A stretch of 34,472 nucleotides of DNA from Candidatus Thorarchaeota archaeon (GTDB lineage: Archaea; Asgardarchaeota; Thorarchaeia; Thorarchaeales; Thorarchaeaceae). Below are positions 1 to 34,472 of the stretch, in pieces. The notes under the pieces were generated by a model. It saw only the letters and a program-made list of their open reading frames with translations. It was not told the origin of the DNA and did not search any database. Position numbers and translations under genes: made by a program. The stretch is from contig JAEOTX010000043.1 of NCBI GenBank assembly GCA_016839605.1, positions 1-34,472 of the forward strand, given 5' to 3'. Each line of letters begins with the position of its first letter. Positions within the stretch are counted from its first letter, which is position 1.

Positions 1-2
1 TC

Positions 3-443
3 AACCTTGGTGTGAAACATGGTGGCCGTGCATATTCTATTGGCATGTGGAACGTTGCATATAGTCGGAGTTTCTTCGGTAAGCACATTTATGGAAAGAT
101 GGCGAAGATAAAGAAAAAGACTGATCCGAAGAACTACATGAACCCTCATAAGGTGTTCACTGGACCACTCAGACTTTCTCTTCGATTGAACCTACTGATT
201 GTGTTTGCAGCAGCAGTGGCAGCACCTATCATCCTCTGGCTTGCTGGATTGATAGTCCCTAGCATACTCAATGCCTATGTGCCTTGGCTGATAATCACTG
301 ACCTGTCGAGCATATTGCTAGCATTTGGACTCGGCATCATTGCTGGAGTTGCAGTAATTGAGATAGCTAACCTTATTCCCATCTCCTTCATGCTAACTAT
401 AGGGGGTCCGTTCCTTCGAATTGGGAGGAAAATCTGGCACTAG
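3..443 (+). CDS. C-terminal fragment of FAD-linked oxidoreductase (GlcD/VAO-type C-terminus) with hydrophobic C-terminal extension; 5' truncated by window
   Basis: Frame is open to the window edge. 'IKKKTDPKNYMNPHK' matches the K..DP..I/MNP.K terminus of FAD-linked oxidases and is followed by 2-3 hydrophobic helices. Confidence 0.6.
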   Translation, partial: NLGVKHGGRAYSIGMWNVAYSRSFFGKHIYGKMAKIKKKTDPKNYMNPHKVFTGPLRLSLRLNLLIVFAAAVAAPIILWLAGLIVPSILNAYVPWLIITDLSSILLAFGLGIIAGVAVIEIANLIPISFMLTIGGPFLRIGRKIWH

Positions 444-455
444 AACCTAGTACTA

Positions 456-1499
456 CTACTCCGGTGGAGTAGACAGGCTCCTATACTGGAGGAGAGTGAC
501 GAAGAGCAATGCAAGTCCAACAACCAACACAATCTCTAGTTGAAGACCTAATCCATGCATGATGTATGCGATTGTGAGATACAGGCCAGTTAGCAGATGA
601 TTCACTACTGTTGCAGCATTTGCAGGAACGAGTACTGGAGTATTGCTGTGATGTTCCATTGCATGACGTGTTGCGAATACTGCTAGAGGCAAGGTGGTCA
701 TTGCGACCAATGCATACAACGATACGAAGTTGAGTAGTATCCCTATTGCTATAGTACCATAGACGCAGGCCATCAAGACTCCATAGCCTGTCGCCGCCTT
801 CTTCTTACCCAGCCGCACAACTATGGTCAACTTTCCAGCTGCCTCATCTGCTGTTGCATCTGGAAACTCATTGATGTACAGCACCGCAGTAATCAACAAT
901 GCTACTGGCAGCGATGCAACGACAGGTTCCCAAGCTACTGTGAGAACTTGAATGTAGTATGAACCAAGAACCATGAGTACACCAAAATTCAGCCCTATAA
1001 ACACCTCTCCATATCCGCGTGACACGAACCTGAATGGTGGAGCTGTATAGAAGAAACCAGAAGCAGCACCAACTATGCCAAAGACCAGAAGAAGCATATC
1101 CCGAGTGAAAGCAAGATAGAGCCCTATCCCTACAGCAATTCCAAAAGCTACGAACGAACCAGTCAAAACCTCACGTGGAGAAAGCCATCCAAGCTGAATC
1201 ATTCTGCTGCCGCCAGTGAAAGGTCTGACATACTCGACGTTGATATCATCGGTTGTACTTATGTGATCGAAATAATCATTGCTGATGTTTGCTCCGAGAT
1301 GAAGGCACACACCTACAACTAGAGTGAGTAGGAATATATCCCAAAGGAAGACTCCATGTATCCCCCACGCCATTGCTGTGCCCAGCAGGACAGGAGTGAT
1401 GCTTGCTGTCAGAAAGGGCAATCGCATCTCAAGCATCCAAATTTTGAGCTTACTTGGTTTCTCAGGGATATCCTGTGGAGATACATCGCCTTCGCTCAT
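456..1499 (-). CDS. menA: 1,4-dihydroxy-2-naphthoate polyprenyltransferase (MenA/UbiA family)
   Basis: Motifs R.PFL.AS, N..NDYFD, D..(x)..FTGGSR, FFYT.PP, G.GE, INE.PD..AD..AGK.T.VVRLG; about 9 TM helices. Start placed at ATG 1499 after GGTGA. Confidence 0.88.
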   Translation of the reverse strand: MSEGDVSPQDIPEKPSKLKIWMLEMRLPFLTASITPVLLGTAMAWGIHGVFLWDIFLLTLVVGVCLHLGANISNDYFDHISTTDDINVEYVRPFTGGSRMIQLGWLSPREVLTGSFVAFGIAVGIGLYLAFTRDMLLLVFGIVGAASGFFYTAPPFRFVSRGYGEVFIGLNFGVLMVLGSYYIQVLTVAWEPVVASLPVALLITAVLYINEFPDATADEAAGKLTIVVRLGKKKAATGYGVLMACVYGTIAIGILLNFVSLYALVAMTTLPLAVFATRHAMEHHSNTPVLVPANAATVVNHLLTGLYLTIAYIMHGLGLQLEIVLVVGLALLFVTLLQYRSLSTPPE

Positions 1500-1590
1500 A
1501 CTCACCAGCGATATCAACGAAAAAGCAGCTCAAGAAAAGACTTCCTGAAAATTACAGTGGTGCTCTATAGCCCCACAACATTGCTCTTTC

Positions 1591-1604
1591 CCGAAACGTT
1601 TAAG
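1591..1604 (+). promoter_or_regulatory. BRE/TATA-like element upstream of polyprenyl synthase
   Basis: cgaaacgtttaag in the divergent menA/prenyl-synthase gap. Confidence 0.3.
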
Positions 1605-1715
1605 GATGCTGCCACCATCCCAAAGCGTTAGTAAGACCAATGCAAGGGTCTTGGAGATGGAGCTTTGCGCGCACCTGAGAAACGAACAACGACAGGACCT
1701 CAGCATGAGGAGAGG

Positions 1716-2696
1716 ATGACATCTGTTGAGGACCTGCTTAGTGATGACAGTCTTCAAACGCGAATGACGCTTATCGACCAAGAAATGAAGAGATTTCTCG
1801 ACAATTATAGAGGTGAGCCCTCAGTCCTCTATGATGCCGCACATCATCTACTCCTTGCTGGAGGCAAGAGGCTTAGGTCATTGATCACCCTTCTTAGCTG
1901 CGAGGCAGTAGGCGGCGATATCCAGAGTATCCTCCCTTTTGCATTGGCAATGGAGCTTCTCCAGACAGCTAGTCTAGTTCATGATGACATCATAGATGAG
2001 GACTTGATGCGCAGAGGCGTTGAAACTACCCACAAGAAGTTCGGCGCGAAAATTGCGGTTCTCGCGGGAGACCTACTGATTGCACAAGCAGTTGAGATTA
2101 TCGGAGAACAGGCAACTCCAGAGCTACTCGTACATCTGGGAAGGGGAGGTATTCGTATGACTGAAGGAGAGGCCCTCGACTTCCTCATGTGTGAAGATAG
2201 TCCAGCATCATTCAACCGGCAGAGGTACTTGAAGGTAATCGAGCAAAAAACTGCGACATTCATGAGAGAAGCTGCACGCGTAGGTGCAATTGTCGGAGGA
2301 GCCTCAGAAGAACAGAAGCAGGCTCTCACTAAGTACGGAGAGATGCTTGGATTTGGTTTTCAAATAAGAGATGACATCCTAGATGTGATCGCTTCGCTAC
2401 AGGTCGCAGGAAAGACTGTGCAATCTGACCTTAAGGGCAGAAGATGCAATTATCCATTAGTACACGCTCTAGAGGTCAGCTCGGAATCAGAACGTCAGAC
2501 AGGCATCGTTGCTCTGAAAGAAGGAGATCTCGCTCCAGTCCTCAAGATGATTGATGAGACGAAAGCTATTCACCATGCTACAGAGCTCGCTAAGACCTAT
2601 GTGGAACGTGCAAAGAGCGTACTTGAGGCTGTGGACCTCAAGAACGACAAGCTGCTGAACAAAGTTGCAGACTTTGTGCTTGAAAGGATTCATTGA
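1716..2696 (+). CDS. trans-polyprenyl diphosphate synthase, probably long-chain type
   Basis: GGKRLR, FARM 'ASLVHDDIID', RRG, KT, SARM 'FQIRDDILD'. Start at ATG 1716 after GGAGAGG (TTG 1665 is an alternative). Confidence 0.93.
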   Translation: MTSVEDLLSDDSLQTRMTLIDQEMKRFLDNYRGEPSVLYDAAHHLLLAGGKRLRSLITLLSCEAVGGDIQSILPFALAMELLQTASLVHDDIIDEDLMRRGVETTHKKFGAKIAVLAGDLLIAQAVEIIGEQATPELLVHLGRGGIRMTEGEALDFLMCEDSPASFNRQRYLKVIEQKTATFMREAARVGAIVGGASEEQKQALTKYGEMLGFGFQIRDDILDVIASLQVAGKTVQSDLKGRRCNYPLVHALEVSSESERQTGIVALKEGDLAPVLKMIDETKAIHHATELAKTYVERAKSVLEAVDLKNDKLLNKVADFVLERIH

Positions 2697-2706
2697 GGCA
2701 CTTGTA

Positions 2707-3906
2707 TCATTCCATGTAGCTTAGCACTTTGACCAGAGTCTTTGATGCGAAATCTACAGGAACTGGCAGTCTACATCTAATCAAATGCTTCAGATATCTG
2801 GGTCCAGCTAAGCGCATACACTGGTCGGTTATTATGTCGGAGGGCATAACCTGGTCGGCAATCCTAAGAATTCTGAGGGCAGCATACAGCTCCTTCCCTA
2901 TCTCCTCCCTCCATGTTTCCTCATAGACTGCAAGCGAAACCCCATCTTTCAAATGACTGACGACGGCTTCTCCAGCTATTTCACCCCCAACTAATGCTGT
3001 GGGAATGCCTCCACCATTGGAGGCCATGACATGACCTGCCGCATCCCCGACAAGAACAGCATTTTCTGAAAACGTTCTATCCACAGGCCCGCCAACAGGA
3101 ATGATGGCTCCAACTCGAGAAACGATGTTTGATTTCTTGGTGCGTGGGGATACAAGTGGATGAAACTGAATGAATCTTCGAAGATACTCCTTCAGCGGCA
3201 CATCCGGGACTCCGAAAAGTCGTCGCATGCCAAAGCCAATGTTGGCTGTGTCATCACCCTTGGGAATAATCCATGCATACCCACCTGGAGCAACTTGTTT
3301 CCCAAAGTACATCTCTGTGGTCTTCGAGTCGCATTCTATCTCAGTGACGACATAGTTTAGAGAAGGACAGAGGTCTCTTCCAGGGTTGTGATAGTGATTG
3401 CCCATTGACTTGGATATGAGAGAGCTTGGTCCATCAGCACCTATCACTACACGGGCATTCATCTCTGCCTTTTTACCCGCTTGCCTCACAATGAGCCTGT
3501 TCGATTTTGATCTCTCAATCACTGTCGAATCCAGCATTATCTTAGCGCCTGCATCCTCAGCTTGATTTGCAATACGCTGGTCAAAATTCGTTCTGTCAAT
3601 AACATGAGCATCAAGTTTGAAATAGAACTCGTTATTCAAAGGAGAAGCGAGCATGAGTCTGCTGGTCCGATTAGTGATGAGCCTATTCGGGATTCTGACA
3701 AGACGTGATGCTCTTGAGGAGTCACGCAAAAGGTCCTGCATCTCTCTGGAAGTAGGCAAGAACTCACCACAATGGATTGGAACTCCTATCTCTCTCCTTC
3801 TGTCAACTACCAGTGTCTTAAAGCCTGCAGCTGCAACCACTCTAGCTGCTGTGCAACCTGCAGGACCTGCACCTACGACAATGACATCATAGGAGTTCTC
3901 AGCCAT
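2707..3906 (-). CDS. geranylgeranyl reductase family flavoprotein (DGGGPL reductase / MenJ-like)
   Basis: YDVIVVGAGPAG, CGE, DR..FD, IGADG, PGGYAWIIP, LVGDAAG, NGGGI. Start at MAENSY (3906). Confidence 0.9.
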   Translation of the reverse strand: MAENSYDVIVVGAGPAGCTAARVVAAAGFKTLVVDRRREIGVPIHCGEFLPTSREMQDLLRDSSRASRLVRIPNRLITNRTSRLMLASPLNNEFYFKLDAHVIDRTNFDQRIANQAEDAGAKIMLDSTVIERSKSNRLIVRQAGKKAEMNARVVIGADGPSSLISKSMGNHYHNPGRDLCPSLNYVVTEIECDSKTTEMYFGKQVAPGGYAWIIPKGDDTANIGFGMRRLFGVPDVPLKEYLRRFIQFHPLVSPRTKKSNIVSRVGAIIPVGGPVDRTFSENAVLVGDAAGHVMASNGGGIPTALVGGEIAGEAVVSHLKDGVSLAVYEETWREEIGKELYAALRILRIADQVMPSDIITDQCMRLAGPRYLKHLIRCRLPVPVDFASKTLVKVLSYME

Positions 3907-3978
3907 AACATAGGGCGCATCCGTCAGACTAAAAAAAGAGTTGGTTGCTCCCACAATGACCCGTGTGAGGCTCTCCAG

Positions 3979-4653
3979 ATGATATCGATACAAGTTGAAG
4001 GACTTACCAGACGCTACGGATACAGAGTCGCTCTAAATGACATATCGTTCGATGTCCCAGTCGGTGGTGTTCATGCCCTATTCGGGAACAACGGTGCAGG
4101 GAAGACAACGCTCATGCGTATCATATCAACACTCCTGCAGCCCCACGCTGGAAAGGTGGCAGTCCTTGGATTTGATACGAAAGAAGACCCCATAGAAGTC
4201 AGAAAGAGGATTGGTGTTGTCGGAGATAAGCCGCTCCTGTATGGCGAGTTGACTGGTAGGGAGAATCTGAATTTCTATTCAGACCTTTACGATCTAGAGA
4301 GTTATACAGCTAGTGCCAGCATAGAAGACCTAGCTGAACAATTCGACGTCAAACGTTGGTTAGATGAACCAACAAAGATACTCTCCACGGGACTGAGGAA
4401 GAGATTCGATATAATCAGAAGCTTGCTACATAGTCCTGACTTGTTCTTACTCGACGAACCATTCTCAGGGCTCGACAAAGACTCCACTCAGGTGTTCAGA
4501 GACTACATTGAAGAAAAACGACAAGACAGAACCGCCATTGTAACTACACACAACTTGTCATTGGGATCGGAGATATGTGATGATTTCATCACGCTGAGAA
4601 AAGGTGAGATTGTAGGCCAAGGGCCAATTTCAGAGTTTGATGGAAACATTTGA
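3979..4653 (+). CDS. ccmA: heme exporter ABC ATPase CcmA
   Basis: Walker A GNNGAGKTT, signature LSTG, Walker B LLDEP, H-loop TTH. Directly upstream of ccmB/C. ATG 3979 follows GTGAGG. Confidence 0.85.
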   Translation: MISIQVEGLTRRYGYRVALNDISFDVPVGGVHALFGNNGAGKTTLMRIISTLLQPHAGKVAVLGFDTKEDPIEVRKRIGVVGDKPLLYGELTGRENLNFYSDLYDLESYTASASIEDLAEQFDVKRWLDEPTKILSTGLRKRFDIIRSLLHSPDLFLLDEPFSGLDKDSTQVFRDYIEEKRQDRTAIVTTHNLSLGSEICDDFITLRKGEIVGQGPISEFDGNI

Positions 4654-4663
4654 GGTGAATGAA

Positions 4664-5386
4664 ATGGGTTCTGGTCTATCATATGCACTTGCAATTGCCA
4701 AGAAAGATCTAGTCACTCAGATGAGGAAGCGATTCGAAGCATTCTCTATGTTCCTGTTCGCGATTATTGCAGTCTTTGTATTGGGTCTTGTTCTGAGTTC
4801 TGCCACCTTTATTGTGCCAGATCCAGAGACAAGACTAATTGTCATGACCGAGATTGGGGCTGGAATGCTGTGGGTAGTAGTGTTTTTCACAGGCATGTTC
4901 GGATTCTCCCCGGTCTTCATCTCAGAGTCTGAAACTGGCACATTGAAGGGATTATCTCTCGCACCCATACCAGCTTGGTCAGTATACCTTGGAAAGGTGA
5001 TCTACGGGTTCATTCTCATGGGTCTGGTCGAGCTGTTCCTGGTACCAATCTCCATGGGACTTCTGGGCTTCACTTTTGCAGCTGACGTGTCACCCATTTT
5101 CATACTTGCAACGTTCTGCCTGGGGACATTAGACTTAGCAGCTGTTGGGGCGATGGCATCAGCTCTGACAATGCCAGCTGAGTCCAAAGCCACGGTCTAT
5201 CCTATAGTGTATTTCCCAACTGCTACTACTGCGCTCATCCTTTTAGTTGAAATCACGAGAATGTTGGCTATCGGAATTCCTTTAGTTGGACCAGGAATCG
5301 TTGATCTATTGATTATCCTTTCAGGACATGTGTTTGCAATGGTAACACTCTCAGCCACAGTGTTCCATTTCACACTTACATCTTGA
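4664..5386 (+). CDS. ccmB: heme exporter permease CcmB
   Basis: AIAKKDL start, LW..F..F..E.E.GTL.GL.LAP, YLGK, 6 TM helices. ATG 4664 follows GAGGTGA. Confidence 0.88.
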   Translation: MGSGLSYALAIAKKDLVTQMRKRFEAFSMFLFAIIAVFVLGLVLSSATFIVPDPETRLIVMTEIGAGMLWVVVFFTGMFGFSPVFISESETGTLKGLSLAPIPAWSVYLGKVIYGFILMGLVELFLVPISMGLLGFTFAADVSPIFILATFCLGTLDLAAVGAMASALTMPAESKATVYPIVYFPTATTALILLVEITRMLAIGIPLVGPGIVDLLIILSGHVFAMVTLSATVFHFTLTS

Positions 5387-5457
5387 AACCATAGGAGAAG
5401 CATAAGGTTCATATTGACTTCAATTATCGAAACGAGCCCAGCAAGGGATGTGAAGAA

Positions 5458-6129
5458 GTGAACACAAAACGGATGGTTCTCTATATCCTCTCACTGATAG
5501 TATCTTTCGTCTATCTCTATATGGTATGGATTTTCGCACCGCCGGAGTTGAACCTTGGGGAAAGGATTAGGATCTTTTTCCAGCACGTGGCTCCAGCCTT
5601 GATAGGCTATCTGGCATTTGGAGTCACTCTGGTTGCGGGAGTAATGTATCTCTGGAAGCAAGACCTAAGATACGATTTGATTGGAGCAGCATCCATCAAG
5701 ATCGGACTGGTCTTCACAACAATTACCTTGTTAAGTGGAATGATCTGGGCTAACGCCAGCTGGGGTGTATACTGGAATTGGGACCCCAGAGAAACGACTA
5801 CACTCATCTTGTGGATCGCATACGCATGTCTAATTGCCTATCGTGCGTCAGTAAATGACAGAGATGTCAGAGCGCAATATGGATCCGTCTTTGGAATCAT
5901 TGCGTTTCCTGCAGTCATTCTTAGTTATATTTCAATCCGCATTTGGGAAACCCTACATCCCATCGTAATTACTGGCGAGGGTCTTCAGATGGGCCCAGAG
6001 CACGGCATGACGCTAATGGTCAGCCTAATTGCTGTCGGTCTTGTCTATCTGCTGATACTTGATCTCACATATCGAATCGATTCGGTTGCTGAAAGACTGA
6101 TGGAGCTTAGAATGCAGAGGAGTGGATAG
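5458..6129 (+). CDS. ccmC: heme exporter / cytochrome c biogenesis protein CcmC
   Basis: WWD motif WGVYWNWDPRET with flanking His residues (FQHVA, TLHP). Confidence 0.93.
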   Translation: MNTKRMVLYILSLIVSFVYLYMVWIFAPPELNLGERIRIFFQHVAPALIGYLAFGVTLVAGVMYLWKQDLRYDLIGAASIKIGLVFTTITLLSGMIWANASWGVYWNWDPRETTTLILWIAYACLIAYRASVNDRDVRAQYGSVFGIIAFPAVILSYISIRIWETLHPIVITGEGLQMGPEHGMTLMVSLIAVGLVYLLILDLTYRIDSVAERLMELRMQRSG

Positions 6130-6517
6130 TATGCAGTCACCGGACATAATTCTCTCAAATGAACTCTTCACAGTTTCAGTAATACTTTGGGTAGGTACCT
6201 TCACACTACTGTTCTGGCTCTTCATTCGGATGCATAGTCTTGACAAGGCAATTAAAACACTAGCACTGGCAGAGAATCAGGAGTTGAACTCTCAGTCAAT
6301 GTCTAACAAGATTGTTGCTTATGTCGCATTAATCTTGGAACTGATCGGTGCTGCTATCCTCTTGTTAGGGCTTATCGCATGGGTTCCAATCCCGCTTTTC
6401 CCTATGTCAATTGTTATTTGGGTCGGGGTCTTCATTATGCTGCTGTGGCAAATGCTAGGCGTATCTTCTCTTGAAGACTCTCTGGCTACGCTGTCCTTGG
6501 AATCATTTCAGGAGTGA
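6122..6517 (+). CDS. CcmD-like membrane protein with two tandem CcmD-like repeats
   Basis: Lies between ccmC and ccmE. Two copies of S..(I/L)WVG.F..L.W......SL....TL, resembling the CcmD family. Confidence 0.6.
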   Translation: MDSMQSPDIILSNELFTVSVILWVGTFTLLFWLFIRMHSLDKAIKTLALAENQELNSQSMSNKIVAYVALILELIGAAILLLGLIAWVPIPLFPMSIVIWVGVFIMLLWQMLGVSSLEDSLATLSLESFQE

Positions 6518-6520
6518 GCA

Positions 6521-6919
6521 TTGATGAAGAAGAAGACAAGAATGATGTTAATTGCTGGTGTCTTAGTAGTGGTCGTAGGGCTGGTCTCATATGCAATGCT
6601 CAATCTATTTGTTGATCCATACATCAGCGTTGACGCGGTGGTGGACAATCCTGATGCGTACAGAGGTAGAGTCATTCAGGTTAAAGGCACACTCCAACCA
6701 GGATCGATCTCTATCAATCCTGGAAACGTGACACTAGTGTTGGAGGGTAACAACTCAACTATCCTTGTAATAGTAGACACCGACCTTCCTTCGTTGACAG
6801 ACGGCCAAGAGATGGCAGCCATAGGTGTACTTGAAGATGGGGAGAATTTAGCCATCCGAGCCTCACAGATACTCACTCAGTGTTCAAGTAAATATACAGC
6901 TGTGACAACAACAGACTAA
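6521..6919 (+). CDS. ccmE: heme chaperone CcmE, Cys-type (System I*)
   Basis: N-terminal TM helix, OB-fold-like body (VKG....GSI), C-terminal 'ILTQCSSKY' = CxxxY instead of HxxxY. Confidence 0.9.
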   Translation: MMKKKTRMMLIAGVLVVVVGLVSYAMLNLFVDPYISVDAVVDNPDAYRGRVIQVKGTLQPGSISINPGNVTLVLEGNNSTILVIVDTDLPSLTDGQEMAAIGVLEDGENLAIRASQILTQCSSKYTAVTTTD

Positions 6920-7548
6920 TCAGATGTGCGCCATTCATCTCCGAATCTTGCCTTCTCATCGGGAGAACGCGGTTCGTAATGCCACGGAACAGGTAGCTTG
7001 GCCACGGTATCCGAAAGAGCAGCAACTCGTTTACCCATCTGCTCCGCCATTCGCATGGCTTCCATGTCACTTCTAATATCGCCGACGTTCATAGCAAATC
7101 CAACTGGCCAAGAAACCCCGCCAGGAACAATCATTTCTTTGACAAGCATGAAGAAAATCAATTGATTAAGAGCAGTATCCGTACCTGATTTCCTTGCTAC
7201 AACGAGCGCAGCTCCAATCTTCCCCTCTAGGTGAGCAAAGCGACCAACTCGGTCCATGAAATTCTTCATCTGAGAGGTGACACTCGCATAATGCACTGGA
7301 CTTCCAAATATGATGCCTTGCGCCTCTGACATCTTCTCAATAATTGGATTTAGACCATCATTCTGAATGCACTTGCCCAGCTCATAGCATTCGAGACCAT
7401 GTTTGCAAGGATTAATCTCTACATCAGCAATCTCAATGAAATCTATGTCGGCACCGAACTCTTCTGCTGCATGAAGAGCTGTTTCAACAAGAATAGAAGT
7501 GTTGCCACCCTGTCTATTGCTTCCGGATATGCCTAGGACTCTTGCCAT
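6916..7548 (-). CDS. iron-sulfur flavoprotein (Isf)/flavodoxin-fold NAD(P)H-dependent FMN reductase family
   Basis: GISGS.R..GNT, Cys cluster PC..G..C.....C, GSPVHY, MKNFMDR, L.GK.GAA. Confidence 0.85.
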   Translation of the reverse strand: MARVLGISGSNRQGGNTSILVETALHAAEEFGADIDFIEIADVEINPCKHGLECYELGKCIQNDGLNPIIEKMSEAQGIIFGSPVHYASVTSQMKNFMDRVGRFAHLEGKIGAALVVARKSGTDTALNQLIFFMLVKEMIVPGGVSWPVGFAMNVGDIRSDMEAMRMAEQMGKRVAALSDTVAKLPVPWHYEPRSPDEKARFGDEWRTSD

Positions 7549-7620
7549 ATTGAAACCTTCAGAGGAATTGGACTTGCGTGATTTTCAGATTGTAACCCAG
7601 TTCTTAAGTTTCGCTATAAG

Positions 7621-7664
7621 AAGAAAGAAAGCAAATGCCACTAAAGTTGTCATTTTAGTGGCAT
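7621..7664 (-). terminator. hairpin plus pyrimidine tract after ccmF
   Basis: Perfect 11-bp inverted repeat atgccactaaa (7635-7645) / tttagtggcat (7654-7664), followed on the minus strand by ttgctttctttctt. Confidence 0.65.
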
Positions 7665-7687
7665 AGATTGTTCTCAAATGGTCCATA

Positions 7688-9757
7688 TCATTCGTTCTTA
7701 GCTGATGCAGGAATCTCTTCCTCTTTCTGTTCGTCTTCTTGTCCATAGAGGTCTTCCGTTTTCGCCTTCAGAGACTTTCTGAAATCGGAGAACTCCATGG
7801 CACTCAATGGCAGCAACGCCATTATCATCAGAAAAGTGCCAAGCCAGACAAAAGACACTAGTGGAAGAATCTTCGCTGAAAGGTCAACGGTATAGGTATC
7901 TGGTCCAAGCTGGTTGAAAGTCCGAATTGATACGAACACATCTCGTAGGGCGGAACTCTGCACGTATACATCCTGTGTCACTTGTTGCCATTGCGGATTC
8001 CCTTTGATTACTATGACCCCAAGCCAAGCAGAACTTCCTTCCGTCACTTGTACTAAAACACGCAGTTCGAAGTCATATTGATTCACCCAATGAATCAGAG
8101 ATATCTCGGCTACTCCGACAACAATGCCTGAATCGCCCAGTTCCGCGGAGTCCCCATTCAGATATGTGTTGGTCTGATCGATAACCACATTCTCACTAGA
8201 AAAGACTCCAAGCAACAGAACCAAGAGACCTAGATGGAGCATAAGACGTCCCATACGTCTCATTGTAAAGGCACCACTCTCTCTTCCTGCAATGGTCCTG
8301 GCGAACGCCACCACGAGGTATGCCACTCCAAAAACAGCAGCAGGAATCAATGCATTAGCTGGCCAGTAATGTGTCGGTAGCGCTTGGCCAGTGGTGACAG
8401 TCAGTATCGCAAGGACACCACCAACTCCAAGGAGGACTAGAACCAGAATCGACTTCAGTTTAGCCCGCAGAATCGTGCTCCTCATGCAATAAAATGCCGA
8501 TACAACTAGGAGCAAAGACCCTGCATAGAAACCAGCTCGAAAGAACTCAATTCCTATAGATACCATGCTTTCGGTGAAACCAACTGGGTCGATGATTGCT
8601 TGAACAAGATTGAGCGCCGCGGGAAGGACAACACCCGAGACTGAGGTTGTTAGAACAACGAGAATTCCAATCAGTGCAATCTTGATTGAGAAATCCCTGA
8701 GATTCGATAGCGCGAAGAATTTCCAGCCTTCATCATCCTCATCGTCAGACATGTCTACATATCCTGCACGAACTGTTAGCACAGTCGCCAATACGAAGTT
8801 GAACAGCACAGTAACAAGCATTGTCCAGCTGACAAGAGTAATGGAGAATCCGTGTACTGAGTTTAGAACTCCGCTTCTAGTAACCCATGTTGCATATATC
8901 ACGGTCACATATGCAAAGACCAGAAACGAGTCCCTAAGGACATCATTGTTCCTGAAAATAGCCTTTGCATGGAAATAAGCGGTGAGAAGCAACCAAGGCA
9001 CGAGCGAAGTCGTTTCCACAGGATCCCATGCCCAGTACCCACCCCATCCAAGGACAATGTACGCCCAGTAGGCTCCAATAGCTATACCCAGCGAAAGAAT
9101 GAGCCAGGATGCGACTGTCATGAACCGAGTCAGGGACTCCAATATGGGAATTGGTTCGGCATTGCGTTCCTCTGAACGTACAGTAAAGCCAGCAAGCTTG
9201 ACTGAGAATGGAATCACTGCAATGGCATATGCTATGAACACAATTGGTGGATGTATGACGTTCCAAATCGTGCTCAGTAGAGGATTTAGCCCAAGTCCAT
9301 CAGGAGGCAATGCACCGAGGTGCGGCCTGAAAGGATTAGATGCCAACGCATTGGCAGCAATCAAGATTGTCTGCAATGCAAGAATTACTGCGCCTCTATA
9401 GACTATTGTGTCCTCCTCATATCCTCGAACTGCTATTCTGTAAGTCATCAATAGAAGAAATGAGATGGCAGTCCAAAAGATCAACGAGCCTGATTGTCCC
9501 GCCCAGAGTGAAGACACCTTGAGCCACCAGGGCGCAGTCGAATTCGTTGTAAGAAACACGTATTCGTACCCAAACTGGTTCCCAAAGATAAGGGCACCCA
9601 TATACACGACTGAGCCTAACGCTGCCAGTGTGCCTATGGAGATCATCATCATTGAGATAGTATCATAGTTGCTAATTCTAGGTCCCAAAAGCAGGATGGC
9701 CATGTCGATAATTCCAGCGCCAACTGCTACTATTAGTAAAATTGTTCCAATGTCCAT
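7688..9757 (-). CDS. ccmF: cytochrome c synthetase (heme lyase) CcmF
   Basis: LWAGQSGSL, GLNPLL, IHPP, WWD motif WAYIVLGWGGYWAWDPVE, AYFH, TRSG...SVH.F, LHLG, P.VSFVWLG; all four canonical His positions present. Confidence 0.95.
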   Translation of the reverse strand: MDIGTILLIVAVGAGIIDMAILLLGPRISNYDTISMMMISIGTLAALGSVVYMGALIFGNQFGYEYVFLTTNSTAPWWLKVSSLWAGQSGSLIFWTAISFLLLMTYRIAVRGYEEDTIVYRGAVILALQTILIAANALASNPFRPHLGALPPDGLGLNPLLSTIWNVIHPPIVFIAYAIAVIPFSVKLAGFTVRSEERNAEPIPILESLTRFMTVASWLILSLGIAIGAYWAYIVLGWGGYWAWDPVETTSLVPWLLLTAYFHAKAIFRNNDVLRDSFLVFAYVTVIYATWVTRSGVLNSVHGFSITLVSWTMLVTVLFNFVLATVLTVRAGYVDMSDDEDDEGWKFFALSNLRDFSIKIALIGILVVLTTSVSGVVLPAALNLVQAIIDPVGFTESMVSIGIEFFRAGFYAGSLLLVVSAFYCMRSTILRAKLKSILVLVLLGVGGVLAILTVTTGQALPTHYWPANALIPAAVFGVAYLVVAFARTIAGRESGAFTMRRMGRLMLHLGLLVLLLGVFSSENVVIDQTNTYLNGDSAELGDSGIVVGVAEISLIHWVNQYDFELRVLVQVTEGSSAWLGVIVIKGNPQWQQVTQDVYVQSSALRDVFVSIRTFNQLGPDTYTVDLSAKILPLVSFVWLGTFLMIMALLPLSAMEFSDFRKSLKAKTEDLYGQEDEQKEEEIPASAKNE

Positions 9758-9774
9758 GTTGTCTCTCTCCTTTT

Positions 9775-11961
9775 CTAGCCGCTTCTCGTAGATCTTTTCC
9801 GCCTAGGTCTCTTCTTTGTAGACCTCTTGCGAGCTTCTTTCTTGAGCTCCCGTTGTGTGCTCATTGCATTCTGGCGCCGAATCCTAGCAATCCCATAACC
9901 GAGACCAGGAGCAGCTACTAATCCAATTGCAGCTAGAGTCTGCCAAGTCAACAACGGATTTGTGAATATTGGAGCTCCAAGTATCGTGAGACGGTAGAAG
10001 GCACTCTCAGCCTGATTTCCTGATTCATCCTCTGCAAGGCAATAGTAAGAAATCACATCACCAGCAGCAAATTGACCCAAGTATATCTGCCAGACTAAAT
10101 ACTGCTCATCAACATCCACAGCACTCATGTTTGAAGGAGTATAGTCACCATTATTCACTTTCCAGTACATCTTGAAGTATTCAAGATGGCTGTGCGTGGG
10201 GAATTCATATGTTCCAAATTCGATGACCACATCGTCACCTTCCCTCACTGCATCTGTTGGATATACTGCTCTGAGAAGCACAACAGGTGCCCAAATGTCC
10301 TCTCTAACCTCAAAATAGTAGTTCCCGGCTACAAATGATTTTCCAAGAGTATCATTTGCAATCACTACAAAGTTGACCCCTGTGCCGTCTGGGAGTTCAT
10401 CAATAGTCGTGTTAAATACGCCTCCAAATTCAGCATTTGGCTCAAGCTCAACCTGAGAAGAGTTCTCTGGATCAGCCCCCGATAGGGTATAGTTCACCAT
10501 TACTCGATCGATACCATCTTCATCCAGTGCCGTGGCCATCAACGTAATCTTATCGTTAGGTCGGGGATTAGTTGGGCTAACACGAACATATGACACAATT
10601 GGAAGACCAAAGCCCCACACTTTCTCAAGAGCAAGTACTCCAAGAGCTTGTACTCCAGTGTAATGGTTCCTCCAGTCATCTGTCCATACATCGCTTGCCT
10701 CATCTCCGTTTGTGAAGAAACCGCCACCAGCTTGGTCCCAGAGTTTGGCCAATACGATGTCGAGAGTGTCAATGACAAGCTGAATGTAGAAGGTATTGCC
10801 GGTGGCTACATACAGTAGCTCCTGAGCCCTTACCATCTGAAACTGAATCTCTGAGTACTTGTATCTCTCCGTGTCTTCAAAGCCTAGTGGTGCATAGGGT
10901 ACACCATCCAGGACCTCGACGTACCAGCCACCGTACTGAGTGTCCCAGTTATTGAAGAGTAAGGCTTTGTGAGTGTCTTCTGCCCAATCAAGGTAGGTTG
11001 AGTTGCCCGTGACATTATATCCCTTGAGAAGAGCACGGATGGCCATTGCATTGAGATCTGTAATTACAATTCTAGCAGGCCGTTCAGTTGAAGGTACTAT
11101 GGGGACTCCACCCGTACTATTGGTCGCAAGTCTAAAGCCCTGATGGACGGTGTCATTGTAAACCGGCATATACTCAATCATAAAGGAGAGACTACTATCA
11201 GCCATTGCTATCAGTGTAGAATTCGAAGTTCGTATACCTTCGTCATAGAGAGCGATGGCTCCTAAGGCCAGATGGTCCAGTCGCTTTCCATCATTTGGAT
11301 AGACCTCATAAGCATCACCTTCATCATCCAGTGTACAGTTTGGATATGTCATGAAACGTAGTCCTCCATTAGCACTATCGTATAATACATCAGTCAGACA
11401 CGTCATAGCTTTCTGTTTCATTTCAGTGAAATCCAGAGTATCGTTCACACTTTCTGCAATGGACAATGCCTCATATGCATAGGCTTGCACTCCTGCACGT
11501 TTTGATTGCGCCAGCAAATTGTCAGGATGATACAGGTTTACATAGAAGCCTGGATGATGAGGATCTGCAAACCCGTTTATCATTGATTCAGCAGCACGAG
11601 TGATCATTATGGAAAGGGTCTCATTTCCAGTGATATCGTAGATTCGTGCCATTCCCGCAATAGCCCAATAGTAGTCTGCTACAGAGGGAGCCCAACCAAA
11701 TTCAGGACCCCAGGTGGGAAATCCGTAATGCCAAACTATCCCATTTCTGTAGAGAACTAGTTTGTCCGAGAGTACTGCTCCTGTTGCCAATGCAAATTCA
11801 TAGTATGAGCTGACGTTATACTGCTCATTCTCCTCTTGAGCAACAGACAGCGTCTCCACTAATAGATCAGGAACCCGTGTCGAGTCCAGGGGTTCCACGG
11901 TTCCGCTGCCCATTGTCACAAGAGCGACTAGTATCATGGTTACAATGATTTTTTTGTTCAT
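9775..11961 (-). CDS. secreted, C-terminally anchored protein with (alpha/alpha)6-barrel (YyaL/AGE/GH76-like) and two Ig-like domains
   Basis: Signal peptide MNKKIIVTMILVAL; barrel repeats (D...GG(L/W/F), 'NAMAIRALL..Y..TGN..YLDWAE'); two beta-rich repeats; TM helix plus very basic tail. ATG 11961 follows AAGGAG. Confidence 0.7.
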   Translation of the reverse strand: MNKKIIVTMILVALVTMGSGTVEPLDSTRVPDLLVETLSVAQEENEQYNVSSYYEFALATGAVLSDKLVLYRNGIVWHYGFPTWGPEFGWAPSVADYYWAIAGMARIYDITGNETLSIMITRAAESMINGFADPHHPGFYVNLYHPDNLLAQSKRAGVQAYAYEALSIAESVNDTLDFTEMKQKAMTCLTDVLYDSANGGLRFMTYPNCTLDDEGDAYEVYPNDGKRLDHLALGAIALYDEGIRTSNSTLIAMADSSLSFMIEYMPVYNDTVHQGFRLATNSTGGVPIVPSTERPARIVITDLNAMAIRALLKGYNVTGNSTYLDWAEDTHKALLFNNWDTQYGGWYVEVLDGVPYAPLGFEDTERYKYSEIQFQMVRAQELLYVATGNTFYIQLVIDTLDIVLAKLWDQAGGGFFTNGDEASDVWTDDWRNHYTGVQALGVLALEKVWGFGLPIVSYVRVSPTNPRPNDKITLMATALDEDGIDRVMVNYTLSGADPENSSQVELEPNAEFGGVFNTTIDELPDGTGVNFVVIANDTLGKSFVAGNYYFEVREDIWAPVVLLRAVYPTDAVREGDDVVIEFGTYEFPTHSHLEYFKMYWKVNNGDYTPSNMSAVDVDEQYLVWQIYLGQFAAGDVISYYCLAEDESGNQAESAFYRLTILGAPIFTNPLLTWQTLAAIGLVAAPGLGYGIARIRRQNAMSTQRELKKEARKRSTKKRPRRKRSTRSG

Positions 11962-12070
11962 CTGAAGGATTTCTCCTTGACAAATTCTCGGCTCCTTGTG
12001 GAGACCGTTTAAAGCTGCCGAAGCAACCTTGTTCAAAACTCAATGCCATACTATACGTTGAGAACTCACG

Positions 12071-12115
12071 GGGAAAAATAAAGGAGGGAACGGATGCAAA
12101 GCATCCGAGTCTCCC
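12071..12115 (-). terminator. terminator-like hairpin after multiheme cytochrome gene
   Basis: cggatgc-aaa-gcatccg (12091-12107), with ctttattttt downstream on the minus strand. Confidence 0.6.
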
Positions 12116-12146
12116 ATGAGTTTTTTTCCAACCTTGTTCGCCCATT

Positions 12147-13655
12147 CTAGCGGCGTCTGCCAACTAGAATACCTAGGACCAAACCAACGACGATACCGCC
12201 AACGCTGCCCCCAATCAAGAGAAGTGTGTCACCAGCCGGTGGTGGTGGTGTACCAGTCACAGTGTTTGTGACTGTCACAGTGACAGTGACCGTTGGGCCA
12301 GTGTCCGTGTTCTCATAGAAGTAGGCTTTAGCATCAACTAGATCTACGAAGGCTGCATTGAGCTCTTCAAAGATCATGTGAGGATAGTGGAAGCCCATTG
12401 ATCTGTCAGCCTCGTAGAGGTGAACAACGTCCTCGACCTCTTCAATGATATCGGCAACGTGGTTCGCGACAGCGTGATCGGCTCCTTCAGTAGCGTTGTA
12501 GGCATCAATTATTGCCTGTAGAGCAGTGGCCTCGGTGTGAATCTCATGAGTGAGTGCCTCAAAGGCATCCTCAATCATTTCGAGTTGTCCAAGTGCCCAT
12601 TCTTCTGCTCCTTCCGCATCATGGCATTCCTCCTGACCACAAGCGATGTCAGGCTTGACAACGAATGTGTGGTTCATGAATGGATCGCCACTCGCAACGG
12701 TAAGGTCATATCCATGACAGTCAGTGCATTCAACGCCAGCCAAGTTGTGTGGACCACCAAGCCAGACGGTGTACATCGGATGATGATCACCTACGTGGCA
12801 GACACCACAAAGCTCGGTTGCGTTCACTGCCCTGATGTAGGCAGGTGAACCGTCCTCCACCCAGCTCGAGTGAACTGCGTGACATGCCGGACATGAGATC
12901 GAGGTGTATGGACCATCTACTGGAAATGCTCCAGAGCTCAATCTCGTACCGTTTACAGCGGGGGATGATGTGGCTAGTTCGCCAGGGTTCTGATGCTCGA
13001 TAAAGGCCTCAGTGGCTTGGCAGTGCATACAATATGTCGCTGCGTGGTCACTAGACCTTAGATCGGTCAAAGAATTAGCATGTACGGATCTGTTCCAAAC
13101 GCCAAACTGCTGTGGATGATCGCTCAGAAGGTCACCAGAGTGGCAAGTTGTACCACAGGTGGCACCTGAGTAGTCGACCCACTCAGCAGCACTGATGTTG
13201 TGACATGAGAAACAGTTCACACCAAGGAAATCGTAAGATCCATCCGTAGCGTTGTAACCGGTTGTGTGACATTCTACACAGTACGTGTCATTGAATAGGT
13301 TGTCTTGCCCAACTGTATTGTTGTAGGCATTGAATCCCATTTCAATTTCACCTATAACTATGTGACCGCTTGTCGCGTTCCACCAAGCCGCTGTGGCGTG
13401 GCCTGTCATTGACCAATTACCGTACCTGTCTCCATGACATGGAGCTGCTCCATCACAGCTTGCGGGGTCATCGCCCCAGCCGGGCTGTGCTAGCAGAGCC
13501 TCATGCGTATCCCTGTCGGACGTACCAACCAAAGTGATTGGTATGCCGGATCCCGTTGGTCCTAGGAGAATAGCGAACCCAATCAAACAGAGGAAGAGGT
13601 AATAACCTGCAACCATTCGCTTGTTGACTTCTGGAACCTCTTTATAATATACCAT
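12147..13655 (-). CDS. surface-anchored multiheme (up to 9) c-type cytochrome, NrfA/HAO/OcwA-like fold
   Basis: Five CxxCH motifs plus CX5CH, CX3CH, CX4CH and CxxCQ; C-terminal helical bundle with 'DRSMGFHYP'; N-terminal hydrophobic signal; Thr/Val linker, TM helix and RRR. Start uncertain (13655 or 13616). Confidence 0.92.
   Translation of the reverse strand: MVYYKEVPEVNKRMVAGYYLFLCLIGFAILLGPTGSGIPITLVGTSDRDTHEALLAQPGWGDDPASCDGAAPCHGDRYGNWSMTGHATAAWWNATSGHIVIGEIEMGFNAYNNTVGQDNLFNDTYCVECHTTGYNATDGSYDFLGVNCFSCHNISAAEWVDYSGATCGTTCHSGDLLSDHPQQFGVWNRSVHANSLTDLRSSDHAATYCMHCQATEAFIEHQNPGELATSSPAVNGTRLSSGAFPVDGPYTSISCPACHAVHSSWVEDGSPAYIRAVNATELCGVCHVGDHHPMYTVWLGGPHNLAGVECTDCHGYDLTVASGDPFMNHTFVVKPDIACGQEECHDAEGAEEWALGQLEMIEDAFEALTHEIHTEATALQAIIDAYNATEGADHAVANHVADIIEEVEDVVHLYEADRSMGFHYPHMIFEELNAAFVDLVDAKAYFYENTDTGPTVTVTVTVTNTVTGTPPPPAGDTLLLIGGSVGGIVVGLVLGILVGRRR
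13641..13648 (-). promoter_or_regulatory. TATA-like box for cytochrome gene (would favour a leaderless start at 13616)
   Basis: TTATAAA on the minus strand about 25 nt upstream of ATG 13616. Confidence 0.35.
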
Positions 13656-14053
13656 ATTTGAGATTCTCCATTCTCCATGGATTATTGTAACTTCGAACAC
13701 GTCTAGCATAAAAAGTTGTTCGTTATCGAAGATATAGTGAAGTCGATTTTATTACGAATTGTAATTCATTTAGAATGTATACAGTATGTAATGAAAACAA
13801 TCCGATAGCAAAGTTATCGAAATCAGAATATCTCATCCGTTTAAGTATTGGAACTTTGATTTCATCCTTACAAGTTATAGCCATTGATATGTGTCGATGT
13901 CAACATTGACGCGAGCCGATGACAAATCAGCGTGAAATCAGTATCATCTCATGAGCAGAGAATCATATATCCATCAATGATTCGAACCAGGTCTGTGCAG
14001 CGGTGCCGTTATTAGTCAGAAGCTGAGAATGAATTCTGCAGTAGGGACGCGAA

Positions 14054-16654
14054 GTGAAGAAGCTCACACCTATGCAAAGGCAATACATCGAGCTCAAGAA
14101 GCAGTATCCAGATTGCATATTGCTCTTCAGACTGGGCGACTTCTATGAGATGTTCAACGAGGATGCAAAGGTAGCAAGCAGAGACCTTGACATAGTCTTG
14201 ACATCCAGGGGCGAAGGTGTTGGAAAATGGCCAATGTGCGGAGTCCCTTATCATGCAGTTGATGGCTATGTTGCTAAGCTCTTGGCATTGGGTCACACTG
14301 TTGCCATCGCAGATCAGGTGGAGGACGCATCCCAGGCAAAGGGCCTAGTGAAAAGAGACGTGGTTCGTGTAATGACTCCTGGCACAGTTCTAGAGACTGG
14401 ACTACTGGAAGATGCCGCCAACAATTACCTACTCGCAATTATCGAAGACTCGGAAACTGTAGGCATGGCAGCAGTTGATGTGTCCACAGGGGAGTTTATT
14501 GCCACTGAGTTTGGTGGGACATACCTGAGTGAGAGCACCCTTAATGAACTCGGCCGAATCAAGCCTTCAGAGATATTGCTTCCCGATTCTACTTCGAAGA
14601 ATCAAGGGATGCGTACAGTTCTTGAAGAGTTTGGGATACGGTTGACATATCGGAGCGATATGGACTTCTCAGCGAGAGATGCTGAACAAAGACTCAAGGA
14701 TCAATTTGGAGTCACCACAATAGATGGCTATGGATTAGGGGACAAGGAAGTTGCTCTTGGTGCAGCGGGGGCTGTCATGGCGTACCTCCAAGATGTGCAC
14801 AAGGCGAATGCTGTGACGCTGACAGGAGTCAAGACTTACACAATCGATTCTCACATGATAGTAGACAGTACCACTCAGAGGAACCTAGAGCTCATCCGTA
14901 ACGCCAGGGATGGTACCCCGCGCGGGACTCTCTTGAGTGTCCTGTCCAAGACCATCACTCCAATGGGCAAACGAAAACTCAAGCAGTGGATTCTCCAGCC
15001 ACTTACTGATATTCCCTTGATTGAGGGAAGACTAGATGCGGTTGATGAGCTTGCGAGAACTGCCCTCACTCGAAAAGCTGTTTCAGACAGTCTCAGGAAT
15101 CTTGGAGACCTGGAGAGAATCACCAGTAGGATAGTGTTTGGGGTCGCAGGTGCAAGAGACCTTCTTGGACTCAGAATCGCACTTGAGAAATTGCCCAAGA
15201 TACGAAAGACGCTTGCTGAGTGCAAAGCTGAACTGCTCAAGTCATCTGCCAGTTCTATTGACCCATTAAAGGAATTGACAAAGACACTGAAGACATCAAT
15301 TGTGGACGACCCGCCAGTGAGCGTCCGAGAAGGAGGAATGATTCGAGAGTGCTTCAATGAAGAGCTAGACGGTATGAAAGGATCAATATCCTCTGATAAG
15401 AAATGGATAGCATCGCTACAGGCGAGAGAAAGAAGAAGGACTGGCATCAAGACACTCAAGGTCGGATACAACAAGGTCTTTGGTTATTACATAGAGGTGA
15501 CCAAGGCTAATCTCAAGATGGTCCCTGGTGACTATGACAGGAAACAGACTCTGACGAACGCAGAGAGGTACATCACTCCCGAGCTCAAAGAGAAAGAAGC
15601 TGCTGTCCTTGCTGGAGAAGACAAGATCAACGCTCTCGAATTCGAAATCTATGAGAAGCTTCGAGATCAAGTGAAAGATGCGATTGACGTACTCCGGACT
15701 GACTCAGAAGCAATTGCGACTGCTGATGTCCTATCATCATTAGCGGAGGTCGCAGTGAACAGGAGATACACTAGGCCTATGCTGACAGAGGGAACGAGGA
15801 TAAAAATCGTTGAGGGCAGACATCCGTCGCTTGAGATGATACTGGGTGCCAACGAGTTCGTTCCAAACAACGTGGAGATTGGTGATGGGGGCAGCTCACT
15901 CATTATCGTAACAGGCCCCAACATGGCAGGCAAGAGCACATTCATGCGACAATGCGCTTTGATAGTTCTTCTCGCACAGATGGGTTCCTTTGTGCCTGCG
16001 AAGTCTGCTGAGATAGGATTGGTGGACAGGATATTCACGAGAGTTGGAGCATTCGATGACCTTACAGCTAGACAATCGACATTCATGGTAGAAATGATTG
16101 AAACAGCTAACATTCTGAACAATGCAACTGAGAAGAGCTTGGTGATTCTAGATGAGATTGGTAGGGGCACATCCACTTATGATGGAATGGCCCTTGCGTG
16201 GGCGGTGGCAGAACGAATAGTGCAGATGAAGTCACGGGCTATGTTCGCCACCCATTTCCATCAGTTGACGGAGATGGCAAGTACCCACCATGGGGTCAAG
16301 AATGTCCATACACTAGCTAGAGAGTCAGGTGACACCATTGTGTTCCTCCACAAGGTAGTGGATGGAGGAACCGACAAGAGTTACGGCGTACAAGTGGCCG
16401 CTCTGGCTGGGGTTCCAGATGAGGTTGTGAAGCGAGCACGATCAATGTTGGCCAGGTTGGAGAAGGAGAGTTCAATCGATTTCGGCGATGGTGGGGAATC
16501 CTATGAACCGGTTCAGACAAGTCTCGAAGCGCTCACTATAGACGATCCTATTGTTGAGCGATTAAGACACCTTGACCTTGAACGAACAACACCTCTGAAT
16601 GCGCTGGTTAAACTGAAGGAGCTGCAGGACGAGGTTCGGTCAAGAGAAGATTGA
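14054..16654 (+). CDS. mutS: DNA mismatch repair protein MutS (MutS1)
   Basis: TPM..QY...K, GDFYEMF, PMCGVPYH, GPNMAGKST, STFMVEM, ILDEIGRGTST, FATHFH, SYGVQVA.LAG. Confidence 0.98.
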   Translation: MKKLTPMQRQYIELKKQYPDCILLFRLGDFYEMFNEDAKVASRDLDIVLTSRGEGVGKWPMCGVPYHAVDGYVAKLLALGHTVAIADQVEDASQAKGLVKRDVVRVMTPGTVLETGLLEDAANNYLLAIIEDSETVGMAAVDVSTGEFIATEFGGTYLSESTLNELGRIKPSEILLPDSTSKNQGMRTVLEEFGIRLTYRSDMDFSARDAEQRLKDQFGVTTIDGYGLGDKEVALGAAGAVMAYLQDVHKANAVTLTGVKTYTIDSHMIVDSTTQRNLELIRNARDGTPRGTLLSVLSKTITPMGKRKLKQWILQPLTDIPLIEGRLDAVDELARTALTRKAVSDSLRNLGDLERITSRIVFGVAGARDLLGLRIALEKLPKIRKTLAECKAELLKSSASSIDPLKELTKTLKTSIVDDPPVSVREGGMIRECFNEELDGMKGSISSDKKWIASLQARERRRTGIKTLKVGYNKVFGYYIEVTKANLKMVPGDYDRKQTLTNAERYITPELKEKEAAVLAGEDKINALEFEIYEKLRDQVKDAIDVLRTDSEAIATADVLSSLAEVAVNRRYTRPMLTEGTRIKIVEGRHPSLEMILGANEFVPNNVEIGDGGSSLIIVTGPNMAGKSTFMRQCALIVLLAQMGSFVPAKSAEIGLVDRIFTRVGAFDDLTARQSTFMVEMIETANILNNATEKSLVILDEIGRGTSTYDGMALAWAVAERIVQMKSRAMFATHFHQLTEMASTHHGVKNVHTLARESGDTIVFLHKVVDGGTDKSYGVQVAALAGVPDEVVKRARSMLARLEKESSIDFGDGGESYEPVQTSLEALTIDDPIVERLRHLDLERTTPLNALVKLKELQDEVRSRED

Positions 16655-16749
16655 CCTGTATAGCAAATCAAATCTACGCAATCGCTTGCGCTGGTCCGTT
16701 AGATTATATTATCAAGTGAGAAAATAGCTCAAGCGTGGTCAATGTTTCT

Positions 16750-16798
16750 TGACTTGCTGGTCAAGGTTGATAGAATAATATGCACCCTTGCCAAGTCA
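16750..16798. promoter_or_regulatory. imperfect inverted repeat (candidate operator) upstream of ArsR regulator
   Basis: tgacttg..caaggttg [AT-rich core] cacccttg.caagtca. Confidence 0.4.
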
Positions 16799-16811
16799 TA
16801 CGTGATGATAA

Positions 16812-17264
16812 ATGAACTCGGATGAAGTGTTTGATGCAATTTCTCACCCGATGAGAGTAGAAATCCTGAAGGAATTGGCAAATGGTCCCAAAGGCTTTGC
16901 GGATCTGAAGCGGAAGCTGAAGATAAGCAGCAGCGGACTCTTGGATTTCCACCTGAAGAAGATGGCAAGTATAGTAACCACTAATGCAGATGGGTCATAC
17001 ATTCTGAATGATCGAGGATTTGCTGCAGTGCAAGCGGTCGATGTTGTAGCGAGGTATGGATGGCAGCGAAGGTCCTACTTCATCAACGTCGGCATGTATA
17101 TCGTGATGAATGTATATCTATTCCTCACTATCCAACATTGGGCGGTCCTCATTGTGTTTGGAATATGGACCGCATGGATTGTATTCTATAGCTACTGGAC
17201 GTTCATCAAACGCAGAGTACGATTGAGAAACAACGGCGAGTCTAAGACAAGACCGGAGAGATAA
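16812..17264 (+). CDS. ArsR-type winged-helix regulator with two C-terminal TM helices
   Basis: FDAISHP.R.EIL..L...P..F.DL......SS..L.FHLKKM, then hydrophobic segments. Confidence 0.85.
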   Translation: MNSDEVFDAISHPMRVEILKELANGPKGFADLKRKLKISSSGLLDFHLKKMASIVTTNADGSYILNDRGFAAVQAVDVVARYGWQRRSYFINVGMYIVMNVYLFLTIQHWAVLIVFGIWTAWIVFYSYWTFIKRRVRLRNNGESKTRPER

Positions 17265-17268
17265 TGAA

Positions 17269-18048
17269 ATGTCAGAAGCAGTAAAGATTGTGAATTTAGT
17301 GAAATCATATGGCGACCTCGTCGCTGTAAACGATGTGTCATTCGAAGTACAGGAAGGCGAGATATTCGGAATCCTTGGACCTAATGGTGCAGGGAAGACT
17401 ACAGCCATCAGAGTCCTAATGGGACTATTGGATGCAGATTCAGGCACGGCTGAGGTCTTCGGAACCAGTTCTAGTGAAGATCCTATTGGTGTCAAGCGTC
17501 TTGTGGGATATGTTCCTGAGGAACAACAACTCTACGAATCCCTAACACCACGGGAGATTTTTGAGTTCATAGCATCGGTAAGAGAGCTGCCCGAAGAGAA
17601 AACGAGCAAACGAGTTGCTGAGTTTGTGCATGCACTCGACTTTGAGAAGTACTACGATGCGATGGTCGTGACTTTGTCGCAGGGCAACAAGCAGAAAGCA
17701 TTACTAATTTCGGCGTTGATTCACAGACCTAAGCTCCTGATTCTAGACGAGCCATTCTCCGGGCTTGATGTCCGTACAGCTTCAATCATGAAAGACGTAA
17801 TCAAGATTCATGCCGAGAATGGCGGCTCGGTCTTGTTGAGCACACATATCATGGAAGTCGCTGAGGCTATGTGCGACCGTGTGGGAATTCTTGATGAGGG
17901 CAAGCTAGTTGCAGTAGGCACACTTGAAGAGCTTCGAGATGTTTCAAAGAGAGAGGGAGCGACTCTGGAAAGAGTATTCTTGGCTCTAACTGAACAAGAG
18001 GATGAAGTACGCGAGGGCATTGACCAGCTTAGGGAGGCCCTTGCATAG
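17269..18048 (+). CDS. ABC-2 type exporter ATP-binding protein
   Basis: GPNGAGKTT, LSQG, ILDEP, STH, TLE.VFL. Confidence 0.93.
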   Translation: MSEAVKIVNLVKSYGDLVAVNDVSFEVQEGEIFGILGPNGAGKTTAIRVLMGLLDADSGTAEVFGTSSSEDPIGVKRLVGYVPEEQQLYESLTPREIFEFIASVRELPEEKTSKRVAEFVHALDFEKYYDAMVVTLSQGNKQKALLISALIHRPKLLILDEPFSGLDVRTASIMKDVIKIHAENGGSVLLSTHIMEVAEAMCDRVGILDEGKLVAVGTLEELRDVSKREGATLERVFLALTEQEDEVREGIDQLREALA

Positions 18049-19691
18049 TGAAATTCTCTGAGCGATGGAAACTTGCAGGAATCATATCAGCAGAGGTGAG
18101 GTTCAAAGGCTATCTAGAGATGAATCCATCGAACCTTGCGAGGGTGAAAGAGAATCCACAGAAAATCGCTCGAAGTATCAAGTCTAATAGTCGATTCAGC
18201 ACTTTCATAACAACTGCTCTCATATTCTCACTGGCCATCCTAACTGCAGTTATGGCCTTTGTAGATGACACCATTGGTGTTCCCCAGACACGTTTGGCCG
18301 TGGGACTCTCAATCTTCCTTTTTCTCAGCTTTGTATTGCTGATATTTCTCAATCTGTCTGTGACTACTGGCTTCTTCACTGCGGATGTCATAAGTTTCCC
18401 TGCAACACTCCCATTAAGCAAAAGGAATCTCGATGAATTATCACTGCTTGCGTTCATTAGAGTATTCATCGCACCGACAATATTGATCCTCACTATCTTC
18501 CCTATCATCACGCTTCTTGCAATAGGACCAGGTCCTGCTCTTGTGGCATTCGCGGGATGTGCTGCGACAGTCTCCCTCTCGATAGGTGCATTGACAAAGC
18601 TATCCATTTGGTTTCGAAAGCAGTCACTTCAAGTCAACGGCTCAAAAATGAATACAGTGGTCAGAGTGGCAGCATCACTGGGACTTGCAATTGGAATGGT
18701 CGTAGCATTTAGCATGGGTAGCTGGTTACCTTCTTTGATTCATTTCATTGCTGACCTTTCAACTGGAATGGGCAATCAGGGATCCTCATTTCTTGCCTTG
18801 TTATTCCCATTCTCGTTTGGATTCCTGGCTTCTGCAATTCAGTTTGGTCTTGAGCTTCCCTTTACAACCATTCTTGCGGCTCTAGGTGCCTCTGCTCTGT
18901 ATGCGGTGCTAGCAATCATGTCCTATCACGGAACAGGCAATGCACTCCGAAGAATCACAGTTGGAGGGGTGCCGACTAAGAGGACTTTGGAGCTGCGTGA
19001 CATCACTCTGAAGACGAAGACGGTTCTCAGGTCAATCATCAATAAAGACCTCAAACTTGCAACTCGAAACATTGGTTCTTCGTTTGTGTTCATTATCCCC
19101 CTCTTCCTTGCTGTGTTCCTCTATCCCATGATGGCAGGGTGGTCTACTAGTGGGCCTTTACGAAGTCTTACATCTCTCGTATCAATAGAGTACGGCAATT
19201 TCTTTGCGGGGATAACAATCATTTCTGTCATGATGTTCGACACACAGGGGGCTTCAATTCAGTCAGGACTTCCAATCGAATCAAGGAAGGTATTGAATGC
19301 CAAAATAGCAATTGCCATGATTCCCTATGTCGGATCAATGATACTGGTCTCCATTCTCCTGTCAATGTTTCCGTTGACATCACCATTGATACCCCTCATG
19401 CCACTGATTCAGATTCCATGTGGGTATACCGTTTCAATAGCTGTAGGTGCCGTCACATATTGGAAACGAGGTGGTGGTCGGGCGGTATCCATCAGTGTAG
19501 CAGCAGATTCTAAGATGAGCTTCCTTGCTGCAATTATTGGAGCAGTAATAGGGATAGTACCGCTAGTAGGCTATGGAGTAGTCATGATTCTCACTGGGAA
19601 TCACATCGTGAGTCTGGCCACTCAGTTCATGGTAATGATCTTGGAGCTAATCTTGATTCGAAGTCAAGTGCCCAAGCTATTGAAGGATTGA
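18048..19691 (+). CDS. ABC-2 type exporter permease (about 12 TM helices, duplicated)
   Basis: 1-nt overlap with ATPase (TAGTG); LP motifs; 'KDLKLATRN' begins the second half. Confidence 0.8.
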   Translation: MKFSERWKLAGIISAEVRFKGYLEMNPSNLARVKENPQKIARSIKSNSRFSTFITTALIFSLAILTAVMAFVDDTIGVPQTRLAVGLSIFLFLSFVLLIFLNLSVTTGFFTADVISFPATLPLSKRNLDELSLLAFIRVFIAPTILILTIFPIITLLAIGPGPALVAFAGCAATVSLSIGALTKLSIWFRKQSLQVNGSKMNTVVRVAASLGLAIGMVVAFSMGSWLPSLIHFIADLSTGMGNQGSSFLALLFPFSFGFLASAIQFGLELPFTTILAALGASALYAVLAIMSYHGTGNALRRITVGGVPTKRTLELRDITLKTKTVLRSIINKDLKLATRNIGSSFVFIIPLFLAVFLYPMMAGWSTSGPLRSLTSLVSIEYGNFFAGITIISVMMFDTQGASIQSGLPIESRKVLNAKIAIAMIPYVGSMILVSILLSMFPLTSPLIPLMPLIQIPCGYTVSIAVGAVTYWKRGGGRAVSISVAADSKMSFLAAIIGAVIGIVPLVGYGVVMILTGNHIVSLATQFMVMILELILIRSQVPKLLKD

Positions 19692-19791
19692 TCCGTTTAG
19701 CTGCACTTGGCGAAGCTTAAAATACGTGGACTCAGGCCTGTCCATTGGCGCTGCATTCGTGCAGTGTTAGTCATCTTTGGATGGTTGGTCT

Positions 19792-20454
19792 ATGAAACCG
19801 CTGCTAGCACCGTCGATACTGTCTGCAGATTTTGCGAACTTAGAGAAAGATATCAAAGCCGCTGAGAAAGGGGGAGCAGATTACTTCCACCTTGATATCA
19901 TGGACGGTCATTTTGTTCCCAACATCTCTTATGGTCCAATGATAGCCAAGACCATGAAGCGCATCACAGATGTTCCATTGGATGCCCATCTTATGATAAC
20001 AAAGCCGAGGGAATATATTCCAAAGTTCATTGATGCAGGTGTTGAACTCATATATCCCCATATTGAGGCATCTTACGATGTCTACAGAACTGTGCAGCTC
20101 ATCAAGGACCTTGGAGGCAAAGCTGGCATCACTCTGAATCCTGGGACTCCAGTATCTCACGTTATGCCACTTCTCGATCTACTTGATTCAGTTCTGCTCA
20201 TGAGTGTGTGTCCGGGATTCGGCGGACAGTCCTACATCGAACCAGTCACGGGGAAGATAACTGAGCTGAGAGCCCTGCTAGATGAACAAAAGCCCGAAGT
20301 CCGAATCGCAGTCGATGGTGGCGTAAAGAAAGACAACATCGCGAGCATCCGAAGAGCAGGTGCTGATTTCTTTATTGCAGGCTCAGCCGTCTTCAAGGCA
20401 GATAACATTGAGCAAGAAGTGAGAAAGCTCAAAGCGCTGCTTGATACTGCCTGA
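19792..20454 (+). CDS. rpe: ribulose-phosphate 3-epimerase
   Basis: APSILSADF, HLDIMDGHFVPN, DAHLM, LNPGT, MSV.PGFGGQ, VDGG, GSA.F. Confidence 0.97.
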   Translation: MKPLLAPSILSADFANLEKDIKAAEKGGADYFHLDIMDGHFVPNISYGPMIAKTMKRITDVPLDAHLMITKPREYIPKFIDAGVELIYPHIEASYDVYRTVQLIKDLGGKAGITLNPGTPVSHVMPLLDLLDSVLLMSVCPGFGGQSYIEPVTGKITELRALLDEQKPEVRIAVDGGVKKDNIASIRRAGADFFIAGSAVFKADNIEQEVRKLKALLDTA

Positions 20455-20523
20455 CCCTACCGTTTAAATCGAGTGTGGTAGTTCATCCCAGCAGTTACTC
20501 TAAAGACGGGAGATGATTACAGG

Positions 20524-21171
20524 TTGAAGTTCTTTATCGATACTGCGAATGTTGACGAAATCCGGAAAGCCCACGAGCGGGGAATGGTAGATGGTGTGAC
20601 AACTAATCCTTCCCTTGTAGCAAAGGAAGGAAAAGACTTCCGAAAGATCGTAGATGAGATAGCATCCTTTGTTGAGGGTCCTATAAGCCTGGAAGTTGTA
20701 AGCGAGGATGCGGAGGGCATGCTCAAGGAGGCAAGAGAGCTCAATAGCTGGATTGACAATGCAGCCATCAAGGTACCTCTGACCTGGGAGGGTCTCAAAG
20801 CCACCAAGGTCTGTGCAGACGAAGGTATCAAGACCAATGTCACTCTGTGCTTCAGTGCAAACCAAGCCCTTCTTGCAGCCAAGGCAGGGGCATCATTTGT
20901 TTCACCTTTCATTGGCAGACTTGATGACGTCGGTCACACTGGAATGGAGCTCATCGAAGCCATTGTGCAAATATACTCAAACTATGCCTTTGACACAGAA
21001 GTCATTGTAGCCAGCATTAGACACCCGATACATGTCTATGAGGCCGCGTTGCTGGGAGCTGACATCGCAACTATCCCGCCTGGTGTTCTGGATAGAATGG
21101 TTAAACATCCGTTGACAGACATCGGAATCGAAAGATTCCTGGCGGATTGGGCCAAGGTTCCCAAGAAGTAG
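20524..21171 (+). CDS. tal: transaldolase (short TalC/FSA family)
   Basis: [14 protein letters not shown], Schiff-base IKVP, NVTL.FS, ASIR. SLEV (Glu) and SPF (Phe) indicate transaldolase rather than F6P aldolase. Confidence 0.92.
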
Positions 21172-21280
21172 ATGTAGGGCAAAGAGTAATCAATGACCTC
21201 AATGTAAATCAGGACTGGCGCGCCTCGAAGAGCAAGATATATTGGACATCTGCAATCCTGCTTCAACGGAGGACCAGTCT

Positions 21281-22834
21281 TTGGAACTAGAGTCAGACCT
21301 AGTTGTCTTCAATGGCAACATCATAACGATGGATCCACATAACCCGAAAGCCACAGCTCTGGCGGTGAAGAGCTACAAGATATTGGCGATTGGTGATGAT
21401 GACTTCATTGCTGATCTTGTACCAAGTGCGGGAAGAGTCATTGATCTTGGGGGTAAGACTGTAATTCCGGGATTTGTTGATGCGCACACGCACTTCACTG
21501 GTGACGGGTATAAATCAAATCATGTGCACCTTCATGATGCAACATCATTAGAAGATGCAATCCAGATATTGAAGGATTCTCTGCCCGTTTACAAGGACGG
21601 AGACTGGGTGATTGCCTTTGGATGGGATGAGAGCCAATGGCCCAAGAAACGGTATCTCACCGCTAGAGATCTGGACAAGGTTTCCAAAACGCATCCTATC
21701 TTTGCGACTAGAATCGACGGGCATCTAGTGTCAACAAATACTCTTGGTATCGAGATGCTAAAGATACCTGTTGATCAGGAAGGAGTAGTGAAGGACAAAA
21801 AGGGAAATCCCAATGGTGTTCTCAAAGACATTGAAGGCATCCATGGAAAGATTCCAAAAAGTGATGAGGAAATTCAGCAAGGCATCATCGCAGGAAACAA
21901 GATAGCTAATGAACTTGGAATCACTACCATAGTTGACAACGCTGCAGCTGGAACTCTCCGCCACTTGCGTGAAGTTGAGCGACAGGACAAGCTCACCGTG
22001 CGCACAGTCCTCAATCCGCCGATTGAACAGATGAATGACATGATAAGGCTCGGACTCTCTTCCGGAATGGGCAGTCCTATGGTAAGAATAGGGGGAGTCA
22101 AGATATTCACTGATGGCTCCATTGGAGCATCCACAGCCTACTTGTCTAGAGACTACAAAGGACAGAAAGGCAACAAAGGTATGTTGCTGATGAGCAAAAA
22201 GGAATACTCGAAGATCATCAAGAAGGCTATCAAGAACAACATTCAGACAGTAACACACGCTATTGGTGATGCAGCAATTGAGATGGTCATATCAGCTTTT
22301 GAAGAATTGAAGGACAAGTCAATGATTAGAGAGCAGAAACACCGAATTGAGCACGCTGAGATGATAAATGAGTGGCAAATTCGACGAGCGGTGAGTCTTG
22401 GGCTCATTCTATCAATGCAACCAAACTTCGTAGGTAAATGGCAATTGGATGGTGGCCTCTATGAAACCAGATTGGATGATGAGATAGTCCGCGGAATGAA
22501 TATGTTGAGGGTGGCGCTTGATAATGGAGCGCGCCTTGCTTTTGGCAGTGATGGCATGCCTTATGGGCCCCTATATGGAATCTGGTCCGCCACGACTCAT
22601 CCCAATGACCGAGTAAGAATCACAGTCGACGAAGCACTGAGGTGCTATACTCTAGAGGCAGCGTATGCATCATACATGGATCGGACGGTTGGGAGCCTGG
22701 CGGTGGGGAAAAGAGCAGACTTTGTGGTGCTTTCGGATGATGTCTTGACCATTCATCCTGATAAGATAAAGGACATCAAGGTCGAGATGACCATTGTTGG
22801 TGGCACCGTGGAATACACTGGACTTGGGACCTGA
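21281..22834 (+). CDS. metal-dependent amidohydrolase (YtcJ-like, amidohydrolase_3)
   Basis: PGFVDAHTH, K.FTDGS, HAIGDAA, RIEHAE, FGSD, GSL.VGK.ADFVVL. TTG 21281 follows GGAGG. Confidence 0.92.
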   Translation: MELESDLVVFNGNIITMDPHNPKATALAVKSYKILAIGDDDFIADLVPSAGRVIDLGGKTVIPGFVDAHTHFTGDGYKSNHVHLHDATSLEDAIQILKDSLPVYKDGDWVIAFGWDESQWPKKRYLTARDLDKVSKTHPIFATRIDGHLVSTNTLGIEMLKIPVDQEGVVKDKKGNPNGVLKDIEGIHGKIPKSDEEIQQGIIAGNKIANELGITTIVDNAAAGTLRHLREVERQDKLTVRTVLNPPIEQMNDMIRLGLSSGMGSPMVRIGGVKIFTDGSIGASTAYLSRDYKGQKGNKGMLLMSKKEYSKIIKKAIKNNIQTVTHAIGDAAIEMVISAFEELKDKSMIREQKHRIEHAEMINEWQIRRAVSLGLILSMQPNFVGKWQLDGGLYETRLDDEIVRGMNMLRVALDNGARLAFGSDGMPYGPLYGIWSATTHPNDRVRITVDEALRCYTLEAAYASYMDRTVGSLAVGKRADFVVLSDDVLTIHPDKIKDIKVEMTIVGGTVEYTGLGT

Positions 22835-22843
22835 GGTGGTTCC

Positions 22844-24655
22844 GTGGGCAACATTCGTGTTCTTAGCGATGAATTGGTCTCTCTTATTTCAGCTGGAGAA
22901 GTAATCGAAAATCCCTCGTCGATAGTCAAGGAATTGATTGAGAACTCATTGGATGCGGGCGCTACTAATATTGAGACATCAATTACGGAAGGCGGAATTG
23001 GGTCAATAACTGTTTCAGATAATGGTAGTGGGATAATGAAAGAAGACTGCCCAGTATGCACCTTACGCTACTCAACGAGCAAGATTAGCACAAAAGAAGA
23101 CATCGATTCAATTCTAACGTATGGATTCCGAGGGGAGGCTCTTGCAAGTGTTGCTGCAGTTGCAGATTTAGTTATAGTGACAAAGCACCAAGATGAAGAG
23201 CTTGCGACAAGGCTTGTTTCACGAGCAGGTGAAATTCCGGGGATTGAGGATGCCTCACGACCTACAGGAACTACGGTCGAGATTACAAACCTCTTCAAAC
23301 ATGTACCTGCTAGAAGAAAGCACCTGTCATATCCGAGGGTGGAAAGCCAGAGGGTTCTGGACGTCACGATGCGGCATGCAATTGTCAGAAACGATGTAGG
23401 ATTCAGACTTGTCAGAGATGAACGAGTTGTTCTGGATTGTCCTCCGGGACAAACCGAAAGAGAAAGAGTGCTCCACTTGTGGGGTCCTGATGTTGCAGCA
23501 AGCCTAGTCAAATTTCAACATAAGTCTGGCGAAATCTTGGTGTCTGGATTTGTAGCTCTTCCTCCTGTGTCGAGAGGAAACAGGGGAAGGCAATACTTCT
23601 CAGTTCGAAATCGTCCAATCCACGATGACAAGTTGAATCAAGCTGTTGAGTCAGCTTACTCCTCACTCCTGATGAAAGGGAGATATCCTATCTGCTCAAT
23701 CAGGATTGATGTTGACGTGGAAAAAGTCGATGCCAATGTCCACCCAACAAAGAGAGAAGTAAGAATTCAAGACTTCGATTCGCTTATTGAAATCGTAAGG
23801 ACTGCGGTTCGAGAAGCATTGGATGCAGATAGGCTAGAGGAGGCGCCTCTACCATTGCAGGACTTTGTTGATATGCCGTTGTCGGAGAGACTTATTTCTG
23901 CAGGCGAGTCAGAAGAAGATACAACATTCTCGGCACGAACCTTGGCTGAGGAACCTCTCCTTTTTGAGAGAGTCACCCTTGAAGAACTTGTCACAGATGG
24001 GGTGGAAGGACCTGAACAAATCACCCTTGGTGGAGCTTTCAAAATTGTTGGCCAAATACAGGACCTATATATCCTACTCGAATTCGACGATGGACTAGTA
24101 ATCGTTGATCAACATGCAGCACACGAGAGAATCATCTACGAGAGACTAAAAGCAGAGATGAAAAGCAAGAGCATTGTAACACAGGAGCTTCTGGAACCCA
24201 TTGTTCTGCGACTGAATGCAGCTGATAAAGATGCAATCCTTAGTGCTGAAGAGGTTCTAAATGCGATTGGATATTCAATCGAATCATTTGGTGGAAATGA
24301 AGTTCTAGTCTCGACTCTTCCTGAGGTGTTTGGTCATCGAGCAAACGAAGAGGAACTGATTTCATTGGTCGACAGAATCGTAGAGCTCGGCGTTCGAGCT
24401 GCCGCTGAGGAATTCATGGACAATGTCCTCAAGGTCATTGCATGCCATTCAGCCATCAGAGCTGGAGAAACCCTCAGTCACAAAGAAATCGCTTCACTCT
24501 TAGTAGACCTTGTCAAAGCACCAAACAGATACAATTGTGCTCATGGGAGACCTGCAATGATTAAGTTCACAAGGAAGGAGCTCGACAAGCGATTCGGACG
24601 AGATGGTCCTCAAGCTTTATCTCGCTTCAGGGCACGACACCGATTAAGGCGCTAG
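22844..24655 (+). CDS. mutL: DNA mismatch repair endonuclease MutL
   Basis: AGEVIENP.S.VKELIENSLDAGA, GFRGEAL, DANVHPTK.EV, DQHAAHERIIYE, ACH, CAHGRP. Confidence 0.97.
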   Translation: MGNIRVLSDELVSLISAGEVIENPSSIVKELIENSLDAGATNIETSITEGGIGSITVSDNGSGIMKEDCPVCTLRYSTSKISTKEDIDSILTYGFRGEALASVAAVADLVIVTKHQDEELATRLVSRAGEIPGIEDASRPTGTTVEITNLFKHVPARRKHLSYPRVESQRVLDVTMRHAIVRNDVGFRLVRDERVVLDCPPGQTERERVLHLWGPDVAASLVKFQHKSGEILVSGFVALPPVSRGNRGRQYFSVRNRPIHDDKLNQAVESAYSSLLMKGRYPICSIRIDVDVEKVDANVHPTKREVRIQDFDSLIEIVRTAVREALDADRLEEAPLPLQDFVDMPLSERLISAGESEEDTTFSARTLAEEPLLFERVTLEELVTDGVEGPEQITLGGAFKIVGQIQDLYILLEFDDGLVIVDQHAAHERIIYERLKAEMKSKSIVTQELLEPIVLRLNAADKDAILSAEEVLNAIGYSIESFGGNEVLVSTLPEVFGHRANEEELISLVDRIVELGVRAAAEEFMDNVLKVIACHSAIRAGETLSHKEIASLLVDLVKAPNRYNCAHGRPAMIKFTRKELDKRFGRDGPQALSRFRARHRLRR

Positions 24656-24672
24656 CCTGCGCTGAGCGCAGG
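24656..24672 (+). terminator. GC-rich hairpin immediately after mutL stop
   Basis: cctgcgc-tga-gcgcagg; no strong U-tract. Confidence 0.4.
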
Positions 24673-24724
24673 ATTAAGTAATAGTGGAAACTCGATTTTT
24701 GCTAAGATTTCAAGAAGGAGTTCT

Positions 24725-25636
24725 ATGAATCAAAGAAAACTCGTCATCGCCACGATTGTATTCCCCGGTGATTCATCTGAAGCAAGTACGCGCCTGCTTG
24801 TAGAAAGCATTCGAGCTTTTGCTGGGTCTCTCTCTGACGTGGATATCTGGTGTTTCATGCCTGAGTCTGGAAAGGATCTCTCTCCAAAGACACGATCCAA
24901 AGTAGATGAGTTGGATGTCAGACTGATTCCATTTGAGATTAAATCCGAAATCAGTTCATTCCCATTTACAAGACACGCTCAGGCTGCGGCCTTAGCAGAA
25001 TCGAAGCTACTTGGTAAATCGAAATTGGTGGCCTGGATAGCTCCAAACACACTCGTACTCCAGGACCCACGCATGTTTCTCTTGAAAGATGACATCAGTT
25101 TAGGATATCGACCAGTTCATCACAAGCTCCTTGGCCTCAATTGTGATGAGCCTCTAGATGCATTCTGGTCAGCTGTCTATGATTTCTGTAATGTCCCTGA
25201 TGACCGCGTCTTTGCCATGAAGCCCCAAATAGAGAATCTGGCTATGCGACCTTACTTCAATGCGGGCTGCATAATTGTGAAACCTGAGATGTCACTGCTC
25301 CAGTCTTGGCGTGACACATTCCTGCAGGTATACCAGGAGCCCGTTTTCAAGAAGTTGTACCAAAAGGACAGTCGTTACGTCATCTTCATGCATCAAGCTA
25401 TACTCTCTGGAGTCATTCTTTCAAGAATGAAGAATGATGAGATAGAAGAACTGCCTGCTAACTACAACTATCCACTACACCTCTACTTCGAGGATGTCAC
25501 AGAACATCGTCCAGATTCGTTGGAGGAGTGTGTCACCATAAGACATGAGGGGTTCTATCAAAATCCAGAGTGGATAAGCAAAATGCCTGCCAATAGGGAA
25601 CTCAAGGAATGGATTGCAGATATATTAGCACAGTGA
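24725..25636 (+). CDS. GT-A/glycosyltransferase family 8-like protein
   Basis: L..SIR, YFNAG, HQAILS, LP.NYNYP; the DxD position reads A-P-N. Confidence 0.55.
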   Translation: MNQRKLVIATIVFPGDSSEASTRLLVESIRAFAGSLSDVDIWCFMPESGKDLSPKTRSKVDELDVRLIPFEIKSEISSFPFTRHAQAAALAESKLLGKSKLVAWIAPNTLVLQDPRMFLLKDDISLGYRPVHHKLLGLNCDEPLDAFWSAVYDFCNVPDDRVFAMKPQIENLAMRPYFNAGCIIVKPEMSLLQSWRDTFLQVYQEPVFKKLYQKDSRYVIFMHQAILSGVILSRMKNDEIEELPANYNYPLHLYFEDVTEHRPDSLEECVTIRHEGFYQNPEWISKMPANRELKEWIADILAQ

Positions 25637-25713
25637 CGGTCAATAGAATAAATGACCGCTCTCTTTTATAGAGGGCCGTTATCCTAGGTCTCAATTTCAC
25701 AGATGTGATTTAG

Positions 25714-27540
25714 ATGGGGATCTTCAGCGGTTTGGATAAGAATAGGCAACTCCTTCTTCTCTGTCTCATTCTGATAGGATCATCTGCTCTGCTGGGACAT
25801 GCAATACAAAATGATTTTGGAGCAATAGATGTTGATTATATCAGAATTGTAGATGAGAGTGGTTTCGCAGTAACTGGAAAACTATATCGTCCGGTGACAG
25901 CAACTGAAGATAATCCCGCGCCGGGAGTCTTGCTGCTACATGGAATGAACAACGATAAGGACACTGAAGGTCCTGCTGCATTGGAGCTCGCCAGAAGGGG
26001 CATTGTTGCTTTAGCTTTGGATCAGATAAGTCACGGTGACTCGGATCGCATTATTGATATCATGGGATACTTCACTGGAGCTTTCGACTCCACACTTGGT
26101 GGAAATGCAGCATATCAGTGGTTGAAATCCCTTCCATATGTTGATGAAGCGCAAACTGGTTTGGTGGGTCATAGTATGGGTGCCGGTACTGCGGCTGCAA
26201 TCGCGGCAACTAACCCGGACCATCGAGCTATCGTGATTCAAGCAGATGGTCCGTATAACCTCACAACTCACAGTTACATGAACAACTATCTAGCTGTATG
26301 GTCTATCTATGAGGAATTATTCACAACTCAGCCAAGGTCGGAGTTTCTTCAAGATAGTCTTGAATTGATAGCGTATAATGAGAATCTCACCTCTGCGAGT
26401 AATGCTGAAGCTGACTTCACATACGGAAGCTTCACCGATGGTTCAGCGCACAGATATGCACAGTGTCCGTGTACTCACCCGGGAGCAACGTGGAACTCCA
26501 AGGGAGTAAGTGAAACCACTGCGTGGATGCTTCAGGCACTTATGGGAATGACTGAGTCTGAGGCTACGACTCTCTCTGCTGAGTCAACACAGACCTATAT
26601 GATCAGAGAAGGTGCCACATTATTGGCATTGATTGTGTCAGTCATCTCATTAATCCCATTAGCCAGCATTATCTTGGAGATACCATATTTCAGCAAGATA
26701 GCTAGACCTTTGCCGCAGAAATTCCCGACACAGGGGAGAAAGTGGTGGGGCTATGCAATCTTGAACTCACTAATTGGCGGGATTACTTTCCTTTTCCTGC
26801 CTTCGCTAGGTTTACTGGGGGGAGCTGTACTAGGTGCGTTTGCACCAATCTTTCTCTTGGTGACGGGAAATGGCCTGCTACTCTGGTTTCTTGTCAATGC
26901 CCTCATTGCATGGATTTTCTACAAGATGTGGTTCAGAAAAGCCTCGGTCGGAAATGAAGGGATCACCCATGCAGATGTTGGTCGTCTTGAAACCATAAGG
27001 GATCCCGAGAGTCGCGATGTGATTTTCCGAACTGTTGTACTCTCGGTTGCCCTAATCGCGTATTTGTATATCCTTGTGGGAGCGTCACAGCAATTCCTGG
27101 CAATCGAGTTCAGGTATATGTGGCCAGTCCTTAAGATATTCACACCAGAGAAGTTTGGTCAGTTCATAGTTAACATTCTCCCAGTGTTCCCATTCTTCTT
27201 GATCAATGGGGGAGTGTATGCATATGGCATGATGAGGCTTCCTGAATCAGATTCGCCATTGAAGACGCAGATGATTTGGTGGATCAAGATTGTCTTTGCC
27301 ATGGAATCTACACTTCTGGTGTTGATTCTTGTCAACTACCTCCCAATGTTCCTATTTGGAACCGGACCTTTGCTCTTGATGGGACTCTATGGAATTTTCC
27401 TCATGGCATACTTGCCGATTTTTGCAGGAATCTTCTTCATCATGACAGCGTTCTATGCCAAGACAGGAAGAATCTACTTGGGTTCCATAATGGCCACACT
27501 CTTGGTAGTTTGGATCATGACTGCGGGAATGCTAATCTAA
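25714..27540 (+). CDS. membrane-bound alpha/beta hydrolase with multi-TM C-terminal domain
   Basis: N-terminal TM helix, LLHG, GHSMG nucleophile elbow, late His (THPG), about 8 C-terminal TM helices. Confidence 0.85.
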   Translation: MGIFSGLDKNRQLLLLCLILIGSSALLGHAIQNDFGAIDVDYIRIVDESGFAVTGKLYRPVTATEDNPAPGVLLLHGMNNDKDTEGPAALELARRGIVALALDQISHGDSDRIIDIMGYFTGAFDSTLGGNAAYQWLKSLPYVDEAQTGLVGHSMGAGTAAAIAATNPDHRAIVIQADGPYNLTTHSYMNNYLAVWSIYEELFTTQPRSEFLQDSLELIAYNENLTSASNAEADFTYGSFTDGSAHRYAQCPCTHPGATWNSKGVSETTAWMLQALMGMTESEATTLSAESTQTYMIREGATLLALIVSVISLIPLASIILEIPYFSKIARPLPQKFPTQGRKWWGYAILNSLIGGITFLFLPSLGLLGGAVLGAFAPIFLLVTGNGLLLWFLVNALIAWIFYKMWFRKASVGNEGITHADVGRLETIRDPESRDVIFRTVVLSVALIAYLYILVGASQQFLAIEFRYMWPVLKIFTPEKFGQFIVNILPVFPFFLINGGVYAYGMMRLPESDSPLKTQMIWWIKIVFAMESTLLVLILVNYLPMFLFGTGPLLLMGLYGIFLMAYLPIFAGIFFIMTAFYAKTGRIYLGSIMATLLVVWIMTAGMLI

Positions 27541-27620
27541 GCAAGGAACTCCTCGATTGGGACAAATAGGAATCCCAACCTCACGCTCATATTCATGAGA
27601 AATTCAGATTGGACCATGTC

Positions 27621-27737
27621 TTAGTGACATTGTGTGCACAATGCTAGAGGTACTTGACCAGTCATAAGATAGTGAAAAGCTAGAAAGCCGATAAACCCAA
27701 TGACTAAGACGAGCAGGATTATTACACCCCTTCTCAA
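27621..27737 (-). CDS. 38-aa single-TM peptide ending in CxxCH (candidate micro c-type cytochrome)
   Basis: TTG at 27737 with AGGAG 9 nt upstream and TTATAAAA about 45 nt upstream. Product MRRGVIILLVLVIGFIGFLAFHYLMTGQVPLALCTQCH*; fills an otherwise empty gap. Confidence 0.6.
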   Translation of the reverse strand: MRRGVIILLVLVIGFIGFLAFHYLMTGQVPLALCTQCH

Positions 27738-27779
27738 TTGTCTCAGCTCCTGACCTGCCGTCGCAAATCTTCTTCTGGA

Positions 27780-27787
27780 TTTTATAA
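27780..27787 (-). promoter_or_regulatory. TATA box for the 38-aa CxxCH ORF
   Basis: TTATAAAA on the minus strand. Confidence 0.5.
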
Positions 27788-27873
27788 CTTGCTGCTGTCC
27801 TTTACCTTCAATGATGCACTCATTAATTAGGCATTCACTTGTTTCAGCGCAAGTGGTTGCGCCGATTTGCTTG

Positions 27874-27880
27874 TTTATAA
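27874..27880 (+). promoter_or_regulatory. TATA box for ABC/peptidase operon
   Basis: TTTATAA about 32 nt upstream of the ABC ATPase start. Confidence 0.45.
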
Positions 27881-27911
27881 CTCTGTAAGGAAGAGTTGAC
27901 ATGGCGACTCA

Positions 27912-28685
27912 TTGGTGTCAGATGGTATTCATATTCAGACACAGGGCCTTTCCAAGGATTTTGGCTCTGTTATTGCGCTGAGAGACCTCGACCTTGCTGT
28001 TCGGAAGGGTAGTGTCTTTGGCTACCTTGGACCAAATGGAGCAGGGAAGACAACAACTGTCAGAATTCTTTCCGGTCTTTTGAAGCCGACTTCAGGGACT
28101 GCAACAGTCTGTGGTTTTGATGTGCATTCTGAACGAAATAGTATCAAGAGAGTCACAGGACTTCTGCCCGAATCACCGGGACTTTACTCGAAGTTATCTG
28201 CTGTGGAGTTTCTAGAGTTCATTGGAGCCTTGAACAATACGGGCGGAGAATCACTCCGTAGACGGATTGATAGTCTTCTGGGAATCCTAGGACTTGAAGG
28301 AAGACAGAATGACCTCTTAGAGAGTTACAGCAGCGGTATGAAACAGAAGGTGCTTGTTGCATCGACTATGCTTCATGAACCAGAACTAGTGTTCCTTGAT
28401 GAACCTACTTCAAGACTGGATCCAGCCGCAAGTGTCCTCGTCAAAGAAATCATCCTTGCTATGGCAAAGGAAACTGATACAACATTCTTCATTTGCACCC
28501 ACATGACAGATTTCGCTGAAGATGTATGTGAGGTCATTGGGATATTGAATGAGGGAATCTTAACGACCCTAGGTGCACCGAATGATATCATCGAACAGAC
28601 AGGCGGCAATGATCTCGAAGATGCTTACCTCAAGATAGTGGGCGGTGGAATCGATCGAGAAACCCTCTTGAGCTGGAGGCATTGA
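27912..28685 (+). CDS. ABC-2 type exporter ATP-binding protein
   Basis: GPNGAGKTT, YSSG, FLDEP, CTH, LEDAYL. Confidence 0.93.
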   Translation: MVSDGIHIQTQGLSKDFGSVIALRDLDLAVRKGSVFGYLGPNGAGKTTTVRILSGLLKPTSGTATVCGFDVHSERNSIKRVTGLLPESPGLYSKLSAVEFLEFIGALNNTGGESLRRRIDSLLGILGLEGRQNDLLESYSSGMKQKVLVASTMLHEPELVFLDEPTSRLDPAASVLVKEIILAMAKETDTTFFICTHMTDFAEDVCEVIGILNEGILTTLGAPNDIIEQTGGNDLEDAYLKIVGGGIDRETLLSWRH

Positions 28686-28686
28686 C

Positions 28687-30333
28687 TTGGTCAGGGTCTG
28701 GGCGGCCATAGCGAAAGCGGAGTTTCTTGTTCGAACTGTCAAACTCCACAAATCTCGCAAGATTCTGTATCCGCTCGCTTTTGGGATTTCACTCGCATTC
28801 GGATTATTTCTTGTTCCACGACTAGTAGGTTTCTTCTTCACAGAAGTTGGCGCAGCGTTCAAAGCAATGCTTGCGACATCTTTCCCAGGTATGCTAAGGA
28901 CGATAATGCTTGCTGTTTGGATGTTCATTCTGATTATTCCAATCTCGAACAGTCTTGAGAACGTCAAGATGGGACAGTGGGAGATCCTCTTCAGCAACAA
29001 TGTAAAGACGAGAGACCTTCTTTTCGGAACATTTGTGGGAAGAATCCCAGTCTATGGCATCTTTGTCATTGCATTGGCCCCAATAGTGGTGTCCCCCTTT
29101 GTCTTTGCGTACAATGTCTCAATACTTGGCCAGCTATTGATGTATCTAGTGATCTTCGTATTTGCAATTGTGACCATCTGGCTTTCGACAGTGTTCAGCA
29201 CAGCCATTCATGCAAAGATTGGTTCTTCCCCTCGGGGGGATGATATTGGCAAAGCATTGAGTTGGGGCCTTGTTCCACTAGTTGCGATCCCTGCTATGGG
29301 TTCAATGTATTGGACGTCTAGTGTTGTGGCCCTGCTGGACTTGGAGATCTCAATGATTCTTCCATCAACTTGGTGTGCAGATATTCTAACTTGGATTGCG
29401 ATGTACACAGGGACGCTTAGGCCATCATCAGTTATGAATCTTGAACTCTATTGGTTTGCAGTCAGTCCCATCGTGGATGTTTTGATACTAGGGATATTTA
29501 CAATGGTCGTGTTCTATGTTGGATTCAAGAGTGCAGATCGATATTTTGCATATAGTGTTAGCCAGGGAAGTCAGAAAGTTCTTAGAGCAGGGCCAGAGAA
29601 TCTATTCATCAGGGGGATTCGTAGGGCCTTCGGAGAGTATTTCGGGACTATTGTTGCTACCTCCTTCAAAGATTTTACAAGGAAACTGCAGAATATAGCA
29701 AAGTTGTCATATGGACTGTTTCTAGCTATCCTCATGCCTTTGCTCATTGGCTTCGGCCCATTTACAACCATGGTTGATGATCCGATTTTCGTTCCCGTCA
29801 TGTCATCATTGACGTTGGGAATGATATCAGGAATATTTTCGGGTGTAATATTTGGAGGTGTTGGACTTCTTGATAGTCGTGATCAGCTTTGGATCCTGAA
29901 GAGCACACCCAGAGGAGCTCAAAAGTTCATTGTAGCTAGAGTGATATCATATATGATGGTGGGAATTCCCTATGCTCTCTTTCCTGCAATATTCACAGGA
30001 GTCTTACTCAATTTCACATTGAGCGATACCCTATTGATGTGCATTTTTGTTTATTCGATAGTACTAGGAGGAATCTTCGTTGGTGTTGGGATTACAGCAA
30101 GTAATCCTTCATTTGAGGACACGTCGAGTGGTGCATTCATCATCAATCAAATTGCGACAATTCTCATCCTAATGATCTTGATAATTGTGTCAATCATTCA
30201 GGGTGTGATAGTCGCGATCACTCAAGGTGTCTTTGGTGCATCTATGCTCCTGTCCAGCATTCTCACACCGATAATTGGGCTAGTGATACTGATGCTTGGA
30301 ATGATTAGACTAAACTTCTTGGAGGCGGACTGA
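28687..30333 (+). CDS. ABC-2 type exporter permease (about 12 TM helices)
   Basis: AIAKAEF start, 'KDFTR' at the second half, 'LWILKSTP'; 1-nt gap to ATPase. Confidence 0.8.
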   Translation: MVRVWAAIAKAEFLVRTVKLHKSRKILYPLAFGISLAFGLFLVPRLVGFFFTEVGAAFKAMLATSFPGMLRTIMLAVWMFILIIPISNSLENVKMGQWEILFSNNVKTRDLLFGTFVGRIPVYGIFVIALAPIVVSPFVFAYNVSILGQLLMYLVIFVFAIVTIWLSTVFSTAIHAKIGSSPRGDDIGKALSWGLVPLVAIPAMGSMYWTSSVVALLDLEISMILPSTWCADILTWIAMYTGTLRPSSVMNLELYWFAVSPIVDVLILGIFTMVVFYVGFKSADRYFAYSVSQGSQKVLRAGPENLFIRGIRRAFGEYFGTIVATSFKDFTRKLQNIAKLSYGLFLAILMPLLIGFGPFTTMVDDPIFVPVMSSLTLGMISGIFSGVIFGGVGLLDSRDQLWILKSTPRGAQKFIVARVISYMMVGIPYALFPAIFTGVLLNFTLSDTLLMCIFVYSIVLGGIFVGVGITASNPSFEDTSSGAFIINQIATILILMILIIVSIIQGVIVAITQGVFGASMLLSSILTPIIGLVILMLGMIRLNFLEAD

Positions 30334-30337
30334 TATA

Positions 30338-31825
30338 ATGAGAATCACAAGATTGGGCGCTTCCATCCTTCTTCTCATTATGATATCAATGGGTTCGGTG
30401 CCGATTGGCAACAACACTGTCGCAGATGTCCATTCTCCGAAATTCGATTTCTCTGTGAGTGAGGAGATCACTGGAGTTCCATATGTCTGGCAAGAGGTCA
30501 ATGGATTCTGCTTCCCCTCTGCACTCTCAATGGTATTGCAGGGTATGGGATTGGATCTTAGTCTCTATGATATATTGGCAGCGTCCGGGACTGGATTCTC
30601 AATGGTATCTATCAGTGTTGATGAGGTCATGATGTTCTCTCCAGGTGTGATGGTGCGACAGGTGCCATGGTTTGAGTTCTTCACGGACCTCTATGGTCTC
30701 GAAATGCAATTCTATCTAGATTCGGACACAGAATATGGATATAATGCACTGCAGATTTTAGGAGGCTGGGGATCGACCGCCATTGACTATAGCGATTCGG
30801 TTTTAATAACTCCGCTCAATGTCGTGCGAGAGTCCATCGATGCAGGTTATCCACTCGCAATCTCTGTAGATACATACTACCTTCCACCTGTAGATTGGGA
30901 CATCATCAGAAACTATGTTGGACCGTTAGAGCCTAATGGTGTTGGACATGCTATTACAATTGTGGGTTACAATGACACATCTCAGACTGTCCAGGTCCAC
31001 GATCCTGGCGTTGGTTTGATGGAACCATATTGTGGATATCCAGACGACGGTCGTTGGAACTATACCATGTCCTATAGCACACTTGATGATGCATGGCAAT
31101 CTTGTGGTTATGTCACTTTTAGAGTATCAAATGGTACAGGACGTGTCTCAGATTTTGAGGACAAACTTGCCTCGTATATTTCCCAGAGAATGGTTGGTAA
31201 CCGCTCAGCATATTTTGAAGGTAGTGAGAATTACTTCTACTTGGGTACAGGAGCAGATGCTTTCAGAGGGATGGGACTTGACATGACTCTGGAAGCAATA
31301 CGCGACTACTGTTATCACTATATGGAAGTTGACAAGCCGAATGCAATTCGATATCTTGGGCATAACCTTGAGGTCATGATGACAATGCAGTATCATGCAT
31401 ATAGAAGCTCCCTTGACTCGTTACCTGACCTTCTTCCATCAATAGACCTTGATGCGTTCTTGAATGAAGCTAGAGAAGCCCTCACACATATGAAGGCATT
31501 GAGTCATAATTCATCTATCACAAGTGGGATTGATGTCATTAGTCGTGACACCATTCTATACAACACATTCTTTGGAATGGCTGCAAGCTTCGAATCTTCA
31601 CATGATCTCGATGGAGCAATAAGCGAGTTCACAGAGGAGCTTGATGAAATTGCAGGCCATTTCTTTGCGATTGCAGATTCCTGGAAGGCGGCTGGTGAAG
31701 CTTTGTCTAATGAACTGGAGAGGCTACAGCCAATATTCGATGACAATCTAATAGTTGCAATTGGTGGTACAGCGAGTATCTTACTCATAAGCGTCGTATT
31801 CATGCAATGGAGGCGAAGGCGTTAG
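30338..31825 (+). CDS. surface-anchored papain-fold cysteine peptidase (C39-like/BtrH N-terminal-like)
   Basis: Signal peptide; VPY.WQ....FC..SAL.MVL (oxyanion Gln, catalytic Cys); GHAITIVGY (His); HDP (Asp); C-terminal TM helix plus RRRR. Confidence 0.75.
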   Translation: MRITRLGASILLLIMISMGSVPIGNNTVADVHSPKFDFSVSEEITGVPYVWQEVNGFCFPSALSMVLQGMGLDLSLYDILAASGTGFSMVSISVDEVMMFSPGVMVRQVPWFEFFTDLYGLEMQFYLDSDTEYGYNALQILGGWGSTAIDYSDSVLITPLNVVRESIDAGYPLAISVDTYYLPPVDWDIIRNYVGPLEPNGVGHAITIVGYNDTSQTVQVHDPGVGLMEPYCGYPDDGRWNYTMSYSTLDDAWQSCGYVTFRVSNGTGRVSDFEDKLASYISQRMVGNRSAYFEGSENYFYLGTGADAFRGMGLDMTLEAIRDYCYHYMEVDKPNAIRYLGHNLEVMMTMQYHAYRSSLDSLPDLLPSIDLDAFLNEAREALTHMKALSHNSSITSGIDVISRDTILYNTFFGMAASFESSHDLDGAISEFTEELDEIAGHFFAIADSWKAAGEALSNELERLQPIFDDNLIVAIGGTASILLISVVFMQWRRRR

Positions 31826-31912
31826 TGACTGGAGATTGCATGATATCATGAGAATGTCAGAAGTCCTTAGGAATTCGATTATGTTTTATTCCGCCTTCAC
31901 ATCTACTAAGAC

Positions 31913-32710
31913 ATGACACAACTCAAGCACTGGCTTATACGAGAAGAGGAAGAGGGGCAGATTGTATGGCTCCTTCTAAACCATCCCGAGAAGAAGAATG
32001 CATTCAATGAAGAAGTGGGCGTGGAATTCAGTCAATTCGTTGATGGACTGCATTCAAACTCAGAAATACGCGTTCTGGTCATCTCAACTGCATTAGATGA
32101 TATCTTCACTGCAGGAGCAGATATTGAGGGCTTCTTCAAGATCTATGAGAGAGATGTCTACAGTGCAGCTGTTGAGATTTCGAAGACGACTCAGAGCATG
32201 TTTGGCAAGCTCGAAAGCCTACCCTTCCCAGTCATTTCCGCAGTGAAAGGACTCAATTTGACAGCGGGGCTTGAGATGGCATTATGCTGTGATATCATAA
32301 TCGCTGCAGACAATGCGAAATTCGGACAGATTGAACCGAAGCACGGAATCATCCCTGGAGGTGGCGCTACTCAGAGGCTCGCACGATTGGTTGGTCCGCT
32401 CAAGGCTCGAGAGCTAATCTACACCTGTGATATTATTGATGCTGAAGAAGCACTGCGGATTGGTTTAGTCAACAATGTCGTTCCACTCTCAGTCTTGGAG
32501 TCTTATGTAAACGACTTCTGCAAGAAGATAATCAAAAACTCAAAGCAAGCTATTGCGAAATCTAAAGACTTGATCAACAAGGGGATGTACAATAATCCGC
32601 AAGGATTCGAAGGAGAAAACATAGGATTTGGAGAAGTGTTTGCGTCTGGAGAGCCGATGGAGAGATTGTCCGCATTTATGGAAGCCAGGAAGAAAAAGGG
32701 AAATAGGTAA
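31913..32710 (+). CDS. enoyl-CoA hydratase/isomerase (crotonase family)
   Basis: LN.PEKKNA, FTAGAD, P.ISAV.G, E.AL.CD, FGQIE..GIIPGGG.TQRL. Confidence 0.93.
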   Translation: MTQLKHWLIREEEEGQIVWLLLNHPEKKNAFNEEVGVEFSQFVDGLHSNSEIRVLVISTALDDIFTAGADIEGFFKIYERDVYSAAVEISKTTQSMFGKLESLPFPVISAVKGLNLTAGLEMALCCDIIIAADNAKFGQIEPKHGIIPGGGATQRLARLVGPLKARELIYTCDIIDAEEALRIGLVNNVVPLSVLESYVNDFCKKIIKNSKQAIAKSKDLINKGMYNNPQGFEGENIGFGEVFASGEPMERLSAFMEARKKKGNR

Positions 32711-32773
32711 ACTATCTGTTAATTTATGACAAAGAATATCACTCACGAAGACAGTAGGAGCATAAACGAAGAA

Positions 32774-32806
32774 GGGGGTCCTTGTGACTCCCTCTCTCAT
32801 CTTTCT
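32774..32806 (+). terminator. possible terminator hairpin after crotonase gene
   Basis: gggggtc-cttgt-gactccc followed by a pyrimidine-rich tract. Confidence 0.35.
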
Positions 32807-32941
32807 ACTGAATCAACGTTCTTGGAATCAGAGCCCAATTAAAATGCGAAGACTTTTACTAGCTTTTAACAATGAAGTTATCATTAGGTCTTGCTGCAGC
32901 AGAAGAACATGACCAGCTTTGCCCGAAACGAGTCGATAGAC

Positions 32942-33337
32942 ATGAGTACAACCTGGTTCATTGCGAAGGAGTATCTGAAAAGGCTGGAGGTCAATTTTGA
33001 GGAGCATGGAAGAAAGACCTTCAGCTTGTACCCCTATGGACCTACAGAAACCAAGGAGATCGAGGTATTTCCAGGCACGCAATGGATTACTCTCACGACT
33101 AGACTCATGGACTTGAGCACTGTTTCGAAGAAAGCCAAGCTGTATGAAACTCTTCTCAAGTCAAATGCAAAGCTTGCAGAAATGACATTCGGAATTGACA
33201 AGAAGAACTACCTAATCATTAGGAACGCCATGCCTGTCATAGGCATCTCGTATGATGTCTTCAATTGCACATATGAGGCACATCTTGCTGGAATCAGATT
33301 CTTCCATAACAAACTCAAACCATCTCTCACTTCTTGA
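32942..33337 (+). CDS. YbjN/CesT-like (secretion-chaperone fold) small protein
   Basis: About 130 aa; 'LYETLL..NAKLAEMTFGID....LII' pattern typical of the fold. Confidence 0.55.
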   Translation: MSTTWFIAKEYLKRLEVNFEEHGRKTFSLYPYGPTETKEIEVFPGTQWITLTTRLMDLSTVSKKAKLYETLLKSNAKLAEMTFGIDKKNYLIIRNAMPVIGISYDVFNCTYEAHLAGIRFFHNKLKPSLTS

Positions 33338-33368
33338 AATGGCGAATCTACTTCTAGGATTAGATTTG

Positions 33369-33403
33369 AAAAAAAAGAAGGTAGAGGGGGTCTCCCCCCC
33401 CTC
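33369..33403 (-). terminator. terminator between convergent genes
   Basis: G/C-run hairpin gaggggg...ccccctc, with a T8 tract downstream on the minus strand. Confidence 0.6.
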
Positions 33404-33407
33404 CGAT

Positions 33408-34472
33408 TTACCATTCGTATGTGGTACGACTTCGGCGTCGCCTACGGACTAGACCACCGATCATGGCAAGGACAACACCGCCGCCTCCTAGAAGCATAAG
33501 CATGTCCATATCAAGACCAAATCCTGTAGGATAAGTGGTCTGTCTGCCCCCGACAAGGTAGCTGTCAATCTGTGATTGGTATTCACCACTCTGAGTGTGG
33601 ACCATGACCATGTAGTAGACCTCTGTTTCGTCTTCAAAAGGTGGGATAGTACCAACGTACGTATATTCACCTTCCTTCCACATTGGGTCAGACCACCAAT
33701 TCTCGCCGTCTGTACCATAGAGAAGGTCAACTCCATAGATATCCTCAGTCTCAGAGTAAACATCTACTCTGATTGTCACGGTGTCAGTCGCAGTAGGCAC
33801 AGCGACGTCAAGGTTTAGTGGACCAATATACATGCCTTCAGGCAGGTCAGGTGCACCAGCTCTTGACACATAGCTCACGAACACTGGATCCTGGTAGACG
33901 CTGTAGCCATCCCACTGTGGGAAGCCAATTGTCACATAGAACATGTTAGAGCCAAAGGACCAGGCAGTTGCTGACCGGCCGTTGTCCGACTCGAACGCTG
34001 CTCGGAAAGTACCAACGGGGGTGGTATAGCTAACGACATCGTAAGGTGCAGAAGTGTTCTTGCCCCAGTCGTAGGTCACACCGCCCATGATCATCTTTGC
34101 GAACTGTGCTGTGGCTGTCTCGAACTCAAAGACATCAGCGCTGACTGTCATCTCACTGTCTGCGACGGACCCTTCAGCCTTGAAGGCGAAGTCGTGCATA
34201 TTCACGTCTGCAAAGTAGTTGAGTGCCAGTGAACGGTTCTCCAAGTTATCGCGACCGCCGATCACGTCGACATCCCAGTTTCCAACATAGTTGTCTACTT
34301 TGATGTCAGCATAGTTGTTCAGTGACTCTTCGTCAATGTATCCTTGGAAGTGCACTAGGAATGAGAGTTCATCGATGGTGACCTGAGTTGGCCGCTCATC
34401 GAATGTCCTAAGGTCAGAACCAGTCATGAAGCCATCGTACCAACCCCAATAGCCATCTAGAGTGAATGGGAA
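33408..34472 (-). CDS. C-terminal part of large acidic surface protein with Ig-like domain, TM helix and RRRRR tail; 5' truncated by window
   Basis: Frame is open to the window end. Beta-rich acidic sequence, Ig-like repeat, TM helix plus polybasic tail. Confidence 0.75.
   Translation of the reverse strand, partial: FPFTLDGYWGWYDGFMTGSDLRTFDERPTQVTIDELSFLVHFQGYIDEESLNNYADIKVDNYVGNWDVDVIGGRDNLENRSLALNYFADVNMHDFAFKAEGSVADSEMTVSADVFEFETATAQFAKMIMGGVTYDWGKNTSAPYDVVSYTTPVGTFRAAFESDNGRSATAWSFGSNMFYVTIGFPQWDGYSVYQDPVFVSYVSRAGAPDLPEGMYIGPLNLDVAVPTATDTVTIRVDVYSETEDIYGVDLLYGTDGENWWSDPMWKEGEYTYVGTIPPFEDETEVYYMVMVHTQSGEYQSQIDSYLVGGRQTTYPTGFGLDMDMLMLLGGGGVVLAMIGGLVRRRRRSRTTYEW

Follow-up and report, generated by a model that had tools for sequence, protein, structure and literature searches.

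The properties of a haem depend to a large extent on its axial ligation, which determines what the haem is capable of. To our knowledge, the natural attachment motifs described for c-type haems carry His after the second Cys or, in NrfA, Lys, and no others, and we know of no natural precedent for a five-coordinate c-haem ligated by Met or Gln. NrfA/ONR, with its CxxCK catalytic haem, provides the precedent for a residue other than His at the +1 position of exactly the haem considered here; its maturation needs a dedicated lyase of the NrfE or NrfI type. Another precedent from the same superfamily is the octahaem tetrathionate reductase OTR (PDB 1SP3), whose active-site haem takes its proximal ligand, Lys56, from a site other than the CXXCH motif (PMC9250108). 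OcwA of Thermincola potens JR is a nonaheme cell-surface terminal reductase built of a c554-like tetrahaem module, an NrfA-like pentahaem module and a three-helix bundle. Six distal His ligands are present in this protein, its haems 5–9 superpose on haems 1–5 of NrfA, and its haem 5 is five-coordinate under the His pair HH380/381; for the haem chain, haem 5 is dispensable, and it is absent from MccA (PMC6703420). OmhA, an undecahaem S-layer cytochrome of Carboxydothermus ferrireducens (PDB 6QVM), belongs to the same clade and has both open-haem sites, with canonical motifs at these sites and two extra haems at the N-terminus (PMC9250108).

We analysed a window (the whole stretch of DNA, 34,472 nucleotides) from a Thorarchaeota-like Asgard genome, in which a gene located at 12147..13655 on the minus strand encodes a protein of 502 aa with Pfam matches to PF13435 and PF02335. 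Judging from its sequence, the product is predicted to be a nonaheme c-type cytochrome of the OcwA/OmhA type that is tethered to the membrane and faces outward. The stop codon of the gene is at 12147-12149 (-), and its longest ORF, 12147..13709(-), would give 520 aa; the likely start is M19 of this ORF because the N-termini of 110 homologues align there and the corresponding entry (P0002) has 502 aa. Other multihaem ORFs were not found in the assembly, which is 80% complete, and the nonaheme cytochrome is the sole one detected.

The translated ORF bears nine Cys motifs in the order given by the first-pass annotation, which had been made from the window alone. All of them are on the minus strand, and the N-terminal four are CDGAAPCH (motif 1, CX5CH, 13434..13457), CVECH (motif 2, 13266..13280, where OcwA has its other open haem), CFSCH (motif 3, 13200..13214) and CGTTCH (motif 4, CX3CH, 13140..13157). 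Motif 5, C227-M-H229-C230-Q231 (TGT ATG CAC TGC CAA, 13017..13031), occupies the position of OcwA haem 5 and NrfA haem 1 and is followed by A232 (13014..13016), which co-varies with Q231. In motif 6, CPACH(AVH) (12870..12893), CPACH precedes the conserved H280, and motif 7, CGVCH (12795..12809), the equivalent of NrfA haem 3, runs into VGDHHPMY, in which D308-H-H-P-M-Y313 (12771..12788) is the predicted distal pocket over haem 5 according to the alignments and the OcwA paper. The series is completed by CTDCH (motif 8, 12714..12728) and CGQEECH (motif 9, CX4CH, 12621..12641). The helical bundle expected after motif 9 is also present in the translated ORF: the C-terminal three-helix bundle contains SMGFH (12387..12401), corresponding to SVGFHNP of NrfA and SNGVHNY of OcwA.

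The closest solved relative of the cytochrome is OcwA (PDB 6I5B), recovered with a profile E of 9e-24 and a VIA Z of 21.4 over 332 residues. The structural comparison used an AlphaFold2 model built without haems, in which helices occupy residues 351-449; OcwA and OmhA were the top Foldseek matches, and the VIA Z scores descended from OcwA (21.4) and OmhA (19.2) to NrfA (~14) and HAO (~10.7). In the profile alignment with 6I5B, all nine motifs are in register, CMHC[M/Q] falls on the haem-5 motif CLKCH of OcwA, and H309/H310 fall on HH380/381 (the numbering of the OcwA paper is offset by 29 from that of the alignment). This register, together with the published superposition of OcwA haem 5 on NrfA haem 1 (PMC6703420), bears out the initial claim that motif 5 is at the catalytic-haem position. 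The two proteins thus share nine motifs in the same order, the tetrahaem and pentahaem modules, the three-helix bundle and, as far as the sequence alignment indicates, the two His residues above haem 5 on its distal side (H309-H310). They differ in that the five-coordinate haem 5 of OcwA has the proximal His of its CXXCH motif, whereas the corresponding column of the archaeal family is M/Q/L in 114/115 homologues. OcwA haem 9 is ligated by His/Met, whereas the aligned position of the archaeal family (H321) is His; moreover, motifs 1, 4 and 9 have longer Cys spacings than in OcwA, the host is an archaeon, membrane segments are present at both the N- and C-termini, and identity is ~16-24%. The putative counterpart of OcwA H281/H282 over haem 2 is D197-H198, with H198 found in 57/115 homologues in a region where the alignment is uncertain.

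Reverse-complement translation confirmed CMHCQ with the Gln codon CAA as the fifth of the nine motifs. Its +1 residue, Gln here and Met in most relatives, departs from the canonical attachment patterns CX(2-4)CH and CXXCK. Column 231 of 115 homologues contains Met in 103, Gln in 10, Leu in one and His in one, while at least 115 of 116 aligned rows preserve each of C227, H229 and C230 (H229 in 114/115 homologues). The earlier description of a non-His motif at the catalytic-haem position holds, but Gln is not its defining feature: it represents a ~10% alternative to Met within a conserved C-x-H-C-[M/Q]. In principle, the Gln codon might have arisen from a mistake in sequencing or assembly, or from a recent mutation that inactivated the protein in this genome alone, as CAA is one base from CAT/CAC (His) and from AAA (Lys). 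This explanation can practically be dismissed: Gln occurs in ten homologue clusters and, as the independent codon CAG, in six other contigs (L009, L022, L047-L050), it is always followed by Ala, the other motifs and the operon are intact, and neither His nor Lys, for which the first-pass annotation had advised to look, was seen in close homologues. Lys at the +1 position was found in two distant relatives only. The residues tolerated at 231 are M/Q and, rarely, L, V, K or R (Leu/Val in P0083, P0125, P0132 and P0168); general hydrophobics are not accepted, and this restriction fits a ligand position.

Position 231 has changed between Met and Gln at least six times among close relatives (30 rows, trait columns masked), and a single Gln clade was rejected by the AU test (p-AU 3e-40). 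Each of these changes involves at least two nucleotide substitutions (ATG vs CAG/CAA). Gln231 is always followed by Ala and Met231 usually by Ser or Thr, and an “MA” intermediate at 231-232 occurs in one protein (P0045). Short-patch recombination, rather than repeated selection, could underlie this toggling. The second variable residue of the motif (x2) is also constrained: in raw counts, it is His or Lys in 177/179 CxxCM and in 13/13 CxxCQ motifs vs 52/1477 CxxCH motifs. By independent contrasts, the coupling of x2 His to the motif type is represented by four supported pairs, for which the sign test is not significant. A basic x2 also occurs beside the canonical His, as in CLKCH of OcwA and in modules with CAKCH and CARCH.

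The motif is not restricted to haem 5. C-x-H-C-M is found at the haem-2 site, i.e., at the other open haem of OcwA, in Hodarchaeales relatives, and C-x-[H/K]-C-[M/Q] recurs in tandem three-motif modules of giant cytochromes. In the minimal versions of these modules, the invariant candidate ligands number exactly six for the three motifs. Conserved His outside the motifs number nine in type-A proteins, vs the six distal His ligands of OcwA. Such ligand bookkeeping is suggestive, without assigning ligands. In the open-access literature we found no description of a natural C-x-[H/K]-C-[M/Q] haem motif, which is apparently undescribed.

Of the two enzyme families named in the first-pass annotation, HAO is a distant relative, and the gene does not encode a genuine NrfA. 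The annotation had called the fold NrfA/HAO-like, but the structural comparison assigns it to the OcwA/OmhA type (Z scores of 21 and 19). HAO, of the HAO/HDH octahaem family, whose P460 haem has a Tyr cross-link provided by a neighbouring subunit, is the weakest structural relative (Z ~10.7, well under OcwA, ONR and NrfA; Foldseek E ≥0.48). The annotation had also compared “GDH” after motif 7 with the Asp-His loop of HAO; this reading was rejected because the Asp is not conserved, the family consensus being G-x-[R/H]-H-P-x-Y with a variable Asp. With NrfA/ONR, the cytochrome shares the C-terminal pentahaem core, the distal His of “HP.Y” (“HPEY” in NrfA) and the “GFH.P” helix. One could suppose that it belongs to the genuine ammonia-forming nitrite reductases (NrfA/ONR), or to the HAO-type enzymes, with Gln in the role of Lys in CxxCK, especially as many of the homologues bear the PGAP product name “ammonia-forming cytochrome c nitrite reductase subunit c552”, PF02335 matches at 30 bits, and the pentahaem module and helices align to NrfA. 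Nevertheless, we consider this function very improbable. The NCBIfam NrfA models TIGR03152 and NF008339 score only 18.5 and 18.3 bits vs their cut-offs of 692 and 595, the CXXCK of NrfA haem 1 is replaced by CMHCQ, and CGVCH is separated from HHPMY by three residues only, so that the NrfA Ca2+/Tyr loop of ~45 residues is deleted. In addition, there are nine haem motifs instead of five or eight, the relationship to OcwA and OmhA is clearly closer, and the conserved operon includes neither NrfH nor NrfBCD genes. OcwA itself reduces nitrite at only ~1 per minute (PMC6703420). From these data, we infer that the cytochrome is not a dedicated nitrite reductase.

We suggest that haem 5 is thioether-bound and that residue 231, Gln here and Met in most relatives, serves as its weak, exchangeable axial ligand; this is the reading we prefer, with a probability of roughly 0.45. 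Under this proposal, haem 5 would still be attached to C227 and C230, and residue 231 would take up the canonical proximal position below the iron, offering the Gln amide in this protein and the Met thioether in most relatives. Swaps between Met and Gln, compensated at position 232, would adjust how labile this branch haem is, or its potential, in a manner resembling the axial Met/Gln swaps of blue copper proteins. In type-1 copper sites, Met, Gln and Leu alternate at the weak axial ligand position, thereby tuning the redox potential; plastocyanin, stellacyanin and laccases represent a functional analogy only, as they have another metal, fold and cofactor and no homology to the cytochrome. The distal pocket [R/H]-H-P-x-Y is kept in the family (among 115 homologues, position 309 is R in 69 and H in 31, 310 is H in 93, Y in 10 and Q in three, and 313 is Y in 97), and it could be the place where a bound acceptor or small molecules react, with haems 1-4 and 6-9 carrying electrons. 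According to work cited in PMC4158909, E. coli Ccm cannot mature CXXCM, and CXXCM/K/R variants failed. We therefore propose that the near-obligatory His (or Lys) at x2 probably gives the haem lyase the nitrogen ligand which it requires for the attachment step. Several observations count against axial ligation by residue 231: Leu and Val, present in the few relatives named above, cannot bind iron; independent x2 events are few; a basic x2 is found beside the canonical His; and 13 homologues have Tyr or Gln at position 310.

Alternatively, haem 5 may be present but ligated proximally by His229 (replaced with Lys in some relatives) or by a His far from the motif, for example H69, with Gln/Met filling the space of the missing His. 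His and Lys are the two proven proximal ligands in this cytochrome superfamily, x2 is His/Lys in 190/192 CxxC[M/Q] motifs, and the Leu/Val variants show that a ligand at 231 is dispensable in some lineages; the result would be an ordinary five-coordinate His/Lys haem, as in OcwA and NrfA. A paralogue with the canonical His (CMYCH) is without H229, H69 and H310 together, which indicates that the His network was rewired between the two types and agrees with a ligand outside position 231. OTR Lys56 offers a parallel for a ligand from outside the motif; OTR differs from the Asgard protein in that its motif is still CXXCH, its site is at the haem-2 position, and a C-terminal helical bundle is missing. 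However, in the canonical CXXCH geometry the x2 side chain is directed away from the iron, a basic x2 coexists with the motif His in CLKCH of OcwA and in the CAKCH/CARCH modules, H69 is not conserved in the Hodarchaeales relatives, and a filler would be expected to vary beyond M/Q, without repeated two-nucleotide jumps. We regard a ligand other than residue 231 as rather unlikely.

Still less likely, in our opinion, is the loss of haem 5, as in MccA, which would make the protein an octahaem cytochrome and convert Cys-x-His-Cys-Met/Gln into a small metal site or a redox-active disulfide. Copper is classically ligated by Cys, His and Met/Gln, and the M/Q/L range at 231 resembles that seen axially in type-1 copper sites. 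The failure of E. coli Ccm with CXXCM, as cited in PMC4158909, and the finding of only one CcmF and no CcmH would agree with such a loss, and so would the dispensability of haem 5 for the OcwA chain and its absence from MccA (PMC6703420). On the other hand, conservation of [R/H]309, H310 and Y313 is meaningful only over a haem face, and the motif agrees exactly with OcwA haem 5 in CxxC spacing and register. The same motif occurs at the haem-2 site and in the tandem modules with normal haem density, and four residues within five positions are too crowded for a single mononuclear site.

More broadly, we tentatively propose that C-x-[His/Lys]-C-[Met/Gln] may constitute a new class of covalent haem motifs which Asgard archaea use specifically at the two open haems of OcwA-type cytochromes. 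The thioether/amide or the i+2 His/Lys would be the ligand of a reactive surface haem, Met/Gln toggling would retune this haem, and a single CcmH-less CcmF, moving together with the cytochrome gene, would install it; this generalization is possible, although the odds are somewhat against it. In any case, a Met/Gln motif conserved in >100 Asgard proteins, placed at an active-site haem position and linked to its own haem lyase would mean either that haem coordination has a new chemistry or that the relic of a haem motif has found a new use. Nature offers a ready-made experiment on ligand tuning in the Met/Gln pairs, which occur among almost identical proteins.

The haem maturation genes are adjacent to the cytochrome gene. 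A conserved operon combines the cytochrome, a 753-aa surface protein and CcmF, and it adjoins a Ccm set of the archaeal type. The haem lyase of the CcmF/NrfE family is encoded at 7688..9757 on the minus strand, and ccmA, ccmB, ccmC, a gene in the CcmD slot and ccmE follow one another at 3772..6919 on the plus strand; Pfam matches were obtained at the locus for CcmA, B, C, E and F. CcmE is of the archaeal CxxxY type and ends with QCSSKY, and no CcmH was seen in the window (the assembly being 80% complete). By these sequence traits, i.e., ccmABCEF with no CcmH seen in the window and the replacement of the CcmE His with Cys in CxxxY, the set corresponds to the archaeal variant of System I. The 80%-complete assembly contains one CcmF and one CcmC, and a second CcmF/NrfE paralogue dedicated to the unusual motif was sought there and not found. 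The score of CcmF is slightly higher with NrfE than with CcmF models, all scores being far under the cut-offs and uninformative.

Asgard archaea are the closest prokaryotic relatives of eukaryotes, and the cytochrome bears on the question of how they dispose of electrons, as it is the only multihaem cytochrome found in its genome and is predicted to face outward. It is absent from the published Asgard metabolic models which we found in the open-access literature. We suppose that it may act as a terminal oxidoreductase of the cell surface in extracellular or interspecies electron transfer, possibly with side reactivity resembling that of OcwA. A surface location fits the N-terminal hydrophobic segment (13542..13613, minus strand), a signal or anchor that is near-invariant across the cytochrome family, the 11 N-x-S/T sequons, and the Thr/Val/Pro stalk, after which a C-terminal transmembrane helix terminates with RRR (12150..12308, minus strand; helix 477-501 of the model). 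The 753-aa surface protein (9775..12036, minus strand) has weak matches to cellobiose/GlcNAc 2-epimerase and GH88/GH76, giving only faint hints of an (alpha/alpha)6-barrel; its gene is always located between the cytochrome gene and ccmF, with this synteny recorded in ~27 loci.

The cytochrome gene (ORF 12147..13709, minus strand) most likely starts at 13655 and encodes 502 amino acids, because the N-termini of its homologues match M19 of the 520-aa ORF, whose numbering is kept here. The nine Cys motifs read, from N to C terminus, CX5CH, CVECH, CFSCH, CX3CH, CMHCQ, CPACH, CGVCH, CTDCH, and CX4CH, and are followed by a helical bundle with SMGFH, which confirms the order described in the first-pass annotation. 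Reverse-complement reading of 13017-13031 (minus strand, TGT ATG CAC TGC CAA) also gives C227-M-H-C-Q231 at motif 5, with CAA as the Gln codon. The protein additionally carries an N-terminal hydrophobic segment, 11 N-x-S/T sequons, and a C-terminal Thr/Val/Pro stalk leading to a transmembrane helix with an RRR end.

Pfam assigns cytochrome c554 and c552 domains to this protein. When the family profile built from 114 homologues was searched, OcwA of Thermincola potens (PDB 6I5B) was matched at E 9e-24 with all nine motifs in register; NrfA followed behind it at 3.5e-13, and the recently solved multiheme cytochrome c selenoprotein MccSep (PDB 9wt8/9wt9) appeared as a weak relative of the N-terminal module. 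For the AlphaFold2 model (pLDDT 76.6), the best Foldseek matches were OcwA and OmhA, and the VIA-align Z values were 21.4 for OcwA, 19.2 for OmhA, about 15 for ONR, about 14 for NrfA, 13.5 for MccA, and about 10.7 for HAO. Many homologues bear the public name “ammonia-forming cytochrome c nitrite reductase subunit c552”. On the NCBIfam NrfA models the score is 18 bits, whereas the cut-offs lie near 600-700, so this naming represents over-annotation. A true NrfA or HAO enzyme is very improbable here.

In the profile alignment, CMHC[M/Q] pairs with the fifth OcwA motif, CLKCH, and H309/H310 pair with the OcwA “VHH” (HH380/381 after a 29-residue numbering offset). Haem 5 of OcwA, which is five-coordinate, has a His on its proximal side and an HH pair over the open distal site, and OcwA haems 5-9 superpose onto NrfA haems 1-5 (PMC6703420). 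The alignment and the superposition together support the earlier proposal that the non-His motif occupies the catalytic-haem position, haem 5 corresponding to NrfA haem 1. The accompanying comparison of “GDH” to the HAO distal Asp-His loop was not upheld: the Asp is not constant, and the consensus across the family reads G-x-[R/H]-H-P-x-Y.

Among 115 homologues, mostly from Thorarchaeota, Hermodarchaeota, and “Promethearchaeota” MAGs, residue 231 is Met in 103, Gln in 10, and Leu and His in one each, while C227, H229, and C230 are essentially invariant. Thus, close homologues do not turn to His or Lys in this column, which is mostly Met with some Gln. The Gln recurs in homologues and is real, as a minority state of C-M-H-C-[M/Q]; with CAG in six other contigs and CAA in the window, an erroneous codon is scarcely credible. 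With the motif columns masked, a tree of 30 close relatives requires at least six changes to explain the Gln distribution. A single Gln clade was rejected, forced grouping costing 495 log-likelihood units (p-AU 3e-40). The ATG to CAG/CAA change takes two or three substitutions via Leu or Lys codons, both residues being rare at this position in the wider family. The next residue is always Ala after Gln and usually Ser or Thr after Met; one Met-Ala sequence (homologue P0045) is sister to a Gln-Ala sequence (P0052). The Met/Gln pattern might also have arisen by short-patch recombination. Since the site admits only Met or Gln in over 100 sequences that share 40-60% identity, residue 231 behaves, judging from sequence, like a weak axial-ligand position and not a packing residue.

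At least two MAGs, Hermodarchaeota DZ1M.409 and Thorarchaeota LCG1B.545, encode a paralogue with a canonical motif 5, CMYCH, together with a CMHCM copy (contig pairs L021+L028 and L016+L043). This paralogue (L028:6001-7440 and L043:1662-3095; also proteins P0094 and P0117) lacks H69, H229, [R/H]309, and H310 and has its own conserved His near 200, 202, and 454, not present in the type A cytochromes (those with C-x-H-C-[M/Q] at motif 5). Because the conserved sets differ, the His network has been rewired between the two types.

With moderate confidence, a little under even odds, we suggest that haem 5 would be kept through its thioether bonds, Gln231 (replaced by Met in most relatives) would be a weak ligand at the proximal axial position, retuned by lineages, a distal His pocket would be maintained over this haem, His229 would serve for lyase recognition, and the protein would act as a terminal surface oxidoreductase. 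A minority possibility is that the iron is bound instead by His229 or by a different His: the near-invariance of H229 in type A and its absence beside CMYCH are compatible with it, and the Met/Gln restriction points to residue 231 itself. Loss of haem 5, with the motif reused as a metal site or disulfide, is rather unlikely; the pairing of H309/H310 with the OcwA distal pair is consistent with a retained haem.

According to work cited in PMC4158909, E. coli Ccm could not mature variants with CXXCK, CXXCM, or CXXCR; thioether attachment at CMHCQ would therefore call for a lyase of other specificity or for assistance by His229. The order of cytochrome, 753-aa surface protein, and CcmF (window 7688-13655, minus strand) is kept, with 43-65% identity, at about 27 Asgard loci (among loci L007-L044). 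It is missing at the CMYCH loci, where the paralogue does not adjoin ccmF. The 753-aa protein has a C-terminal transmembrane helix and faint (alpha/alpha)6-barrel hints (cellobiose/GlcNAc 2-epimerase, GH88/GH76). The window also holds ccmA, ccmB, ccmC, a gene in the CcmD slot, and CcmE (6521-6919, plus strand), whose QCSSKY end is the archaeal CxxxY, Cys-type haem-binding motif; no ccmH was seen within the window. One CcmF and one CcmC were found in the assembly, which is 80% complete, and none of its other ORFs has more than two haem motifs, so the whole Ccm island appears to serve this cytochrome alone.

Distant relatives (30-38% identity, some named Hodarchaeales or Hodarchaeota) also have C-L-H-C-M at haem 5, as well as CLHCV, CLKCL, CFSCK, CLHCK, CMPCR, and CMKCQ. 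In several of them, C-[S/G/A]-H-C-M replaces CXXCH at haem 2, the other open haem of OcwA (Hodarchaeales-type P0125, P0126, P0132, P0146, and P0172), and some carry C-x-H-C-M at both open-haem sites. A haem-2 subgroup of Hodarchaeales-type relatives reads GGCCM or GCCH, the first Cys being gone and a Cys standing at x2. Giant membrane-anchored cytochromes of 970-1740 aa (P0149, P0164, P0188, P0189, P0217, and P0222) contain up to nine tandem copies of a roughly 95-aa module, with CGxCH, SHH, SAH, Y-CA[H/K]CM-SP, and CIVCH-x-x-H equivalent to the haem-4/5/6 segment; some modules have CAKCM, CAKCH, or CARCH, and the proteins end with an NrfA-like module, Ig-like domains, a transmembrane helix, and an acidic tail that bears a zinc ribbon. 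Counted across every protein retrieved, His or Lys stands at x2 in 177 of 179 CxxCM and 13 of 13 CxxCQ motifs versus 52 of 1477 CxxCH; by independent contrasts, with only four supported, this coupling was not significant. We found no description of a natural CXXCM, CxHCM, or CxxCQ haem motif in the open literature, and the main evolutionary study of the superfamily kept only sequences with known motifs (PMC9250108). To the C-x-H-C-M motif, this analysis adds the Gln form, its repeated exchange with Met alongside the Ser/Ala change at the next residue, the haem-2 cases, the modules in tandem, the paralogue with the canonical motif, and the conserved lyase operon.

The N-terminal hydrophobic segment GYYLFLCLIGFAILLGPTGSGIP (13542-13613, minus strand) is near-invariant across about 110 homologues. 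Such conservation is not typical of a cleaved signal peptide, and the segment may be an anchor that is retained, a helix that binds a partner, or a signal for sorting. The C-terminal stalk and anchor (12150-12308, minus strand) have low-identity matches in further large proteins from this genome (G000 loci L002-L004) and of metagenomes (P0205 and P0208), and this resemblance suggests a common surface-anchoring signal.

Follow-up and report, generated by a model that had tools for sequence, protein, structure and literature searches.

A conserved 38-residue membrane peptide of Thorarchaeota that ends in Cys-x-x-Cys-His is a candidate for the smallest natural c-type cytochrome

We analyzed a 34,472-nucleotide stretch of DNA (the window) from a member of the Thorarchaeota, which form part of the Asgard archaea, and followed up an earlier note on a very short gene on its minus strand. 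The gene occupies positions 27621-27737, with a TTG start codon at 27737-27735, 38 codons, and a TAA stop codon at 27623-27621. Translation of 27624-27737 on the minus strand gave a 38-aa peptide whose basic N-terminus is followed by about 20 aliphatic residues and then by a tail that closes with Cys-Thr-Gln-Cys-His, identical to the sequence quoted in the earlier note; the tail has the spacing H-x11-CxxCH and is followed directly by the stop codon. On the same strand, a Shine-Dalgarno-like AGGAG lies at 27747-27751, with a 9-nt spacer to the TTG, and a TATA-like box, TTATAAAA, lies at 27780-27787, 42 nt 5' of the start codon. All of these elements were located where the earlier note had placed them. 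We presume that TTATAAAA is the promoter of the peptide gene, in a divergent intergenic region. The closest orthologues carry AGGAGG or GGGGG before their ATG, comparable to the AGGAG of the window, and family member L024 has a TATA-like box at -43, a distance similar to that in the window.

The reading frame is open upstream of the TTG, and the mechanical ORF is 93 aa long, starting at an ATG at 27902; a divergent ABC ATPase gene begins a mere 10 nt or so away. The protein collection holds the 93-aa product for this contig, indicating that the gene caller picked the long start. We rejected the 93-aa ORF as the gene because its first 55 residues are without a homologue. With the 93-aa sequence as query against 41 related genomes, matches started no earlier than approximately residue 37, and in the relatives the stretch 5' of the peptide's start codon is interrupted by stop codons. 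The corresponding stop-to-stop frames span 39 codons in G013, 38 codons in G008, and 42-45 codons in many other genomes, and where the window has TTG, the orthologues have an exactly aligned ATG. The non-conserved 5' extension of the 93-aa ORF (27738-27902, minus strand), where the upstream DNA could not be aligned with that of the orthologues, is most likely non-coding, judging from these comparisons, and would hold the promoter and 5'-UTR region that the peptide gene shares with the divergent ABC ATPase gene.

Only the 114 coding bases are conserved between the window and its nearest orthologues; the flanking DNA on either side of the gene could not be aligned. The earlier note had called for a search for conserved relatives and a dN/dS estimate; orthologues of 38-46 aa were present in related genomes, and Nei-Gojobori dN/dS values were 0.07-0.31 in 11 pairs, with dS saturated in 3 further pairs. 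This substitution pattern indicates purifying selection on a protein-coding sequence rather than on an RNA element, a candidate that we rejected because substitutions follow the coding pattern and there was no Rfam match. In the window genome (3.08 Mb), 15 stop-to-stop segments of at least 25 aa end in CxxCH plus no more than three residues, and among these a membrane-helix-like stretch before the motif occurs only in the 38-aa peptide. Being the single such segment in the genome, and conserved under purifying selection, the peptide is more than a chance ORF. We are almost certain that the gene is real and that the short form is its product.

Genome scans and two protein-database searches together recovered no fewer than 31 distinct intact members, 38-46 aa long, with up to two copies of the peptide per genome. 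Database members include MFW9833791.1, MFW9932455.1, and MFW9921104.1, all from Candidatus Thorarchaeota archaeon MAGs. A HMMER profile search against 1.84 billion representative proteins returned six matches, all of 38-45 aa, and no longer relative or fused form was within its reach. Neither Pfam nor NCBIfam holds a model for the family, and we found no such peptide described in the literature that we searched. By these searches the family appears to be unannotated and specific to one Thorarchaeota family, as it was found only there.

Conservation was assessed in an alignment of 28 members. His22, Pro30, Cys37, and His38 are invariant, and Phe18, Gly27, and Cys34 are conserved in at least 90% of the rows. 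The two x positions of CxxCH vary (TQ, TD, TN, SN, SD, SE, ST, FQ, WT, and others). Variable residues at these positions within the motif are typical of haem c sites. Across the 31 intact sequences, the stop codon follows the motif His after 0-3 residues, with a single case of 7. Three sequence subtypes could be distinguished, the window belonging to the G-Q-[LV]-P-L-x-L-C-T-x-C-H type. The earlier note had named His22 and Met25 as possible sixth ligands of a haem; the invariance of His22 makes it a credible one, but position 25 is occupied by M, L, V, I, F, S, or Y among members, and Met25 is not supported as a ligand.

Departures from the motif were also informative. One orthologue reads R-S-E-C-H, in which Arg replaces the first Cys while Cys-His is kept, and one paralogue has C-x4-CH. 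Altered or interrupted copies were present in about 8 of 26 genomes, and the decayed copies lose exactly the conserved residues or acquire internal stops, with endings such as C-x-x-C-P, C-x-x-S-H, and C-x-x-G-H, and in one form His22 changed to Asn together with a Cys-Arg ending. The R-x-x-C-H and C-x4-CH variants, together with decay that removes Cys or His, suggest that a haem-binding logic is kept, and we counted them for a haem c site. Frequent decay, along with absence from many genomes that encode cytochrome c maturation (Ccm) proteins, points to an accessory, dispensable role.

A fragment of a longer or split cytochrome gene was considered and rejected, as no CxxCH-bearing continuation was present 3' of the peptide in 25 loci and no longer relatives were found; the earlier note had listed a remnant of a longer gene as a finding that would count against its proposal. 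Origin from the N-terminus of the window's multihaem cytochrome was likewise set aside, since BLASTP matches between the two were at the level of the motif only.

Most members carry a net charge of +2 or +3 at the N-terminus and 0 or -1 in the tail. By the positive-inside rule, these charges predict an N-in/C-out orientation with CxxCH outside the cytoplasmic membrane. An AF2 model built on the alignment (mean pLDDT 88.5) has a confident helix at residues 2-26, a loop that starts at Gly27 and includes Pro30, and a helical turn at residues 34-36. Both predictions agree with the basic N-terminus, single helix, and external motif described in the earlier note. A Foldseek search with the AF2 model gave no informative match, and a sequence-profile search of the PDB gave only chance matches to helices.

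The earlier note had also pointed to a Ccm system in the window, and genes for CcmA, CcmB, CcmC, CcmE, and CcmF are present. On the plus strand, 3772-6919 contains ccmA, ccmB, ccmC, an unassigned 131-aa ORF, and ccmE, with matches to ABC_tran, CcmB, Cytochrom_C_asm, and CcmE; from these matches, the genes are presumed to encode heme-attachment machinery that works outside the membrane. A gene for a CcmF-like haem lyase lies on the minus strand at 7688-9757 (PF01578, 5.8e-28). The window CcmE carries C-x3-Y, the archaeal System I* form, and System I* works without CcmH (PMC3601427); no ccmG or ccmH was present among the Pfam matches of the window. A gene for a multihaem cytochrome c, tethered to the membrane through its C-terminus, lies at 12147-13709 on the minus strand. 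Just two ORFs of the genome have two or more CxxCH motifs, and this is one of them. Of the other Ccm substrates in the genome it is the main one, and it may be a redox partner of the peptide.

The distribution of the peptide was defined by scanning 301 genomes of the phylum-level group with a profile. Within the window's own family, 21 of the 76 other genomes sampled had the peptide, as against none of 224 genomes from 29 other Asgard families (G000, the genome of the window, was left out of both family counts). Among 86 genomes of the family, the peptide was restricted to genera g1, g5, g7, and g23, while PF01578 (CcmC/F) occurred in these four and in g25 but in 0 of 11 other genera. The multihaem cytochrome had a genus distribution identical to that of Ccm. 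The peptide and Ccm were thus co-distributed at the genus level, with the peptide in 4 of 5 Ccm genera and 0 of 11 others (Fisher p ~0.003, for genera that are not phylogenetically independent), and this co-occurrence may reflect shared ancestry only, in one clade.

At the level of single genomes, PF01578 was detected in 22 of 25 peptide-positive and 23 of 61 peptide-negative genomes, leaving 23 Ccm-positive genomes without the peptide. The three peptide-positive genomes without PF01578 were G064, which has an intact copy and is 85% complete; G071, whose copy ends in Cys-Pro rather than Cys-His; and G089, whose copy has an internal stop.

There was no conserved linkage of the peptide to ccm or cytochrome genes, and its neighbours differ even within a genus. 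In one setting, found mainly in g5, a divergent gene for a small zinc-ribbon membrane protein and a GDPD gene lie on one side, a 311-aa protein without a Pfam match is encoded 3' of the peptide, and about 75 nt 5' of it a TATA element is strongly conserved. In a second setting, seen in 7 genomes from three genera, the coding sequence of a second subtype overlaps the stop codon of a gene whose product is a polytopic membrane protein of 315 aa with conserved His motifs, and a TrmB-type regulator is encoded divergently. In the window's own genus, the neighbours are different in every genome. In the window, the peptide gene is separated from an enoyl-CoA hydratase gene by genes for the ABC ATPase, a permease of 548 aa, and a Peptidase_C39_2 protein; in G011, PEMT-like and enoyl-CoA hydratase genes come next after the peptide. 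A functional unit of the peptide with the ABC transporter and C39-like peptidase was rejected, since that neighbourhood was seen in the window only, and a bacteriocin-like reading is thus unsupported.

The 315-aa membrane protein was present in 27 genomes, in genera g1, g5, g7, and g25 but not g23 (4 of the 5 Ccm genera), with 57-93% identity between genomes, mostly 70-78%. An intact peptide lies 3' of it in 7 of the 27 genomes; G005 and G015 have decayed copies with a TGA at a Trp codon common to both. We rejected this protein as an obligatory partner because it is absent from the G000 assembly and most of its copies have no downstream peptide.

In comparisons with known proteins, the best Pfam match of the family was PF03264, the NapC/NirT N-terminal region, at profile positions 8-43 and below threshold. 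L017 scored 14.3 bits (E 0.034) against a gathering cut-off of 24.1 bits, the best member reached E 0.028, and 6 of 17 members matched at E values up to 10. When the genome was scanned in six frames with PF03264, nothing but the peptide gave a signal (12.9 bits, E 0.13). Because it has one haem motif rather than four and scores under the threshold, the peptide falls outside PF03264, and the match may reflect only the combination of a helix and CxxCH. Like NapC, NirT, NrfH, and CymA, the peptide has a basic N-terminus, one helix, a linker of about 11-12 residues, and CxxCH; these proteins, however, have four motifs in about 150-200 aa, while the peptide has one motif in 38 aa, ends after the His, and has no Met after CxxCH. 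The likeness is architectural and may be convergent. In NrfH and CymA, the first haem is at the membrane surface and faces quinol.

A conserved gene encoding one helix and an outward-facing tail that ends in CxxCH makes the peptide a good candidate for the smallest natural c-type cytochrome. We cautiously prefer to read it as a micro-cytochrome that is anchored in the membrane, carries a single haem c, and depends on the archaeal Ccm system for its maturation. As a 38-aa bitopic peptide, it would insert with its basic N-terminus in the cytoplasm and its helix of about 20 residues across the membrane, leaving the last 12-16 residues exposed outside. One haem c would be attached there to Cys34 and Cys37 by the System I* of the window, with His38 as the proximal ligand and His22, at the outer end of the helix, as the likely distal ligand (bis-His, low spin). 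The haem would be kept at the membrane surface in the manner of the helix and first haem of NapC/NirT/NrfH/CymA, cut down to a single haem, and the most likely role of the peptide would be that of a small accessory subunit in electron transfer, or of a relay that hands electrons to external cytochromes from the quinol pool or from a partner in the membrane. We infer haem attachment, ligation, and the relay role alike from these features. A tail of 12-16 residues would leave little protein to shield the haem, and we counted this against a haem c site.

NapC/NirT, NrfD, cytochrome b, and Ni_hydr_CYTB homologues were not found in G000, an 80%-complete genome, and the lack of NapC/NrfH, NrfD, and cytochrome b homologues means that the route from membrane to cytochrome has room for the peptide. 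It is conceivable, though we would not expect it, that the 38-aa peptide is a minimal NapC/CymA-like electron relay connecting the quinol pool, or a partner in the membrane, with the tethered surface multihaem cytochrome. One such partner could be the conserved 315-aa His-rich protein.

Attachment of haem to so short a tail has parallels in engineered systems. System I can attach haem to a flexible C-terminal CxxCH "haem tag", as related in PMC6962350 with reference to Braun et al. 2005, and microperoxidases made via E. coli System I (Braun and Thony-Meyer 2004) are cited in PMC3601427. As presented in these sources, haem tags and microperoxidases share with the peptide a short, unstructured C-terminal CxxCH outside the membrane and a nearby His as sixth ligand. 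The haem tags they cover are artificial fusions to carrier proteins, whereas the peptide is the product of a natural, conserved, free-standing gene and has its own anchor.

For archaeal monohaem cytochromes, Kletzin et al. 2015 (PMC4429474) used an N-terminal helix, a conserved CxxCH, no membership in another family, and the presence of ccm genes as criteria to tell true cases from the many false CxxCH matches, and the peptide has all of these features. Single motifs of this type in archaeal proteomes are mostly false positives (4347 of 4410; PMC4429474), which we counted against a haem c site. Compared with the monohaem candidates of the survey, the peptide is without a recognisable cytochrome fold or any globular part, and its family is from Asgard archaea; the portions of the survey consulted describe no peptide of this kind (PMC4429474).

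If haem is attached, the peptide would bring the minimum size of natural cytochromes c down to about 16 external residues plus an anchor, and would show that a motif placed at the extreme C-terminus is a substrate of the Ccm System I* in vivo. Protein designers, who build membrane-anchored haem peptides by hand, would gain a naturally evolved template. In Asgard biology, the peptide is a testable candidate for the connection still missing in Thorarchaeota between the membrane and the external multihaem cytochrome.

Other readings of the same features were weighed. The peptide could be a real membrane micro-protein in which CxxCH and His22 form a non-haem metal site (Zn, Cu, or Fe) or a redox-active CxxC, which we regard as unlikely; possible variants are a metal site formed across a dimer and a thiol-reducing or assembly helper in a System I* without CcmH. 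Two conserved Cys and two conserved His would suit such a site, as would confinement of the peptide to Ccm-bearing genera and a System I* that operates without CcmH (PMC3601427) in a window with no ccmG or ccmH among its Pfam matches. However, the R-x-x-C-H and C-x4-CH variants suit haem c and poorly suit a CxxC pair or metal knuckle. An invariant His right after the second Cys is also the haem c signature, and is not CcmH- or thioredoxin-like; the motif of CcmH is Cys-x-x-Cys-Gln. The many Ccm-positive genomes that lack the peptide speak against a helper, as they indicate that it is not a core maturation factor.

We consider it doubtful, and less probable than a metal or thiol site, that the helix is the functional part and that the motif serves folding or partner binding, as in a membrane-active or regulatory peptide of the type I toxin kind or an accessory subunit. 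The patchy distribution, contexts that vary within a genus, up to two copies per genome, and frequent pseudogenes are consistent with this, and the overlap with the stop codon of the 315-aa protein suggests a small-subunit role for one subtype. Conservation, however, is strongest in the external tail (His, Gly, Pro, Cys, Cys-His) rather than in the helix. A toxin-like function is further opposed by the lack of a conserved antisense or flanking element among loci of the window's own genus and by Rfam, which returned nothing relevant, and a small-subunit function by the finding that most genomes with the 315-aa protein have no downstream peptide. PetG/L/M/N, CcoQ, and CydX are single-helix subunits of respiratory and photosynthetic complexes, 30-50 aa in size, that are accessory, often dispensable, and without a cofactor-binding motif. 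The peptide resembles them in size, single helix, and accessory character, and one of its subtypes is translationally coupled to a large membrane protein; unlike in PetG/L/M/N, CcoQ, and CydX, its conserved part is the external His...Cys-x-x-Cys-His tail.

It is very unlikely that the peptide is an exported precursor, cut by an ABC/C39, signal, or prepilin peptidase to give a released haem peptide, a natural microperoxidase, or a pilin-like haem filament. The earlier note had entertained both products, and nothing that we found points to either. The gene is divergent from those for the ABC ATPase, permease, and Peptidase_C39_2 protein in the window, but this neighbourhood is limited to the window, with PEMT and enoyl-CoA hydratase genes in G011 and different genes again at other loci. 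A near-invariant Gly27 follows the helix with a small residue before it, and some members have Gly-Gly at this point; the would-be leader, however, is a membrane helix that is hydrophobic throughout, which sets it apart from double-glycine leaders, and the residue at -3 to Gly27 is large (Leu, Met, Tyr, or Phe), a misfit to signal peptidase I. The prepilin-like N-terminus noted earlier also did not extend to the family. R-R-G then V in the window and R-K-S then V in the closest orthologues loosely fit class III cleavage, but the motif of a basic residue followed by Gly, Ala, or Ser is missing in most members, which instead begin with MKKFLK, MNKLLK, or MSIKK or have no basic residue.

Least probable of all, to the point of being negligible, is that there is no functional gene but a chance ORF or the 5' remnant of a lost NapC/NrfH-type or longer gene: the sub-threshold similarity to the NapC/NirT N-terminus, the many decayed copies, and the longer mechanical ORF of the window (93 aa) could be taken that way, but dN/dS of 0.07-0.31 with saturated dS, a stop codon within 0-3 residues (7 once) of Cys-His in 31 distinct intact sequences, and the lack of any CxxCH-bearing continuation in 25 loci or longer relative among 1.84 billion proteins argue against it.

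The locus is also an example of micro-protein mis-annotation, having been called as a 93-aa ORF with the wrong start. The earlier note had anticipated that gene callers would usually miss the gene or choose the wrong start; this was borne out in the window, but in other Thorarchaeota MAGs the gene was called at 38-46 aa as a "hypothetical protein".

[quoted passage not shown] We located the gene at L023:540-1484 (+) in genome G082, with copies also present at L014:528-1478 (+) and, in reverse complement, at L013. Between genomes of different genera, the protein is 57-93% identical (mostly 70-78%), and the His motifs H-G-H-I-Y and A-G-H-A-M-A-Q-H are kept. It had no family match in Pfam or NCBIfam, and could be an undescribed membrane protein that handles haem or interacts with quinol.

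Altered copies of the type-2 peptide were found in two congeneric genomes, at G005:C2:97005-97505 (L052) and G015:C45:2701-2805 (L027), both with the same TGA at a conserved Trp codon. Beyond this shared change the copies have diverged, one carrying a frameshift and the other a His to Leu substitution. This pattern suggests descent from a single ancestral pseudogene.

In a micro-peptide paralogue, L066 (G013:C192:2508-2618, -), CxxCH is replaced by Cys-Ser-Gly-Ser-Gly-Cys-His (C-x4-CH). The CcmE gene of the window (6521-6919, +) encodes Cys-Ser-Ser-Lys-Tyr at residues 121-125, which identifies its predicted product as the haem-binding Cys variant of archaeal System I*, not the His-x3-Tyr form.

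Upstream of the peptide gene in genus g5 (L016-L031), a CTGCTTTATAATTTGTGG element is strongly conserved about 75 nt from the ATG. This element is intergenic, with a divergent gene for a zinc-ribbon membrane protein of about 100 aa on its other side, and probably acts as an archaeal promoter that is shared or bidirectional. Hydrolase_4 genes lie 1-1.5 kb from the micro-peptide in G013 and the g5 synteny group. In the window, the gene convergent with that of the micro-peptide (25714-27540, +) encodes a 608-aa protein in which an alpha/beta hydrolase (S33/S15-like) at the N-terminus is fused to a long polytopic membrane part at the C-terminus. Together, the Hydrolase_4 genes and this fusion may be a remnant of old synteny.

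The window also holds two paralogous modules, each comprising an ABC ATPase and a permease of about 547 aa, neither permease belonging to a Pfam family. The first (16812-19691; 259-aa ATPase) is preceded by a DUF7347/ArsR-type regulator, and downstream of the second (27912-30333; 257-aa ATPase) comes a Peptidase_C39_2 protein of 495 aa.
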